The notes under the pieces were generated by a model. That model ran no database searches, was not told the origin of the DNA, and worked only from the letters and a program-made list of their open reading frames with translations. Both the position numbers and the translations under genes were made by a program. A stretch of 64,000 nucleotides of DNA from Alphaproteobacteria bacterium (GTDB lineage: Bacteria; Pseudomonadota; Alphaproteobacteria; CALKHQ01), in contig CBDDFZ010000001.1 of the NCBI GenBank assembly GCA_965227515.1, positions 1,632,001 through 1,696,000 on the forward strand. The letters are read 5' to 3'. How positions within the stretch are numbered: the first letter of the stretch is position 1; each line of letters starts with the position of its first letter. Below are positions 1-64,000 of the stretch, piece by piece.

Positions 1-2
1 CA

Positions 3-989
3 CTGCTCGATCAGGACGGTGCCATCGAAATGGAGAAGACCTATTCGCTGGGCGACACGCTGACTCATTTCTGGTGGGTGGCGGACCGCGCCGGTGGGGG
101 AGTCGCGGTGGCCGCGGTGCTCGAGCAGTTCACCGAGGCGACCAGCGGCGCCGTGGCGCTGATCGATGACGCGGGCCGGGTCGAGCACTCCGTGGGCCTC
201 GCCGACCTGGGTTACGACTACGGCGAGATCATCCATGTCGCGATGGCGCCCGACGGCGGTATGGTGATTACCGGCGCCGCGGCGAACCACACGGGCGCGA
301 TGAATATTCTGGTCAGCCGGCTGAACCCGGACCGCACCCAAGCCTGGAGCGAGATCGTGTCGGCCCGCGCCGACTATCTGGATATCTGGGGGTACCAATC
401 GGTGGTCCTGCACGATGGCGGCGTCGTGTCGCTGGGCAATGCCGCCGACGACACGTTGCAGAACGTGGGCTTGGTGACCCGGTTCGACGCCGCCGGCAAC
501 ATGGTGTGGCAGCAGTGGGCCGACGGGCAGGCCAACTACACCCACAAGCAGGCCGCGTACGTCTACGCCAACTGGCTCGCGGTGCTGGAAGGCGGCGATA
601 TCGCCTATGTGCTGACCGAATATGACCGGGCAGACTTTGTGGTCGCCGCGCGCGTCGTGCGGGTGGCGCCGGACGGCCGCATCGTGTTCCAGACCGAATT
701 GCGTGTCGGCGGAGAGGCCAACCCGATCACCGTGGCCGGGGCCGCAAATGGCGACATCCTGATCGCCGGCGACCTGTTGAGCCCGCAGCGGCCGTTCGTC
801 AGCCGCGTGGACGGCGACGGGCGCCTGCTGTGGTCCACGGAGCTCGACATCGGGCTGGATGCCTATGCGTGGGCGATCGAGGAGGCCGAGGACGGCTCGA
901 TCGTCGTTGTCGGCGGGCAGTACGGCGACGCCAGCGGATCGGCGGGGTGGGTCGCCCGGCTGACGGCCGACGGCGAGGCGGACATTTGA
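3..989 (+). CDS. 5'-truncated beta-propeller-like repeat protein (hypothetical)
   Basis: Frame is open from the window edge. Recurrent blade-like motifs (NPDRTQAWSE, DAAGNMVWQQW, APDGRIVFQTEL, DGDGRLLWSTEL). Confidence 0.55.
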   Translation: MLDQDGAIEMEKTYSLGDTLTHFWWVADRAGGGVAVAAVLEQFTEATSGAVALIDDAGRVEHSVGLADLGYDYGEIIHVAMAPDGGMVITGAAANHTGAMNILVSRLNPDRTQAWSEIVSARADYLDIWGYQSVVLHDGGVVSLGNAADDTLQNVGLVTRFDAAGNMVWQQWADGQANYTHKQAAYVYANWLAVLEGGDIAYVLTEYDRADFVVAARVVRVAPDGRIVFQTELRVGGEANPITVAGAANGDILIAGDLLSPQRPFVSRVDGDGRLLWSTELDIGLDAYAWAIEEAEDGSIVVVGGQYGDASGSAGWVARLTADGEADI

Positions 990-1012
990 CAGGCTGTTAA
1001 GGCAGCGCGCGC

Positions 1013-2044
1013 TCAGCCGAAGGCGATCAGGGTCTTCATGGCCTGAGAGCGGTCGTTGGCGGTGGCGAAGGCGTTTTCCGCATCGGCCAGCGGCACGGTG
1101 TGGGAGATCAGCGGACGGACATCGATCAGCCCGGCGCGCATGAACTCGACCGCCAGCGGGAACTCCGCGTGAAAGCGGAATGAGCCCCTGACGCTCAGTT
1201 CCTTGGCGGTGACCAGGCCCATCGGCACCGTCATGTCGCCACCCAGTCCCAATTGCACCACGATGCCGCGCGGCCGCACTACGGCGAGGCCCGCGGTCAG
1301 TGCGGCGACCGCGCCGGAGCATTCGTAGAACACGTCGAACTGGCCCTTGTCGGCCCGCCACTCGGCCAGCCCGTCGGGGTCGCCGGCCATGTCGACGGTG
1401 CGGTCTGCGCCGGCCTTCTCGGCATAGGTGAGCGCATTGGCGGCAACGTCGGTGGCCACGATCTCGGCCGCGCCGGCGCGGCGCGCGGCCATGATGCACA
1501 GGCAGCCGATGGGCCCGCACCCGGCGACGAGGACCTTCTTGCCCAGCAGATCCCCGGCCTGCCGGGTCGCATGCAGCGCGACCGCCAGCGGCTCGCCCAT
1601 CGCGGCCTCGCCGTCGCTGAGGCCATCGGCCGGGATGCACTGCGACGCCTCGACCACCAGCAGCTCGCGAAAGGCGCCCTGCACATGCGGGAACGGCATC
1701 GCCGAGCCGTAGAACTTCATGTCCAGGCAATGATTTGGCGCGCCCTCCAGGCAGTAGCGGCAGGTGCCGCAGGGTCGCGACGGATGGATCGCCACCAGGT
1801 CGCCGCGGGCGAGCCCGGCGACGCCCTCGCCGAGGGCTTCGACACGGCCGGAGACCTCGTGGCCCAGCACCATCGGCTCCTTCAGCACGATCTGCCCGAT
1901 GCCGCCGTGATTGTAATAGTGCAGGTCTGACCCGCAGATGCCGCCGGCCGCCACCCGCACCAGAACCTGGCCCGGCCCGGCGCGCGGCGTCTCGTGCTCC
2001 TCGATCCTGAGGTCCTTGGCCCGGTGAATGACGATCGCGCGCAT
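1013..2044 (-). CDS. idnD: Zn-dependent L-idonate 5-dehydrogenase
   Basis: GGICGSDLHYY, GHE, CxxCxxC..C structural Zn motif, MKFYGSAMPFPHVQGAF, GxGPIG, RGSFRF. Confidence 0.85.
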   Translation of the reverse strand: MRAIVIHRAKDLRIEEHETPRAGPGQVLVRVAAGGICGSDLHYYNHGGIGQIVLKEPMVLGHEVSGRVEALGEGVAGLARGDLVAIHPSRPCGTCRYCLEGAPNHCLDMKFYGSAMPFPHVQGAFRELLVVEASQCIPADGLSDGEAAMGEPLAVALHATRQAGDLLGKKVLVAGCGPIGCLCIMAARRAGAAEIVATDVAANALTYAEKAGADRTVDMAGDPDGLAEWRADKGQFDVFYECSGAVAALTAGLAVVRPRGIVVQLGLGGDMTVPMGLVTAKELSVRGSFRFHAEFPLAVEFMRAGLIDVRPLISHTVPLADAENAFATANDRSQAMKTLIAFG

Positions 2045-2101
2045 GGTATCGGCCGCCTGTGCTGAAAAAAGCCTGGTTCGTAACCGCATTTGCGCCCGCG
2101 C

Positions 2102-2117
2102 TTAACGTCTCGTCAAC
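2102..2117 (+). promoter_or_regulatory. CtrA-like box upstream of the flagellin-like gene
   Basis: TTAA-cgtctcg-TCAAC versus the consensus TTAA-N7-TTAAC (1 mismatch). Confidence 0.5.
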
Positions 2118-2171
2118 CCAATGGGGCGCATGTTGAATGCGGCGCAAAGGGCGCCCGGAGCTAGGCTTTTC

Positions 2172-3239
2172 ATGATCGGTGTCTTCTTTAACGGAGTCAC
2201 GTTTTCTGATCTGACGCGCAGCCTGACGGCCAATTCCAAGGCCCAGGCGTTTTTGCGCGCGCAGAGCTTTGCCCCGAATACCGACCAGCAGGACAAGTTG
2301 GCCGAGCAGGAGCGGATCGCCCTGTCCAAGTCGAGCCGTCTGCGCGAGCGCTCCGAGGATCTGATCCGCAAGAAGATCGGCATCCAGAATGCCGCCGACG
2401 ACCTGGACTCCACGGTCAGGAAGGCGCAGGAAATACGGATCAAGCTGGGCGACATGCGCGACCTGGCCTATTCCGCCAAGAACGCCGACCCCGACGCCAA
2501 GGCGCTGCTGGCCAGCGAATTCGACAACATGATCGACGAGGTCGCCGACCTGGCCGACGATGGCGGCTCGGTTGGCCGAAACCTGATCGGCGACGTGTTC
2601 CGCACCAGTTGGCTGACCGATACCATCTCCTACTACACCACCCAGTCCGAGGGTAGCCGGCGGACGGTCCAGGGCCAGTATCTCGGGTCCGACTACCGGA
2701 TCGATCTGGCCAACGGCAACCAGTGGGTTCCCGACCTCAAGGGCACCACCTTGAGCGAGTATTCGCTCTATCCCGACGACATCGAACGCGATGTCGGCCT
2801 GGGCGACATCGCGGTGCAGAGTTTCGACCGCGACACCGGCGCCATCTCGTTCTCGGTCGAGGGGTCGGAGACGGTGAGCGGCACGCTGGAGCGTGGCGGT
2901 GTCGGCGTGCTGCACTCCTGGCTCTACGGCAATTTCCAGGACGACGCGTCGATCGATACCGCGATCGAGGACCTGGACGCTGCCATCACGAAGGTCGATC
3001 TGGCGACGCTGGAGTTCAAGTCGAACGAAGTCATCGCGCGTGGCCGGGCGCGGGCGGCGGATCGCAATATCGAGAACCTGAACGACGAGGCGCTGCAACT
3101 GGAGCTGGACGCCAGCGGCGCCCGTATCGAAATCCAGCTCGCCGAGCGGGTGCGCAACTCCATCGTCAATCAGCAAATCAACGGCGTCGTCAGCGGCCCC
3201 TACGCCGCCAACCTGCTGTCGTCCCTGTTCGATCTGTAG
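2172..3239 (+). CDS. divergent flagellin-like protein
   Basis: N-terminal segment LGDMRDLAYSAKN...ALLASEFDNMIDEVADLA..GRNLIG and C-terminal segment AIEDLDAAITKV...NIENL...NLLSSLF resemble the flagellin D0/D1 helices flanking a beta-rich middle domain. Confidence 0.6.
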   Translation: MIGVFFNGVTFSDLTRSLTANSKAQAFLRAQSFAPNTDQQDKLAEQERIALSKSSRLRERSEDLIRKKIGIQNAADDLDSTVRKAQEIRIKLGDMRDLAYSAKNADPDAKALLASEFDNMIDEVADLADDGGSVGRNLIGDVFRTSWLTDTISYYTTQSEGSRRTVQGQYLGSDYRIDLANGNQWVPDLKGTTLSEYSLYPDDIERDVGLGDIAVQSFDRDTGAISFSVEGSETVSGTLERGGVGVLHSWLYGNFQDDASIDTAIEDLDAAITKVDLATLEFKSNEVIARGRARAADRNIENLNDEALQLELDASGARIEIQLAERVRNSIVNQQINGVVSGPYAANLLSSLFDL

Positions 3240-3503
3240 CCGCATCGCGGGCCCTGCGGCCCGTCGGGCTTGTTTCCAGCGCTTATCCGAGTCACCATTC
3301 GACCTGGGGGAAGGTTCCGAAAAACGGGACGCTTCGCGAATGTGTGCGTGCAGGGGGAATGCCGGCGGGATCGCACCTGCCGGGATCTGCTGAAAATTCG
3401 TTGACCGAAACCTCTTGTTGCCTGCGTGCTTTGGCATGCAGCGGCAGGCCGCGTTTCGGTATCGGTTGCGCGGGCGCATTGGCACAACTGCAGGAGGCCT
3501 GCC

Positions 3504-4247
3504 ATGTCGCTGATGGAGTCGTTCGCCAACAAGGTGGGCTCGGCACTTGCCGGACCCGTGCAGCGCTCGGCCGGCAAATATGGCGGGCATTGCACGTTTG
3601 CGTTTACCCAGTGCCGCCCGCCGGTCTCGTCGTTGATCGCATTGGACCCCGGAACGTCCGGCGGCATTTGCGAGGCGCTGTCGGCACACTGGATCGTCTA
3701 CCACGCCAGGCAGGATTCGCTGTGGAACTGGATCATCGGCAACGGCAACATCAACCTGGCCCGGATCCATCAACACGTGATGCCGCTGCAAAGGCAGGGA
3801 ATCCTGAGCGACGACCAGGACGCGGTGACCGAAGCCTGGCTGCGCCAGCAGGGGATCAGGCGGATCCAGGGCAATATGGTGATGAACCCGTCCCGGACCT
3901 TCGGCGATACGTTCGTGCAATTCCGGGGCACGGCGGGTGCCGCGATGCAGGAGGGGACCACCAGCTTCTTCAACCGGGATGCGTTGGCCAGGGCGATCCT
4001 GCTGGACACCACGGGCGGCGCGGGCAGCTATAAGAAGCTGGGACTGTTCGGCAAGGCCGGCGAGCATGCCATGGCGCTGTGGGTGGCTCAGGACGTCGTC
4101 TTTTTCGACCCGAATTTCGGTGAGTTCTGGTTCGCGGACCGTGCCAAGTTCTTCAACTGGTTCACCAAGAGCTTCTGGCACCGGTCGCTCTACAGCGTCG
4201 GTCTGAGCGGCCGCTACGAACTGCTGCCCTACGCCAAGGCGATCTGA
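3504..4247 (+). CDS. YopT/AvrPphB-family (C58) cysteine protease
   Basis: Catalytic triad motifs GICEALSAHW, GEHAMA and FFDPNFGEF. RBS AGGAGG at 3492-3497. Confidence 0.85.
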   Translation: MSLMESFANKVGSALAGPVQRSAGKYGGHCTFAFTQCRPPVSSLIALDPGTSGGICEALSAHWIVYHARQDSLWNWIIGNGNINLARIHQHVMPLQRQGILSDDQDAVTEAWLRQQGIRRIQGNMVMNPSRTFGDTFVQFRGTAGAAMQEGTTSFFNRDALARAILLDTTGGAGSYKKLGLFGKAGEHAMALWVAQDVVFFDPNFGEFWFADRAKFFNWFTKSFWHRSLYSVGLSGRYELLPYAKAI

Positions 4248-4281
4248 CGGAACCTCGTCGCGCGGTTCTGGGCTGGGTTAC

Positions 4282-4986
4282 TCAGGCGATCCCGAACAGC
4301 GCGGGCAGGCCTTCCAGGCTGTCCAGTATGGCCACCGGGGTGCCGGGCAGCCGCTCAGGCGCCTGGCCGAAGCGGTTGATCCACACCACCCGGAAGCCGA
4401 AGTGCGCGGCGCCGCACACGTCCCACGCGTTGGACGACATGAAGCAGATGCGCTCCGGCGCTGTGCCCAGCGCATCGACCGCCAGCTGGTAGACCCGCCG
4501 GTCGGGCTTGTAGACGCCGAGGTCCTGCACCGACAGCACCGCCGTCATCTCGCCGGCGATGCCCGCGTTCCCAACCGCGGACGCCAGCATCTTCGGCGCA
4601 CCGTTGGACAGGATTCCGCACTTCAGGCCGGCGCCGGTCAGCCGCTTCAGGGTCGATGGCACCTCCAGATAGGCGTCGAGCTGCAGGTAGAGGTCCATCA
4701 GCCGCTGGCGCAGCGCCGGATCGGCGATGCCCAGGGTTTCCAGCCCATAGTCCAGCGCGTCGCCGGTCACCTGCCAGAAGTCGACATACTCGCCCATCAG
4801 CGAGCGCAACCACGTGTACTGGAGCTGCTTGTCGCGCCAGATCTGCGCCAAGGGGGCCGCGTTGTCGCCCAGCGCGCCACGCTCCCGCGCCGCCGCGGCG
4901 GCCACGTCGAACAAGGTGCCGTAGGCGTCGAACATGCAGGCGTCGATGGCCGCGGTCGACAATCCATGCTCGCCGGGTGCTGACAC
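4282..4986 (-). CDS. haloacid dehalogenase type II (start uncertain)
   Basis: FDAYGTLFDV, WRDKQLQYTW, ILSNG, YKP, SSNAWD motifs. Confidence 0.9.
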   Translation of the reverse strand: MSAPGEHGLSTAAIDACMFDAYGTLFDVAAAAARERGALGDNAAPLAQIWRDKQLQYTWLRSLMGEYVDFWQVTGDALDYGLETLGIADPALRQRLMDLYLQLDAYLEVPSTLKRLTGAGLKCGILSNGAPKMLASAVGNAGIAGEMTAVLSVQDLGVYKPDRRVYQLAVDALGTAPERICFMSSNAWDVCGAAHFGFRVVWINRFGQAPERLPGTPVAILDSLEGLPALFGIA

Positions 4987-5101
4987 GGGCGCGCTCCTTT
5001 GCTTGGTGGGGGAAATCGCGCAGCGACATTGACCGTGCGCGCGCGATTGTGCAAGAGCATGGCCCGCGCACGCTGCCGGTCAGTCCACTTGGGAAACCCC
5101 C

Positions 5102-6373
5102 GTGAGCCCCTTCGATATCGCCGCTATCCTGGTCGTGCTGGCCGCCCTGTTCGGCCTCGCCAACTACCATTTCCTGAAGCTGCCCACCACCATCGGCCTG
5201 GTGGTGATCGCGCTCGCCGCATCCCTGGTGGTGCTGGCCATCGACCAGATCTTCACTTTCGGGGCGAGCGAGGAAATGACCGCGCTGCTGGCCGAGGTGG
5301 ATTTCTACGACGCGCTGATGAACGGCATGCTGGGGTTCCTGCTGTTCGCCGGCGCGCTGCACGTCGACCTTTCGCAACTGGCCGCGCAGAAGCTGGTGAT
5401 CGCGCTGATGGCGACGATTGGCGTGCTGCTGTCGACCGCCATCGTCGGTACCGGCTTCTGGCTGATGACCGATGTGGCGATCCTGACCGCGCTGGTGTTC
5501 GGCGCCATCGTCAGCCCGACCGATCCGGTGGCGGTGCTCGGCCTTCTGAAGACGGTGAAGGTGCCGCACAGCCTGGAGACCAAGATCGCCGGCGAGAGCC
5601 TGTTCAACGACGGCGTCGGCGTGGTGCTGTTCCTGATCCTGACGGCGATTGCCTTCACCGCTACCTCGGGTGCGCATGGCGACGAGGAGATCGATGCCAT
5701 GGCGGTTGTCGAGCTCTTCGTGTGGGAGGTCGGCGGCGGCGTGGTGATCGGCGGCGTCGCCGGTTACATCACCTATCGCGCGCTCAAGCGGGTCGACGAA
5801 TACAATCTGGAAGTCATCATGACGCTGGCGCTGGTGATGGGCGTCTATTCGCTGTGCCATGCGTTGCATGTCTCCGGGCCGATCGCGGTGGTGGTGGCGG
5901 GCCTGTTCATCGGCAACGCGGGCATGAAGTTCGGCATGTCGCAGAAGACCCGCGAGCACGTGCAGACCTTCTGGCACCTGATCGACGAGTTGCTGAACGC
6001 GGTGCTGTTCCTGCTGATCGGGCTGGAGGTGTTCGCGATTCCGTTCTCGTCCGATGCGGCCTGGGTAGCGGCACTCTGTATTCCGCTGGTGCTGCTGGCG
6101 CGCTTCTGCGCGGTCTCGGGACCGATCAGCTTGTTGAAGCTGATGGGACGGCGGTTCACGCCGGGCGCGATCCCGGTGCTGACCTGGGGCGGGCTGCGCG
6201 GCGGCATCTCGGTGGCCCTGGTGCTGTCGCTGCCGGCGGGACCTGACAAGCCGCTGCTGATGACCGCCTGTTACGCGGTGGTGCTGTTCTCCATCATCGT
6301 GCAGGGCCTCACCATCAAGCGTGTCATCACCCGCTGCGTGCCGCAGAACACCGGCGACAGGCACCCCTATTGA
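5102..6373 (+). CDS. nhaP: CPA1 Na+/H+ antiporter (NhaP-like)
   Basis: About 12 hydrophobic helices; SPTDPVAV, GESLFNDG and WGGLRGGIS motifs. Confidence 0.9.
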   Translation: MSPFDIAAILVVLAALFGLANYHFLKLPTTIGLVVIALAASLVVLAIDQIFTFGASEEMTALLAEVDFYDALMNGMLGFLLFAGALHVDLSQLAAQKLVIALMATIGVLLSTAIVGTGFWLMTDVAILTALVFGAIVSPTDPVAVLGLLKTVKVPHSLETKIAGESLFNDGVGVVLFLILTAIAFTATSGAHGDEEIDAMAVVELFVWEVGGGVVIGGVAGYITYRALKRVDEYNLEVIMTLALVMGVYSLCHALHVSGPIAVVVAGLFIGNAGMKFGMSQKTREHVQTFWHLIDELLNAVLFLLIGLEVFAIPFSSDAAWVAALCIPLVLLARFCAVSGPISLLKLMGRRFTPGAIPVLTWGGLRGGISVALVLSLPAGPDKPLLMTACYAVVLFSIIVQGLTIKRVITRCVPQNTGDRHPY

Positions 6374-8040
6374 GCCCGGGCGCCGCACCCGTCTCCGTCT
6401 CCGTCGACCAGGGTCGCGGTATCTGGACCGTCGCCCTGCTCGCGATCCTGGTGCTGACGCTGGTCCGATGGGTGGTGCTCGCATTCTCGCCGATGGACCT
6501 CTACGGCGACGAAGCCCAGTATTGGACCTGGGCGCAGACCTTCGACTTCGGCTACTTCACCAAGCCGCCGCTGATCGCCTGGATCATCGCTGCGACGACC
6601 TGGGTGTTCGGCGACGGCCCGTTCGGTGTGCGCGCCGCCGCGCCGTTGTTCCATGGGGTGACGGCCGTTGTCGTCGGCCTGATCGGGCGACAGCTTTTCG
6701 ACCGGCGGATCGGCGCCTGGGCGGCACTGACCTATGCGCTGATCCCCGGTGTGTCGCTGTCGTCGTCGCTGATCTCCACCGATGTGCCGTTGCTGCTGTG
6801 CTGGGCGGTGGCGCTGTATGCGCTGATCCGGCTCGTCGCCACCCGCGGCTTCGGCTGGGCGGTTCTGTGCGGCGTCGCCATCGGCGTCGGCCTGATGGCG
6901 AAGTACGCCATGAGCTACTTCGTCATGTGCATGGCGCTCTATGCCGTGTTCACGCCCGGCCGGCGCTGGCTGCTGGCAAGCTGGCAGACCCTGGTGGCGG
7001 CGCTGTGCGCCATCGTCCTGTTCGCGCCCAATGTGATCTGGAACTTCGCCAATGGCTGGGCGACGGTGGGACACACCGCCGAGAACGCCAATTGGGGCAA
7101 TGCCGGCATTCATGTCGGCAAGGCGCTGGAGTTCGTCGGCGCGCAGTTCGGGGTGTTCGGGCCGATCCTGGCGGCGGTGCTGATCGTCATCGTCTGGGGC
7201 TGGGCACAGCGCCGCGATGGCGCGCCGATGGACCCGGGTGTGCGCATGATGCTGCTGTTCTCGGTGCCGGTGCTGGTGCTGATCACGGTGCAGGCCCTGG
7301 TCAGCCGCGCCCACGCCAACTGGGCGGCAACCGCCTATGTCGCGGCCAGCGTGGCGGTGGCCGCGATCCTGGTCCAGGCGGCCCAGGTCCGACGCCGCCG
7401 GCCCGATCACGGCGACCATCAGGGCCGCCGGGGCGGGGACCTCAAATATGTCGCCTCGCCGCGCCCGCTGGCCATGTTCGCCGCCCGGTTGCTGCCGATT
7501 TCGACCGGCTTGCATGTGCTGATCGCGGCCGGCCTCTATGCCGCGCTGGTCTGGCCGTCCTTTGCCGGCTGGCTGGGCGCGCGCGATCCCACCGCGCGCA
7601 TCCAGGGCTGGTCGATCCTGAGCGCCGCCGTGTTCGGCCGGGCGGAGTCCGACGGGCGCGCGTTGATCGTCACCGACGACCGCATGCTGCTGGCGACCCT
7701 GATCTATTACGGGCGCGACACCGGGTTGGCATTCGCCGCGCTGGAGGATGGCGATGGCGTCCCCGGCAATCACTACGAGATGACCATGCCGTTCCAGGCC
7801 GGCGATCCGCGCCCGGCGCTGTGGGTCAGTCTCTACCCCGCGACCAGCCCGTTGACGCCGTGGTACGGCGAGGTGGGTCAGGCGTCGCCGATCGCGATCC
7901 CGATTAACGACACGCTCACCCGCCGGGTCTATTTGCTGAGCCTGGGGCCGCCGCTGCCGCCAGCGGATCAGGATGATGCGGACAACGCGGATGAAGGGTC
8001 GCCCCAACAATCGCCTGAATCGGGCGCGACAAGCGATTGA
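6370..8040 (+). CDS. GT-C glycosyltransferase family 39 (ArnT-like)
   Basis: DEAQYWTW, GYFTKPPLIAW, ISTDVP and AKY motifs in a polytopic membrane protein. Overlaps the nhaP stop. Confidence 0.85.
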   Translation: MSPGAAPVSVSVDQGRGIWTVALLAILVLTLVRWVVLAFSPMDLYGDEAQYWTWAQTFDFGYFTKPPLIAWIIAATTWVFGDGPFGVRAAAPLFHGVTAVVVGLIGRQLFDRRIGAWAALTYALIPGVSLSSSLISTDVPLLLCWAVALYALIRLVATRGFGWAVLCGVAIGVGLMAKYAMSYFVMCMALYAVFTPGRRWLLASWQTLVAALCAIVLFAPNVIWNFANGWATVGHTAENANWGNAGIHVGKALEFVGAQFGVFGPILAAVLIVIVWGWAQRRDGAPMDPGVRMMLLFSVPVLVLITVQALVSRAHANWAATAYVAASVAVAAILVQAAQVRRRRPDHGDHQGRRGGDLKYVASPRPLAMFAARLLPISTGLHVLIAAGLYAALVWPSFAGWLGARDPTARIQGWSILSAAVFGRAESDGRALIVTDDRMLLATLIYYGRDTGLAFAALEDGDGVPGNHYEMTMPFQAGDPRPALWVSLYPATSPLTPWYGEVGQASPIAIPINDTLTRRVYLLSLGPPLPPADQDDADNADEGSPQQSPESGATSD

Positions 8041-8100
8041 GTCGTACGCGCGCCTGGCTCACAGTCCGCGCGCGCGGGATTGCGCTTGGGAGGGATCTTC

Positions 8101-8649
8101 ATGAAATCGCTGTTTGGAACCGTTGTCCTGGTGCTTGCCTGCGCCACCGCTGCGCACGCGCAGGACGACGACATCTATGACGATCTCGACGTGTTCGCGG
8201 TCGCCTTCCTGAACGACCTGCAGCCGATCTCGATCTCCCAGGGGGTCGAGTACTGCGGCTATTTCGGGCTGGACGCCAACGGCAACATCGCCGCGACCCA
8301 GCCGCACCGCGGGTTGCCCGATAGCTGTTTCCCGGCGTGGCCGAACCATCTGGAGTTGCTGGCCTCTTACCACACCCATGGGTCCTACACGATGGATGCC
8401 GACATCGAGGTGCCGTCGGTCGAAGATCTTTGGGGTGACATGGAAGAGGAGGTCGACGGTTATGTCGCAACCCCGGGCGGGCGCGTCTGGCTGAACCTGT
8501 TCGACGAGCGGATCACCTTCCAGCTTTGCGGGCGCAACTGCATTGCCGCCGATCCCAATTTCCGGCCCTGCCAGGCGTTCCTGCCGTTAGAGGAATACAC
8601 TCTGCAGGGTTTGCAGGCACGGGCCGCCAACGACCCCGGTTATTGCTAG
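8101..8649 (+). CDS. secreted DUF4329-domain protein
   Basis: Signal peptide ending AHA; EYCG, SYHTHG, PSVED and GYVATPGGR motifs. Confidence 0.75.
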   Translation: MKSLFGTVVLVLACATAAHAQDDDIYDDLDVFAVAFLNDLQPISISQGVEYCGYFGLDANGNIAATQPHRGLPDSCFPAWPNHLELLASYHTHGSYTMDADIEVPSVEDLWGDMEEEVDGYVATPGGRVWLNLFDERITFQLCGRNCIAADPNFRPCQAFLPLEEYTLQGLQARAANDPGYC

Positions 8650-8654
8650 TTGGA

Positions 8655-10928
8655 CTACTGCTGTGCGTATGCGGACCCGTCGATCTCGCCCTGTGAGGCC
8701 ATCGCGACGGCGCTGAGCACGTCCTCGTCCGACAGCAGCTCGGGCAGGGCGACACCGTCCGGCGCGCCGGGGCCGTAAACGGCATTGAACGGGATGCCGT
8801 AGCGCCCGAAGCTCGCCAGATAGTCGGCAATGGCCGGGTCGGGGTTGGTCCAGTCCGCGCGCATCGCCACGATGTCGCGGCTGCCGATCAGGGCGGCGAC
8901 AGGCCCGCGATCCATCACCGTCTTCTTGTTGTAGAGGCAGGTCAGGCACCAGTCGGCGGTGACGTCGACGAACACGGTATGCCCGTCGGCGACCAGGGCC
9001 GCGATCTGCGCCTGGTCGAACGTCGCCCATGCCGGATCGCCGGCCGGGCGGTCGGCCTGGGAGGACTGAGGCGCCAGCACCGGCACCAGCAGGGTGGCAA
9101 GCGCCAGCACCAGGGCGGCCGCGGTGGCGTTGCGGGCGAGCCGGGCGGCAGGGACATAGCGTCGCGCCAGATAGACGACAGCGATCAGCAGCACCAGGGC
9201 TGCGATGCCGAGCGTGGTTTCCCAGCCGACCTGGCCGGCCAGCACCGTCAGCAACCAGATCGCGGTCGCGACCAGGGCGAGACCCATGATCCGGCGCACC
9301 CACACCATCCAGGCGCCGGGCTTGGGCAGCTTGGTCGCCAGCGCCGGGAACAGTGCGATCAGGATGTAGGGCAGCGCGAGCCCGACCCCCATGGCGGCGA
9401 AGATCAAAAAGATCTCCATCGCGCCGCGCGCCAGCGCGAAACCGAGCGCGGTGCCGACGAACGGCGCGCTGCACGGGGTCGCCAGCAAGGTGGCGAACGC
9501 GCCGGTCAGGAAGTGGCTGCTCAGCTTCGGGCGCTTGTTCGGGTCGGGCGGCCCGTCGTTGCCCGCGCTCGCCGCGAGGTTGGCGACCCGGCCGGGCAGG
9601 TTGAATTCGAACAGCCCCAGCATGTTGTAGGCGAACACCGCCACGATCAGCAGCATGGCGACCAGGAACAGCGGCTGCTGGAACTGGATGCCCCAGCCGA
9701 CCGCGACCCCGGCCGACTTCAGCGCCACCGCGCCGGCGGCCAGCACCAGGAACGAGAACACGATGCCGGCGGCCGAGGCCGAGAAGCCGAGCCGGACGTG
9801 GCCGCGCGCGCCGCCGCCGTACTTGATCACCGACAGCACTTTCAGCGAGAGGACCGGCAGCACGCAGGGCATCAGGTTCAGGATCAGGCCGCCCAACAGG
9901 GCAACCGCCATCATGGTCAGCAGCACGTCGAACCCTACCGGGGCCGCCTGTCCGGCCACTCCGGTCTCTGCGGCCGTGCGGTCGGGACCGGTGGAGCCGC
10001 CGGCCGGATCGCCTTCCGCGACCTCGCCGGGCACGTAGCGCGCCGGCACCAGCATCTGCTCCATCGCGCGGCCGTCGTCGACCACGGTCAGCGTCAGCTC
10101 GCTGTCCCGCAGCGCGTCGATGCTGGCGCCCCAGGACGAGATATCGGCGGTCATCACCGCCGACAGGCCGTCAGCGGCCACGTCCGCCTGCGGCTGGTCG
10201 AACACGAACTCCGGCGGCGCCTCGAAGAACAGGTCGGGCGCGGTGATCGGCGCATCGGAGCGGAAGGCGACGGAGATCGCACCGGCCTCGCCATCGCCGG
10301 TGATGATCACGTCCTCGAGGTAAAGGCCGACAGCGTCCGGCCCGCCGGGCACCGTGGCGCGGAACTGGTCGATCTGGTGGGCAAAGGGCGTGCCGCTGCC
10401 GCCGCCGGCGGGCAGTGTCAGGCTGATCTCCGCGCTGTCGGGAATGCAGATCTCGGCACAGATCAGGAAGTTGACCGAGGTTTGGACCACCACCGGCAGC
10501 GTCGGGTCGGCCGCCGTCACCTGCAACGGGAAGATGACGTGGTCGGAATAGGCGAGCGTGGTGAAGCCGAGCAGCTCATAGCGGGTCGGCAGCGGCCATT
10601 GCATCTCGATCGCGGCGACGTTCTGGGATTGGCTCCAGTCGACCACCGGCGGCAGGCCGGCATCGCCGGGCGAGCGCCAGTAGATGTGCCATTCCGGCTC
10701 CAGCGCGAATTCCAGGCCGAGCGTGGCGCCGCCGCCCTCGCCCAGCGCGTCGGTGGCGGAGAGCAGGCGCAACTCGGCATGCTGGGTCCACGCGGACTCA
10801 GACGACAGCGCCGCTGCCGGCACCGCGCCCGATACCAGCGCAATCAGCCCCATCAGCAACGCGGCGATGGCCGCGCCAAACGATCCTCGATCCCGCATCG
10901 CCTGCATCAATCGTAGTTGATCCGCCAC
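8655..10928 (-). CDS. dsbD: protein-disulfide reductase DsbD family (DsbC-N, TM and thioredoxin domains)
   Basis: WHIYWRSPGDAG, CAEIC, NLMPCVLP, ATPCSAPF, ADWCLTC motifs. Confidence 0.9.
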   Translation of the reverse strand: MADQLRLMQAMRDRGSFGAAIAALLMGLIALVSGAVPAAALSSESAWTQHAELRLLSATDALGEGGGATLGLEFALEPEWHIYWRSPGDAGLPPVVDWSQSQNVAAIEMQWPLPTRYELLGFTTLAYSDHVIFPLQVTAADPTLPVVVQTSVNFLICAEICIPDSAEISLTLPAGGGSGTPFAHQIDQFRATVPGGPDAVGLYLEDVIITGDGEAGAISVAFRSDAPITAPDLFFEAPPEFVFDQPQADVAADGLSAVMTADISSWGASIDALRDSELTLTVVDDGRAMEQMLVPARYVPGEVAEGDPAGGSTGPDRTAAETGVAGQAAPVGFDVLLTMMAVALLGGLILNLMPCVLPVLSLKVLSVIKYGGGARGHVRLGFSASAAGIVFSFLVLAAGAVALKSAGVAVGWGIQFQQPLFLVAMLLIVAVFAYNMLGLFEFNLPGRVANLAASAGNDGPPDPNKRPKLSSHFLTGAFATLLATPCSAPFVGTALGFALARGAMEIFLIFAAMGVGLALPYILIALFPALATKLPKPGAWMVWVRRIMGLALVATAIWLLTVLAGQVGWETTLGIAALVLLIAVVYLARRYVPAARLARNATAAALVLALATLLVPVLAPQSSQADRPAGDPAWATFDQAQIAALVADGHTVFVDVTADWCLTCLYNKKTVMDRGPVAALIGSRDIVAMRADWTNPDPAIADYLASFGRYGIPFNAVYGPGAPDGVALPELLSDEDVLSAVAMASQGEIDGSAYAQQ

Positions 10929-11075
10929 AAATCCGCCCTAAGGTTTGGCTGAATATAGTGACCATTCCGTGGCTGCACCGTCACTTTGTCGTGCGGCCGA
11001 GATGATCGCGCGCGATCGCGCCGCCGGCAGCAGGTGCCCTTGCGTTACGCGCGCGCCACAGCATAATTGAGGACC

Positions 11076-11666
11076 ATGAAGATCGTCGGTAGCGAAATCG
11101 ACCTCAGTGCGAACGACAGCCTCGCCGGCCAGTTGCTGGTCGCGATGCCGCAGATGACCGATCCGCGTTTCGACAAGACCGTCATCTACATGTGCGCGCA
11201 CGACGAGGAAGGCGCCATGGGGCTGGTGCTGAACAAGCTCGTCGACAGCCTGACCTTCTCCGACATGCTGTCCCAGTTGAAGATCGAGAACGGGCCGTGC
11301 GCCTGCGACGTCGACGTGCACTTCGGCGGCCCGGTCGAATCCGGGCGCGGTTTCGTGCTGCACACCGACGACTACCAGCGCGACGGCACCATGTTCGTGA
11401 TCAACGGCATCGCGCTGACCGCGACCATCGACGTCTTGAAGTCGATCAGCCAGGGCGACGGGCCGCGCCGCTCCATGCTGGCGCTGGGCTATGCCGGCTG
11501 GGGGCCTGGGCAGCTCGAGAGCGAGATCCAGTCCAACGGATGGCTGCACGTGGCGCCCGACGAGTCGCTGATCTTCGACCGCAGCCACGATGCGAAGTGG
11601 AACCAGGCGATCGCCAAGCTCGGCATCGACCCCGGCCTGTTCGCGGGCCACGCCGGCCGCGCCTGA
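11076..11666 (+). CDS. algH: YqgE/AlgH (UPF0301) family protein
   Basis: LLVAMP..DPRF, GGPV, GYAGWGPGQLESEI motifs. Confidence 0.9.
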   Translation: MKIVGSEIDLSANDSLAGQLLVAMPQMTDPRFDKTVIYMCAHDEEGAMGLVLNKLVDSLTFSDMLSQLKIENGPCACDVDVHFGGPVESGRGFVLHTDDYQRDGTMFVINGIALTATIDVLKSISQGDGPRRSMLALGYAGWGPGQLESEIQSNGWLHVAPDESLIFDRSHDAKWNQAIAKLGIDPGLFAGHAGRA

Positions 11667-11696
11667 GCCTCGACGGCGGCCTTTTCCAAACCGGAC

Positions 11697-12386
11697 ATGC
11701 AGCACATCGGGATCGTCGGTTGCTCCGCCGAGGGCGCGGCGCTGTGCTTTCGCACGATTTGCGCCGAAAGCGCGCCGTTGCTGGGGCCGCACGCCCATCC
11801 GGAAGTCTCGATGCATACGCCGCCGTTGATTGACTATGTCGCATGCCTGGAGCGCGGCGACTGGCCGGGCGTCGCCGACCTGATGGCCGCTTCCGCCGAC
11901 AAGCTGGCCGCGATCGGGGCAGATTTCCTGATCTGCCCGGACAACACCATTCATGCAGCGATGCCGCTGGTTGCGCCGCGCACGTCGTTGCCGTGGCTGC
12001 ACATTGCGGAAGTCGTCGTCGATGCCGCACTGGCGCAAGGCTTTCGGCGGCTCGGCCTGCTCGGCACGCGCTGGCTGGTCGACAGCGAGGTCTACCCGGA
12101 CAAGGCCGAGTCGAAGGGGCTGCTGATCGTGCGGCCGACGCCGGGCGAAAGGGATGCGATCAATCGCATCATCATGGATGAACTGACCTATGCCGATATC
12201 AGGCCGGCGTCGCGCGCCGTCTTTCAGCAGGTGATCGAACGGCTGAAGGCGGACGAGGGGTGCGATGCCGTGGTGCTGGGCTGCACCGAGATCCCGCTGA
12301 TCATAAACGACGGCAATTCGGCCCTGCCGACGCTGGATTCCACGCGCCTGCTGGCCCGCGCTGCCATCCAGCGTGCCATCGGCTAG
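11697..12386 (+). CDS. aspartate/glutamate racemase family protein
   Basis: ICPDNTIH and VLGCTEIP motifs. Confidence 0.85.
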   Translation: MQHIGIVGCSAEGAALCFRTICAESAPLLGPHAHPEVSMHTPPLIDYVACLERGDWPGVADLMAASADKLAAIGADFLICPDNTIHAAMPLVAPRTSLPWLHIAEVVVDAALAQGFRRLGLLGTRWLVDSEVYPDKAESKGLLIVRPTPGERDAINRIIMDELTYADIRPASRAVFQQVIERLKADEGCDAVVLGCTEIPLIINDGNSALPTLDSTRLLARAAIQRAIG

Positions 12387-13558
12387 AGGGAGGCGACGGC
12401 CTCCACCAGTTGGGCCACCTCGTCCTCGGTGTTGTAGTAGTGGACGGAGGCTCGAACCATGCGGTCGAGGCCGCGCGCGCTCATGTCGAGGTAGGTTGAG
12501 CCCAGGTCGGTGACCGAGGTGTTGATGTGCCTGGCCCGCAACCCCTTGGACACGTCGTCGGCGACCATGCCCTCGACGGTGAAGGTGACCAGGGCGCACT
12601 TCTCGGCGCCGCGGTCGTGCACCGCCACCCCCGGCAGGTCGGCCAGTTGCGAGCGCATTGAGGCCGCCAGCGCCTGCACCCGCGCCTTGATCGCCTCCAG
12701 CCCCCAGTCCATCGCGTAGCGCGCGGCGGTGCCGAGCGCGATCTGGCCGGCGACATTGCGCTCCCAGTTCTCGAACCGCTGCGCGGTGTCGGCCAGGCGG
12801 TAGCTGTCCGGCCCGGTCCAGTCGGCCGACTTCAGGTCGATCATCGGCGGATGCACCTGGCCGATCAGGTCGCGCCGCATCCACAGGAAGCCGGTGCCGC
12901 GCGGCCCGCGCAGGAACTTGCGCCCGGTCGCGGTCAGCGCGTCGCAGCCGATGGCCGCCACGTCGATGGGCATCTGGCCGACCGACTGGCAGGCATCCAG
13001 CAGGTAGGTTACGCCGTGGGCGCGCGCCACCCGGCCGATCTCGGCGGCCGGATTGACCAGCCCGCCATTGGTCGGCACGTGGGTGATGGCGATCAGCTTC
13101 ACCCGGTCGTCGATCATGTCGGCCAGCGCCTGCGGGTCGGTCTGGCCGTGCCCGTCGTCGGGCGCCACCATCACCTCGATGCCGGTGCTGCGCGCCCGCT
13201 GCAGGAACGCCAGGTAGTTGGAGGCATATTCCGCCTGACCGGTGACGATGCGGTCGCCGGGTTTCAGGTCCAGGCCGTAGAACGCCATGTCCCACGCCCG
13301 GGTCGCATTCTCGATGAAGGCGATCTCGTCGGGCTGGCCGCCGACCAGCGCGGCGATGGCGGCATAGAAGTCGGCAATCTCGTCGGCCGCATCGGCGGTC
13401 GCCTCGTAGGCGCCGATCGTCATCTCCTGCCTCAGGTGCCGGTCCATCGCGTCGAACACCGGTTGCGGCATCAGGCCGGCGCCGGCGTTGTTCAGGTGGT
13501 TGACCTCTGCGCATCCGGGCGTCTCCGCGCGTGCCCGGCCAATGTCGATTTCGGTCAT
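12383..13558 (-). CDS. class V PLP-dependent aminotransferase / cysteine desulfurase-like
   Basis: HLNNAG, DACQSVG, TGRKFLRGPRGTG and RASVHYYN motifs. Real start is MTEIDIG, inside the longer ORF. Confidence 0.85.
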   Translation of the reverse strand: MTEIDIGRARAETPGCAEVNHLNNAGAGLMPQPVFDAMDRHLRQEMTIGAYEATADAADEIADFYAAIAALVGGQPDEIAFIENATRAWDMAFYGLDLKPGDRIVTGQAEYASNYLAFLQRARSTGIEVMVAPDDGHGQTDPQALADMIDDRVKLIAITHVPTNGGLVNPAAEIGRVARAHGVTYLLDACQSVGQMPIDVAAIGCDALTATGRKFLRGPRGTGFLWMRRDLIGQVHPPMIDLKSADWTGPDSYRLADTAQRFENWERNVAGQIALGTAARYAMDWGLEAIKARVQALAASMRSQLADLPGVAVHDRGAEKCALVTFTVEGMVADDVSKGLRARHINTSVTDLGSTYLDMSARGLDRMVRASVHYYNTEDEVAQLVEAVASL

Positions 13559-13663
13559 GAATTTCGCCCCAATTGCGGTGTCTGGAGAGCGCTGATCTGT
13601 GGTGCGCCGGTGCGCGCGGGCGTAGAATGGCCGACGCGCGAGCGCGGTATCATGGGGTGTGTG

Positions 13664-14197
13664 ATGCCAAAGGCAACACTTCGGTTCATTGCAACGGCGA
13701 TCCTGTCCTTGGGTTTGGCCGTGGGGATGGCGTGCGCGGCGCCGCTGGCGGCGTTGGCGCTGGTCGGCGGCACGCCGAAGAACGATGCGGTGCCGGCGCA
13801 GGCCCTGAGTGCCCCGGACCTGGTCGCGGCACTGCCGCGGTTCTGGCACGGCACCTTCCTGTGGCAGAACGGTGCCGCGTACTTCGTCGAAATGGAGCTG
13901 GTGAAGGTGAACGTGCGCGCCGACGGGCAGCTCTCCTTCAATGCAGAGACGGTCTGGCATCCCGAGGGCACCCAGGCACGCATGAGCGGCAGCATCGACC
14001 CGCGCACGCTGGAGGTGCGGATATGGGAGATCCCGGCCGACGACAGCGCCGACGACTTCGTCAGCGACGGGCAGTATCTCGGCCGGTTTTCCGGCGACCT
14101 GTGGGACCTGCAGGCACGCTGGACCACCAGCGGCAGCGGCGAGACGGGAAGCCTGGTGCTGGTCGCCGACCCGCGCCCCTATCAGCAAATGAACTGA
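13664..14197 (+). CDS. hypothetical exported beta-rich protein
   Basis: Signal-like N-terminus, host-like codon bias, alternating beta pattern (WHGTFLW, YLGRFSGD). Confidence 0.6.
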   Translation: MPKATLRFIATAILSLGLAVGMACAAPLAALALVGGTPKNDAVPAQALSAPDLVAALPRFWHGTFLWQNGAAYFVEMELVKVNVRADGQLSFNAETVWHPEGTQARMSGSIDPRTLEVRIWEIPADDSADDFVSDGQYLGRFSGDLWDLQARWTTSGSGETGSLVLVADPRPYQQMN

Positions 14198-14463
14198 TAG
14201 GATTCTAACACTGGACAATTCGCCCGGGGGCCAATGTTTCCAACGCACTAGACTTGCCGCGCCCGGACCTTTAGCGTTCGGTTGGGAACAGACGGCGGGC
14301 CCAGGCAGGGCGGCCGTTATGGAATACTCAGTCGCCACATTTGGCCAGCGCGAATACTGTGCAGACGTCGTGCCCGCATGGAATTGCGAGGCACGTTCGC
14401 GCCAGCGCCGGTGGCGGTCGGGTGATGGTCGTGCGACTGGGGGACGGCGCGATTGTGTGTGGC

Positions 14464-15039
14464 ATGGGGTTGAGTTGCCGGGCGGCGTTGTCGCTGTTGG
14501 CCAGTTGTGTCGTCGCCTGGGTGTCGGCGGTCGGGCTGGCCGTCGCCGACTGGCGCTATGACGCCTACGACACCGATGGCCTGCGCTGGCACGTGCTGAC
14601 GCTGACCGACAGCGGCTACCAGCTTGCGTTCTTCTGCCACGGGCCCGGCGACACCATCAAACTGGAGCTGCAATCGCCGGAGCCGATCTACCTGCCGACG
14701 GCGGTTGAGGGCGGCGGGCCGGGCAGCGAGGGCCAGGCGCGGCGGCTGGCCGGGCAGGCGGTGATCGCCGGTCCGGCCGAGGTGGCGTTCAAGGTCGATG
14801 GCCTGTCCCGCTACGATGTCTCGTTCTACTTCGTCGAATTCTATCGCTTGCTGGCACGCGACGACCGTGCCCACAGCCTGGCGGACTTCATGGACCACGT
14901 CGCGTCCGCCCAGACCATGACGCTTGCCGTGTCCAACGGCGATGCGAACGGCGTGGGCGGTGCGGCCGATGTGGCGACGTTTTCACTGGCGCCGGCAGCC
15001 AGCGCGTTCGCCCGGTTGAACAGCGTCTGCGGGAACTGA
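14464..15039 (+). CDS. hypothetical exported protein (start uncertain)
   Basis: Signal-like segment ending AVA-DW; paired Cys (FFC ... VCGN). Confidence 0.5.
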   Translation: MGLSCRAALSLLASCVVAWVSAVGLAVADWRYDAYDTDGLRWHVLTLTDSGYQLAFFCHGPGDTIKLELQSPEPIYLPTAVEGGGPGSEGQARRLAGQAVIAGPAEVAFKVDGLSRYDVSFYFVEFYRLLARDDRAHSLADFMDHVASAQTMTLAVSNGDANGVGGAADVATFSLAPAASAFARLNSVCGN

Positions 15040-15054
15040 CCGGCTGGATCAGGA

Positions 15055-16665
15055 TTAGCCCTCGGCCGCCACGAACTGGCGCGCCTGGTTGACCGAGCGC
15101 AGCACGTGCTTGCGCTTCAGCGGGCTGTTGTAGAAGCGGTTGACCGCAGCCAGAACCTCCGCCGCCCACGGTGCGTCGGGCGTGGCGGCCAGCTCGTCGC
15201 GCACGGCCCATAGCAGCTTCATGTGGTGGGCGGCGGCCAGATAGTCGAACTGGCCGTGGTCCAGCATCCTTTCGGCGTGCCGGGCGATGAAGGCGCCGGC
15301 GTCGCCGACCCGCCATGCGGAGGCGTCGTAGTTGGCGTCGACGAAGGGCGCGTTGCGGCCGACGAAACAGGCGATCTGCAACAGCCCCGGCGCCCACAGC
15401 GCGGCATCCTCGCTGGCCAGGTGGCGCACTGCGTTGGCGAAGGTCAGCGCGTGGGTGAAATCGAGCCAGGTGACGTTGCGCGACACCGGCTGGTCGACCG
15501 CACTCTGCCGGTCGAGGTCGAAATGCACCATCTGCCACGCGGCCGCGTGCACCAGTACGTCGAACAGGGCGGCGGGGTCGCCCGACCCGGCAGCCGTCAT
15601 GTCCAGCGCCTGTTTGATGCCCGCACCGACAAGGTCGGTCATCGCCGGCACATCCGTGCCGGTCCCGTCCCAGTTGGCCAGCGCCGTCGCATAGTGCCGG
15701 AACTCAGGGATCAGGTCCTCGCGCGACGCGTTGATCAGCATGCGCACCAGCGCCAGCGTCAGTGGCTCGGCGCTGTCCGGCCCCAGGTGGTCGACGGCCT
15801 GCCCGACCTTCAGCACGTAGATCGCGGCATGGCCGAAGTCGCAATAGTGCGCCAGGGCCGCCCGCGCCAGCGCCGGCCGGATGTCGGCATAGGTCAGGCC
15901 GGCGGCAAGGGCACTGCGCACTTGGGCGACGGCGGCGGCTTCGTCCTCGTTCTCGATGGCGGCGACCAGCAGGTCGGGCGCGAAGTCGGCACGGTCGGTG
16001 GGGTAGGGATAGGCGGGCTGGCGCAGCGTGTCCCACGACAGATAGCCGATGGCTTCCAGCGCCGGGGCCATGCGCAGCGGATCGTCCGCGCTCATGCCGG
16101 CGCGCATGTCGAGCCAGTCGGCCGCCACCGCCACGGCATGGGTGGCGCCGTATTCGAACCGGTCGTGGCTCCAGTCGACGGCCGCGCGCACTGCGTCCAG
16201 CGCGGTGTCGGCCTCGGGACCGCCGGCCGCTTCCAGGCGCGCCATCTCGCGGGCCATGCGCGTGTAGTCGTTGCGGTCGAACGCCTGGCGCAGGCTCGCC
16301 ATGGCGGCGGCGCGCCGTTCGCTGGCCGGCGGGTCGACAATTTCGATCCTGATCTCGCCGTCGATTATTTGGACCGGATAGGTGCGAACCCGCTCGCCGT
16401 CCAACAGGTTGGCGCCTGTCGCGAGGTCGAACTTCCAATTGTGCCAGTTGCAGGTCAGCGCGCAGGCGGGCGTGTCGCTGTCGTTGGCGGCGTACGTCCC
16501 GACCGAGCCTTCGATCAGCGGATAGCCCTCGTGCGGGCAGCGGTTATTGCAGGCGTAGACGGTGCCGTCGTGCAGGAACAGCGCAATCTGGCGCCCGTCC
16601 GCCTTCACCAGCTTGCGGCCCTTGGCTTCCAGGTCGTTCAGTGCGCCCGCGTTGATCACGCTCAT
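15055..16665 (-). CDS. Rieske 2Fe-2S domain fused to a His-rich helical domain
   Basis: NRCPHEG...CNWHNWKFDL Rieske ligands followed by about 430 aa of helical sequence. Confidence 0.8.
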   Translation of the reverse strand: MSVINAGALNDLEAKGRKLVKADGRQIALFLHDGTVYACNNRCPHEGYPLIEGSVGTYAANDSDTPACALTCNWHNWKFDLATGANLLDGERVRTYPVQIIDGEIRIEIVDPPASERRAAAMASLRQAFDRNDYTRMAREMARLEAAGGPEADTALDAVRAAVDWSHDRFEYGATHAVAVAADWLDMRAGMSADDPLRMAPALEAIGYLSWDTLRQPAYPYPTDRADFAPDLLVAAIENEDEAAAVAQVRSALAAGLTYADIRPALARAALAHYCDFGHAAIYVLKVGQAVDHLGPDSAEPLTLALVRMLINASREDLIPEFRHYATALANWDGTGTDVPAMTDLVGAGIKQALDMTAAGSGDPAALFDVLVHAAAWQMVHFDLDRQSAVDQPVSRNVTWLDFTHALTFANAVRHLASEDAALWAPGLLQIACFVGRNAPFVDANYDASAWRVGDAGAFIARHAERMLDHGQFDYLAAAHHMKLLWAVRDELAATPDAPWAAEVLAAVNRFYNSPLKRKHVLRSVNQARQFVAAEG

Positions 16666-16673
16666 CGTCGCCT

Positions 16674-16747
16674 CACTTAGGAAAGAATTATCTTTCATAA
16701 CTATGCGCCGACGGCTTGATATAGGCAAGATAAATCTTTACTAAGTG
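16674..16747. promoter_or_regulatory. double palindromic operator between divergent genes
   Basis: TTAGGAAAGAATTATCTTTCATAA (16677-16700) and ATAGGCAAGATAAATCTTTACTAA (16721-16744) are each near-palindromic and inverted copies of each other. Confidence 0.75.
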
Positions 16748-16751
16748 CGTC

Positions 16752-17408
16752 ATGCCCGATGACATCAGCCAAGGCCATGGCGCCACCCGCCGCGCGGTGC
16801 TCGACCTTCTGAAGACCGAGGGGCCGATGCCGGCCCGCGCCCTGGCGACGTCGCTGGGCCTGAGCGCCATGGCGGTGCGCCTGCACCTGCATGCCCTGCG
16901 CGACCAGGGGTTGATCGAGCCCGGCGAGGAACGGCGCGGCAGCGGCCGCCCGGCGCAGCTCTGGCAACTGACCGGCCAGGCGGCCCGCGTGTTCCCCGAT
17001 GCCCATGCCGACCTGTCGCTGAGCCTGCTCGATGCCATGAAGCAGGCGTTCGGCGAGGAGGGTCTGGACCGCATAGTCGCCCGCCGCGCCGAGCAGCAGA
17101 TCGAAGCCTATCGGGCCGCCATCGGCGACGGTGCGACGCTGGCCGAGAAGGTGGAGCGGCTGGCCGAGGTGCGCGCGGCGGAGGGCTATATGGCCGTCGT
17201 CTCGCGCGACGACGCCGGCGAGTTGCTGCTGGTGGAGCGCCACTGCCCGATCTGCAGTGCGGCGCGCGCATGCTCCGGGCTGTGCCGGTCCGAGCTGGAG
17301 GTGTTCCGGGCGGTGCTCGGCGCGGGCGTCGAGGTCAAGCGCACCGACCACATCATCTCCGGCGACCAGCGCTGCGCCTACCGGGTGCGGGCGGTCGGCG
17401 AAGCGTGA
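16752..17408 (+). CDS. SufR-like (COG2345) HTH metalloregulator
   Basis: N-terminal wHTH with GRP motif; C-terminal HCPIC..C..C..C. Confidence 0.85.
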   Translation: MPDDISQGHGATRRAVLDLLKTEGPMPARALATSLGLSAMAVRLHLHALRDQGLIEPGEERRGSGRPAQLWQLTGQAARVFPDAHADLSLSLLDAMKQAFGEEGLDRIVARRAEQQIEAYRAAIGDGATLAEKVERLAEVRAAEGYMAVVSRDDAGELLLVERHCPICSAARACSGLCRSELEVFRAVLGAGVEVKRTDHIISGDQRCAYRVRAVGEA

Positions 17409-17418
17409 TCGTTATCTT

Positions 17419-17502
17419 GTAGCCCGGGTGAAACGAAGTGCAACCCGGGGAACTTCCCACGGCAGCAATGCCCCGGGTTTCGCTCCGCTCCACCCGGGCT
17501 AC
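17419..17502. repeat. GTAG-type REP doublet (intact, empty)
   Basis: GTAGCCCGGGTGAAACGAAGTGCAACCCGGG ... CCCGGGTTTCGCTCCGCTCCACCCGGGCTAC between convergent genes. Homologous to 23088-23175. Confidence 0.85.
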
Positions 17503-17526
17503 GGAACGCGCAATGACGGTATGCAG

Positions 17527-18207
17527 TTACACCTGTGGCGGCTGCGGCGGCGTGGCGAGGTGGTCGCGCTTGATCCACACCCGCGCGCCATCGGGGCCGG
17601 CGGTCGCCGTGGTATGCGCACCCTTGGGCAGGCGCAGCCATGACTGCGGCGCGAAATCCTCGCCGCCCTCGCTGAAGCCGCCGTTCAGTACCAGCACCTC
17701 CATGCCACCGGGCGCGTCGGGCGCTACCTCTACGCCGGCATCCCACTGCTCCAGCGAAACCCGCTCCGCGCCGTCGGCGAATAGCGGCAGCGCGGCGACG
17801 CCGGGCCGTGCCGGGTCGGCGGCGAAGTCCATGTCGGCGGTGTGGAGGCGCACCGGCGTGCGGTCGGCCAGGTCGAACTGCCACAGCTTGACGAAGATGG
17901 TGCAGCCGGGGGCGGACCCCGGCGTGTGCGAGGACTGCGGCGGGTTGCGCACATAGGCCCCCGGCGGGAAGTCGCCGTGCTCGTCCTGGAACACGCCGTC
18001 CAGCACCAGGAACTCCTCGCCCCCGGTGTGCACGTGTGGGGAGAAGTGGCTGCCCGGCGCATAGCGCACGATAGAGGTGGCGCGGGCCACCTCGTCGCCC
18101 AGCCGGTCGAGCATGCGGCGGTCGACGCCCGGCATCGGCGATGCCTGCCACGGCATTTCCGCCGCGTGGACCGCGACGCGGCGCGAGAAATCGGCGTTCA
18201 GCTCCAT
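17527..18207 (-). CDS. ChrR-like cupin domain protein
   Basis: MELNADF..SPMPGVDRRMLDR..ARATSIVRY..HVHTGGEEF..IFVKLWQF. Confidence 0.85.
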   Translation of the reverse strand: MELNADFSRRVAVHAAEMPWQASPMPGVDRRMLDRLGDEVARATSIVRYAPGSHFSPHVHTGGEEFLVLDGVFQDEHGDFPPGAYVRNPPQSSHTPGSAPGCTIFVKLWQFDLADRTPVRLHTADMDFAADPARPGVAALPLFADGAERVSLEQWDAGVEVAPDAPGGMEVLVLNGGFSEGGEDFAPQSWLRLPKGAHTTATAGPDGARVWIKRDHLATPPQPPQV

Positions 18208-18378
18208 GGTGGTCCCTTCCACGGTTTCGACCGTCGATTGAACTGCATCTTGCGGCGTGCCGGTCAAGCCGGCCGGCGCCGGGGCGGAGTCATTGTGCCG
18301 CCAGGGCAGAGTCAGTGTGGCGCCAGATTCGTTGTCATTATGCGGCACGGTTGCTAAGCAGGCACCGGCCGCGCTGCG

Positions 18379-19074
18379 ATGCGGCTCCCATCGTCCCTCC
18401 GCAACAACGATGCCGAACGCCGCGTGACCGCACCGCCGCCTGTCCCCGTGTCCATGACCCGCGCGTCCACGACCTGGTTGCAACGCCTGCGCGGGCGCAT
18501 CTGGGCGCGCATCTACAACTGGCACTGGATCGACGGCCACCGGGCGGCCCGCTCGTCGCAGCTCTACGGGTCGCATTTCGGCCTGCTGATGGACGTGTTC
18601 GCGATCCGTGGCGTGGTCAACCTGCGCGGCGACAACACCGGCACCGAGTGGTACGACGCCGAGCAGCGCGCGTGTGCGGCGCGCGGCATTGTCATCGCTG
18701 ATGTGCCGGTATCGTCGAAGCGGCTGCCGACCCGCGAGACCCTGATCGGCGTGCTGGATGCGATGGACGCCGCACCCGAGCCGCTGGTGATGAAATGCTC
18801 CGGCGGCGCCGACCGGGCGGGATTTGCCGGCGGCGTCTATTTGCTGAACCGCTACGGCCGTGCCGGCATGGCCGGCGCGCGCCGGCAGATGGGCTTCTGG
18901 CCGTTCCGCCACGTGCCGAAGAAGAACCAGCGCTGGATCCGTTCGTTCTTCGATTTCGTCGAGGCCGACATCGACGGTCGCTCGCTCCGGGACTGGATCG
19001 CCGGGCACTACACCGACGCGCGCTTCGCCGACTTCCTGCGTGCGCGCGGCCAGGGCGACTACTGGGCGCACTGA
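18379..19074 (+). CDS. tyrosine/dual-specificity phosphatase-like protein (start uncertain, alternative 18454)
   Basis: RSSQL, VVNLRG and P-loop KCSGGADRAG (CX5R). Confidence 0.75.
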   Translation: MRLPSSLRNNDAERRVTAPPPVPVSMTRASTTWLQRLRGRIWARIYNWHWIDGHRAARSSQLYGSHFGLLMDVFAIRGVVNLRGDNTGTEWYDAEQRACAARGIVIADVPVSSKRLPTRETLIGVLDAMDAAPEPLVMKCSGGADRAGFAGGVYLLNRYGRAGMAGARRQMGFWPFRHVPKKNQRWIRSFFDFVEADIDGRSLRDWIAGHYTDARFADFLRARGQGDYWAH

Positions 19075-19091
19075 TTTGGCTCACGCTGAAG

Positions 19092-19209
19092 TCTGCGCCA
19101 GCCCTCTCCCCCGCCCGACCGCCCACGACAGTATGCTTGCTGGGAGGTCGGGTGCCAAAAGGGAGCGCGGACGCGCGACCGCATGAAAACGAGTAAGGGC
19201 CGGTGCCGA
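19092..19209. repeat. CCCTCTCCCCC-type palindromic repeat, copy 1 (degenerate, inverted loop)
   Basis: Shares TCTGCGCC..CCCTCTCCCCC and GGGCCGGTGCCGA ends with 47124-47208 and 60206-60303. Confidence 0.75.
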
Positions 19210-19222
19210 ATGGACTAATAGT

Positions 19223-19270
19223 CCTGAACCATTGCCGGCCTGGACCATTGCCCGCCTGAACCATTGCCCG
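19223..19270 (+). repeat. 3 x 16-bp tandem repeat upstream of glnT
   Basis: CCTGAACCATTGCCGG / CCTGGACCATTGCCCG / CCTGAACCATTGCCCG. Confidence 0.85.
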
Positions 19271-19334
19271 GGCCGGCCTTTCGCCGCTATGACACTTCCC
19301 TGAGGGAATTTCTGCTTATCGAGGGGAAACACAC

Positions 19335-20642
19335 ATGGCGATCGACCTGGCAAAGAAGGCGGCCGACAACGACATCCGCTACTTCCTGATCAGCTTCACC
19401 GATCTGTTCGGGGTGCAGCGGTCCAAGCTGGTGCCGGCCGCGGCCATCGCCGGCATGCAGGAGGCGGGTGCAGGCTTTGCCGGGTTCGCGACCAACCTGG
19501 ACATGACGCCGGCCGATCCCGACATGCTGGCGGTGCCGGACCCCGACAGCCTGATCCAATTGCCGTGGCAGCCCACCATCGGCTGGCTTGCCGGCGACCT
19601 GGTGATGGCCGGCCAGCCGGTGGAACAGGCGCCGCGCGTGGTGCTGAAGAACGCAATCAAGGCCGCCGCCGACCAGGGCTATGTCATGAAGACCGGCGTG
19701 GAGGCCGAGTTCTTCCTGATCATGCCGGATGGCGAGGCGATCTCCGACCCCCGCGATACCCAGGCCAAGCCCTGCTACGACCAGAGCTGCCTGATGCGCC
19801 GCTACGAGACCATCTCCGGCCTGTGCGACGCCATGCAGACCCTGGGCTGGGGCCCGTATCAGAACGACCACGAGGACGGCAACGGCCAGTTCGAGATGAA
19901 CTGGGACTATGACGACGCGCTGGTCACCGCCGACCGCCATGCGTTCTTCAAGTTCATGGTCAAGACGCTGGCCGAGCAGCAGGGCCTGCGCGCCACCTTC
20001 ATGCCGAAGCCGTTCGCGCACCTCACCGGCAATGGCTGCCACGCCCACGTCTCGGTGTGGGACAAGAAGGGCAAGAAGAACCTGTTCGAGGACAAGAAGG
20101 GCGAGCTTGGCCTGTCGGCGCTGGCCTACAACTTCCTGGGCGGCGTCATCAAGCACGCCGACGCGCTGGCCGCCATCACCAACCCGACGGTCAACTCCTA
20201 CAAGCGCATCAACGCGCCTGTTACCACCTCGGGCGCCACGTGGTCGCCGAACACGGTCACCTACACCGGCAACAACCGCACCCACATGGTGCGCATTCCC
20301 GATCCGGGCCGGTTCGAGGTGCGGCTCGCCGACGGTGCCGCGAACCCCTATCTGCTGCAGGCCGGCTTGCTGGTCGCCGGGCTGGACGGCATCGCCAATT
20401 CCACCGACCCCGGCAAGCGGCTGGACATCAACATGTACGCCGAGGGCCACAAGGTGCGCGGCGCCAAGAAGCTGCCGCTCAACCTCTCCGACGCGCTGGA
20501 CGCGTTCGCCAAGAACAAGGTGCTGCGCGCCGGCCTGGGTGCGGAGGTGTGCGACGCCTACATCAAGCTGCGCCGCGCGGAGTGGGACGACTATCTGCGC
20601 CACTTCTCGAAGTGGGAACGCGACAACGCGATCGATTGCTAG
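19335..20642 (+). CDS. glnT: type III glutamate-ammonia ligase (GlnT / gamma-glutamylmethylamide synthetase GmaS family)
   Basis: YFLISFTDLFGVQRSKLVP, GAGFAGFA, YQNDHEDGNGQFEMNW, TFMPKPF and GNNRTH motifs. Confidence 0.9.
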   Translation: MAIDLAKKAADNDIRYFLISFTDLFGVQRSKLVPAAAIAGMQEAGAGFAGFATNLDMTPADPDMLAVPDPDSLIQLPWQPTIGWLAGDLVMAGQPVEQAPRVVLKNAIKAAADQGYVMKTGVEAEFFLIMPDGEAISDPRDTQAKPCYDQSCLMRRYETISGLCDAMQTLGWGPYQNDHEDGNGQFEMNWDYDDALVTADRHAFFKFMVKTLAEQQGLRATFMPKPFAHLTGNGCHAHVSVWDKKGKKNLFEDKKGELGLSALAYNFLGGVIKHADALAAITNPTVNSYKRINAPVTTSGATWSPNTVTYTGNNRTHMVRIPDPGRFEVRLADGAANPYLLQAGLLVAGLDGIANSTDPGKRLDINMYAEGHKVRGAKKLPLNLSDALDAFAKNKVLRAGLGAEVCDAYIKLRRAEWDDYLRHFSKWERDNAIDC

Positions 20643-20672
20643 GTCAGCGAATTTCGGGTCCGGCGGAGACTC

Positions 20673-22178
20673 ATGCTGGCAAAGTGGACCAAACACCGGC
20701 GAGCGAGTGCCGGGCTCGTTGTTCTGACCGCCATTTGCGTCAGCGTGCTTTTCGCAGTTTCGCCACCGGGTGTGGACGCTCAGGAGAGCTGTGACTCCCA
20801 CCCGGATGCCTGCGCATTTCTGGCAGACGCAGAGGCTTTACTCGCTGAGCTGCACAACGCGAGCGACTTATCGGAGCCGTTCGAAGCGTTCGTGTACGCC
20901 CGCGCGCTGGCGTCATTTGGAATAGCGCAGGCGCGCCTCGGCTTGCCCGATGACGCAACAGGTACACTTCGATCCTCCGTCGAGATCTTGGACGCGTTAC
21001 CTGATGGTGATGAGCACGGTCTGTTCAATGACTGGCTTCGAGCAGAAGTTGCCTTATGGCATGCCCGGCTGGGCAATCTGTCGGTTACAAGAGATCTGAT
21101 CGATTTGATCGAGGTGCCTGCTGTTCAGATAATCCTGCTGAGCAATCTCGCGACTGATGACGCAGTGGCCATGCCGCGTTCCGAGAAGGCCACGCTCCTG
21201 GAAATCGCCAAGAACACCTATTTGGAGCAAACCACCACAACTATTGGAATAATCGCAACCTACGGTCTGCGGGATCTGCTGGCGGCATTGATAGACAGTA
21301 ACGATCGCGACGGTATCGTTGCCATCTTCGCGAATTTATCGGAGGCAGACTATCCGGTTTCATCGCTAACGGGCATGCAGCTCTCGTCGGCCAGTGCACC
21401 CATGCTGGCTCTCGGGGTGCGAAGCATGACCGAGAGAATGATTGCGCAGGGCATGCTAGAGGAAGCCGAGCGATTTGCGGACCTCCCACTCGCGCCCGAG
21501 GAAAGAGCTTTGGAGCTCGCCGGGATCGCTTTTGGACTGCGGGAGGCGGGGCAGGACCAGTACGAGCCATATTTGGCTAGGGCCAAAGAAACGGTTGAAA
21601 GCTCGTACAGCGATCACAACACGCGAGGGCTTGTGCTTGTTGGCTATATGCTCCATCGGATGGGGCGGCTGGATCAGGCAGCGGATTACCTCTCGCTCGC
21701 TGGGGAGGCTGCGCTAGCTGCTTATCCCAACAGCTACCTCGACGGGCACTGGTTTCGTGAACTGATGCTGGTTCTGATCGAAACGGGACGAAGTGACCTC
21801 GCTTCCCAGATTCTCGATCACGTTGTCGATCAGGTGCTGGAATTGGAAGCGGAGCACATCAGGGACAAATCCCTGTCGCTTCTGGTCGCCTATCAGGCAC
21901 ACGCCGGCCAGTTCGAGGCGGCCCGAGCGACGATATTCGAGATGGAGATTGGCTCTGCGCGCTCTGGTGCATTCGCAATGGTTGCGGTTGCGCAAGTTCT
22001 TGCTGGCGATGTGCAGTCGGCTCGACGATCCTTTCAGGAGGCAGCGAATAATGCCCGCCTGGAGCCCGGAAACTACGGATCGGAGTTCGCTTCGATGTCG
22101 TTTCAATCCGTGATCTACGGGTTGGCAACCGCTGCCATCGTCATTGGCGATGGCGCGTCAGTGGATGTTCCGCGGTGA
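20673..22178 (+). CDS. hypothetical exported alpha-helical (TPR-like) repeat protein with atypical codon usage
   Basis: Signal peptide, Ala/Leu/Glu-rich helical repeats (AxxQAxxG), and many A/T-ending codons compared with neighbours. Confidence 0.65.
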   Translation: MLAKWTKHRRASAGLVVLTAICVSVLFAVSPPGVDAQESCDSHPDACAFLADAEALLAELHNASDLSEPFEAFVYARALASFGIAQARLGLPDDATGTLRSSVEILDALPDGDEHGLFNDWLRAEVALWHARLGNLSVTRDLIDLIEVPAVQIILLSNLATDDAVAMPRSEKATLLEIAKNTYLEQTTTTIGIIATYGLRDLLAALIDSNDRDGIVAIFANLSEADYPVSSLTGMQLSSASAPMLALGVRSMTERMIAQGMLEEAERFADLPLAPEERALELAGIAFGLREAGQDQYEPYLARAKETVESSYSDHNTRGLVLVGYMLHRMGRLDQAADYLSLAGEAALAAYPNSYLDGHWFRELMLVLIETGRSDLASQILDHVVDQVLELEAEHIRDKSLSLLVAYQAHAGQFEAARATIFEMEIGSARSGAFAMVAVAQVLAGDVQSARRSFQEAANNARLEPGNYGSEFASMSFQSVIYGLATAAIVIGDGASVDVPR

Positions 22179-22238
22179 GGTCCTGCCTGCTAGCAAGAAC
22201 CCCAGAACGACTTTTCCAACAGGGAGAAACAGGCACGC

Positions 22239-23075
22239 ATGCCTTCCTTTGAACGCTCAACGCTGGTCGCCAAATTCCAGCAGATGGTCCGCGACGGCCA
22301 GCCGATCATCGGCGGCGGCGCCGGCACCGGACTCTCCGCCAAGTGCGAGGAGGCCGGCGGCATCGACCTCATCGTCATCTACAATTCCGGGCGTTACCGC
22401 ATGGCCGGGCGCGGCTCGCTGGCCGGCATGATGGCCTATGGCAACGCCAACGACATCGTGGTCGAGATGGCGCGCGAGGTGCTGCCGGTCGTCAACTCGA
22501 CACCGGTGCTGGCCGGCGTCAACGGCACCGACCCGTTCTGCCTGTTCGACGATTTCCTGCCGCGGCTGAAGGCGATGGGCTTCGCCGGCGTGCAGAACTT
22601 CCCCACCGTCGGGCTGATCGACGGCCAGTTCCGCGCCAATCTGGAAGAGACCGGCATGGGCTACGGGCCGGAAGTGGAGATGATCGCGAAGGCGCACGGG
22701 CTGGACATGCTGACCACGCCCTACGTGTTCAACACGGACGAGGCGCGGCTGATGACCGAGGCCGGGGCCGACATCATCGTCGCCCACATGGGGCTGACGA
22801 CGGGCGGGGCCATCGGCGCGGAGACCGCGCTGACGCTGGACGACTGCGTGCCGGTGATCAACGACATCATCGCCGCGGCGCGCGAGGTGCGCGACGACGT
22901 GATCGTGCTCTGCCACGGCGGGCCGATCGCGATGCCGGACGATGCCGCCCATATCCTCAGCCACTGTCCCGGCTGCCACGGCTTCTACGGCGCCAGCAGC
23001 ATGGAGCGGCTGCCGACAGAGACCGCGCTGATCGAGCAGACGAAGCGGTTCAAGGCACTCACCCGCGGCGAGTGA
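22239..23075 (+). CDS. phosphoenolpyruvate hydrolase family / TIM-barrel signal transduction protein
   Basis: [37 protein letters not shown] and GASSMERLP motifs. Confidence 0.9.
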
Positions 23076-23087
23076 GATCGGTGCCCT

Positions 23088-23175
23088 GTAGCCCGGATGG
23101 AGTGGAGCGCAATCCGGGTTTCGTTGTGACAACAACATCGATTGCCCCGGATTACGCTGGCGCTTCATCCGGGCT
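23088..23175. repeat. GTAG-type REP doublet interrupted by IS110 at its terminal CT|AC
   Basis: GTAGCCCGGATGGAG...AATCCGGG ... CCCGGATT...CATCCGGGCT. The missing AC resumes at 24596. Confidence 0.85.
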
Positions 23176-23199
23176 TCTGTAACGGGCCATTGTTGGTCA

Positions 23200-23400
23200 A
23201 TCCCTTTTTCGTCGTCCCGGCGCCTGGGTCATGCTTCTGTACGGGGTCGGCGCAGGGCCGCCGCCAAGATGGATATGCGAGGATCGGTCGGTCCAATCTA
23301 CGGAAGCGTGCTCTCATGCGAGGCGACATCCCGGATGGCGGCCTGACCTGATCCATCGTCCCGGCGCGGGACGGCGCTCGACGGGCCGGTGTCGGTGCCC
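23200..23400 (-). ncRNA. putative bridge RNA / seekRNA of the IS1111-type element (ends approximate)
   Basis: Guide-like matches to target (23330-37, 23298-303) and donor (23266-72, 23234-41) inside two predicted stem-closed loops. Confidence 0.8.
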
Positions 23401-23439
23401 GTCGAAGCTCGTGTGTCGGTTCTCCTTATGCCGCGGCCA

Positions 23440-24483
23440 TCATGCTGTCGCCATCGCCGGGCGCACCGGTCCGGCATGGTTGAACGGTGTGCCGTCAACC
23501 CACATCCGGTGCATGATCACGGCGAGCCGGCGCGCCAGCGCGACCTTCGCCTTCCTCATGCCGGCTCGCCTGGCCAGCTTCATCGCCCAGCTCTTCAGCC
23601 AGCCGCCCTCGATCGGCCGGGTCAGAACCACGTGCGCCGCCTCATAGAGGGCCGAGCGCACATCGGCGTCCCCCACCTTCGAGATCCGCCCCGTCATCTC
23701 GCTCTCGCCCGACTGGCGCTTGGTCGGCGTCAGGCCGAAGTGCGCACCCACCAGGCGCGACGAGGCAAACCGCCCGGGGTCGTCCACTCCCGACAAGTAG
23801 GTCAGTCCGACAATGCTCCCCACGCCCGGCACCGTCATCAGCAGGCGAGCGCGATCGTCCGCCTGCGATGCCGCTCGGACCTGCCGGTCCAGCGCCGTGA
23901 ACGATAGCAACAGGCCATCGCGTGCCGACAGCAGCGCCCCCGCCACCGCCTCCAGTACCGGATGCCCCGCCACAAGCTCCGAAATACGTGTCGAAAAGCT
24001 GCGCCTGGTGGTGTGCCCTACCTTCAGCCCGAAGTTCCGCAGCTGACCACGAAGGTGCATCTCAAGATCGTGCAGCTTCGCGCGGAGCTGGTCGCGACCC
24101 TTCAAAAGGGCCCGCATCTCCTGGGCCGCCAAAGACTTGCAGTGAACCGGACGAAACCAGCCCACACGCATCAGCTGAGCAATCCCGCGTGCGTCCGAGC
24201 GGTCCGACTTCACCGGCATCGTCGAAAGCGCTCGCGCAACATGACGCGTCTCCAGCAACTCAACCGAAAGACCGCCCTCGCTACATCCCCGCACAAGCCA
24301 TTGCGACAACGGCCCCGCCTCAAGACCAATCCGCTCAACCGAAATCCCCAAAGACCCAAACCACAACAACAAACCCGCCGGCGTGCTCGCAATACGAGCC
24401 TCGCAGACAATCCCGCCCGCGCCGTCAACAACGCATACCGATGACCATTCCAAAGAAACGTCAATCCCGGCATAGTAGTTCAT
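23440..24483 (-). CDS. IS110-family DEDD recombinase/transposase
   Basis: GIDVS, GLEAG and KSDRSDA acidic residues, TVPGVG, GLTP..QSG (catalytic Ser) and KAKVALARRL. RBS GAGGAG. Frame intact. Confidence 0.95.
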   Translation of the reverse strand: MNYYAGIDVSLEWSSVCVVDGAGGIVCEARIASTPAGLLLWFGSLGISVERIGLEAGPLSQWLVRGCSEGGLSVELLETRHVARALSTMPVKSDRSDARGIAQLMRVGWFRPVHCKSLAAQEMRALLKGRDQLRAKLHDLEMHLRGQLRNFGLKVGHTTRRSFSTRISELVAGHPVLEAVAGALLSARDGLLLSFTALDRQVRAASQADDRARLLMTVPGVGSIVGLTYLSGVDDPGRFASSRLVGAHFGLTPTKRQSGESEMTGRISKVGDADVRSALYEAAHVVLTRPIEGGWLKSWAMKLARRAGMRKAKVALARRLAVIMHRMWVDGTPFNHAGPVRPAMATA

Positions 24484-24649
24484 GGTCGTCTCTCCTCGAT
24501 GTCTTGGAGCGGCAAACCCGACTCCGTGTATGACACCGACATCTTGAGGGACGACCACTCATGCACGCCACCAAACAAGGGCCGTTAGCCCATCTACGGG
24601 TCCGTGGCATCGCGCCCGCCGACGCACGAGTACGAGGGAAGCAACAGCA

Positions 24650-25096
24650 ATGACCAAGGTCTACATCAGCAACGTGATCGATCTGCCGGTCGACAAGGTT
24701 TGGGCGCTGGCCCGTGATTTCAACGGCCACGACAGGTGGCACCCGATCATTGCCGAGAGCCACGTCGAGGGCGGAAAGCCGAGCGACCAGGTCGGTTGCG
24801 TGCGCAACTTCAAGCTCGCCGACGGCACGCCCTTGCGCGAGCAGCTGCTGTCGTTCAGCGACCGCGAGCACAGCTTCACTTACAACATCCTGGAATCGCC
24901 GCTGCCGCTGGAGAACTACGTCGCGACGTTCCGTTGCACGGCCGTGACCGAGGGCGACCGCACATTCGTTGAGTGGATGGCGGAGTTCGACACCGCGGCC
25001 GAGAACGAGGCGACCCTGGTCGAGCAGGTCGGCCGCAACACCTTCGCCGCCGGTATCGTCGCACTCGCCGAGGCCCTGGGCGCGAAGGTGGGGTAA
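24650..25096 (+). CDS. SRPBCC (START/polyketide cyclase) family protein
   Basis: VDKVWALARDF..WHP..VGCVR..LREQLL..FTYNIL..TFVEW pattern. Confidence 0.85.
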   Translation: MTKVYISNVIDLPVDKVWALARDFNGHDRWHPIIAESHVEGGKPSDQVGCVRNFKLADGTPLREQLLSFSDREHSFTYNILESPLPLENYVATFRCTAVTEGDRTFVEWMAEFDTAAENEATLVEQVGRNTFAAGIVALAEALGAKVG

Positions 25097-25150
25097 CGGC
25101 GGGGTGGCCCCAGCCAATTCAGAACACCGCCGACCGCCACAAAACACAAT

Positions 25151-25168
25151 CGTCATCCTCGGGCCTGT
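25151..25168. repeat. left half of a CGTC-type REP split by IS481
   Basis: CGTCATCCTCGGGCCTGT continues as CTTGTCCCGAGGATCCAT at 26438. The reconstituted site matches the reverse complement of the intact copy at 61907-61937. Confidence 0.8.
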
Positions 25169-26437
25169 TGTATGGCCCGGGGACATGGTTGACAGTTGTT
25201 CGGAGACATAGCTGACACATTGATGGTTGGTTTTTTCTCATATTGTAAGGTCGATGTCAGCGATCTGGGTTGCGCCGAAGAAGATGCTGTAGCGTCCGTC
25301 GTTGCCGCGCGGCCTGATGGCGAGACGCTCGCCGGCGAAGGCGCGTGGCACGGGCCAGAGCCTTCCCTTGAAGCTGACGTAGAACTTGGTTGCCCCGACC
25401 TTGCGGACGATGTCGTCGGGTCCGTATTCGGGCTCGGGTAGGGTGTCGGGCATGGGTCGTGTCGAGGGCCGGTAGCGACTGGCCGGCACGTTCATGTCCA
25501 AGGCCTGGTGCGGCCGCTCGGAGTTGTAGACCGGGCGCCATTCATCGAAGGCCTGTTGCACCTGGGCGAGATCGCGCATGCGTCGCAGCGCGAACACCTC
25601 GGCGTCCAGGGTACGGTGGAAGCGCTCGTTCTTGCCGCGTCCTTGCGGGTGATATGGGCGGGCGTGGATGACCTCGACGCCGAGCTTCAAGAGCCACACC
25701 CTGAGTGGGGTCCACTGCCCCGGCACCCCGCCGCCCCAGGGCGAGCCGTTGTCGAGGTAGAACGCATCGGGCAGGCCGTAGAGCCGGAACGTGCGCGCCA
25801 GCAGCTGCTTGACCGTGGCCGTGCGCTCGTTGTCGCCTGCGTGCAGGCACAACGAGAAGCGCGAGTGATCGTCCAGCACCGTGAGCGGGTGGCACCACAG
25901 GCCGCGGTCGACCTGCACCCGTCCCTTGAAGTCCATCTGCCACAACTGGTTCGGCGCCGGCCGCTCGAAGCGCGTGTAGGCGTGGCCTGTCTGGCGTCGC
26001 GGCGGCACCCGCTCGTGGCGCTGCAAGATCGCATGAACGGTCGATGCCGAAGGCGGGGCGATCCCGTCGCGTTCGAGGCAGCGGGCGATCTTGCGCGCGC
26101 CCCAGGCCGGATGCGCATCGCGCACCGCCAGCACAGCCGCCTCGATCCGCGCCTCCGTGCGGCGCGGGCTGTGGCGCGGCCGACGCGAGCGATCCGCCAA
26201 CCCTTCCCCCGCACAGCCCGCCCGACGCAGCCATTTGTGCCCGGTCTGGCGGCTGATCCCGAACCGCGCTCACGTTCGCGCCATCCAGAGAGGCAAGCAT
26301 CACAAACTCACGCCGTTGATCCACGATCGACACCTCTTGCCAAGGCATGGCCGACTCCAAAATCGGAAGCCAACCACACCAATAAGAGTGTCAACCATGT
26401 CCCCGAACGCCTGTAAGCTATCTCCCCGGGCCGAACA
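25169..26437 (-). mobile_element. IS481-family insertion sequence, 1269 bp
   Basis: TGT...ACA ends; IRs TGTATGGCCCGGGGACATGGTTGACAG / TGTTCGGCCCGGGGAGATAGCTTACAG with inner repeats of the GGRGACATRGYTGACA motif; 5-bp target duplication CCTGT/CTTGT. Confidence 0.9.
25238..26348 (-). pseudogene. IS481 DDE transposase, frameshifted near codon 28
   Basis: MPWQEVSIVDQRREFV..GANVSA switches frame to RFGISRQTGHKW..WQMDFKG..DNGSPW..GKNERFH. Confidence 0.8.
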
Positions 26438-26533
26438 CTTGTCCCGAGGATCCATGGCAGGCATCGCGCGAAGCTCGAAATGGATCCTCGGCACCTCGCC
26501 CAACTGAAGGGTTGGGCTCCGGCCAAGGATGAC
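26438..26533. repeat. remainder of the CGTC-type REP doublet
   Basis: CTTGTCCCGAGGATCCAT ... ATGGATCCTCGG-(extra hairpin GCCCAAC/GTTGGGC)-CCAAGGATGAC. Confidence 0.7.
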
Positions 26534-26558
26534 AAGAGAGGGGAGCGGCACCGCCGCC

Positions 26559-27632
26559 CTACACCTTGTGCACCTGTCCGTCGGCGTCGCTGACGAAGCA
26601 GAGGTCCAGCACCTTCTGCAGGTTGGCGGTGTGGCGGAAACTCGGCTCGCCATTGATGCCGCTGCGCACCGCGTCGACGAACCAGTCATAGGTCAGCGGC
26701 ACCACCGGGCATTCCACCTCGCGCCAGGTCTGGGTGTGGATGTCCTCGCCCAGGCAGGCGCGCAGGGCCGAGACCTCGCTCTCGAAGGTGATCTCCAGCC
26801 CGCCCATGGTGCCGAACACCGAGATCTGCTTGGCGTTGGCGTAGCCGGTGGCGAACCGGCTGGCATGCACGGCGGCCAGCGCGCCGTTGTCCATTTCAAG
26901 CGACATCATGAAGCTGTCGTTGACGTCCAGCTCGTAGTCGTCGATGCGGTTGTTCGGCGCTTTCGGAAACGTCTTCAGGCGGCAGTGCACCGACACCGGC
27001 CGGACGCCGGCGACGTGCATGGCGCTGTCCAGGATGTGGATGCCGATGTCGCCGAGCACGCCCTTGGATCCGTGACGGCCGGACAGGCGCCACAGCCAGC
27101 GCGGCTCGGTGCGCCAGTCGCCCCACTGGTTGCCGACCAGCCAGCTCTGCAGATAGGCCGCCTCGATGTGGCGCACCTCGCCGATGGCGCCTGACGCCAC
27201 CATCGCCTGCGCCTTGGCGATCTGCGGCAGCGCGCGGTAGCGCAGGTTGACCATGTTGACCAGGCCGCGGCTCTCCATCGCCTCGGTCATCTCCAGCGCG
27301 TCTTCGTAGGTCTCGGCCAGCGGCTTCTCGCAGAACACCGGCTTGCCGGCCTCGGCCAGCTTCAGCGTGGTCGATTTGTGCACCGGGTCGGGCGTGGCGT
27401 TGGCCACGGCATCGAATTCGCCCCAGGCGATCGCCTCGTCCAGGTCGTGGAAGGCATGGGCGATGCCATGCTTGGCGTTGAACGTGGCCAGCGTTTCCGC
27501 CTGGACGTCGACACCGGCGACGACGGTGGCGTGCGGGTTCTGGTTGAAGACCTGCGCGTGGCGGTTGGCCATGTGGCCGGTGCCCAGCACCAGGATGCGC
27601 ACCGGCTCTCCGGCGGCCGGCCTGGGGTTCAT
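26559..27632 (-). CDS. thuB: Gfo/Idh/MocA oxidoreductase (ThuB-like)
   Basis: GTGHMA, CEKPLA and GVLGDIGIH motifs; translationally coupled to thuA. Confidence 0.8.
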
Positions 27633-28414
27633 CGATAACCCTCTTCACCGGCGGCGTGCAGCTTGAGGCCCTTTTCGGTCAGCGGCTCCAGCGCCTGCTC
27701 GGTCGGCACGTTCGGGGCCGCCTCGATGTCGGTCCACGCGGTGGCGGGGTTGTAGGCCCAGCGGACCGCGTTGCGCAGCACCTGCTGGATCTGCGCATCG
27801 TGATAGATCGGATAGGTCTCGTGGCCGGGGCTGAAATAGAACACGCGCCCGCCGCCGCGCTGCCAGGTCATGCCGGAGCGGAAGACCTCGCCGCCCTCGT
27901 ACCAGGAGACGAACACGGTCTCCATCGGCTCCGGCACGTTGAACGGCTCGCCATACATCTCGGTGTTGGCGATCTCCAGCCGCTCGCCGATGCCCTGCAC
28001 TATGGGGTGGTTGCGGTTGATCACCCACGCCCGCTCGCGCTCGCCCGCCTCGCGCCATTTCAGCGAGCAGGGGCTGCCCATCAGGGTCTTGAAGATCTTC
28101 GAGAAGTGGCCGGAGTGCAGCACGATCAGGCCCATGCCCTGCCACACCCGGCGCCGCACCCGCTCGACCACCGCGTCGTCCACGGCGCCATGCGCCTTGT
28201 GGCCCCACCAAAGTAGCACGTCGATGTCGGCCAGCCGCGCCTCGTTCAGCCCGTGCTCCGGCTCCTGCAAGGTGGCGGTGCCGGCGGCGATGCCGCTGTC
28301 CTGCGCCAGGGCCGCGGCGATGCAGCCGTGGATGCCGTCGGGGTAGATCGCGGCGACGTCGGCGTTTTCCTGTTCGTGGACGTTCTCGTTCCAGACGACG
28401 GCACGGATGGCCAT
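27629..28414 (-). CDS. thuA: trehalose utilization protein ThuA
   Basis: [28 protein letters not shown] and PGHETYP motifs. Confidence 0.9.
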
Positions 28415-28494
28415 GGCGGTTCACCTTTTCGGTTTGCAGCCGCGGGCGGCCCGGTGCGGCGCGCGAGGCTGCTAATTGGCGGCAGTCAAATGGG

Positions 28495-29925
28495 CTAAAT
28501 TGTGCGGTGTGTCGCCGGGCCTTCCCGCATCGCAAACCCAAGCGGCCGGCAGATGATCCAGATGGCCAGCAACACGATGGCGGGTATTGCCATATTGAAC
28601 TCGACCACACAATGGGTTGCCAGTTGCGCCAGCACGGCCAACGCCACGACATGGCCGTCGCGGCTGCCTGGTGGGCTGGCGCGCAGGCTACGAACGATCG
28701 CCACTGCCAGCATCGCCACCATGGCCAGGAACGCGACCAGTGCCACGATGCCGGCCTCCATGGCGATTTCCAGGTAGTCGCTGTGGGCGAAACGAAAGAT
28801 GCGACCGATGCCCTCCGGCCGATAGGCATGGAACGCCTCTTCGAACCCGCCGAACCCGACGCCGAGCCACAAATGGTCGCGAATGGCATCCAGCACCGGG
28901 CCGTAGATCTCCCAGCGCCCGCTTTCCAGTCCCTCGGTTTCGAAGCGCGCGAAGAACACGCCGTAGCCGAGCAGCGCAATGGCGCCGACGATGGCGAACC
29001 CTGTGCCGAGCGCGACCCAACGCCGTTTCGCGCTGGCGTGGCCGTCGCCCCTTGATCCCAGCGTCAGCAGCGCGAAGACGACCACGCCGACCGCGATACT
29101 GCCGAGCGCGGCGCGCGACTGCGCCAGCGCGATGCAGACGATCAAGAGCCCGATGGCGGCCAGCAGCATGAACCGATAGCCGTCCAGATTGTCGGCCAGG
29201 GTCAGCAGCCGGGTTCGCCAGGTCGGCCGTCGGCGGGAGATTGGCGCACGGGGCGCATTGGCGATGCTGCGGGTGAACTCCCCCAGCACCGCGAACAGCA
29301 GGATGCCGAAGAAGGCGCCGGCATGGTTGCGGTTGAAGAAGAACCCGGTCAGGTCCTGGTGCACCCAGTTTTCCAGCCACAACACCTGGCCGGGCAGGGC
29401 GAAATGCCAGACCAGCGCCAGCGTTGCGTGGACCAGGGCGGCGAATACCAGCGCGCGGGTGATCATGCGTGTGGCGCGCCGGCTCATCGCCACCCGAATG
29501 CAGACCAGCGCCCAGGCGCCATAGGCGGCAAACCCGATAGCGCGCGCGAAGGTCTTGTCCGGTTGCACCGAGATGTAGCCGTCAGACCCGCCGCCGATGG
29601 TCGCCAGCAGGTCCCAGGCCTCGTGGCGCAGCGGGCTTGCGCCGATATTCACGGTCTGCACGAAGAAGAAAGTCAGCAGCAGCGTGAACAGCGTCGCGGG
29701 TAGCCAGAACCGGGCCAGTATCGCCGTGGCGACGCTGTCGCGCGACACCACGCCTGCCGCCAGCAGCGGCGCCGAGGCTGTCAGCGTCACCGCGTTGACG
29801 ACACCACGGGCCCATTCCGGATAGGCGCCAAGGGCCGCCGGCGCCAGCACGACGACCGCGATGACCAGGACGCCGAGCAGCCTGATGCGGCCCGGCACAT
29901 GAATGTCGCTGGCGGCTTGGCTCAC
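28495..29925 (-). CDS. O-antigen ligase family membrane protein
   Basis: GFFFNRNH, QSRAA, GVGFGGF and AHSDYLE..EAG motifs. Confidence 0.85.
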   Translation of the reverse strand: MSQAASDIHVPGRIRLLGVLVIAVVVLAPAALGAYPEWARGVVNAVTLTASAPLLAAGVVSRDSVATAILARFWLPATLFTLLLTFFFVQTVNIGASPLRHEAWDLLATIGGGSDGYISVQPDKTFARAIGFAAYGAWALVCIRVAMSRRATRMITRALVFAALVHATLALVWHFALPGQVLWLENWVHQDLTGFFFNRNHAGAFFGILLFAVLGEFTRSIANAPRAPISRRRPTWRTRLLTLADNLDGYRFMLLAAIGLLIVCIALAQSRAALGSIAVGVVVFALLTLGSRGDGHASAKRRWVALGTGFAIVGAIALLGYGVFFARFETEGLESGRWEIYGPVLDAIRDHLWLGVGFGGFEEAFHAYRPEGIGRIFRFAHSDYLEIAMEAGIVALVAFLAMVAMLAVAIVRSLRASPPGSRDGHVVALAVLAQLATHCVVEFNMAIPAIVLLAIWIICRPLGFAMREGPATHRTI

Positions 29926-30197
29926 TGTGGCGGTTCCTGCCTATGCCCGTTCCGCAGGGGGATGCGGTGTGGTGTGACCAATAGTCGGATCGTTGCGGGC
30001 GATCAAATACGGCATGGGCCGGACCGGCTGGCGGACCGCATTTCGATGTCACAGTGACGTGAAGCCTGGACCCTTTGGCGCGTGCAAGCGGGCTTTAAAG
30101 CGGCGCATTCCTGGGTCTTTCCGCCCTTCAAGAAATATTTGGCGTGCGCCATCGGTCGTCCGCAAAGCAATGTTCAAAATTACTGATAATAATTCCT

Positions 30198-30222
30198 GGA
30201 ACCGATGCAAGTCATTGTCGTT
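30198..30222 (+). promoter_or_regulatory. EcfG (ECF15, general stress) promoter motif
   Basis: GGAAC-N16-CGTT about 80 bp upstream of the fasciclin gene. Confidence 0.6.
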
Positions 30223-30303
30223 GGGCTGGCAGCGATTTGGAAGTCGTCGCGGACGACACCCAGCGCAGTGTTACGGCTCATTCATGAAGAAAGAGGCACG
30301 ACA

Positions 30304-31068
30304 ATGATGTTCCCGCATACCGCTTGCATCCGTTCCATCGCCCTGGCCACGACCATGATGGTTGGTGCGGCCGGCATTTCCGGCCTGGCGCAAGCCCAGG
30401 ACGAGAACCAGGACGAGCCCGGCGCCCAGGCCGGCGAGGACCAGCCCGGCACGGTGCAGAACGAGGCTGAGGTTAACGACAACGAGGAAACCTCGCGCGA
30501 CGACGATACCACCGCGCAACAGGAAGACATGGTGGAGTTGGACGTCACGATCGACATCGACGGCACGGTGACCGAGGATGGCGCCATTATCATCGGCGGC
30601 GCGCCGATGTATCCGGACCGCACCATCGTGGTCAACGCGTCGACCGCCGAAAACCTCTCTACCCTGGTCAGCGCCGTTCAGGCGGCGGAACTGGAGGCCA
30701 CGCTGGAGAGCGAGGGGCCGTTCACCGTCTTCGCGCCGACCAACGACGCCTTCGCCATGGTGCCGGAGGATGACCTGAATGCGCTGATGGAGCCCGACAT
30801 GCAGGCCCAACTGGCCCATGTCCTGACCTATCACGTGGTGTCCGGCAACTACACCGCCGCCGACCTGATGGCGCGGGCCCAGGCGACCGACGGCTCGGCG
30901 GAACTGGATACCGTTTCGGGCGATACCCTGACGCTCAGCCTCAACGCCGAGGGCGAGTTGGTCGTCAGCGACGAGATGGGCAATGCGGCCGTGGTGCAGA
31001 ACGCCGACGTCACCCAGTCCAACGGTGTCGTCCATGTGGTCGACCATGTGCTGATGCCGCAGATGTAG
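30304..31068 (+). CDS. secreted fasciclin (FAS1) domain protein with acidic linker
   Basis: Signal peptide; GPFTVFAPTNDAF, LTYHVV and SNGVVHVVDHVL motifs. Confidence 0.9.
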   Translation: MMFPHTACIRSIALATTMMVGAAGISGLAQAQDENQDEPGAQAGEDQPGTVQNEAEVNDNEETSRDDDTTAQQEDMVELDVTIDIDGTVTEDGAIIIGGAPMYPDRTIVVNASTAENLSTLVSAVQAAELEATLESEGPFTVFAPTNDAFAMVPEDDLNALMEPDMQAQLAHVLTYHVVSGNYTAADLMARAQATDGSAELDTVSGDTLTLSLNAEGELVVSDEMGNAAVVQNADVTQSNGVVHVVDHVLMPQM

Positions 31069-31109
31069 CGGTGTCGCGGCCGGCCGGTCAGGGCGGCCGA
31101 TCGGGCGCG

Positions 31110-31134
31110 GGGCGGCTCCTTTCCGGGGCCGCCC
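31110..31134. terminator. GC-rich hairpin between convergent genes
   Basis: GGGCGGCTCC-tttcc-GGGGCCGCCC; no strong U tract. Confidence 0.45.
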
Positions 31135-31152
31135 TACGCATGTGTGCCAGCG

Positions 31153-31608
31153 TCAGCGGCGCGACGCGAAGAAGCCTTTCAACATCTCGGCGCAGGCTGT
31201 CTCGTGGACGCCGCCGATGACCTCGGGCCGGTGATGGCAGGTTGGCTGGTCGAACACACGCGCGCCATGGTCGACACCGCCGCCCTTCGGATCGTAAGCG
31301 CCGAACACCAGCGTCCCCAGCCGCGCCAGCGAGATCGCCTGGGCGCACATGGCGCACGGCTCCAGCGTCACCACCAGCGCGCAGGTTGCCAGATGCTTGT
31401 CGCCGACGAATTGCGCCGCCGCGCGGATCGCCAGCATCTCGGCATGGGCGGTCGGGTCGCGGTCGCGTTCCACCCGGTTGCCGGCGGTGGCGACGATGGC
31501 ATGGGACGCGATATCGACGATCACCGCGCCGACGGGCACGTCGCCGGCCGCGCCGGCGGCCCGCGCGGCCTCCAGCGCCCGGTTCATGGTCGGTTGCCAA
31601 TCTGTCAT
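31153..31608 (-). CDS. tadA: tRNA adenosine deaminase / nucleoside deaminase
   Basis: VPVGAV, DPTAHAEM and TLEPCAMC motifs. Confidence 0.9.
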   Translation of the reverse strand: MTDWQPTMNRALEAARAAGAAGDVPVGAVIVDIASHAIVATAGNRVERDRDPTAHAEMLAIRAAAQFVGDKHLATCALVVTLEPCAMCAQAISLARLGTLVFGAYDPKGGGVDHGARVFDQPTCHHRPEVIGGVHETACAEMLKGFFASRR

Positions 31609-31770
31609 CGCCGCCCGCGCCTTGTGGGCGCCATTTCATCGGTCACAATTGCTTGGCCCATAGCGGGGCGGTATCGCACGACGGCGCGATAGATGCTATG
31701 CGCCACCTGACGCCGCCGCGGCGTCCGCCAGATTCGGAAACCACCGCGGCCGCGCATGAGGAGAGCAGTC

Positions 31771-33078
31771 ATGAAGTTCGGTCTCGGCCATTTTCGCCGG
31801 CAAACGCTGGCCTCGGTCTCCGCGTTGGTGGCCGCCGGTGCGCTGTCGACCGCGTGCCAGTCGTCGGAGCCCTCCTCCCAGCCGACGATCAGCGAGGGGA
31901 GCGTGCCGGTGACGTCAGGCGATGAGGCGGCACCCGCCGTCCAGACGCTCAGCTTCGAGGAGTGGCTTGCCCAGTTCCAGGCCCAGGCGCTCAACCGCGG
32001 CATCTCGCAGGCGACCCTGGATGCCGCCTTCGCCGGCGTGGCGCCGAACCAGCGCATCATCGAGCTCGATTCCGACCAGCCCGAGTTCTCCCGCCAGATC
32101 TGGGAGTATCTGGACAGCGCGGTCAGCGCGACCCGCATTTCCAACGGCCAGACCAAGTTCGCCGAGAACCGCGCCGCGCTGGATCAGATCTCCGCCCAGT
32201 TCGGCGTGCCGCCGCAGGTGCTGGTCGCCATCTGGGGCATCGAAAGCGGGTTCGGGGCCAATTTCGGCTCGTTCCGGGTCGTGGAGTCGCTCGCGACCCT
32301 GGCCTATGACAGCCGCCGCACCGACTTCGGCGAGGAACAACTGATGGCGGCGTTGCAGATCCTGGAGGCCGGCGACATCGAGCCCGGCAACATGCTGGGC
32401 TCCTGGGCCGGCGCCATGGGCCACACCCAGTTCATCCCCACCGCGTTCCTGCGCTATGCGGTCGATTTCGACCTCGACGGGCGGCGCGATATCTGGGGCT
32501 CGATCCCCGATGCGCTGGCGTCCACCGCCAGCCATCTCGCGACCAATGGCTGGGTGCGCGGCGAGACCTGGGGCCGCGAAGTGCGGCTGCCCGACGGCTT
32601 CGACTGGGCGCTGGCGGACGGCGAGGGGCGCCGGACGCTGGCCGACTGGTCGACGCTGGGCGTGATGGCCGCCGACGGCACGCCGCTGCCGGCAAGCGGC
32701 ACCCAGGCGGCGCTGATCGTGCCCGCCGGCCATCGCGGACCCGGGTTCCTGATCTATGAGAACTTCCAGGTGATCAAGGCCTACAACAACGCGACGGCCT
32801 ATGCCCTGGCGGTAGCGCATCTGGCCGACCGCATTGCCGGCGGCGGGCCGTTCGTCGGCGCCTGGCCGCGCGACGTGGCCGCCCTCAGCCGGCAGGAACG
32901 CTTCGATCTGCAAACCCTGCTGACCGCCCAGGGCTACGACCCCGGTACGGTCGACGGCATCATCGGCCCGAACACGCGTTCGGCCCTGCGCGCGTTCCAG
33001 GCGGCGCAGGGTGTGCCGGCAGACGGCTTTCCGACGCAGGAGATGCTGGCGCTGCTGCGCGCCGCGAACGAGAGCTAG
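31771..33078 (+). CDS. lytic murein transglycosylase (MltB/SLT_2 family) lipoprotein with C-terminal PG-binding domain
   Basis: Lipobox-like LSTAC; WGIES, GSWAGAMGHTQFIP and DGIIGPNT motifs. Confidence 0.9.
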   Translation: MKFGLGHFRRQTLASVSALVAAGALSTACQSSEPSSQPTISEGSVPVTSGDEAAPAVQTLSFEEWLAQFQAQALNRGISQATLDAAFAGVAPNQRIIELDSDQPEFSRQIWEYLDSAVSATRISNGQTKFAENRAALDQISAQFGVPPQVLVAIWGIESGFGANFGSFRVVESLATLAYDSRRTDFGEEQLMAALQILEAGDIEPGNMLGSWAGAMGHTQFIPTAFLRYAVDFDLDGRRDIWGSIPDALASTASHLATNGWVRGETWGREVRLPDGFDWALADGEGRRTLADWSTLGVMAADGTPLPASGTQAALIVPAGHRGPGFLIYENFQVIKAYNNATAYALAVAHLADRIAGGGPFVGAWPRDVAALSRQERFDLQTLLTAQGYDPGTVDGIIGPNTRSALRAFQAAQGVPADGFPTQEMLALLRAANES

Positions 33079-33111
33079 GAATGCCCGGCGGTGAAGTCGC
33101 CGCCGCTTAGC

Positions 33112-33330
33112 TTACTTATACCGGAACGTGATCCGACCTTTGGTCAGGTCATAGGGCGTCATCTCGACATCCACGGTGTCGCCGGGCATGACGCGGATGC
33201 GGAATTTGCGCATCTTGCCGGCGGTGTGGGCGATGATCTCGTGGTCGTTTTCCAGGCGGACGCGAAACATCGCGTTGGGCAGCTTTTCGACCACCGTGCC
33301 CTTGAATTCGATCAGTTCTTCCTTCGACAT
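33112..33330 (-). CDS. infA: translation initiation factor IF-1
   Basis: [41 protein letters not shown]. Confidence 0.97.
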
Positions 33331-33516
33331 ACGTGATTCCAAGTCGTTTCAGGGGACCGGCCCATCGGGGCCGTGGTGCGCACACGGCGGCGTGCGCGTC
33401 CAGCGCCAACTTCCTTCCGGATCATGTAGAGATGAACGCCCGTCGTCTCGGGCCGTGTCGTACACCATTCGTGCACATAGGGCAAATCCGGCCGATTCCA
33501 ACACTGGATATATAGA

Positions 33517-34341
33517 TTACTCGCCGACCACTGACCAAACGGCATCGGCGAAGTCGTGGGACAGGATCGCGAATCCGTGCTGGCCCTCCGGCGCATGGTA
33601 GGTGCCCAGATGAAGTGCCGCGATGCCGAACGTGTCGCCGAAGCGCATCAGGATCGGCGATCCGCTGTCGCCTTCGATTGCGTCGCAGGCGTGCAGCAGC
33701 AGCGGGTCGCCACCGGCCAGCCCGACCACCTCGCAGCCGTCGTGCACCGACAGCACGTACTGCCGGTCGCTGCTGTAGCCGGCCTGGACGATGGAGCCGC
33801 CGTCCAGCGCCGTCACCAGTTCGTCGAAGCCCATCGGCCAGATCGGCAGCGGCTCGACCGGCATGGTCTCGTTGAGCACGATCACCGCCCAGTCGTTCAT
33901 CAGGCTGACGCCCTGGGTTGACGAGGCCGCCTGATAGCCGGGCGAGACCTGGTAGCGCAGCGCGGTGGAGTGCGCGATGAACTCGCCGCGCTGGAACCCG
34001 ACGACAAAATGCACCGCCGCCGGCACCAGCCAGCGCCCATAGGCGTCGTCGAACAGGCAGTGGGCGGCGGTCAGCACGTGCTGCGGGCCGATCAGCACGC
34101 CGGTGCAATAGCTGCGGCCGGCGTAGTTGACCCTGCCAATCGCCGACCAGGGCCAGGTGCGCGCGTCCACCGTCACCCGGTCGTCGTCCTCGATCACCTG
34201 CACGGACTGGGCCATCGCCGGGCCGGCCATCGTCACCCCGGAGACTGCCAGCAGCGCGCCCATCCACAGGCTTGGCACACGGCGGAAGCGCCGTGCTAAA
34301 ACGCAGCAAAACGACCTGAGGGAACACTTCGATGGGGACAT
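33517..34341 (-). CDS. secreted trypsin-like (V8-type) serine protease (start uncertain)
   Basis: CTGVLI..VLTAAHC, DWAV and GDSGSP triad motifs in the distal part of ORF 33517-35697. Confidence 0.85.
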   Translation of the reverse strand: MSPSKCSLRSFCCVLARRFRRVPSLWMGALLAVSGVTMAGPAMAQSVQVIEDDDRVTVDARTWPWSAIGRVNYAGRSYCTGVLIGPQHVLTAAHCLFDDAYGRWLVPAAVHFVVGFQRGEFIAHSTALRYQVSPGYQAASSTQGVSLMNDWAVIVLNETMPVEPLPIWPMGFDELVTALDGGSIVQAGYSSDRQYVLSVHDGCEVVGLAGGDPLLLHACDAIEGDSGSPILMRFGDTFGIAALHLGTYHAPEGQHGFAILSHDFADAVWSVVGE

Positions 34342-34470
34342 GTCATCACCGGTTGCGTGCTGGGGGCAGTGGGGCACCGGCCGCCCATCCGGCGGTTGCC
34401 GAACGCGTTTATACGCTGCCCGGCGCGACCGATGAAGGGGCAGGCGCGTCATCTGTCGCGCGGGCAACCG

Positions 34471-35739
34471 ATGGCCGGTGACGCCTATCGCCCGCTGGAC
34501 GAGGCGGGCCTGCGCGACGTGCTGGGCGCGGTGCCGGCGGTGGCGGATCGGCTGGGTGGAACGCCGGCCGACTGGACCATCGACGAGGTCGGCGACGGCA
34601 ATCTGAACCTGGTCTATCTGCTGCGCGGTCCGGATGGCGGGCTGTGCGCCAAGCAGGCGCTGCCCTATGTGCGCGCGGCCGGGGAGAGCTGGCCGCTGAA
34701 GCCGATCCGCGCGTGGTTCGAGCATCAGTGCCTCATCGCCCACGGCCCGTTGGTGCCGGGGCGGATGCCGCGCGTCCACCACTACGATGCCGACCTCTAC
34801 CTGATCGTCATGGACCTGTTGTCGCCGCACATCATCATGCGCCGTGGCATGATCGACGCGGTGCGCTACCCGGCATTCGCGGGTCACATCGCCGACTACA
34901 TGGCGCGCACGCTGTTCATGACCTCCGATCTGGCGCTGCCGGCCGCCGACAAGAAGGCCCGGATCGCCGCGTTCTGCGGCAACACCGAGCTCTGCAAGAT
35001 CAGCGAGGACCTGATCTTCACCGACCCCTACATGGTGTGCGACCGCAACCGCTGGACCGCCCCGCAGCTCGACGAGACCGCCGCCGCGTTCCGCGAGGAT
35101 GTGGAACTGAAGACCGTGGTGTCCGGGCTGAAGCTGCGCTTCATGTCCGACGCCCAGGCGCTGCTGCACGGCGACCTGCACACAGGCTCGATCATGGTCA
35201 CCGAGACCGACACCAAGGTGATCGACCCGGAGTTCGCGTTCTACGGGCCGATGGGCTTCGATATCGGCGCGGTGCTGGGCAATTTGCTGCTGAACTATTT
35301 CGCCCAGGACGGGCACGCCACCGACGACAAGCCGCGTGCCGACTACCAGGCGTGGGTGCTGGAGACGGTGCGCAAGGTGTGGACCGGTTTCGCCGGCCGG
35401 TTCGAGAGCCTGTGGGTGACGGCGCGCAGCGGCGATGCGTATCCGCGCGCGCTGTTCGAGGACGCGGGCGACCACGAGGCATCCACCGCCGCGTGCGAGG
35501 ACTACGTGCGCCGGCTCTATGCCGATGCGCTGCAGTTCGGCGCCGCCAAGATGATCCGCCGCATCCTGGGCTTCGCCCACAACATCGATCTGGACTGGAT
35601 CGAGGATGCGAACCTGCGCGCGCTGTGCGAGCGGCGTTGCCTGGCACTGGCGCGGGTGATGATGGTGGAGACCGATGGGTTCCGCAGTATCGGTCATGTC
35701 ACCGAAGCGGCGGAACGGGTGCGCAGGGACGTCGGCTGA
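34471..35739 (+). CDS. mtnK: S-methyl-5-thioribose kinase
   Basis: EVGDGNLNLV, KQALPYVR, HGDLHTGS and IDPEFAFYGP motifs. Confidence 0.95.
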   Translation: MAGDAYRPLDEAGLRDVLGAVPAVADRLGGTPADWTIDEVGDGNLNLVYLLRGPDGGLCAKQALPYVRAAGESWPLKPIRAWFEHQCLIAHGPLVPGRMPRVHHYDADLYLIVMDLLSPHIIMRRGMIDAVRYPAFAGHIADYMARTLFMTSDLALPAADKKARIAAFCGNTELCKISEDLIFTDPYMVCDRNRWTAPQLDETAAAFREDVELKTVVSGLKLRFMSDAQALLHGDLHTGSIMVTETDTKVIDPEFAFYGPMGFDIGAVLGNLLLNYFAQDGHATDDKPRADYQAWVLETVRKVWTGFAGRFESLWVTARSGDAYPRALFEDAGDHEASTAACEDYVRRLYADALQFGAAKMIRRILGFAHNIDLDWIEDANLRALCERRCLALARVMMVETDGFRSIGHVTEAAERVRRDVG

Positions 35740-35789
35740 CGGCCTGGACGTCTTGGCTGGTGCAGACTTCAGCGCGAGCTGATCCCGAT

Positions 35790-35999
35790 CTACACCACTT
35801 TGTTGAGATAGGTGCCGCGCGGGGTGGGGTGATCCGGCGGCTCGTCCGGCAGTTCCGCGATCAGCGGCGGTTCGCCGTCAGGCACGTTGCGGCGTTCGGT
35901 CGTGGCCCGGCGCGCCGGCGCCACACGGCCGACAGGCCCCACCGCCGGCATGATCTGCCGGAGTGACTGGCTCAGCGAGTTGACCGACGGGAGACGCAT
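35790..35999 (-). CDS. small hypothetical protein
   Basis: RBS AAGGAG upstream; low-complexity body ending PRGTYLNKVV. Confidence 0.55.
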   Translation of the reverse strand: MRLPSVNSLSQSLRQIMPAVGPVGRVAPARRATTERRNVPDGEPPLIAELPDEPPDHPTPRGTYLNKVV

Positions 36000-36071
36000 G
36001 CGCGGCTCCTTTTCATTGCCCGGAACGGCCCTGAAACCCAGGGCAGGCTCATTTAGCGTAGGCCGTCTTGG

Positions 36072-36087
36072 TTAGCGTCCGGTTAAC
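36072..36087. promoter_or_regulatory. CtrA-like box in divergent promoter region
   Basis: TTAG-cgtccgg-TTAAC (1 mismatch to TTAA-N7-TTAAC). Confidence 0.5.
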
Positions 36088-36275
36088 GGCGCGCCGGTGC
36101 GAGAGACCGCGCAACATTAACGCCTGCGAAACCGTGATAGTGCACATTCGGCCTTTGTTTGCGGGCGCTGCATCTGTGGCGCGAGACGGGTCGCTGCGAG
36201 CCTGAGGACGGGTTCGCCGGGCCGCGCCACCCGAACGGGCTGAGCGTGCAGGGAGCATGAGGCAAAGCCATCACC

Positions 36276-37439
36276 ATGGCCCAGACCACACAGACATTGC
36301 CGGATATCGACGCGCTGGTCGCGCTGGCGCACCGCAAGGGCACCACTGACCGCCGGGCGCTGGCGCTGCAGATCAATGGCGCCTTCGGGTCGATGGAGGA
36401 GAACCTCTCCGACCGTGAGCGCACCCTGATGCAGGGTATCCTGGAGCAACTGCTGACCAGCATGGAGCGCTCGGTCCGCCGCGAGCTCGCCGAGCAGCTT
36501 GGCACCGATGCAACGGTGCCGCCCCCGCTGGTGCGTTTGCTGGCCAACGATGAGATCGAGATCGCCGGCCCGATCCTGCGTGGCAGCCGAGCGCTGCGCG
36601 ACCCGGACCTGATCCAGGTCATCACCGAGCGCAGCAAGCAACACCAACTGGCCATTTGCGCGCGGGAGAACATCAGCAACGCGGTGTCCGACGCCATCGT
36701 GGCGACCGGCAACCCCGACGTGATCACCGCACTGTTGCATAACAAGAGCGCCAAGATCCGCCATGCGACCCTGGCCTATCTGACCGACCAGGCCCGGTCC
36801 GTGGATCAGTTCCGCGAGCCGCTGGTGCACCGCGACGACCTGCCGGGCGACCTGGCCGAGAAGCTCTACTGGCTGGTGACGGCGGCGCTGCGCAGCTACA
36901 TCGTCGAGCGGTTCAATATCGACTCATCGCGGCTCGACGACGGCATCGAGCGCATCGTCAAGCAGGCCGCCGCCGAAGTGCGCGCCAACCAGGCCAATCC
37001 GACCTTGTCGGAGTCGCTCGCCAACGAGTTGGTGCAGTCCAAGAACTTCAACCCCGAGTTCATGGTCGACGCCCTGAAGAGCGGCGAGGTACCGTTGTTT
37101 GAGGCGATGCTGAAGCAGCAGACCGGCCTGCGCACCCGCCTGGTCCGCCAATTGCTGTTCGACGACGATGGCCATGGCGAGGGTCTGGCGATCATGTGCC
37201 GTGCCATCGGCATGCCCCGCGAGGCCTTTGTCGACATCCTGCACATGGTGCGGCGCGAGCGGCAGCGCACCGGCTCGGAAGCCGTCGCCAGCGACCGCGC
37301 CGCGTTGCTGTTCGACCGCCTGGAGCAGGCTGGCGCCGTTGCGGTGCTGCGCCGTTGGCGGCGAGACCCGCAATATGTCGAGGCCCAAATCGAGCTGTTG
37401 GCCGAAACCCGCGAAGCCGTCTGCAATGTTGCAGCTTGA
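36276..37439 (+). CDS. DUF2336 domain protein
   Basis: VRRELAEQL..LANDEIEIAGPIL..S..L.D.DL..HQLAICAR..LLHN..A pattern. Confidence 0.85.
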   Translation: MAQTTQTLPDIDALVALAHRKGTTDRRALALQINGAFGSMEENLSDRERTLMQGILEQLLTSMERSVRRELAEQLGTDATVPPPLVRLLANDEIEIAGPILRGSRALRDPDLIQVITERSKQHQLAICARENISNAVSDAIVATGNPDVITALLHNKSAKIRHATLAYLTDQARSVDQFREPLVHRDDLPGDLAEKLYWLVTAALRSYIVERFNIDSSRLDDGIERIVKQAAAEVRANQANPTLSESLANELVQSKNFNPEFMVDALKSGEVPLFEAMLKQQTGLRTRLVRQLLFDDDGHGEGLAIMCRAIGMPREAFVDILHMVRRERQRTGSEAVASDRAALLFDRLEQAGAVAVLRRWRRDPQYVEAQIELLAETREAVCNVAA

Positions 37440-39339
37440 GGCCCCCGCCATCGAGCAGACCGTCGGTCTGGGCGCCCCGGGTCTGGACCATCTGGCGGAC
37501 AGTGGCATCACCGTGGTGACCGATATGGACGGTCGCGTCATGTCGGCAAGCGCGGGCTTTCATGCGCTGGCGGAACTGATGGAGTGGCCGGAGGACCATG
37601 TCGTCCTGGACGGCATGGAAGATGCCCGGGACAAGCTAAAGCGCGGCGCGCCCGTCGCACGCTCCACCGCTACCGGGTCATTTCGTTTCCATGCCGATAT
37701 CGTGACGCTGGACGTCGAGCACGTGCTGATGCGCGACGGCGACGGCAACCCCAGTGCCATCGTCAACCGTTTCGTCATTCCGGCGGAGGTGGATAGCGTC
37801 AACCAGGGCGCGCAGCTCGACGAAGCGCGGCGGCGGCTGGCCGATATCGCGCGGCTGACCTCGGACTGGCTCTGGGAGACCGACCGCGGCATGCGGTTCA
37901 ATTACGTCTCCGACCGGGTGTGGGACGTTCTGGGCGTGCTGCCGGCGCAACTCATCGGCCGGCCGCTGGACTCGCTTGGCCGCTTCGATGGCGGCGCCAG
38001 CGTGCTGAAGCCGCAATACGATGCCGAGCGCAGGCGCCCGTTCAGCGACATCGGGCTCGCGGTTCTGCACGGCAATGGCCGGGTCAGCCGGCTGCGCCTG
38101 TCGGGCGTGCCGGTGTTCGATCCGGGGACCGGGGCATTCCGCGGCTATCGCGGCATTGCCCGCGACGTCACCGCCGTGGCCGACGCGAAGGCGGAGGCCG
38201 ACCTGTCGATGTCGCGCCTGATGGCGGCGGTGAACGCGTCCAACGACGGTTTCGCCGTGTTCAACACGACCGGCGGGCTTGTGGAGGCCAATCGCAATTT
38301 CGCGCGTGACTTCGGCCTGTCGGAAACGCCGGCGAAGGGCGAGCAACTAGCTGCTCTGGTCGAGCACGCGGTGTCCACCGGCTGGTTCTGTTCGGAATCC
38401 GAGGCGGAGGCGCGGTTGCTGCGGGGCACGTTGATGCCGGCCGACGGCACGTTGCCGCCGCAGGAGGTGGAGCTGGACGACGGTCGCTGGCTGATGATGA
38501 CGCAGACCAAGTCCGAAACAGGCGACCTGCTGGTGGTCTGCACTGACATCACGCCGCTGAAGGAGCGCGAGCAGGCGATCTACAACGCCAAGCTGGCTGC
38601 CGAGGGCGCCGACCGCGCGAAGACCGCCTTCCTGTCGACGATCAGCCACGAGTTGCGGACCCCGCTCAACGCCGTGATCGGCTTCGCCGAGATGATGCGC
38701 GACGAGATCATGGGGCCGATCGAGAACGCGCAGTACCGGTCCTACGTCCGCGACATTCTGGACAGCGGCGTCCATTTGCGCACCCTGATCGATACCTGCC
38801 TGGACATCGTCAAGCTGCACTCCGATGCGGTGGACCTGAGCGACGGCACGGTGGCGCTGGCCACCATGGTCGACGCGGTGTTCGACGACGAGGCCGGCCG
38901 GGCGCGGGTTACCGGGGTCACGCTGACCAACCGGCTGCCGCGCGACCTGCCGTTGCTGAGCGCCGACAGCGCGCGCATGCGCCGCGTGTTCGACAATCTG
39001 ATCGACAATGCAATCAAGTTCGCCAATGCCCCCGGCAAGGTGGAGGTCGACGGTGCGCTGCTGGGCGACGGCAGCTTGCAGGTCATCATCGCGGACGACG
39101 GCATCGGCATGGCGCCCGCCGATATCCCGCGCGCGCTGGACCCGTTCCTGCAGTTGGATTCGCGGTTACAGCGGCGCTTCCAGGGCCTGGGCATGGGCCT
39201 GCCGTTGGCCAAGGGCATTGTCGAACGGCACGGCGGCACGTTCGAGATCGACAGCGCGCCCGACCAGGGCACGCGCATCGAGATGACGTTCCCGGCCAGC
39301 CGCATTCTGGCAACAGGTGCCCAGTCCGGCGTCGGTTGA
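37426..39339 (+). CDS. PAS-domain sensor histidine kinase (PleC/DivJ-like), cytoplasmic
   Basis: SDWLWETD PAS motif, SHELRTPLNAVIGF H-box, NLIDNAIKF, DDGIG and GLGMGL boxes. Confidence 0.9.
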   Translation: MLQLEAPAIEQTVGLGAPGLDHLADSGITVVTDMDGRVMSASAGFHALAELMEWPEDHVVLDGMEDARDKLKRGAPVARSTATGSFRFHADIVTLDVEHVLMRDGDGNPSAIVNRFVIPAEVDSVNQGAQLDEARRRLADIARLTSDWLWETDRGMRFNYVSDRVWDVLGVLPAQLIGRPLDSLGRFDGGASVLKPQYDAERRRPFSDIGLAVLHGNGRVSRLRLSGVPVFDPGTGAFRGYRGIARDVTAVADAKAEADLSMSRLMAAVNASNDGFAVFNTTGGLVEANRNFARDFGLSETPAKGEQLAALVEHAVSTGWFCSESEAEARLLRGTLMPADGTLPPQEVELDDGRWLMMTQTKSETGDLLVVCTDITPLKEREQAIYNAKLAAEGADRAKTAFLSTISHELRTPLNAVIGFAEMMRDEIMGPIENAQYRSYVRDILDSGVHLRTLIDTCLDIVKLHSDAVDLSDGTVALATMVDAVFDDEAGRARVTGVTLTNRLPRDLPLLSADSARMRRVFDNLIDNAIKFANAPGKVEVDGALLGDGSLQVIIADDGIGMAPADIPRALDPFLQLDSRLQRRFQGLGMGLPLAKGIVERHGGTFEIDSAPDQGTRIEMTFPASRILATGAQSGVG

Positions 39340-39345
39340 TTGGCG

Positions 39346-40440
39346 CTAGCTGTGGCCGCCCAGTCGGCTCAGCGTCGCCCTTGCCTGGTGCACGATCGCC
39401 GATACCCGTTCCCCGGCGGGCACGACCTCCCCGACCAACCCCGAGACCTGGCCGGCAAACAGTGCCAGCCGGTCCATCGCGCCGGTCATCGAGCGCAGCG
39501 GCGAGTCCGTGCTCCATTCATAGATCGGCCGGCCCTCCTCTTCCGCAACGGCATGGCGCGGGATCTCGGCCGGGTCGTGACCGAAGAGCCGTGTTCCCAG
39601 ACCGTCGGTCATGTCGTTCGCGAGCACGCGCACCGGCGAGCCCTTCGGCCAGTTGATGGCATAGGCGTCGGTATGGACGGTGCGGTCGGAGGTTGCTGCC
39701 ACGACCCGTTGCTTGTGCATGTCGTGGGCGAAGGACTCCGGTGTCGCCAGGAACAGCGTGCCGCAGTGGATGCCTTGCGCGCCAAGGGCCAGCGCGGCCA
39801 CCAGCGCATCGCCGGTGGCGAACCCGCCCGAGCCGACGACCGGCACGTCTACCGCCGCCACGACCTGCGGCAGCAGCACCAGCGAGGTCACGTTGCCGTG
39901 GACGTGTCCGCCGGCCTCGACGCCCTGGGCGATGATGGCATCGGCGCCGGCCTCCACCGCCGCCACCGCGTCGGCCACGCTGCCGACCTGGTAGAGCACG
40001 GTCATGCCGGCATCCTTGGCCGCCGCAATGGCGCCGGGGACCACATCCCAGAAGAACACCATCGCCGGAACGCCTGCCGTGACGCAGGCCGCGAACTCGC
40101 TTTCATAGAGTGCCGGGTCGGTGGCGGCGGGGATCAGGTTGACCGCGAACGGGCGGTCCGTGCGTTGTCGAACCGCATCGACTTCGCGCCGGATCAGATC
40201 GGGCGTCTCGCGCACCATGCCGATGCAGCCGAAGCCGCCCGCCGCCGACACTGCCGCCGCGAGTTCGGACCGCGCAACGCCGCCCATGCCCGCCTGCAGG
40301 ATGGGAAAATCGCAGCCCAGAAGCGCGCAGAGCGGCGTGCGCAGCGGGTCGCGGTCCGGCGGTGCCAGATTTTCGAACTCGTGGGCAAAGCAGGGCGATG
40401 ACGCCAGCTCGACCGGTTCGTCATCTCGTTCGTCGATCAT
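39346..40440 (-). CDS. nitronate monooxygenase family flavoprotein
   Basis: QAGMGGV, QGVEAGGH, GSGG and GTLF motifs. Confidence 0.9.
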   Translation of the reverse strand: MIDERDDEPVELASSPCFAHEFENLAPPDRDPLRTPLCALLGCDFPILQAGMGGVARSELAAAVSAAGGFGCIGMVRETPDLIRREVDAVRQRTDRPFAVNLIPAATDPALYESEFAACVTAGVPAMVFFWDVVPGAIAAAKDAGMTVLYQVGSVADAVAAVEAGADAIIAQGVEAGGHVHGNVTSLVLLPQVVAAVDVPVVGSGGFATGDALVAALALGAQGIHCGTLFLATPESFAHDMHKQRVVAATSDRTVHTDAYAINWPKGSPVRVLANDMTDGLGTRLFGHDPAEIPRHAVAEEEGRPIYEWSTDSPLRSMTGAMDRLALFAGQVSGLVGEVVPAGERVSAIVHQARATLSRLGGHS

Positions 40441-40467
40441 CCGCAGGCTCCGAGGGTGTGTGGGCGC

Positions 40468-41325
40468 TCAAACATCGCCGGCATCGTCGGCCCAGCCCTC
40501 ACCGGTGCCGCGATGGATCACGTCGTCCTCGTCTAGCACCGCGCCGGCGCCAATGTCGGGCAGGGACTCCAGCGCGCGGTAATAGTCGGTGAAATCGGGG
40601 GCGGTCGCCGCGAACAACTGGTCGAAGTCGTCGATGACGAAGTAGGTCTTCTGGAACGTGTCGATGCGATAGCGGGTGCGCATGATGCGCATCAGGTCGA
40701 AGCCGATGCGGTTCGGGCTTTCGCTTTCCAGGCAGTAGCGCACCTCGCCGCGCGACGACACGATGCCGGAGCCGTAGATGCGCAGCGTATCGGCCTCGCG
40801 CACCAGGCCGAACTCCACCGTGTACCAGTAGAGCCGCGCCAGCTTGGCCAGCGCGCCGAGCCTCAGCGCCTTCATCCCGCCGCGCCCGTAGGCCGCCATG
40901 TAGTCGCCGAACACCGGGTTCATCAGCATCGGCACATGGCCGAACAGGTCGTGGAAGACGTCCGGCTCCTGGATGTAGTCGATCTGCTCCGGCTTGCGGA
41001 TCCACCAGGTCACCGGAAAGCGCCGCCCCGCCAGCATGGCGAAGAACACGTCGTCGGGCACCAGCCCGGCCACCGCTTCGATCCGCCAGCCCGTCGCCGC
41101 ATCCAGGTGGGCGTTGATGTCGTCGAACTTCGGGATGCCGCCGGCCGCCATGCCGAGCCCGCGCATGCCGGCAACGAACGCGTCGCAGGCGCGGCCCGGC
41201 AGCAGGTCGGCCTGCTGGTCGAACAGCGTCGCCCAGGTGCGGTGGTCCTCGGCGCCATAGCTGTCATATGGCTGCGCCAGAATATGCGGCGCGATGTCGG
41301 GAACGCTTGGCGAAGCGGGTGTCAT
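40468..41325 (-). CDS. phhA: phenylalanine 4-monooxygenase
   Basis: EPDVFHDLFGHVP, RLYWYTVEFGL and YGSGIVSS motifs. Confidence 0.95.
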   Translation of the reverse strand: MTPASPSVPDIAPHILAQPYDSYGAEDHRTWATLFDQQADLLPGRACDAFVAGMRGLGMAAGGIPKFDDINAHLDAATGWRIEAVAGLVPDDVFFAMLAGRRFPVTWWIRKPEQIDYIQEPDVFHDLFGHVPMLMNPVFGDYMAAYGRGGMKALRLGALAKLARLYWYTVEFGLVREADTLRIYGSGIVSSRGEVRYCLESESPNRIGFDLMRIMRTRYRIDTFQKTYFVIDDFDQLFAATAPDFTDYYRALESLPDIGAGAVLDEDDVIHRGTGEGWADDAGDV

Positions 41326-41417
41326 CGCTGGCCGTCCTCCGTTAGGTTGGACCCGCCTAGACTATCGAATATGGCCCCTTCGGGCGCACGCGACAACCGA
41401 ACCGCAAGGACGCATTG

Positions 41418-42545
41418 ATGCACATTTCCAGTCAGTTCGACGGTGGCAACATCGAGGTGGAGAGCGCCGCCCGGCCGGACGACATCCGGCTGAAGATCCG
41501 GCGCGACCACCAGTCGGACTTCATGCAGTGGTTCTGCTACCGGGTCGCCGGCGCGCGCGGGCAGGCGCTGACCATGCGCATCGTCAATGCGGGCGAGGCG
41601 ACCTACACCCAGGGCTGGGAAGGCTATGCCGCCGTCGCGTCCCACGACATGCAGACCTACCACCGGGTGCCGACGCGCTATGCCGACGGGGTGCTGGAGA
41701 TCCAGCACACGCCGCTGAGCGACTGTGTGACCTACAGCTATTTCGCGCCATACAACCTGGTGCGCCATGCCGCCCTGGTCGCCGGTGCGGCGGCGGACGA
41801 GGAGACGTCGCTCAGTGTGCTGGGCCAGACCGTCGACGGCCGCGACATCGACCTGCTGACCCTCGGCGCGCCGGCGGCGGGCAAGCGCGCGGTCTGGGCC
41901 ATCGCCCGCCAGCACCCCGGCGAGACCATGGCCGAATGGTGGATGGAGGGTTTTCTCGACCGGCTGATCAACCCCGCCGATCCGCTCGCCCGTGCGCTGC
42001 GCCAGAAGGCGGTGTTCTATGTCGTGCCGAACATGAACCCGGACGGCAGCTTTCGCGGCCACCTGCGCACCAACGCCGCCGGGGTCAATCTGAACCGCGC
42101 CTGGGCCGAGCCGAGCCCGGACACCAGCCCCGAGGTCTACTACGTGCGCGAGCACATGCGCCGCACCGGCGTCGACTTCTGCATCGATGTCCACGGCGAC
42201 GAGGCGATCCCCTACAACTTCATCGCCGGCTCACATGGCATTCCGTCGTTGAAGGAGAAGCAGATCGACCTGCACGACCGGTTCTGCGCCGCGCTGGTGC
42301 GCGCCAACCCGGACTTCCAGATCGAGCACGGCTATCCCAAGGCGCCGCCGGGCCGCGCCAACATGACCATGTCGACCAACCACATCGCCGAGGCGTTCGA
42401 CTGCCTGGCGATGACCTTGGAGATGCCGTTCAAGGACGTGGCGGACGCGCCCAACCAGATGACGGGCTGGTCGCCGGAGCGCAGCGGCGTGCTCGGCCGC
42501 GCCTGCCTGGACGCGCTGGCGGAGGTTATCGACGACCTGCGTTGA
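41418..42545 (+). CDS. M14-type cytosolic Zn carboxypeptidase
   Basis: RQHPGE, NMNPDG, NLNR, DVHGDE and TLEMPF motifs. Confidence 0.9.
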   Translation: MHISSQFDGGNIEVESAARPDDIRLKIRRDHQSDFMQWFCYRVAGARGQALTMRIVNAGEATYTQGWEGYAAVASHDMQTYHRVPTRYADGVLEIQHTPLSDCVTYSYFAPYNLVRHAALVAGAAADEETSLSVLGQTVDGRDIDLLTLGAPAAGKRAVWAIARQHPGETMAEWWMEGFLDRLINPADPLARALRQKAVFYVVPNMNPDGSFRGHLRTNAAGVNLNRAWAEPSPDTSPEVYYVREHMRRTGVDFCIDVHGDEAIPYNFIAGSHGIPSLKEKQIDLHDRFCAALVRANPDFQIEHGYPKAPPGRANMTMSTNHIAEAFDCLAMTLEMPFKDVADAPNQMTGWSPERSGVLGRACLDALAEVIDDLR

Positions 42546-42573
42546 TCGTGACCAGCTTGCGCTGACTTGGCAA

Positions 42574-44355
42574 TCAAACGCTAATACGCTTCGTCTCACC
42601 GGACCCGATATCGGGCGTGCTGACCGGCGAGCCGTCGCCGACCGGGGCCAGCGTGCGCATCGCCTCGTACTGGGACAGGAACACCTGGCCGGTCATCTCG
42701 TCCAGGAAGTGGGTGCGCTTCAGCCGGTCCATCACCGGGCCCTTCACCTCCGACAGGTGGAGCTTGATCTCCATGTCCTTCAGCCGGTGGTTGATGGCCT
42801 CCAGCGATTCCAGCGCGCTCAAGTCGATCTCGTTGATCGCCGAGCACATCAGCACGATGTGGCGGGTCTCCGGCGCGGCCAGCACCCGGTCGTAGAGATA
42901 GTCCTCCAGGAAGCGCGCGTTGGCGAAGTTCAGGCTCTCGTCGATGCGAAAGCTCAGCATGGCCGGGTCGGTCAGCACCCGGTGGCGCCGGATGTTGCGG
43001 AAGTGCTCGGTGTGCGGCACCAGCCCGACCTCGGCGATGTGCGGGCGAGAGGTGCGGTAGAGCGCGAGAAGGATCGAGATGATCACGCCGCCGGAGACGC
43101 CGACCTCGACCCCGAAGCCGAGGGTGAGCAGGATGGTGCCGGCGACCGCGGCGAAGTCGGGCTTGGAGTACCGCCAGGCCTGCTTCAGCACGCCGAAGTC
43201 GATCAGCGACAGCACGGCGACGATGATGGTGGCGGCCAGCGTCGCCTTCGGCAGGAAGAAGATCAGCGGCGTCAGCGCCACCGCGGCAATCGCGAGCCCA
43301 ATTGCGGTGAAGGCGCCGGCGGCCGGAGTCTCGGCCCCGGCATCGAAATTGACCACCGAGCGCGCGAAGCCGCCGGTGACCGGATAGCCGCCGGTGAAGG
43401 CCGCGCCCAGATTGGCGGCACCCAGCCCGATCAGCTCCTGGTCCGGGTCAATGCGCTGGCGCTTGCGCGCGGCCAGCGTCTGCGCGACCGAGATCGATTC
43501 CACGAAGCCGATGATCGAGATCAGCAGGGCCGGCACGATCAGCGCCTCGATCAGGTCCAGCGAAACATCGGGCAGGGTGAAGGGCGGCAGGCTCTGCGGC
43601 ACCGCGCCGACGATCTGCACGCCCTGGTCCGCGAGGTCGAAGGTGCCGACCGCAAGCGTGGTGACGACGACGGCGGCGACCGGGCCGGCCTTCGCCGCCA
43701 CGTCGGCCAGGCGCGGGCCGACGCCCAGGCGCCGCAGCAGCGGCTTCAGCCCCTTGCGCACCCAGAACAGGAACGCCGCCGAGACGATGCCGATGACCGC
43801 CGTGATCGGGTTGGTGTCGGCGATGTGCTCCACCAGCGACACCACCATCTCCCACAACGTGTGGCCGGACGCGTCGACGCCGAGCACGTGGCGGAGCTGG
43901 CTGGTCGCGATCAGCACGCCGGACGCGGTGATGAACCCGGCGATCACCGGGTGGGACAGGAAATTGGCCAGGAAACCCAGCCGCAGCACGCCCATCAGCA
44001 CCAGCATGGCGCCCGACAGCCCGGCGAGCGTCAGCGCGGCGACCGCATAGCCGGCGGTGCCGGCCGCCGCCACATTGCCGATGGCGGCCGCCGTCATCAG
44101 CGACACCACCGCCACCGGCCCCACCGCCAGCACGCGGCTGGTGCCGAACACCGCATAGAGCATGATCGGCAGGATCGAGGCGTAGATGCCCGCTTCCGGC
44201 GGCAGGCCGGCCAGCAGCGCATAGGCCAGCGACTGCGGGATCAGCATGATCGTCACGATCACGGCCGCGATCAGGTCGTTGCCCAGGGCCTGGCCGTTGT
44301 AGGTGCGGCCCCATTGCAGGATCGGCAGATATCGCGTCCAGCCGCGCGCGGTCAT
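42574..44355 (-). CDS. sulP: SulP family anion transporter with STAS domain
   Basis: IPQSLAYA..GLP, GYPVTGGFARS and a C-terminal STAS domain. Confidence 0.9.
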   Translation of the reverse strand: MTARGWTRYLPILQWGRTYNGQALGNDLIAAVIVTIMLIPQSLAYALLAGLPPEAGIYASILPIMLYAVFGTSRVLAVGPVAVVSLMTAAAIGNVAAAGTAGYAVAALTLAGLSGAMLVLMGVLRLGFLANFLSHPVIAGFITASGVLIATSQLRHVLGVDASGHTLWEMVVSLVEHIADTNPITAVIGIVSAAFLFWVRKGLKPLLRRLGVGPRLADVAAKAGPVAAVVVTTLAVGTFDLADQGVQIVGAVPQSLPPFTLPDVSLDLIEALIVPALLISIIGFVESISVAQTLAARKRQRIDPDQELIGLGAANLGAAFTGGYPVTGGFARSVVNFDAGAETPAAGAFTAIGLAIAAVALTPLIFFLPKATLAATIIVAVLSLIDFGVLKQAWRYSKPDFAAVAGTILLTLGFGVEVGVSGGVIISILLALYRTSRPHIAEVGLVPHTEHFRNIRRHRVLTDPAMLSFRIDESLNFANARFLEDYLYDRVLAAPETRHIVLMCSAINEIDLSALESLEAINHRLKDMEIKLHLSEVKGPVMDRLKRTHFLDEMTGQVFLSQYEAMRTLAPVGDGSPVSTPDIGSGETKRISV

Positions 44356-44389
44356 TGTGGCGTGGTCCAATGCTGTCGAGCCAAGGAGG

Positions 44390-46054
44390 TCAAATCCGCT
44401 CGGGCTTGGCCAGCCACTCGCGCCCGCGCAGCATCGCCTTCCAATAGATCGGCGGCAGCAGCTTCTCCTTCAGGAACCACGCCAGGCGGCTGGGCTTGGT
44501 GCCGTTGATCAGCCAACGCGGGAAGCTTGGCAGCAGCGTGCCGCCATAGCCGAACTCGGCCAGCACGATCTTGCCGCGCTCCACCGTCAGCGGGCAGGAG
44601 CCATAGCCGTCGTACTGCGCCACCGGCGAGCGGCCGTCGACATCGGCGATCAGGTTCTCCGCCACCGTCGGCGCCTGCTTGCGTGCGGCAGCCGCCGTCT
44701 TGGCATTGGGAGCATTCATCACGTCGCCCAGCGCCCAGATGTTCTCGAACGACTTGTGGCGCAGGGTCGCCTGGTCGACATCGACCCAGCCGGCAGCGTC
44801 CGCCAGCGGCGACACCCGGATGAAGTCCGGCGCGGTCTGCGGCGGGCAGACGTGCATCATGTCGAACTCGACCTCGACGCGCTCCACCGGCGTGTCCGGC
44901 TTGGCGACGTCGAACCATGCCTTGCCGGCCGGGCCGTCCACCGCCACCAGGTTGTTGAAGAATTCCAGCTTGGCGCCGTAGCGGTCGATATAGCTCTGTA
45001 GCGCCGGCACGTAGTCTTTCACGCCGAACAGCACGCCGCCGGCATTGTGGAAGTGGATGTCGATGTTGTTGAGCACGCCGTTGCGCCGCCAGTGGTCGGC
45101 CGAGAGGTAGAGCGCCTTCTGCGGCGCGCCGGCGCACTTGATCGGCATCGGCGGCTGGGTGAACAGCGCGCGCCCCTTCTTCAGCCCCTGCACCAGTTGC
45201 CAGGTATAGGGCGCCAGATCGTAGCGGTAGTTGGAGGTGACGCCGTTGCGGCCCAGGGTCTCGACCAGGCCTTCCACCTTGTGCCAGTCGAGCTTCAGGC
45301 CGGGGCAGACCACCAGGCGCTGGTATTTCACCACCCGGCAGCCATCCAGGATGACGGCGTTGTTCTGCGGCTCGAAAGCGGCCACCGCCGCCTTCAGCCA
45401 ATGCACGCCGTTGGGGATCAGCAAGGCCATGGTGCGGGCGGTGTCGCCGGCGTCGAAGATGCCGCCGCCGACCATGGTCCAGCCCGGCTGGTAGTAGTGC
45501 ACGTCGGCGGGGTCGATGATGGCGATATCGAGCGAGGGCCGGCGCGCGCGCAGGCTGGCGGCGACGGAGATGCCCGCGGCACCGCCGCCGACCACCACAA
45601 CGTCGAACGACGCATCCGGCCGGTCGGTCGGTGTCTTGCCGCCATTGGAGATGCGCCGCGCCACGCCGCTCATGTCGTAGCCGGCGCGCTTGGCGGCGGC
45701 CAGGATGTCGGCCAGCGCCATCCGGTCGGCCTGGGCCAGCGACCACAGGGTTGTCGAGCGGGTGCCGGACCGGCAATAGGCCAGCACCGGCTTCGGCAAT
45801 GACTGCAGCGCATCGCCGAACGCCTGGGCGTCGTCGTCGCCTACCTTGCCGGAGACTATGGGGATGTAGCGTGCCTCCATCCCCGCCTTTTTCGCTGCCT
45901 CTTCGATTTCCTCGAAATTGGGCTGGTCCGGCCCCTCGCCATCGGGCCGGTTGCAGATGACCGCCCGGAAGCCCTGTTCGGCGAGTGCTGCCACGTCGTC
46001 GACGGCGATCTGGCCGCTGACCGACAGCTCGTTCGAGATCTTCTTCACGTCCAT
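44390..46054 (-). CDS. sqr: TIGR01244/DUF442 sulfurtransferase fused to sulfide:quinone oxidoreductase
   Basis: CNRPDGE and YCRSGTRS, then GGGAAG, YYQPGWT, KCAGAPQK and YDGYGSCP. Confidence 0.9.
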   Translation of the reverse strand: MDVKKISNELSVSGQIAVDDVAALAEQGFRAVICNRPDGEGPDQPNFEEIEEAAKKAGMEARYIPIVSGKVGDDDAQAFGDALQSLPKPVLAYCRSGTRSTTLWSLAQADRMALADILAAAKRAGYDMSGVARRISNGGKTPTDRPDASFDVVVVGGGAAGISVAASLRARRPSLDIAIIDPADVHYYQPGWTMVGGGIFDAGDTARTMALLIPNGVHWLKAAVAAFEPQNNAVILDGCRVVKYQRLVVCPGLKLDWHKVEGLVETLGRNGVTSNYRYDLAPYTWQLVQGLKKGRALFTQPPMPIKCAGAPQKALYLSADHWRRNGVLNNIDIHFHNAGGVLFGVKDYVPALQSYIDRYGAKLEFFNNLVAVDGPAGKAWFDVAKPDTPVERVEVEFDMMHVCPPQTAPDFIRVSPLADAAGWVDVDQATLRHKSFENIWALGDVMNAPNAKTAAAARKQAPTVAENLIADVDGRSPVAQYDGYGSCPLTVERGKIVLAEFGYGGTLLPSFPRWLINGTKPSRLAWFLKEKLLPPIYWKAMLRGREWLAKPERI

Positions 46055-46064
46055 GACGATTCCT

Positions 46065-46120
46065 CCCGTATCCAACTGCCCGTATCCAACTGCCCGTATC
46101 CAACTGCCTGTGTCCGACGG
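46065..46120. repeat. 14-bp tandem repeat (3 perfect + 1 degenerate) between pdo and sqr
   Basis: CCCGTATCCAACTG x3, then CCTGTGTCCGACGG. Confidence 0.9.
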
Positions 46121-46121
46121 C

Positions 46122-47006
46122 TCAGAGGCCGTTGATCGGCAGCTTGAGCATCTGCCGGCCGCTGGGATCGGTGGGGATATCGCCGGCACGCATGTTGACC
46201 TGCAGCGACGGCAGGATCAGGCGCGGCATGTCCAGGGTGGCGTCACGCGCGGTACGGAACTTGACGAACTCCTCGCGTGTCTTGCCGCCACCGACATGGA
46301 TGTTCTTGGCCTTCTCGGCGCCGACCGTGGTCTCCCATTCGATGTCGCGGCCGTCGGCGCCGTAGTCGTGGCACATGAACAGGCGGGTCTCGTCCGGCAG
46401 CGCCAGCACCTTCTGGATCGAATCGTAGAGGGTGCCGGCATCGCCGCCCGGAAAGTCGGCGCGTGCGGAGCCCGCATCGGGCATGAACAGGGTGTCGCCG
46501 ACGAACGCGGCATCGCCGATCACGTGGACCATGCATGCCGGGGTGTGGCCGGGGGTGTGCATGGCGAACCCGGTCATGCCGCCGATGGTGTAGGTGTCGC
46601 CGTCCTTGAACAGGGCGTCGAATTGGCTGCCGTCGCGCTTGAACTCGGTCCCTTCGTTGAAGAACTTGCCGAAGGTCTCCTGCACCACGACGATCTTGTC
46701 GCCGATGCCGATCTTGCCGCCCAGCTTGGCCTGGATGTACGGCGCGGCGGACAGGTGGTCGGCGTGGACGTGGGTCTCGATGATCCACTCCAGCTTCAGG
46801 CCACGGTCGGTGATGTCGGCGATGATCTCGTCGGCGTGCTCGAAGCTGATGCGGCCGGCGGCATAGTCCAGGTCCATCACCGAATCGACGACCGCGCAGG
46901 ACGACGAGCCGGGGTCCTTGACCACATAGCTGATGGTGTTGGTGTCCGGCTCGAAGAACGCCTTGACGTCCGGCTTCACGGAAATGTCGACGGGATATTG
47001 TGTCAT
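46122..47006 (-). CDS. pdo: persulfide dioxygenase (ETHE1/Blh-like MBL fold)
   Basis: ETHVHADHLS, TPGHT, GDTLF..ARADFPGG and CHDY motifs. Confidence 0.9.
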   Translation of the reverse strand: MTQYPVDISVKPDVKAFFEPDTNTISYVVKDPGSSSCAVVDSVMDLDYAAGRISFEHADEIIADITDRGLKLEWIIETHVHADHLSAAPYIQAKLGGKIGIGDKIVVVQETFGKFFNEGTEFKRDGSQFDALFKDGDTYTIGGMTGFAMHTPGHTPACMVHVIGDAAFVGDTLFMPDAGSARADFPGGDAGTLYDSIQKVLALPDETRLFMCHDYGADGRDIEWETTVGAEKAKNIHVGGGKTREEFVKFRTARDATLDMPRLILPSLQVNMRAGDIPTDPSGRQMLKLPINGL

Positions 47007-47064
47007 TGCTTCCTCCGGTTGGCGGGATTTGCGCCAACCGTAGAGCAATGTCACGCACCGATCA

Positions 47065-47104
47065 GTGATCTAGTCACGGAAGGTGGAACGTCGGTGACTA
47101 GATC
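47065..47104. promoter_or_regulatory. candidate Crp/Fnr-family operator upstream of pdo
   Basis: GTGA-tctag-TCAC palindrome plus inverted copy GTGACTAGATC. Confidence 0.55.
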
Positions 47105-47123
47105 GGGATCAGCTTACGCTGAA

Positions 47124-47208
47124 TCTGCGCCGGCCCTCTCCCCCACCCGGCCACCCAGCAGGATACTGTCGTTGGGCGGCCGGGTGGGGGAGAGGGCCGG
47201 TGCCGACT
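47124..47208. repeat. CCCTCTCCCCC-type palindromic repeat, copy 2
   Basis: GGCCCTCTCCCCCACCCGGCC..GGCCGGGTGGGGGAGAGGGCC long hairpin. Confidence 0.85.
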
Positions 47209-47222
47209 TAAATGATCATGCT

Positions 47223-47885
47223 CTAGTGTCCCGCGTGGGCCAGTTCGCCGAGCGACGTCTCGTCGGTGATGGTGACCATACCGCGGGTCTGGTTCAGCCA
47301 GCCGCGGCGATGGAACTCCTGCAACTGGCGCGACACCACCTCGCGCGCGGTGCCGAGTTCGGAGGCGAGCTGCTGGTGGGTCGCCGCCACCTGGTGCGCC
47401 GGCGTCTGCAACTCCAACAGCTTCTGGGCCAGGCGGATGTCCATGCGCCGGAACGCCACTTCCTCGATCACCAGAAACAGGTCGGTGATGCGCTTGGAGT
47501 AGGCGGAGAAGACGAAGCGGCGGAACACCTCCGACGACGCGACCAACTGGTCGAACACCCGGCGCGGAATGGCGACCGCCTCGACATCGGTCTCGGTGAT
47601 GCCTTCGGCCAGATAGTCCTCATAGGCCAGCAGGCAGGCCGTGGTCAGCACGCAGCTTTCGCCCGCATGCACCCGGTAGAGCACGATCTCGCGCCCGCTC
47701 TCCGACACCTGCTGCACCCGCACCGTGCCGTCGAGCAGCAGCAGCATGTTTTCCGGCGCCTTGCCGGGCCCGAAGATGACGGTGCCTTTCGGCACCGATA
47801 CCACGGCGCTCTCGCCCACCAGCAGGTCGCGGATCTCCGGCTTCAGGCTGGCCAGTCCGGGGAAGTTGGCGATCCACTCCGTCAT
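47223..47885 (-). CDS. Crp/Fnr family transcriptional regulator
   Basis: GREIVLY..GESC cNMP-binding domain; THQQLASELGTAREVVSR HTH. Confidence 0.9.
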   Translation of the reverse strand: MTEWIANFPGLASLKPEIRDLLVGESAVVSVPKGTVIFGPGKAPENMLLLLDGTVRVQQVSESGREIVLYRVHAGESCVLTTACLLAYEDYLAEGITETDVEAVAIPRRVFDQLVASSEVFRRFVFSAYSKRITDLFLVIEEVAFRRMDIRLAQKLLELQTPAHQVAATHQQLASELGTAREVVSRQLQEFHRRGWLNQTRGMVTITDETSLGELAHAGH

Positions 47886-47894
47886 GGCGGCATC

Positions 47895-49352
47895 CTACGC
47901 CGAATTGCCGCCGCGCGTATCGCCTGTGATGTCCCTGTACAGCGCGTCGTAGGCGAGGGCGGATTGGTCCCAGCCCACCGGATGCGCCATCGCGCGGCGC
48001 TGCATGGTGCGCCACGCCTTGGCATCGGCGAAGACGTCGCAGGCGGTGGCCAGCGCCTGGGCCAGCGCATCGGCCGTCACCGGTGCGAACTGGAAGCCGG
48101 TGGCGACACCAGCCCGCATGGCGGCGTCGTTGGCGTCGATCACGGTGTCGGCCAGCCCGCCGGTGCGCGCCACGACCGGCAACGTGCCATAGCGCAGCCC
48201 ATAGAGCTGGGTCAGGCCGCACGGCTCGAAACGGGACGGCACGACGATGGCGTCGGCGCCCGCCTGCATCAGGTGCGACAGCGCCTCGTCATAGCCGATG
48301 CGCACGCCCAGCCGCTCCGGCATGCGGCGGCGTGCGCCCATGAAGGCATCCTCCAGGGCGGTGTCGCCGGCCCCCAGCAGCACCAGGCTGGCGCGCTCCA
48401 ACAGCGCGGGCAGGGCCTCCAGCAGCAGGTCCAGGCCCTTCTGCGCGGTCATCCGGCTGACCACGCAGAACAGCGGGCGGTCGGGGCAGGGCGCGATCTC
48501 GAACGCGCTGGCCAGGGCGGCCTTGTTCTTCGCCTTGCCTGATATCGCCCGCGCGGAATAGCTGGCGGCGATGTGCGGGTCGGCGGCCGGGTTCCACACG
48601 TCCAGGTCGATGCCGTTCAGGATGCCGCTGAGGTCGCCGGCCCGCCCGCGCAGCACCCCGTCCATCCCCATGCCGAACGCGGGCGTCATCAGCTCGCGCG
48701 CGTAGGTGGGGCTCACGGTCGTCAGCCGGTCGGCATAAACCAGACCCGCCTTCAGCATGCTGACCTGGCCGTAGTATTCCAGGCCCTCCGGCGTGAACAT
48801 GGCGGCCGGAATGTCCAGGGCGGACAGCGTCTCGGCCGGAAACAGCCCCTGGAAGGCGACGTTGTGGATGGAGATCACGGACGGGATCGCCGGACCCTTG
48901 GCGCCGCGCAGATAGGCCGGCACCAGGCCCGCCTGCCAGTCGTGGCAGTGGACAAGGTCGGGCCGCCAGCCGTCCGCCCCCTTTGTCGCGATGTCCGTCG
49001 CCACCCGGCAGAGCGCGCCATAGCGCAAATGGTTGTCCGGCCAGTCGCGCCCGTCCGGCCCCAGATAGGGGTTGCCCGGCCGGTCGAACAGGTGCGGCGC
49101 ATCCAGCAGCAGCAGGTCCAGTCCGGCCGTCTTGCCCGCCAGCACGTTCGCCTTGCCGCCAAAAAGGGCCTTGTAGCTGGCCGCCGGCGTTGCGTCCGAC
49201 AGCTTGCCGGCGAGCCCCCGATAGGCCGGCAGCAGCACCCGCACCTCGTGGCCCAGGGTGGCGAGCGCCTGTGGCAGCGCGCCGACGACATCGGCCAGCC
49301 CGCCGGTCTTGACCAGCGGCGCGCACTCCGACGCCACGAACAGGATGCGCAT
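47895..49352 (-). CDS. glgA: glycogen synthase
   Basis: KTGGLADV, HCHDWQ and PSRFEPCGL motifs. Confidence 0.95.
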   Translation of the reverse strand: MRILFVASECAPLVKTGGLADVVGALPQALATLGHEVRVLLPAYRGLAGKLSDATPAASYKALFGGKANVLAGKTAGLDLLLLDAPHLFDRPGNPYLGPDGRDWPDNHLRYGALCRVATDIATKGADGWRPDLVHCHDWQAGLVPAYLRGAKGPAIPSVISIHNVAFQGLFPAETLSALDIPAAMFTPEGLEYYGQVSMLKAGLVYADRLTTVSPTYARELMTPAFGMGMDGVLRGRAGDLSGILNGIDLDVWNPAADPHIAASYSARAISGKAKNKAALASAFEIAPCPDRPLFCVVSRMTAQKGLDLLLEALPALLERASLVLLGAGDTALEDAFMGARRRMPERLGVRIGYDEALSHLMQAGADAIVVPSRFEPCGLTQLYGLRYGTLPVVARTGGLADTVIDANDAAMRAGVATGFQFAPVTADALAQALATACDVFADAKAWRTMQRRAMAHPVGWDQSALAYDALYRDITGDTRGGNSA

Positions 49353-49355
49353 CGT

Positions 49356-50624
49356 CTACAGGCTGAGCTTGTCGATCATCGGCTGGGTGATCAGGCAGAT
49401 GCCGCCCTCGCTGATCCGGAACCGCTTGCCGTCGAGTTCAGGATCCTCGCCGACCACCAGCCCCTCCGGGATCTCCACGCCGCGGTCGAGGATGACGTTG
49501 GTCAGCCGCGCGTTGCGGTTCACCACGCAGTCCGGCAGCGCGACGACGCCGTTCAGCTCGCTGTAGGAATGGCAGCGCACATTGGTGAACAGCAGGCACT
49601 CGCGCAGCGACGAGCCGGAGATGACGCACCCGCCGGAGACCATGGAACTGACCGCCATGCCGCGCCGATCCTCCTCGTCGTGGATGAACTTGGCCGGCGG
49701 CGTGATCTCGGCATAGGTCCAGATCGGCCAGTCCTTGTCGTAGAGGTCGAGCTCCGGCGTAAAGTCGGTCAGGTCCTTGTTCGCCTGCCAGAAATTGTCC
49801 AGCGTGCCGACATCGCGCCAGTACGGTTCCGACTCGTCATCGCTGGTGACGCAGGACTGGGAGAAGCGGTGGGCGACGGCGCCGCCGCTCTCGACCAGCT
49901 TCGGGATGATGTTGCGGCCGAAATCGTGGGCGGATGCGGCATCGTCCATGTCTTCCAGCAGAACCTGGATCAACAGCTTGGTCTCGAACACGTAGATGCC
50001 CATGCTGGCCAGCGCCATGTCGGGCTTGTCCGGCATGCCGGGCGGATCGGCCGGCTTCTCCACGAAGTCGACGATGCGATCGGTCGTGTCGATCTTCATG
50101 ACGCCGAAGCCGGTCGCCTCCATGCGCGGCACTTCCAGGCAGCCCACGGTGACGGCCGCGCCGGAGTCGACGTGCTGCTGCAGCATCACCTCGTAGTCCA
50201 TCTTGTAGACGTGGTCGCCGGCCAGCACGACGATGTACTTCGGCTCGTAGCTCTCGATGATGTCGATGTTCTGGGTCACCGCGTCGGCAGTGCCCAGATA
50301 CCAGCGGTTCTCGTCGACGCGCTGCGAGGCGGGCAGGATGTCCAGCATCTCGTTGCGCTCGGCCCGGAAGAAGCTCCAGCCCCGCTGCAGATGGCGGACC
50401 AGGCTGTGCGCCTTGTACTGGGTGGCGACACAGATGCGGCGGATGCCCGAATTGACCGCGTTCGACAGGGCGAAATCGATGATGCGGCTCTTGCCGCCGA
50501 AATAGACGGCCGGTTTCGCGCGCTTGTCGGTGAGTTCCAGCAGCCGGCTGCCGCGCCCGCCGGCCAGGACAAACGCCATGGTATCGCGCGCCAGAATGCG
50601 CGGGGTGGACAGTTGTCTGGGCAT
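49356..50624 (-). CDS. glgC: glucose-1-phosphate adenylyltransferase
   Basis: [26 protein letters not shown] and YWRDVGT motifs. Confidence 0.95.
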
Positions 50625-50867
50625 GGTCCCGATCTCCTCCCGTTCGCCTCCGTGTCGCACCCATTGTAGGGCGTGTGCCGTGGCGCGCCAGCCGTGTCTC
50701 CGCCGCCTTGCGTTTTTCGTGGCTGCCATTCGATGGCGACGCATGGTCGCTTGCAATGGCCGGCTCCGCGGGCCTGCGTTATTGTTGCGCCGAACCGGGC
50801 CGCGCCACCACCATGGACTGGCACAAGGCCCCGGCACAAATCAGCTATTACAGGGATTTTTCGGGAC

Positions 50868-51974
50868 ATGAATGGACCATTTCGAGCCGACCACGTTGGC
50901 AGCTTCCTGCGGCCGCCCCGCCTGATCGAGGCGCGCAAGCGGTTTGCCGACGGCGAGTGCACGGCTGAAGACTTGCGCGAGGTGGAGGACGACTGCATCC
51001 GCGAGGTCGTGGGCAAGCAGCAGGATGTGGGCCTGCGCGGCATCACCGACGGCGAGTTCCGCCGCACCTTCTTCCACGTCGATTTCCTGGAGCACCTGGA
51101 CGGCGTGACCGTGACCGAGGGCAAGTTCGTGGCCAGGTTCCGCAAGTCCGACGGCACCGACCTCGGCTTCAACCCGCCGACCATGAAGGTGACCGGCAAG
51201 CTCGGCCACACCCATTCCATCCAGGGCGCCGACTTCGACTATCTGAAGTCGGTCGTGTCGGCGACGCCGAAAGTCACCATTCCGGCACCGTCCATGCTGC
51301 ACTTCCGCGGCGGCCGCGAGGGCATCTCCAGCGAGGCCTACCCGGACCTGGACCAGTTCTATGACGACCTGACCGCGGCGTACCGCGACGAGCTTGCTGA
51401 CCTGGCCGACCGCGGCTGCCGCTATTTGCAGATGGACGACACCAACCTGGCCTATCTGTGCGACCCGGCGATCCGCGCCAAGACCAAGGAGCGCGGCGAC
51501 GACCCGGATGCACTGACCCGGCTCTATTGCCGGCTGGTCAATGATTCGATCCGGGACCGGCCCGACGACATGGTGATCGGCGTCCACCTGTGCCGCGGCA
51601 ACTTCAAGAGCGCGTGGGTGGCGGAAGGCGGTTACGAGCCGGTGGCGGAGACGCTGTTCAACGAGATGGACATCGACGCCTTCTTCCTGGAGTACGACGA
51701 CGAGCGCTCGGGCGACTTCGCGCCGTTGCGCTTCATGCCCAAGGGCAAGACCGTCGTCCTCGGCCTGATGAGCTCCAAGCTGGCCGCGGTGGAAAGCGCC
51801 GACGACATCAAGAAGCGCATCGACGAGGCGGCGCAGTACGTGCCGCTGGACCAGTGCGCGCTGAGCCACCAGTGCGGCTTCTCATCCACCGCCCACGGCA
51901 ACGAGCTGACCGACGAGGACCAGTGGCGCAAGCTGGAGCGGTGCGTGGAGGTGGCGCGCGACGTTTGGGGCTGA
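50868..51974 (+). CDS. cobalamin-independent methionine synthase II family (single-barrel MetE-like)
   Basis: RADHVGSFLRP, TDGEFRR, HLCRGN, LEYD and QCGF Zn ligands. Confidence 0.85.
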   Translation: MNGPFRADHVGSFLRPPRLIEARKRFADGECTAEDLREVEDDCIREVVGKQQDVGLRGITDGEFRRTFFHVDFLEHLDGVTVTEGKFVARFRKSDGTDLGFNPPTMKVTGKLGHTHSIQGADFDYLKSVVSATPKVTIPAPSMLHFRGGREGISSEAYPDLDQFYDDLTAAYRDELADLADRGCRYLQMDDTNLAYLCDPAIRAKTKERGDDPDALTRLYCRLVNDSIRDRPDDMVIGVHLCRGNFKSAWVAEGGYEPVAETLFNEMDIDAFFLEYDDERSGDFAPLRFMPKGKTVVLGLMSSKLAAVESADDIKKRIDEAAQYVPLDQCALSHQCGFSSTAHGNELTDEDQWRKLERCVEVARDVWG

Positions 51975-52114
51975 TGCCGGCGCCACCGAGCGACGGCGCC
52001 GGTTGCCGCTCAGGGGAACGTGCGTTGACGCTCGGGTCCTGAGACGCCACAGTAGATGCATTCTAAATAAGGTCCGGATCGCGAACCCGGTCCACGTTGG
52101 GGAGGATCAATCGC

Positions 52115-53158
52115 ATGTCACTGAACAAAGCCAAGCTGCTCGGCATTCTGGGGACGGCCACGGCCCTGGCCGCGCTGTCCAATGCCGCCAGCGCGCAGGA
52201 GTACACGCTGACCCTGCATCACCTGTTGGGGCCGCAATCGCCGGCGCACACCAACATGCTGCAGCCGTGGGCGGACCGGGTGAACGAGGCGACCGACGGC
52301 CGGGTGCTGATCGAAATCTACCCGGCCATGTCGCTCGGCGGGGCGCCGCCGGAGCTGATCAATCAGGTGCGCGACGGCGTCGTCGACCTGATCTGGACGG
52401 TCAACGGCTACACCGCCGGCCTGTTCCCGCGCTCAGAGGTGTTCGAACTGCCGTTCGTGCACACCAACGATACGGTCGCGACCAACCTGGCGATGGCCGA
52501 GTTGTTCGACGAGTTTCTGGCCGAGGAGTACCAGGGCACCAAGGTGATGTGGACCCACGTCCACGCCGGACAGGCGATCCACATGGTGGATCAGGAGGTC
52601 CGCTCGCCGGCCGACCTGGACGGCCTGGAAATGCGCATTCCGACCCGCACGGGCGCCTGGGTGCTGGAGGCGTTGGGCGCGATCCCGACCAGCATGCCGG
52701 TGCCCGACCTGCCGCAGGCGCTCTCGCAGAAGGTGGTGGACGGGGCGTTGATCCCGTTCGAGATCATCCCGCCGCTGGGCTTGCAGGACCTGACCCAGTA
52801 CCAGATCGAGGGCCACGACTCGATCCGCTTCGGGACCACGACGTTCCAGGTCTCCATGAACATCGACACCTGGGAGAGCCTGCCCGAGGACATTCAGCAG
52901 GCGATCGAGGAGGTCAACAGCGAGGCGTGGCTGCGCGAGGTTGGCGAGATGTGGACGGCGGCGGAGACCGGTGGCCTGAACATGGCGATCGAGGCCGGCA
53001 ACACGCACATCCAGCTCAGCGAGGAAGAGATTCAGGCTTTCCGCGACGCGTTGGAGCCTGTGGTCGAGCGCTGGATCGAGGATGTCGAGTCGCAGGGCAT
53101 CGACGGCCGCGCGCTGGTGGAAGCGGCCCGCGAGGCGATTGCGCGCCACGCGCAATAG
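52115..53158 (+). CDS. dctP: TRAP transporter substrate-binding protein
   Basis: Signal peptide; YTAGLFP..FELPF and DLDGLEMR motifs. Confidence 0.9.
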   Translation: MSLNKAKLLGILGTATALAALSNAASAQEYTLTLHHLLGPQSPAHTNMLQPWADRVNEATDGRVLIEIYPAMSLGGAPPELINQVRDGVVDLIWTVNGYTAGLFPRSEVFELPFVHTNDTVATNLAMAELFDEFLAEEYQGTKVMWTHVHAGQAIHMVDQEVRSPADLDGLEMRIPTRTGAWVLEALGAIPTSMPVPDLPQALSQKVVDGALIPFEIIPPLGLQDLTQYQIEGHDSIRFGTTTFQVSMNIDTWESLPEDIQQAIEEVNSEAWLREVGEMWTAAETGGLNMAIEAGNTHIQLSEEEIQAFRDALEPVVERWIEDVESQGIDGRALVEAAREAIARHAQ

Positions 53159-53167
53159 CGCCGTCTC

Positions 53168-53686
53168 GTGACAGATCAGACGTTGACGCGGGCGGGGCCT
53201 CTGGGTCTCGCCCGCTGGGTCATTATGGCCTGGGCGGTGGCCGGCGGGGTGGTGCTGCTCGCCCTGGTGCTGTTCACCGCCATCAGTCTGGTCTCCAACA
53301 AGTTCCTCGGTGAGTCGCTGCCCGGCGAGTACGAGATGGCCGAAGTCGGCGTGGCCATCGCCGCGTTCGCGTTCCTGCCCTACTGCCAGCTTATCGGCGG
53401 CAATGTCAGCGCCGATATCTTCACCCAGCGGGCAGGCCGGCGGACGGTCGCCATCCTGACCATGATCGGTGCCGTGGTGGCGTTCCTGTTTGCAGCACTG
53501 CTGCTGTGGCGGATGAGCCTGGGCATGATCGACACCAAGGGCTATGGCCTGAAGACGGCGATCCTGGGCTTCCCGATCTGGATCGCCTTCATCCCCATAC
53601 TGGTGTCGCTGTTCCTGCTGGTCGTCGCGTCCTTCATTTCGATCCTGGAAGCCGGGCGCGACACCAAGCGTTCCGCGCAGACCTGA
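53168..53686 (+). CDS. dctQ: TRAP transporter small permease
   Basis: Four TM helices, located between dctP and dctM. Confidence 0.85.
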   Translation: MTDQTLTRAGPLGLARWVIMAWAVAGGVVLLALVLFTAISLVSNKFLGESLPGEYEMAEVGVAIAAFAFLPYCQLIGGNVSADIFTQRAGRRTVAILTMIGAVVAFLFAALLLWRMSLGMIDTKGYGLKTAILGFPIWIAFIPILVSLFLLVVASFISILEAGRDTKRSAQT

Positions 53687-53711
53687 GCGCATATCGGGGC
53701 GGACGCGGCGG

Positions 53712-55034
53712 GTGGAATACAACCTTCTCATAGGCCTTGCCGGCCTCGTCTGCCTGATCGGGCTGATCGCCCTGCGCATGCCGATCGCCTACAGCATGAT
53801 CCTGATCGGCGCGGTGGGGACGGTCATTCTCAGCGGGCCCAACGCACTGTTGGGCCAGCTCAAGAGCCTGGGCTACAGCGTCTTCTCCAACTACGGGCTG
53901 TCGGTGGTGCCGATGTTCGTGCTGATGGGCGCGATCGCCACCAAGTCCGGGCTGAGCCGCGACCTGTTTCGTGCCGCCAACGCCTGGCTGGGCTGGATGC
54001 GCGGCGGCGTGGCGATCTCCGCCATTGCCGCCTGCGCCGGCTTCGGCTCGGTCTGCGGCTCGTCGCTGGCCACCGCATCGACCATGGGCAAGGTCGCCCT
54101 GCCGGAGCTCAGGCGCTACAACTACGCGCCGTCACTGGCCACCGGCACGCTCGCTGCCGGCGGTGTGCTCGGCATCCTGATCCCGCCATCTGTGGTGCTG
54201 GTGGTCTACGCCATCATTGTCGAGGCCAACATCGTGGCCATGTTCATGGCCGCGTTCCTGCCCGGCCTGATCGCGGTCATCCTGTTCTGCATCACCATCG
54301 GCATCTATGTGCGCTTGCGGCCCAATGCCGGCCCGCCGGGCGAGCGGGTGTCGCGCGCCGAACTGGGGGCGGCGACCGTGCGCGTGTTGCCGGTGCTGGT
54401 GATCTTCGGCCTGGTCATCGGCGGCATCTATTTCGGGTTCTTCAACCCGACGCCGGCCGCCGCGATTGGCGTGTTCCTGGTCGCGGTCTACGGCATCGGC
54501 CGCGGCTTGGTGCGGCTGCCGGAAATGCGCGACGCGCTGCTGGAGACCGCCAAGACCACGGGCATGATCTATCTGATCCTGCTGGGGGCGGAACTGCTGA
54601 AGATCTTCATGGCGCGCGGGCGCGTGCCGCAGGCCGCCGCCGACATGATCGTCAATTCCGGCCTGTCGCCCTACATGGTGCTGGTTCTGATCCTGCTGGC
54701 GCTGATCCTGCTTGGCTGCCTGATGGACAGCCTGTCGATGATCCTGCTGGTGATCCCGTTCTTCTGGCCGGCGATCTCGGCGCTCGACTTCGGCATGCAT
54801 CCGGACGAGTTGAAGATCTGGTTCGGCATCCTGGCCCTGATCGTGGTCGAGCTGGGCCTGATCACACCACCGGTGGGCCTGAACGTGTTCGTCATATCGG
54901 AAATGGCCAAGGACGTGCCGATGCGCGACACATTCCTTGGCGTGATGCCGTTCTTTGCGGCGGAGATCGTGCGGGTCTCGATCATTATCGCATTCCCGAC
55001 GCTGGCGCTGATCGGACCGCAGCTCCTGCTTTGA
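53712..55034 (+). CDS. dctM: TRAP transporter large permease
   Basis: VPMFVLMG, GSSLATA, LIPPS and ITPPVG motifs. Confidence 0.9.
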   Translation: MEYNLLIGLAGLVCLIGLIALRMPIAYSMILIGAVGTVILSGPNALLGQLKSLGYSVFSNYGLSVVPMFVLMGAIATKSGLSRDLFRAANAWLGWMRGGVAISAIAACAGFGSVCGSSLATASTMGKVALPELRRYNYAPSLATGTLAAGGVLGILIPPSVVLVVYAIIVEANIVAMFMAAFLPGLIAVILFCITIGIYVRLRPNAGPPGERVSRAELGAATVRVLPVLVIFGLVIGGIYFGFFNPTPAAAIGVFLVAVYGIGRGLVRLPEMRDALLETAKTTGMIYLILLGAELLKIFMARGRVPQAAADMIVNSGLSPYMVLVLILLALILLGCLMDSLSMILLVIPFFWPAISALDFGMHPDELKIWFGILALIVVELGLITPPVGLNVFVISEMAKDVPMRDTFLGVMPFFAAEIVRVSIIIAFPTLALIGPQLLL

Positions 55035-55094
55035 GCGGACTTTGATGCGAATGCGCTGAAGCGCAGATACTGCGTGAGCGACAAACACCTGGCA

Positions 55095-55275
55095 TCGTCG
55101 CCCTCGCCCTTGTGGCGAGGGCCCATGCAAGTGCGGGACTCCTACTGTCCGGGGTTTGTTCGAAGTCGATGCAGCAATGCCCGCGGGGCAATTGCCACGC
55201 CGTTCGGCGTCAGCCACCTAATACGTTGGCGTATTGGACGAGAATGGGTCCTCGCCACAAGGGCGAGGACGACGA
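55095..55275. repeat. CGTC-type REP doublet
   Basis: TCGTCGCCCTCGCCCTTGTGGCGAGGGCCCAT (55095-126) and inverted ATGGGTCCTCGCCACAAGGGCGAGGACGACGA (55244-275). Confidence 0.85.
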
Positions 55276-55313
55276 GAGGGAACGTCGGCGGCTCGGCCTA
55301 CGCGAAGAACGAG

Positions 55314-56057
55314 CTAATCGAACAACTGGTCGATGTCGTCCTGCGAGATGCCCTCGGCGCCGGTCGACGGGCCGCTGAGCGCGACATCGTCGTCCATCGA
55401 GCCGTCGTCCAGCGTCACCGGCATCGCCTCCAGCTCGCCGGTGCCCCAAACGTCGGCCATCCGGTTCAGCCGCTCTTCGATGTACTTGATGACCTCGACG
55501 ACCTTGCGGGTCCGCTGCCCGGTGATGTCCTGGAAGTTCGACGCTTCGTAGATCGAGGTGATCGCGTCGCTCATCTTGTCGGTGCAGTTCGCGATGAACT
55601 GGTCGTCGGAGTTGGCGTCCCGCACCTGACCGATCAGGTCTTCCAGCGTCTCCGCCATCGCCAGGATGGAGGACGTCGCGTCCTCGGTCTGCTCGACGAT
55701 CAGGTCCATCTGCCGGCTGGCCCGCGCAAATTCGTCGTTGGGCGAGTTCGGGTGGCGCAGGGCGGCGATCTCTTCCTTCGTGGTCTTGATGCGATCCTGC
55801 ATGTCGAAGACGTCGCGCACCAGCCGGTCTTCGATCTCTTCCAGCTTCGGCAGCGCATTGACCTTCACGTCCAGGGCCTTCAGCGACTCCTGGATTTCGG
55901 CGATCGCCTTCGCGGCGTCCTCGCTCAAGCCAGCGGGGCCATCCTGGTTGGCGGGCGGGCCCAATAGACCGCCCGGCCGCCCGTTCTGTGGCTTCCTGCG
56001 CTCGATGGTGAAAACCTTGCGGCCGGCGGCTGCGTTCATCGCGTATGTCCTTGCCAA
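55314..56057 (-). CDS. cheZ: chemotaxis phosphatase CheZ (alphaproteobacterial type)
   Basis: TEDAT..IL, IYEASNFQDITGQR and C-terminal SQDDIDQLFD. Confidence 0.85.
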   Translation of the reverse strand: MARTYAMNAAAGRKVFTIERRKPQNGRPGGLLGPPANQDGPAGLSEDAAKAIAEIQESLKALDVKVNALPKLEEIEDRLVRDVFDMQDRIKTTKEEIAALRHPNSPNDEFARASRQMDLIVEQTEDATSSILAMAETLEDLIGQVRDANSDDQFIANCTDKMSDAITSIYEASNFQDITGQRTRKVVEVIKYIEERLNRMADVWGTGELEAMPVTLDDGSMDDDVALSGPSTGAEGISQDDIDQLFD

Positions 56058-56163
56058 ATACGAACGTCGGTGCGCGCGCTACATGCGGGCGCACAAGTCA
56101 GCTCGTAGAATGCCAGAGCGCGGTGAAGCTTCCGTAAATTGAACGTTCCGGGCAGGACACAGC

Positions 56164-57981
56164 TTAACGCCCGGCGGCGTATCCCTGGGAAAACCTGGGG
56201 TTTGCGCCGGCGCGCAGCACGCCGTCGTCGCAGGCCACCGCGCTGATCCGGCCCAGCGACCAGTCCTCTTCCACGGTCACGCCGTGGCCGCGCCGTCTGA
56301 GATCGGCCACGGTCGCGGCATCGAACCGGCCCTCGACGGAGAGCTGATTGACCATCGGCTGGCGCGGATAGAACGACGACGAGAAGTGCTTCACGTCGAA
56401 CATCGGGGTGTCGATGGAGGCCTGGATGCCCATGCCATGGTGCAGCCAGCGCAGAAAGAAGGTCAGCGACCACTGGTCCTGCTGGTCGCCGCCGGGGGTG
56501 CCGAAGGCCAGGTGACCCTTGCCATCGCGCAGCGCCATGCTGGGCGTCAGCGTGGTGCGCGGGCGGCGGCCCGGCGCCAGCACGGTAGTGGCTCGCTCAT
56601 CGAGCCAGAACATCTGTGCGCGCGTGCCCAGGCAGAAGCCGAGCTCCGGAATGGTGGGCGAGCTTTGCAGCCAGCCGCCGCTGGGGGTGGCCGAGACCAT
56701 GTTGCCGTCGCGGTCGACGACATCCAGGTGGCAGGTGTCGCCCATCGCGCGGTCCCTGACCGCGTCGCGCGCCGCATCGTTGTTCGCGACGTTGGCGAAG
56801 GCGCGGGTCGGCTCGTTGGCGGCGGCCATCATGTCGCCGGTCAGCGCCGCCGGGTCCAGCATCGGCAGGTAGGGGGTCCGTCCGCCGGGCGCGCCGGGGC
56901 GATAGGCTTCCGACGCACTGTCCACCGCCACGTCGGCGCGCCGCGCCGCGGCGTAGCTGTCGCTCAACAGGTCATCCATGGGGACGTCGGCGAAATCCGG
57001 GTCGGCGTACCAGGCATCGCGGTCGGCGAAGGCGAGCTTGGCGCATTCCGCGACCGTGTGCACGAAGTCGGCGCCGACCGGGTCCATCGCCGCGAGGTCG
57101 TACTCCTTCAGCAGTGCCAGTTGCTGCAGGAACACCGGCCCCTGGCTCCAGGGACCGGGCTTGCAGATGGTGAGCCCGCCATAGTCGTAGGTCAGCGGCG
57201 CCTCGACAGGCGCCGACCATTTCGCCATGTCGTCGCCGGTCAGCACCCCGGCGTTGCGCTGGCCGGAACCGTCCATGTAGGCGTCGCGGCAGAAGCGGTC
57301 GATCGCATCGGCGACGAAGCCGCGATAGAACGCGTCGCGCGCGGCCGAAATATGCGCATGGCGGTCGCCGCCGGCCGCCTCGGCGGTCTCGACGATGCGG
57401 GTGTAGGTGGCCGCCAGCTGCGGATTGCGGAACAGCCGGACCAGCGAGGGCGGATTGCCGCCGGGCAGGTAGAGTTCCGCCGACCCCGGCCATTCGTCGC
57501 GGAACAGGTCGGCCACCGACGCGATGGCGCCCAGAATGCCCGGCACCAGCGGATAGCCGTCGGCGGCGTAACCGATGGCCGGCGCCATCACCTCGCGCGG
57601 CGTCATGGTGCCGTATTCGGCCAGCATGGTCATCCAGGCGTCGAACGCGCCCGGCACGCAGGCGGCCAGCAGGCCGTCGCCGGGGATGATGCCGATCCCC
57701 TGGGCGCGGTAGTGTTCCAGTGTGGCGCCGGCCGGGGTGACCCCCTGGCCGCAGATCACGTCGGTCTCGCCCGACACGGCGCGGTGCGCGATGATCGGCA
57801 GGTCGCCGCCGGGGCCGTTCAGGTGCGGCTCCACCACTTGCAGCACGAAGCCGGCTGCCACCGCCGCATCGAACGCGTTGCCGCCCTTCTCAAGCGTCGC
57901 CATGCCGACCGCGGTGGCGAGCCAGTGGGTGGACGCCACCATGCCGAAGGTGCCGGTCAGTTCCGGTCGAGTGGTGAACAT
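56164..57981 (-). CDS. ggt: gamma-glutamyltransferase family protein
   Basis: GGNAFDAAVA, DTCHLDVVD nucleophile Thr, RTTLTP and GTPGGD motifs. Confidence 0.9.
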   Translation of the reverse strand: MFTTRPELTGTFGMVASTHWLATAVGMATLEKGGNAFDAAVAAGFVLQVVEPHLNGPGGDLPIIAHRAVSGETDVICGQGVTPAGATLEHYRAQGIGIIPGDGLLAACVPGAFDAWMTMLAEYGTMTPREVMAPAIGYAADGYPLVPGILGAIASVADLFRDEWPGSAELYLPGGNPPSLVRLFRNPQLAATYTRIVETAEAAGGDRHAHISAARDAFYRGFVADAIDRFCRDAYMDGSGQRNAGVLTGDDMAKWSAPVEAPLTYDYGGLTICKPGPWSQGPVFLQQLALLKEYDLAAMDPVGADFVHTVAECAKLAFADRDAWYADPDFADVPMDDLLSDSYAAARRADVAVDSASEAYRPGAPGGRTPYLPMLDPAALTGDMMAAANEPTRAFANVANNDAARDAVRDRAMGDTCHLDVVDRDGNMVSATPSGGWLQSSPTIPELGFCLGTRAQMFWLDERATTVLAPGRRPRTTLTPSMALRDGKGHLAFGTPGGDQQDQWSLTFFLRWLHHGMGIQASIDTPMFDVKHFSSSFYPRQPMVNQLSVEGRFDAATVADLRRRGHGVTVEEDWSLGRISAVACDDGVLRAGANPRFSQGYAAGR

Positions 57982-58240
57982 GGGCGGGCCTCCGGTTGCG
58001 ATGCCCCCATCGCGATATCGGTGGGAGGCGGGTTGGGGGTTGCAGCATACAGCAACCCGGGCCCCTTGCGGACCTTGCGGCAGGCAGATATCACAGGCGC
58101 CCGAAGGAACATATGCGTGAAGCACATGCGCACCGAAAAGCACGCCGACACCTGCCTGTGTTCCGCGCGATGACGCGGCTCCATTACGCGACAACGCGAC
58201 CAGCCACCCAGACAACGCCCACGCGACTGCGACGCTGACC

Positions 58241-59113
58241 ATGAAATCGTTCGACTTCGGCAAGGTCCTGACGGCCAGCCTGAAATTCACCTTCGTCGAG
58301 TGGCGCGCCCTGATCGCCTTTGCGCTGATCCCGTACATTCTGCAGATCGCGGCCCTGGTCGGCCTCAGCCTGGTCACCAGCAGCGCGACGCAGGAATTCA
58401 TGGTGCAGCCGGGCGCCACCTACGAGATGAGCGGCTTCGTCATCACCAACACCGATACCGGCGAGCAGTTCGACTTCGGGCCCCTGGTCACCGATATGCT
58501 GCTGTTCGGGCTGACCATGCTGCTGGTGCTGCCGGTGCTGGCGGTGCCGTTCAAGACCGCCTGGATACGTTATGTCGTGCTCGGCCCGACCGAACAGCCG
58601 GTGCGGCTGACGTTCCTGTTCGGCCCGCGCGAGTTCCGCATGCTCGGCTACACGATCCTGATGTGGCTGGCCACCATCGGCATCATGCTGGGCAGCAGCA
58701 TCGCCGGGGCCGTCGTCGGCATGGTGGCCGGGCCGTTCGGCGCCATGCTGGGCATGTTCGGCGTCGGCTTCCTGGGGATCTGGGTGCTGGCCAGGCTCTA
58801 TTTCGTGTTCCCCGCGATCGCGCTCGATCGACCGACCAACCTCAGCGTGGCCTGGGCGCAGTCGGCAAAACAGGGCATGAAGATCATCGGCATCACTGCG
58901 GTGGTCAGCCTGATCTTCATTCCGGTCGCCTTCCTGCTGGTCACCATTGTCCCGTCCGATTTCATCCTGGTGGGGCAAACGACACAGACGCTGGTGGTCA
59001 TGTTCATGGACGGCGCGCTGTGGGCCTGCCTGGGGCTCGCCTACCGCGACACCACGGCCGGCGGCCCGGCTATCGCTGCATCACCGCCGCCGACCGGCAA
59101 CCCGTTCCGCTAG
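58241..59113 (+). CDS. hypothetical multi-TM membrane protein
   Basis: About six hydrophobic helices; host-like codon usage. Confidence 0.75.
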   Translation: MKSFDFGKVLTASLKFTFVEWRALIAFALIPYILQIAALVGLSLVTSSATQEFMVQPGATYEMSGFVITNTDTGEQFDFGPLVTDMLLFGLTMLLVLPVLAVPFKTAWIRYVVLGPTEQPVRLTFLFGPREFRMLGYTILMWLATIGIMLGSSIAGAVVGMVAGPFGAMLGMFGVGFLGIWVLARLYFVFPAIALDRPTNLSVAWAQSAKQGMKIIGITAVVSLIFIPVAFLLVTIVPSDFILVGQTTQTLVVMFMDGALWACLGLAYRDTTAGGPAIAASPPPTGNPFR

Positions 59114-59119
59114 GCCGCC

Positions 59120-60190
59120 GTGACCGTTTTGCCGGCGGACGAGGCCGCGCGGCTGCTGGCGGCGATTGCGCCCCATCTGCCCGACACGGCATCCAGTTCC
59201 GGCGCGCTCGATGCCGAGGGATTGGTGGCGGTGCCGGACTACGGCGCCGGGCATCGCCATGTGGTGCTCGGCGAGACGGGGCTGCTGGCACGGATTCCGC
59301 GCCGGGTGCCGGAGGGGTCCGACCCGGCAGCACACCTGGCCTACGAGGCAGCTTGTTTCGCCCGCGCGCAGGCGAGCGGTGCGACCCCGCGCTGTCATGG
59401 CGTGGTGCCGCCGGGCCCGGACCTGCCCATGGGCGCGTTGCTGGTGCAGCGGATCGAGGGCGCGGTGCCGCGATTGCCGGGCGACCTGCCGGCGATTGCG
59501 CGCGCGCTGGCCGCGCTGCACGGGCTCGCCCTGCCGCGGCCGGACGACCGCCCGCCGCTGCCGGAGAAGACCGACCCGGTTGCCGGCACCGTCGCCCTGA
59601 TCGCCCGCCAGGCCGGTGCGCTGGAGGCGGCCGGCATCGACCCGGCGAGCGTGGCGCTGATCCGCGAGGAATGCGCCGCCGCCGCGCGGCTGCCGGAAGC
59701 CTTCGCGGGCCGGGCACCGCCCATCGTCCTCGCAGGGGTCGACACCCATCCGGGCAATTTCCTGATCGACGGTGCGGGCCATGCCTGGTTCGTCGACCTG
59801 GAGCGCGTCGCCTACGACGCCGGTGCCATAGACATCTGTCACGTGACCTTGCCGACCTCCACCGGCTGGGACATGCGGGTCGCCACCACGGTCGATGCCG
59901 ACGCGGTCGGCGTGTTCGAGGCAGCGTACCTCGCGGCGCTGCCAGCCGACCTGGCGGCGGCGACCCGGCCGTGGCTGGGCCGGCTGCGCCGGCTGACCTG
60001 GCTGCGCTCGCTGACGTGGTTCGCCCAGTGGCGGTCACGATGGCGGTCACGCCAGCGTTCCAGCGGCAACGCAACGGCTGCCCAGGCTCCGGACGAAAAA
60101 ATTGTTGCCCACATGGCTGCACACGTGGACGCGATGCTGAGCGCTTCCCATATAGAGCGCATGCGCGACGCCCTGCCGACGTTCGCTTGA
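59120..60190 (+). CDS. APH/choline kinase-like phosphotransferase
   Basis: DTHPGNFL (Brenner-like) and VDLE motifs. Confidence 0.75.
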   Translation: MTVLPADEAARLLAAIAPHLPDTASSSGALDAEGLVAVPDYGAGHRHVVLGETGLLARIPRRVPEGSDPAAHLAYEAACFARAQASGATPRCHGVVPPGPDLPMGALLVQRIEGAVPRLPGDLPAIARALAALHGLALPRPDDRPPLPEKTDPVAGTVALIARQAGALEAAGIDPASVALIREECAAAARLPEAFAGRAPPIVLAGVDTHPGNFLIDGAGHAWFVDLERVAYDAGAIDICHVTLPTSTGWDMRVATTVDADAVGVFEAAYLAALPADLAAATRPWLGRLRRLTWLRSLTWFAQWRSRWRSRQRSSGNATAAQAPDEKIVAHMAAHVDAMLSASHIERMRDALPTFA

Positions 60191-60205
60191 CGCTCAGGCT
60201 TTAAT

Positions 60206-60303
60206 TCTGCGCCGGCCCTCTCCCCCACCCGGCCACCCGCTAAGCATACTGTCCCAGGGGACCATTGGGGGTGGCCGGGTGGGGGAGAGGGCTGGTGCCG
60301 ACT
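60206..60303. repeat. CCCTCTCCCCC-type palindromic repeat, copy 3
   Basis: GCCCTCTCCCCCACCCGGCCACCC..GGGTGGCCGGGTGGGGGAGAGGGC. Confidence 0.85.
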
Positions 60304-60308
60304 TTGGC

Positions 60309-60337
60309 GACTGCGCCCAAAGATCAAGGGCGCAGTC
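60309..60337. terminator. perfect 10-bp hairpin
   Basis: GACTGCGCCC-N9-GGGCGCAGTC; function uncertain. Confidence 0.35.
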
Positions 60338-60529
60338 TGCTCGATTGGGCCGCGAATCGGGGCGCACTTCTCCAACACAAACGAATCGGCCAATTCGCGG
60401 AACGTTCCGCGATTATGGCCAGATATTGTGAAATATGGCGCGATTTGGGCAGCGACTCGACACGCGAATCGGACACCCTCCGAGTCGCCTCGAGTCGCGA
60501 ATCGGCGGCCGATACAACACTGTGTCTAT

Positions 60530-60551
60530 ATTCTTGAAACGTTCGCAGAAC
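60530..60551 (+). promoter_or_regulatory. overlapping alphaproteobacterial LexA-like boxes
   Basis: ATTC-N7-GTTC (60530-44) and AAAC-N7-GAAC (60537-51), each 1 mismatch from consensus. Confidence 0.55.
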
Positions 60552-60568
60552 AAGGCTATATCTGGGCC

Positions 60569-61705
60569 ATGGTTCGGACACACGCAGCGGGGGCATTGAG
60601 GGCGGACAAGGGCCCGGCCATGCGCAAGGGCCGGGGCGCGCTGAGCAACCGCGACGGGAGGTTCGAGGCCTATCGCAGCGAGGCGTTCCACGATGGCTGG
60701 GACCGCGCGCCGCCGGGCGACGGCGAACCCGACCTGGACGATCCGGCGCTGCGCACCGAGGTGCTGTCCGATGCGTCGCGCAGCATCATCGCCACCAACC
60801 AGTCGCCGGACGTGCCGTTCGATCGCTCGATCAATCCCTATCGCGGCTGCGAGCATGGCTGCGTCTATTGTTTCGCGCGGCCGACCCATGCCTATCTCGG
60901 CCTGTCGCCGGGGCTCGATTTCGAGACCCGCATTTTCGCCAAGCACGACGCGGCGGGGCTGTTGCGTGCCGCACTGGCCAAGCGCGGCTATCGCCCGGCA
61001 CCGATCGCCATCGGCGCCAACACCGATCCCTACCAGCCGGTGGAGCGGCAGCTCGAGATCACCCGCTCGGTGATCCAGGTGCTGGCTGAAACCCGGCATC
61101 CGTTCGGCATCGTTACTAAGTCGAACCTGGTACTGCGCGACCTGGACCTTCTGGCGCCGGCGGCGGAGCAACGCCTGGTCTCGGTCGCGGTGTCGGTGAC
61201 CACGCTCGACCGCGATCTCGCCCGTCGCATGGAGCCGCGCGCACCGACGCCGGGCCGCCGGCTGGCCGCCATAGAGGGATTGGCCAAGGCCGGGGTGCCG
61301 GTCTCCGTGCTGGCGGCGCCGATGATCCCGACCCTCAACGACCAGGAACTGGAAGCCATCGTCACCGCGGCGCGCGATGCCGGGGCGACCGACGCGGGCT
61401 ATGTGCTGTTGCGGGTGCCGCTGGAGATCAAGGACCTGGTCGCCGAGTGGCTGGACCACCACGCGCCCGGCCGCGCCAAGCGGGTGTTCAGCCACCTGCA
61501 ACAGGCGCATGACGGCAAGTCCTATGACGCGCGCTACTTCCACCGCATGCGCGGCAGCGGCGCCTACGCTGAACTCCTGAAGTCGCGGATGGAACGCCTG
61601 CGCCGGTCGCTCGGCCTGGGCGAGCGCCGCTGGACCCTGGAGACGAAACACTTCGTCAAGCCGGCCGCACCGCCTGCCGACGACCGCCAGCTCTCGCTGT
61701 TCTAG
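60569..61705 (+). CDS. PA0069-family radical SAM protein (SPL-like)
   Basis: SINPYRGCEHGCVYCFARP, GANTDPYQP, MEPRA and C-terminal QLSLF (beta-clamp-binding-like). Confidence 0.92.
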   Translation: MVRTHAAGALRADKGPAMRKGRGALSNRDGRFEAYRSEAFHDGWDRAPPGDGEPDLDDPALRTEVLSDASRSIIATNQSPDVPFDRSINPYRGCEHGCVYCFARPTHAYLGLSPGLDFETRIFAKHDAAGLLRAALAKRGYRPAPIAIGANTDPYQPVERQLEITRSVIQVLAETRHPFGIVTKSNLVLRDLDLLAPAAEQRLVSVAVSVTTLDRDLARRMEPRAPTPGRRLAAIEGLAKAGVPVSVLAAPMIPTLNDQELEAIVTAARDAGATDAGYVLLRVPLEIKDLVAEWLDHHAPGRAKRVFSHLQQAHDGKSYDARYFHRMRGSGAYAELLKSRMERLRRSLGLGERRWTLETKHFVKPAAPPADDRQLSLF

Positions 61706-61757
61706 CGGGTGTCGCGCACGCGCTGGGCGCGTGGACCCCACCGCAACTAGCAATTAT

Positions 61758-61937
61758 TCGTCGCTCTCGCCCTTGTGGCGAGGGTCCATGCGAATGCAAT
61801 GCTCTATACTTGGGATGTTTGCTGTTTGCTGGAGCGGCAAGGGCTGAGGGACCGCCGCCATGCCGTTCAGCGCAAACCACTTAACCTACTGGAACATAGG
61901 ACAAAAATGGATCCTCGGGACAAGCCCGAGGATGACG
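61758..61937. repeat. CGTC-type REP pair of two sub-types
   Basis: TCGTCGCTCTCGCCCTTGTGGCGAGGGTCCAT (61758-89) and ATGGATCCTCGGGACAAGCCCGAGGATGACG (61907-37). Confidence 0.8.
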
Positions 61938-62113
61938 GTGGGGTGATGGTGATTATGCACAGCCGCGTGCCGCGATCATTCAAAGAGGGCGGTATCCAAC
62001 CGAAACCTGGGGGGGGAATCTACCCCATATGGGCAATCCGGCAGGCTGCTTACGTCATCGGGCAACGAACCGCCGCACGGTGCGGGGTTCGCTTGCCAAA
62101 GGAGATGACGACG

Positions 62114-62563
62114 ATGTTGACCGCCTCGATTTCGAAGATTGCCGGTGCCGCCGCCCTTGCCATGACCGTGGCCCTTGGGGGCTGCATCACCCCGGCGGCC
62201 GGTGCCGGCAACCCGCTGGCTTACGGCCCGGTGCAGCCGCAGCTTCCCACCTTCACCGTGACCACCCACACCGGCAGCGCGGAGCAGGTGCAGACCAGCT
62301 TCACCCCCGGACTCGCCCAGCCCGGTGCGGTGCGGGTGTGCCTGAACAACCAGCGCCCCGGCCAGAGGTCCATCGACCTCAACCTGTCGGGCGTGAACCC
62401 GTTGAACGCCAACGGCCGCAACCAGCAGTCGTGCGCCAGCGTCGGCGCGCATGAAGTGGTCAACCTGCTGGCCATGGCTGGCAACCAGCCGGCCCACATC
62501 TCGCCGGGCACCGTCAACCTGGCGCAGTACGACGGCGGCCTGCTGACCTTTATCTGGAGATAA
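62114..62563 (+). CDS. hypothetical lipoprotein
   Basis: RBS AAGGAG; lipobox LGGC; two additional Cys. Confidence 0.7.
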   Translation: MLTASISKIAGAAALAMTVALGGCITPAAGAGNPLAYGPVQPQLPTFTVTTHTGSAEQVQTSFTPGLAQPGAVRVCLNNQRPGQRSIDLNLSGVNPLNANGRNQQSCASVGAHEVVNLLAMAGNQPAHISPGTVNLAQYDGGLLTFIWR

Positions 62564-62686
62564 CGGCATCTTGCGCAGCGGCCCGGCCCCGGATCTCCTG
62601 GGCGCCGGGGCGCCGCGGGAATTTGAACCGCGGCGCGGTTGGGTTATGGAGGGAGGGTCATGCGCCGCACCCCGATCGATCTGGAC

Positions 62687-62732
62687 TTAGAGCGTGTTCA
62701 GTGTGATCGCGATTACATTGAACACGCTCTAA
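62687..62732. repeat. TAGAGC-ended palindrome overlapping the regulator stop codon
   Basis: TTAGAGCGTGTTCAgTGTgATCGCGATtACAtTGAACACGCTCTAA, a near-perfect 46-bp palindrome. Confidence 0.75.
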
Positions 62733-63391
62733 AGCTCCCGTGCCGGGTCGATCAGCCCTTCCTTCATCGCGCGGGCCAGCAGTTGCGGCACCGAGTTCAC
62801 CTGCAGCTTCTGCATCATGCTGGTCCGGTACTTGTCGACGGTCTTCGGGCTGATGCCGAGGACGAGCGCGATCTCCTTGGTCGACCGGCCGCCGATGATC
62901 AGGTTCAGGGTCTGGCGCTCGCGATCGGTCAGCACCGGCCGGTCCGGCCGCGCTTGCAGCCGGTCGACGAACATCTGGGCGATGTGGCGCCCGCCGTTCA
63001 TGATCAACGGCAGCTTGGCATAGAGCTCGGCGTTGTCGGCGGACTTGGAGAACAGGCCGTCGACGCCGGCCTCGATCAGGTCGCCGATCAGCCCGATTGC
63101 GGTGATGCCGGTGAACACCACCACCTTGGTGTCGGGGCTGGAGCGTTTCACTTCCAGAAACACCTCCACCCCGCCGGCGTGCGGCATCGAAACATCGAGC
63201 AGCAGCAGGTCGGGTGCGTGCTTCTCCACCGCCGCGATTGCCGCCAGCCCGTCCGATACCTGCGCGACCACCTTGTACGGGGTACGGCTGACCAGCCCCG
63301 GCGTTTCCAGCGCGCCCTTCAGCCCGTCGCGCACGATGGCGTGGTCGTCGGCGATCACGACGCGGACCGTGAACGGATCGTCGCCTGTCAT
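62729..63391 (-). CDS. NarL/LuxR-family response regulator
   Basis: IADDH..LLDVSMP receiver domain; LTDRE..STKEIA..ISPKTV HTH. Confidence 0.92.
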   Translation of the reverse strand: MTGDDPFTVRVVIADDHAIVRDGLKGALETPGLVSRTPYKVVAQVSDGLAAIAAVEKHAPDLLLLDVSMPHAGGVEVFLEVKRSSPDTKVVVFTGITAIGLIGDLIEAGVDGLFSKSADNAELYAKLPLIMNGGRHIAQMFVDRLQARPDRPVLTDRERQTLNLIIGGRSTKEIALVLGISPKTVDKYRTSMMQKLQVNSVPQLLARAMKEGLIDPAREL

Positions 63392-63441
63392 CGGGTCCCC
63401 GCGAGTGTGCCTGCCGCCCGGGCGCCGGCGCGCCGCCGCCC

Positions 63442-64000
63442 ATGAGCCAGTCTTGCGCATTCGCCACGTCTTGGCGAGCCCGGGGAAGGCGAGCGTTGGC
63501 GGCCCTGTTGGTGCTGTTCGCCTTTGCCGGATCGCCGGCTTGGGCGGTCGACCTGCGGCCGGGCGAACCCGCGACCGTGCCGGGCGGGGAGATCGCCTAT
63601 CTTGCCGACCCCGATCACACGCTTGATCCGGCGGGGGCGCTTGCGGGGTTCGATGCAGGCGAAGGCCGGCTCGTCGGCAGCGATATCGCCGACTTCGGCG
63701 CGGTGTTCGCCACATACTGGCTGCTCGTCCCGCTCGAGAACGCGGGCGAGCGCGCCGGCACATGGACCGTTGCCACCCGCGCACCGTTCTTTCCGGCCGT
63801 TACCATCCATCTGCGCCGCGCCGATGGCACCTTGGACGAGGTGCTCGACAACACCGTCGACGATCCGTTCGATGCGCGGCCGCAGCGCTTCCGCACTGTC
63901 CTCAGCGCGCCGTTCTCGTTGCAGCCGGGCGAGCGCGCCGACCTTGTGGTCGGGTTCGAGGCTGCCGGGGTCGCGAACTTCGCCTTCACCCTGGAGTCGG
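63442..64000 (+). CDS. 3'-truncated sensor with 7TMR-DISM extracellular-type domain (probable cognate kinase)
   Basis: Absent from the ORF track because it has no stop in the window. Own translation: signal peptide ..PAWA-VDL..YLADP..DFG...YWLLVPLEN..PFDARP..PFSLQPGE. Confidence 0.7.
   Translation, partial: MSQSCAFATSWRARGRRALAALLVLFAFAGSPAWAVDLRPGEPATVPGGEIAYLADPDHTLDPAGALAGFDAGEGRLVGSDIADFGAVFATYWLLVPLENAGERAGTWTVATRAPFFPAVTIHLRRADGTLDEVLDNTVDDPFDARPQRFRTVLSAPFSLQPGERADLVVGFEAAGVANFAFTLES

Follow-up and report, generated by a model that had tools for sequence, protein, structure and literature searches.

Between positions 23176 and 24595 of the window, the 64,000-nt stretch of alphaproteobacterial DNA analyzed here, lies a recombinase gene followed by a non-coding region with four short segments that match either the ends of the element or the host DNA around it. 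The question raised by this locus is whether these segments are guides in an RNA that directs the recombinase to its target. We consider it highly probable that the element is an IS1111-group insertion sequence, active or recently active, with RNA-guided insertion into REPs. A previous reading of the sequence only had taken the locus for an intact RNA-guided recombinase ortholog aimed at a REP, and its family, reading frames, guides, and REP target, as analyzed below, appear to bear this out.

An IS1111-group element at the start of host REPs

The element is a complete IS1111-group insertion sequence of 1420 bp on the minus strand (23176-24595). Its limits are set by 20 full-length copies in the same genome, each aligning exactly over positions 1-1420 of the query, with identical ends and REP flanks; one further copy is broken. 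On the plus strand, the left junction reads CATCCGGG at 23166-23173 and CT at 23174-23175, after which the element begins with TCTGTA at 23176, and the right junction reads CCCAT-CT at 24590-24595, the end of the element, and then ACGG at 24596-24599. Because the CT core (AG in transposase sense) stands at both ends (23174-23175, repeated at 24594-24595), the boundary is uncertain by 2 nt, and 23174-24593 is equally valid. AG borders both ends in 20/20 copies, and all 20 lie between nGT-AG and AG-CCYGGRTG, with insertion being site specific and without target duplication beyond the shared core (20/20 copies), as is characteristic of the IS1111 group. The ends and the CT core are where the sequence-only reading had placed them, as checked on the window and fixed by the genome copies, and the other copies that it had expected to map were found, 20 of them full length and all at nGT-AG/CCYGGRTG.

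Other properties are also those of the IS1111 group. The right subterminal inverted repeat I4 (23180-23197, partner 24570-24587) is 18 nt long and 78% complementary, and it lies 4 nt from one element end and 8 nt from the other, in keeping with subterminal inverted repeats of 7-17 bp or more and short terminal extensions. The non-coding stretch downstream of the recombinase gene measures 264 nt (23176-23439) vs 112 nt upstream (24484-24595), which again is the group's arrangement. Every IS1111-group feature that we tested was present.

The recombinase (transposase) gene (23440-24483, minus strand) encodes 347 aa from an ATG start (MNYYAGIDV), and its reading frame is intact in 20/20 copies. 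The protein matches PF01548 at residues 5-150 (48.6 bits, cut-off 29), PF02371 (Transposase_20) at residues 212-287 (72.8 bits, cut-off 21.3), and the NCBIfam model NF033542, "IS110 family RNA-guided transposase," at residues 4-333 (234.8 bits vs a cut-off of 140), so that it combines the N-terminal DEDD/RuvC-like and C-terminal Transposase_20 domains of the IS110 family. It carries GIDVS at residue 6, LEAG at 54, KSDRSDA at 92, and GLTPTKRQSG at 250; by their motif pattern, the first three may be the equivalents of D11/E60/D102/D105. Its length and the GLTPTKRQSG motif at 250-259 agree with the 330-350 aa and the GL-P----S(t)G signature given for IS1111-group recombinases (Siddiquee 2024, PMC11187229). 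A PDB sequence search returned no IS1111-group structure and two matches in all, ISCro4 and IS621, both orthologues for which bridge RNAs of the IS110 type are described. An alignment of the C-terminal domain to both chains places S258-G259 opposite the SG of their ESGSS, S241 being the nucleophile of IS621 (Hiraizumi 2024, PMC11208158), whereas the N-terminal alignment to the solved chains is weak (4.5 bits) and similarity to the IS621 protein is detectable in the C-terminal domain only (E 7.8e-11). The nearest relatives that we found are alphaproteobacterial elements 68% identical in protein. Upstream of the gene, a 5'-UTR hairpin encloses the ribosome-binding site (24482-24558, minus strand); the fold of 24475-24595 has -48.6 kcal/mol and a z-score of -2.71, with 3/200 shuffles equally stable. 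By eye, this arrangement recurs in relatives with a different sequence.

We found the element in 0/3 same-family genomes, and the 40 genomes other than its own gave three weak partial matches. Because it was not found in the relatives searched, no empty site in a sister genome was available for comparison, and the genome's own uninterrupted REPs were used instead. The restored site GTAGCCCGGATG occurs uninterrupted 18 times in the genome vs 1.3 expected from composition, and empty REP starts with the same sequence as the joined flanks number about 114 (18+60+33+3). The occupied REP forms a hairpin, CCCGGAT...ATCCGGG (23146-23175, minus strand), which is the same unit as 111 uninterrupted REP hairpins in the genome, and the two leading bases of this REP (GT in transposase sense) are found on the far side of the element, at 24596-24597. 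In every copy, the insertion point is the start of a host REP. The target is thus a host REP family, as had been proposed, the uninterrupted repeats matching the restored site. A perfect target adjacent to the element remains free.

A predicted structured RNA with four guide segments

The four segments described in the sequence-only reading are all found on the minus strand, as CATCCGGG (23337-23330), CCGTAG (23303-23298), CCATCTT (23272-23266), and TACAGAAG (23241-23234). They follow one another 5'-3' in this order, each present a single time in the 264-nt non-coding region, with chance expectations under a first-order Markov model of that region of 0.017, 0.037, 0.038 (for CCATCT), and 0.001, the product being 2.5e-8. 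In transposase sense, guide 1 (CAUCCGGG, 23330-23337) pairs with the REP arm CCCGGATG beside the right end, and guide 2 (CCGU-AG, 23298-23303) is identical to the left flank plus core; the flank bases opposite guide 2 are GT before AG in 20/20 copies and CGT in 15/20. Guide 3 (CCAUCU, then U; 23266-23272) is complementary to the core and the first bases of the left end (AG-ATGG), and guide 4 (UACAGA-AG, 23234-23241) has the same sequence as the closing bases of the right end together with the core. When the core is read as CT, that is, on the plus strand of the window, these correspond to LTG, RTG plus core, LDG, and RDG plus core, and the LTG-RTG-LDG-RDG order assigned earlier is correct in that frame. 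Hiraizumi 2024 (PMC11208158) describe for IS621 a left-hand pairing of the LTG with the bottom strand and a right-hand pairing of the RTG with the top strand, and segments 1 and 2 pair with the target strands in the same way. Seen in transposase sense, the guide complementary to the top strand lies 5' of the guide identical to it, as expected of a bridge/seekRNA target module and in line with the top-strand match 5' of the bottom-strand match reported for IS1111 elements (Siddiquee 2024, PMC11187229).

The core of the predicted bridge/seek RNA, comprising a closing stem, a target-binding loop, and a donor-binding multiloop, spans 23213-23380 on the minus strand and is matched by our covariance model R1 with 133.1 bits (G000:C1:1655213-1655380 in genome coordinates). 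In the RNAalifold consensus fold of 25 homologs, 15 of the 22 pairs show compensatory changes, and 92.6% of the cells are paired vs 78.7% in shuffles (0/500 shuffles as high); in a slid-partner control, 26-51% of the cells are paired. The underlying alignment, A1, holds 25 of 28 elements, L061, L062, and L070 having been left out with a misaligned target loop. All four guides fall in unpaired columns. The long-range closing stem (helices 1 and 2; 5' strand 23360-23366, partner 23221-23227) has 6 pairs, of which 3 changed on both sides, and also appears in the single-sequence fold. The stem closing the target loop (helix 3; 5' strand 23339-23353, partner 23282-23295) has 11 pairs, 8 of them changed on both sides, with 90.5% of cells paired, and the hairpin between guides 3 and 4, GGCGGC...GCGCCGAC (helix 4; 23245-23262), has 5 pairs, 4 changed on both sides, with 100% of cells paired. 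Of the stems proposed before, this 25-homolog fold recovers the outer GGATC-GGTC/GACC-GATCC and the CGGCG/CGCCG stems; the inner CTC/GAG stem is absent from the consensus because the hairpin there varies in length and aligns poorly. Longer hairpins are seen at its place in relatives. A 5' stem-loop ahead of the core, CGACGGGC...GCCCGUCG (23379-23404, minus strand), is a candidate from the single-sequence fold; relatives carry, by eye, a hairpin of other sequence at this place.

Thermodynamic stability alone was not counted as evidence for an RNA, because the single-sequence fold of the 270-nt region was indistinguishable from shuffles (z-score -1.12, 28/200 folding as well). A search of window positions 22800-25000 against Rfam 15 on both strands gave 0 matches at E up to 1, which says only that no model fits. 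R1 matches 64/75 homolog loci, 22 of which are seed loci. Within the genome, it matches the 20 copies and the broken copy only; each of the 20 carries the RNA within the element, and there is no orphan RNA.

Covariation of the guides with targets and element ends

The ends of homologous elements were set by a conserved left-end pattern and its reverse complement downstream, a rule that gave ends for 38/51 loci examined and none for L023, L041, L042, L045, L053-L055, L073, L074, L076, L078, L081, and L088. A generic comparison of the upstream with the downstream regions for their best inverted repeat was too noisy to set ends. Among the 38 elements with ends set by subterminal repeats, 35 have an AG core, the exceptions being L039 (AC), L070 (CG), and L066 (AG only behind an atypical end). 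We aligned 32 elements (29 loci and 3 of the genome's own subtypes, leaving out the near-identical L032-L034, L037, L038, L047-L049, and L067) and dropped L058, L065, L066, and L039, which MAFFT had aligned badly, from the guide tests. For L036, whose right flank is a tandem copy of the RNA module, the RNA was combined with the flank of L037 instead. For the 28 elements tested, which form 17 independent groups, each guide was compared with its own partner vs shuffled partners in 20000 permutations, within alignment windows picked by eye after the alignment had been seen.

The covariation proposed in the sequence-only reading is present for all four segments. Guide 1 scored 80 against its flank vs 40.5 (sd 5.8) when permuted (0/20000 as high), and guide 2 reached a sum of 57 against the left flank vs 14.5 (0/20000). 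With wobbles allowed, 19/28 elements pair at least 7 nt of guide 1 with their own flank vs 75/720 cross-group pairs; in 9/28 (L028, L026, L071, L046, L052, L057, L059, L061, and L070), guide 1 fits its own flank poorly, with a score of 3-6, also with wobbles allowed. Guides and targets change together in relatives that use non-REP targets as well (CAUGUCCG with CGGACATG, AAACCGCU with AGCGGTTT). Both donor guides co-vary with the element ends, among which there are few independent variants: guide 4 scored 91 against the right end vs 67.3 permuted (0/20000 as high) and guide 3 scored 75 against the left end vs 60.7 (59/20000), the latter being the weakest of the four because the element ends are conserved and have few independent changes. 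Examples are the ATGCC ends paired with GGCAU in L040 and L071 for guide 3 and, for guide 4, AGCGA-AG in L056 and L082, AGAGA-AG in the L046 group, and AUAGA-AG in L070. Part of the conservation of guide 3 could be structural, as it is complementary to the conserved internal motif I5.

The alternative that survives best, an unlikely one in our view, is that the RNA guides target choice only, in the manner of short seekRNAs, with segments 3 and 4 being structural or protein binding and the protein reading the ends via the subterminal repeats. The short seekRNAs of 82-96 nt recovered together with the purified recombinases of ISEc11, ISPa11, and ISKpn4 were described via target matches (Siddiquee 2024, PMC11187229), the long subterminal repeats of IS1111 elements could be protein sites, and segment 3 combines complementarity to I5 with the lowest permutation support. 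Yet segment 4 follows each variant of the right end (ACAGA, AGAGA, AGCGA, and AUAGA), and segment 3, unlike the internal motif, changes with the ATGCC ends in L040 and L071. For many IS1111 orthologues, moreover, a multiloop with donor-binding nucleotides has been described (Durrant 2024, PMC11208160). These points favor an RNA with both target and donor guides.

Guide 1 also varies within the genome. The 13 copies with guide CAUCCGGG sit in CCCGGATG (9), CCCGGGTG (2), and CCTGGGTG (2), and guide CAUCCAGG is carried by 7 copies, of which 6 sit in CCTGGGTG and 1 in CCTGGATG. The G-to-A change in the guide thus goes with a C-to-T change in the REPs occupied (Fisher test of guide variant vs target class, p = 4.6e-4), and the perfectly matching REP class makes up 27/134 sites yet 9/13 subtype-A insertions (binomial 1.8e-4). 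It is conceivable, and we put this forward tentatively, that the genome holds a natural reprogramming experiment in which three sub-lineages, one base apart in guide 1, divide the REP subfamilies among them, with no mismatches other than wobbles being tolerated. If true, this would provide rules on which mismatches the IS1111 branch tolerates and on how its guides evolve.

The same copies bear on the idea that the family is real but this lineage silent, its copies being recent relics whose RNA is no longer made or used. One copy is broken, and we found no sigma-70-like promoter in the integrated element. A candidate -35 box, TTGACC (23195-23200, minus strand), might belong to a promoter that becomes complete only when the ends join in the circle: at a spacing of 17 nt, the proposed -10 hexamer would be GAAGAT at the junction (3/6 consensus positions) vs GAAGCC in the integrated copy, and TTGAC starts 25 nt from the right end in 11/17 group representatives, L056 having TTGCGC there. 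Against silence, all 20 frames are intact, the RNA region is near-invariant among the 13 subtype-A copies (100% identity in 12, 99.6% in the other), and each of the three diverging subtypes occupies the REP variant matched by its own guide, a distribution that implies transposition later than the divergence of the guides. The free perfect target beside the element also indicates that the available sites are not saturated. We therefore regard a silent lineage as distinctly improbable, and an active or recently active element as the better account.

Two further alternatives fare worse. Targeting by the protein alone or by similarity between end and target DNA, with the four matches arising by chance or from a captured REP fragment, might be suggested by the palindromic target, protein recognition of REPs having been discussed by Tobes and Pareja 2006 (PMC1525189) ahead of the discovery of RNA guides, and by the REP-like character of the first segment itself, but it is made very unlikely by the covariation, in which the same alignment positions shift with unrelated, non-REP targets in relatives, as well as by the joint chance expectation of the four matches and by the single-base guide change that tracks REP subfamilies within one genome. 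An RNA antisense to the recombinase gene can hardly be the functional one either: with one guide per DNA strand, perfect matches are blind to the strand of the RNA, but wherever guide and target pair imperfectly, transposase sense gives U:G or G:T wobbles and the opposite strand A:C mismatches, which 10/20 insertions would then need, G:U pairs dominate two structural positions (14/25 and 21/25 sequences), and R1 matches in relatives lie on the recombinase strand in 66/66 cases. The RNA strand is that of the transposase.

Several smaller observations concern the same alignment. Two sets of positions are handshake-like: in 11/17 groups, the target arm begins with the same base that comes next to guide 4 plus core (246/20000 permutations as high), and, by eye, the positions just behind guide 2 plus core vary along with the first left-end bases. 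We rejected AUUGG after guide 2 as a handshake guide; RNAalifold pairs its UGG with CCG, closing the target loop, so that only the first two bases after the core stay candidates. A conserved GAUGG motif before the target stem was also considered and does not, by eye, co-vary with the left end. In an apparent case of guiding in trans, L028 agrees not with its own guide but with that of the sister copy L027. The donor module of the family has the form of a three-way junction.

Proposed mechanism and relation to known systems

In the mechanism that we propose, the element would encode a DEDD/Ser recombinase of the IS110 family and, downstream of the gene and in the same sense, a structured RNA of about 170-190 nt acting as a bridge RNA (a long seekRNA). 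Two segments in an internal loop would pair with both strands of the target, the REP 5' end (nCGT-AG-CCCGGATG in transposase sense), and two more, flanking a multiloop hairpin, with both strands of the joined ends (...TACAGA-AG-ATGGG...). The RNA-bound recombinase would then join the circular element and the REP by exchanging strands at the shared AG/CT core, and the element would be inserted precisely, with nothing but the core duplicated. Homology with IS621, ISEc11, ISPa11, and ISKpn4 suggests that the RNA is transcribed and bound by the recombinase, and a circular intermediate with a junction promoter as well as the chemistry of strand exchange are likewise expected.

RNA-guided bridge recombinases are under development as genome-editing tools, and mechanistic work on them has dealt mostly with the IS110 branch (IS621 and ISCro4). 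The sequence-only reading gave the REPs used by IS621 as being of the GTAG kind. The literature confirms the CT core and REP target that the sequence-only reading had attributed to IS621, and accounts of this element (PMC11208160, PMC11208158; PDB 8wt6) share several features with ours: a DEDD plus Ser recombinase, a CT core, a REP target, an LTG pairing bottom-left and an RTG top-right with LDG and RDG doing likewise on the donor, a short RTG covering the core, and G:T wobbles in natural guide-target pairs. The junction promoter of the IS621 circle has a candidate counterpart here. In contrast, IS621 is described with its RNA upstream, in the left end, and as lacking long subterminal repeats; it has a simple internal loop for the donor, whereas the donor segments of our element flank a hairpin in a three-way junction, and relative to the CT core, the gene and RNA of our element point the opposite way.

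The IS1111 elements ISEc11, ISPa11, ISKpn4, and ISPst6 (PMC11187229) are closer in design, as they are reported with a recombinase of 330-350 aa bearing GL-P----S(t)G, subterminal inverted repeats, a long downstream non-coding region, and an RNA segment complementary to the top strand 5' of the bottom-strand one; ISPa11 targets a REP too. Compared to these, our element, which is known from sequence alone, differs in target sequence and in sequence family (judged by its 68% relatives), and its donor-matching segments have also been traced and co-vary. The predicted bridge RNAs of ISAzs32, ISCARN28, and ISPa11 (Durrant 2024, PMC11208160) resemble ours in right-end location and in multiloop donor nucleotides. 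Insertion at one fixed REP position is also reported for ISRm19, ISPpu9, ISPpu10, and ISPa11 (PMC1525189; Pares-Guillen et al. 2025, PMC12288879), with ISRm19 showing the habit in an alphaproteobacterium. As described there, ISPpu9 has AG at both ends in transposase sense, like our element, and a structured 5' UTR that limits its translation; unlike our element, it is assigned to the IS110 group and has a downstream RNA, Ssr9, that can be dispensed with and that moves as a module of its own.

Bridge-RNA architecture and REP targeting are thus already known kinds: bridge RNAs were predicted for 93% of the IS1111 elements in ISfinder (Durrant 2024, PMC11208160), and REP-targeting IS110-family elements were described in 2006 (Tobes and Pareja, PMC1525189). 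A close relative of the element may already be listed in Supplementary Table 5 of Durrant 2024 or among the target logos of Siddiquee 2024. The element is a well-supported new addition to the known family of RNA-guided (bridge/seek RNA) recombinases and leaves existing knowledge of that family unchanged. For the host genome, it accounts for a family of 20 repeats, with the REPs serving as landing pads. For the IS1111 branch, it is a clean and apparently very active example, with 20 intact copies, four readable guides, a defined target in the host, and closely related sub-lineages that are one base apart in guide and target, which makes it a convenient candidate for probing mismatch rules, the multiloop donor module, and the role of the subterminal repeats.

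Insertion of the element into host REP sequences

The insertion sequence at 23176-24595 (1420 bp) is directly preceded on the plus strand by CATCCGGG-CT (23166-23175), starts with TCTGTA (23176), ends with CCCAT-CT (24590-24595) and is followed by ACGG. When it was compared with its own genome (5.52 Mb, two contigs), we found 20 full-length copies, each aligned over positions 1-1420, and one further copy with an internal deletion. Read in the recombinase sense, all 20 full-length copies display the pattern nGT-AG-ATGGGCTAACGG...GTTACAGA-AG-CCYGGRTG, and the right flank runs on into a hairpin, CCCGGAT...ATCCGGG. Because this pattern of ends and flanks is common to all copies, the element ends are exact, save for the 2-nt core found on both sides. 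The insertion target is a host REP, and the expectation of the sequence-only reading that other copies in the genome would occupy such a site was borne out (20/20, with nGT-AG and AG-CCYGGRTG flanks). Uninterrupted GTAG followed by CCCGGATG, CCCGGGTG, CCTGGGTG or CCTGGATG occurs 18, 60, 33 and 3 times in this genome, respectively, the full hairpin being present at 111 of these sites; 1.3 occurrences of GTAGCCCGGATG are expected from composition. The element was absent from same-family genomes (0/3), and a search of 40 other genomes returned three weak partial matches only.

In the window, the element is inserted with a PEP-hydrolase-like gene on one side and a Polyketide_cyc2 gene on the other. 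A neighboring REP at 23088-23118 (plus strand) is uninterrupted and still offers the perfect target GTAGCCCGGATG; it is separated by 57 bp from the occupied one and has the inverted orientation, as in a BIME-like pair. A frame of 320 aa (25238-26200, minus strand), 640 bp from the element, carries an HTH_32 domain and an rve integrase core, and is part of a second, unrelated transposable element.

The recombinase is encoded on the minus strand from an ATG at 24483 to a stop at 23440 (347 aa), and the frame is open in 20/20 copies (347 aa in 18, 345 aa in two). It matches PF01548 and PF02371, and scores 234.8 bits against NF033542 ("IS110 family RNA-guided transposase"). In the C-terminal domain, it can be aligned with the recombinases of ISCro4 (9t56, E 4.7e-12) and IS621 (8wt6, E 7.8e-11), both of known structure, and S258-G259 in GLTPTKRQSG falls opposite the SG of both chains. 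The motifs GIDVS, LEAG and KSDRSDA are also found and, judged from motif pattern and not from alignment, may correspond to the DEDD residues. The subterminal inverted repeat (18 nt, 78% complementary) is set back by 4 nt from one end and 8 nt from the other, the gene is flanked by 264 nt of non-coding sequence downstream and 112 nt upstream, and the recombinase falls within the 330-350 aa range and carries a GL-P----SG motif. Subterminal repeats, a long downstream non-coding region, this size range and this motif are among the features that Siddiquee et al. (PMC11187229) describe as setting IS1111 apart from IS110. All features tested agree with the IS1111 branch of the IS110 family.

In the recombinase mRNA, the 5' UTR (24482-24558, minus strand) is predicted to form a long hairpin around the ribosome-binding site, with a folding energy of -48.6 kcal/mol (z-score -2.71), and relatives display, by eye, a similar arrangement with other sequence. 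This hairpin is comparable to the inhibitory 5' UTR of ISPpu9, a structure reported to limit translation (PMC12288879).

Guide segments and their covariation with targets and ends

Four guide segments had been proposed downstream of the gene, two for the target (LTG and RTG) and two for the donor (LDG and RDG). All four are present on the minus strand in this order and once each (guides 1-4: 23330-23337, 23298-23303, 23266-23272 and 23234-23241), with a joint chance expectation of ~2.5e-8. In the CT frame, i.e., the window plus strand, segment 1 has the sequence of the left target on the top strand and therefore pairs with the bottom strand, and segment 2 complements the core together with the right target. 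The LTG/RTG assignment thus holds in this frame, where segments 1 and 2 are arranged as in IS621 (Hiraizumi et al., PMC11208158). In the recombinase sense, the core is AG and the match to the top strand precedes the other one, which is the IS1111 order, termed reversed when compared to IS110 (Siddiquee et al., PMC11187229). The IS621-like and IS1111-like layouts are one arrangement, viewed from opposite strands.

Scanning one genome per species, we identified 75 loci encoding relatives, mostly from uncultured or named Alphaproteobacteria, with 68% identity at best (67.8% for the best relative on a plasmid). Homolog ends were set from the subterminal repeats, without use of the guides, and were obtained for 38 of the 51 loci examined. 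For 32 elements, the final 245 nt were aligned; 4 of these aligned badly and were dropped, and four fixed column windows, selected after the alignment had been viewed, were scored in the rest. Own-partner scores were compared with those of shuffled partners, using one element per group (17 groups, 20000 shuffles). All four guides follow their partners, which is the covariation across homologs that the sequence-only reading had asked for. For guide 1, the own score was 80 versus 40.5 for shuffled partners (sd 5.8), for guide 2 it was 57 versus 14.5, and for guide 4 it was 91 versus 67.3, with 0/20000 shuffles as high in each case; guide 3 scored 75 versus 60.7, with 59/20000 as high. Since the donor ends show little variation, guides 3 and 4 are supported by few independent changes. 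Guide 1 pairs with the right flank, for example, as CAUGCGGG with CCCGCATG, AAACCGCU with AGCGGTTT, CAUGUCCG with CGGACATG and, in two copies from one genome (L024 and L025), AAUCCGCC with GGCGGATT and AACCCGCC with GGCGGGTT. Guide 4 matches the right end (AGCGA-AG with ...TTAGCGA, AGAGA-AG with ...TTAGAGA), and guide 3 the left end (GGCAU with ATGCC). With wobble allowed and no anchoring, guide 1 pairs over at least 7 nt with its own right flank in 19/28 elements, versus 75/720 cross-group combinations. Pairing is shorter in the other nine (L028, L026, L071, L046, L052, L057, L059, L061 and L070).

Several loci are worth describing individually. L024 and L025, from one metagenome-assembled genome, are a second natural example of guides diverged by one base. 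Guide 1 of L028 pairs over 5 nt with its own flank, and the guide of its sister L027 over 8 nt with that same flank; in this metagenome-assembled genome, either guiding occurred in trans by the other copy's RNA or the guide drifted after insertion. The right junction of L070 (~2798) has CG in place of AG, yet its guide 4 is AUAGA-AG, which may reflect a core variant or a post-insertion junction change. The left end measures 160-189 nt in L024, L025, L029 and L031-L034, versus 111-124 nt elsewhere, owing to an additional GC-rich palindromic stretch of ~50-70 nt upstream of the gene that resembles a small inserted repeat. A comparable stretch is seen in L023, for which no left end could be set.

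A TTGAC box starting 25 nt from the right end is found in 11/17 groups (L056 has TTGCGC instead). Only on joined ends is it followed, after a 17-nt spacer, by GAAGAT, the integrated copy having GAAGCC. This weak consensus match is a candidate circle-junction promoter; a search of the integrated element detected no promoter-like site inside. Junction promoters are known for IS621 (Hiraizumi et al., PMC11208158), and for ISEc11. In 11/17 groups, the target arm begins with the same base that follows guide 4 and the core (246/20000 permutations as high), and the first bases past guide 2 and the core track, by eye, the start of the left end (AU/AT in most groups, CU/CT in L060, C/C in L061 and L070). 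These bases resemble the 2-nt handshake guides reported for IS621, and are only hints of handshake-like positions in the element family.

Fold of the predicted guide RNA

A consensus fold predicted by RNAalifold from 25 sequences comprises a long-range closing stem, an 11-pair stem around the loop of guides 1 and 2, and a 5-pair hairpin separating guides 3 and 4, with the guide columns unpaired. Compensatory changes are found at 15/22 consensus pairs, and 92.6% of cells are paired, versus 78.7% in shuffles (0/500 as high) and 26-51% with slid partners. Two pair positions are G:U in 14/25 and 21/25 sequences, which fixes the RNA strand, in agreement with the guide-target wobbles. The consensus fold places the donor guides in a three-way junction, as described for many IS1111 orthologues (Durrant et al., PMC11208160). 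Folding of the single sequence gave the same stems, with a stability not above that of shuffles (z-score -1.12).

The covariance model suggested earlier could be built from these homologs (core 23213-23380, minus strand), and it matches 64/75 homolog loci (22 of them seeds), all on the recombinase strand downstream of the gene. In the element's own genome, it matches only the 20 full-length elements and the broken copy, and BLAST of that genome revealed no orphan RNA copy. No Rfam family matches 22800-25000 on either strand. The broken copy (G000:C1:998355-999179; L021 and L022) consists of two pieces with a genomic overlap of ~15 bases, and its remnant still scores 50.7 bits. In L036, a tandem second copy of the entire RNA module lies beyond the right end (2590-3015, two model matches), which recalls the separately mobile ssr9 module reported for ISPpu9. 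Over 16 nt, the guide 3 region (23259-23274) shows 81% complementarity to a conserved motif, GGGACGAUGGAU (23351-23366; inverted repeat I5), ahead of the target-loop stem. This pairing could provide an alternative intramolecular fold masking the donor guide; inspection by eye found no covariation in its favor.

Guide variants within the genome and relation to known systems

The 20 copies represent three subtypes. Thirteen have the guide CAUCCGGG, 9 of which are inserted in CCCGGATG, 2 in CCCGGGTG and 2 in CCTGGGTG. Six copies have the guide CAUCCAGG and all are in CCTGGGTG, while one copy, 90% identical and with guide CAUCCAGG, is in CCTGGATG, which this guide matches perfectly. Guide variant and target class are associated across the 20 copies (Fisher p = 4.6e-4), and the perfect-match REP class accounts for 27/134 sites but 9/13 first-subtype insertions (binomial 1.8e-4). 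Imperfect guide-target pairs are all U:G or G:T in the recombinase sense, which would be A:C on the opposite strand, and a natural G:T pair has also been described in the IS621 complex (Hiraizumi et al., PMC11208158). Subtypes B and C (e.g., L014 and L020; 7 copies, guide CAUCCAGG) also have a 9-nt insertion, CAAAGACGA, right after the recombinase stop codon. They further differ by several substitutions ahead of the RNA core, within the initial 60 nt of non-coding sequence.

Taken together, we place the element with high confidence in the IS1111 branch (IS110 family), with a predicted bridge RNA (a long seekRNA) in its right end. RNA-guided IS1111 elements and REP-targeting IS110-family elements are already known kinds: seekRNAs were reported to be essential and programmable in four IS1111 elements (Siddiquee et al., PMC11187229), bridge RNAs were predicted for 93.0% of the IS1111 elements in ISfinder (Durrant et al., PMC11208160), and REP targeting has been known since 2006, including for ISRm19 of an alphaproteobacterium (PMC1525189). 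What is new is this particular element, no relative above 68% protein identity being found among one genome per species and plasmids, its target, and a natural example of guides that have diverged by one base, following REP subfamilies.
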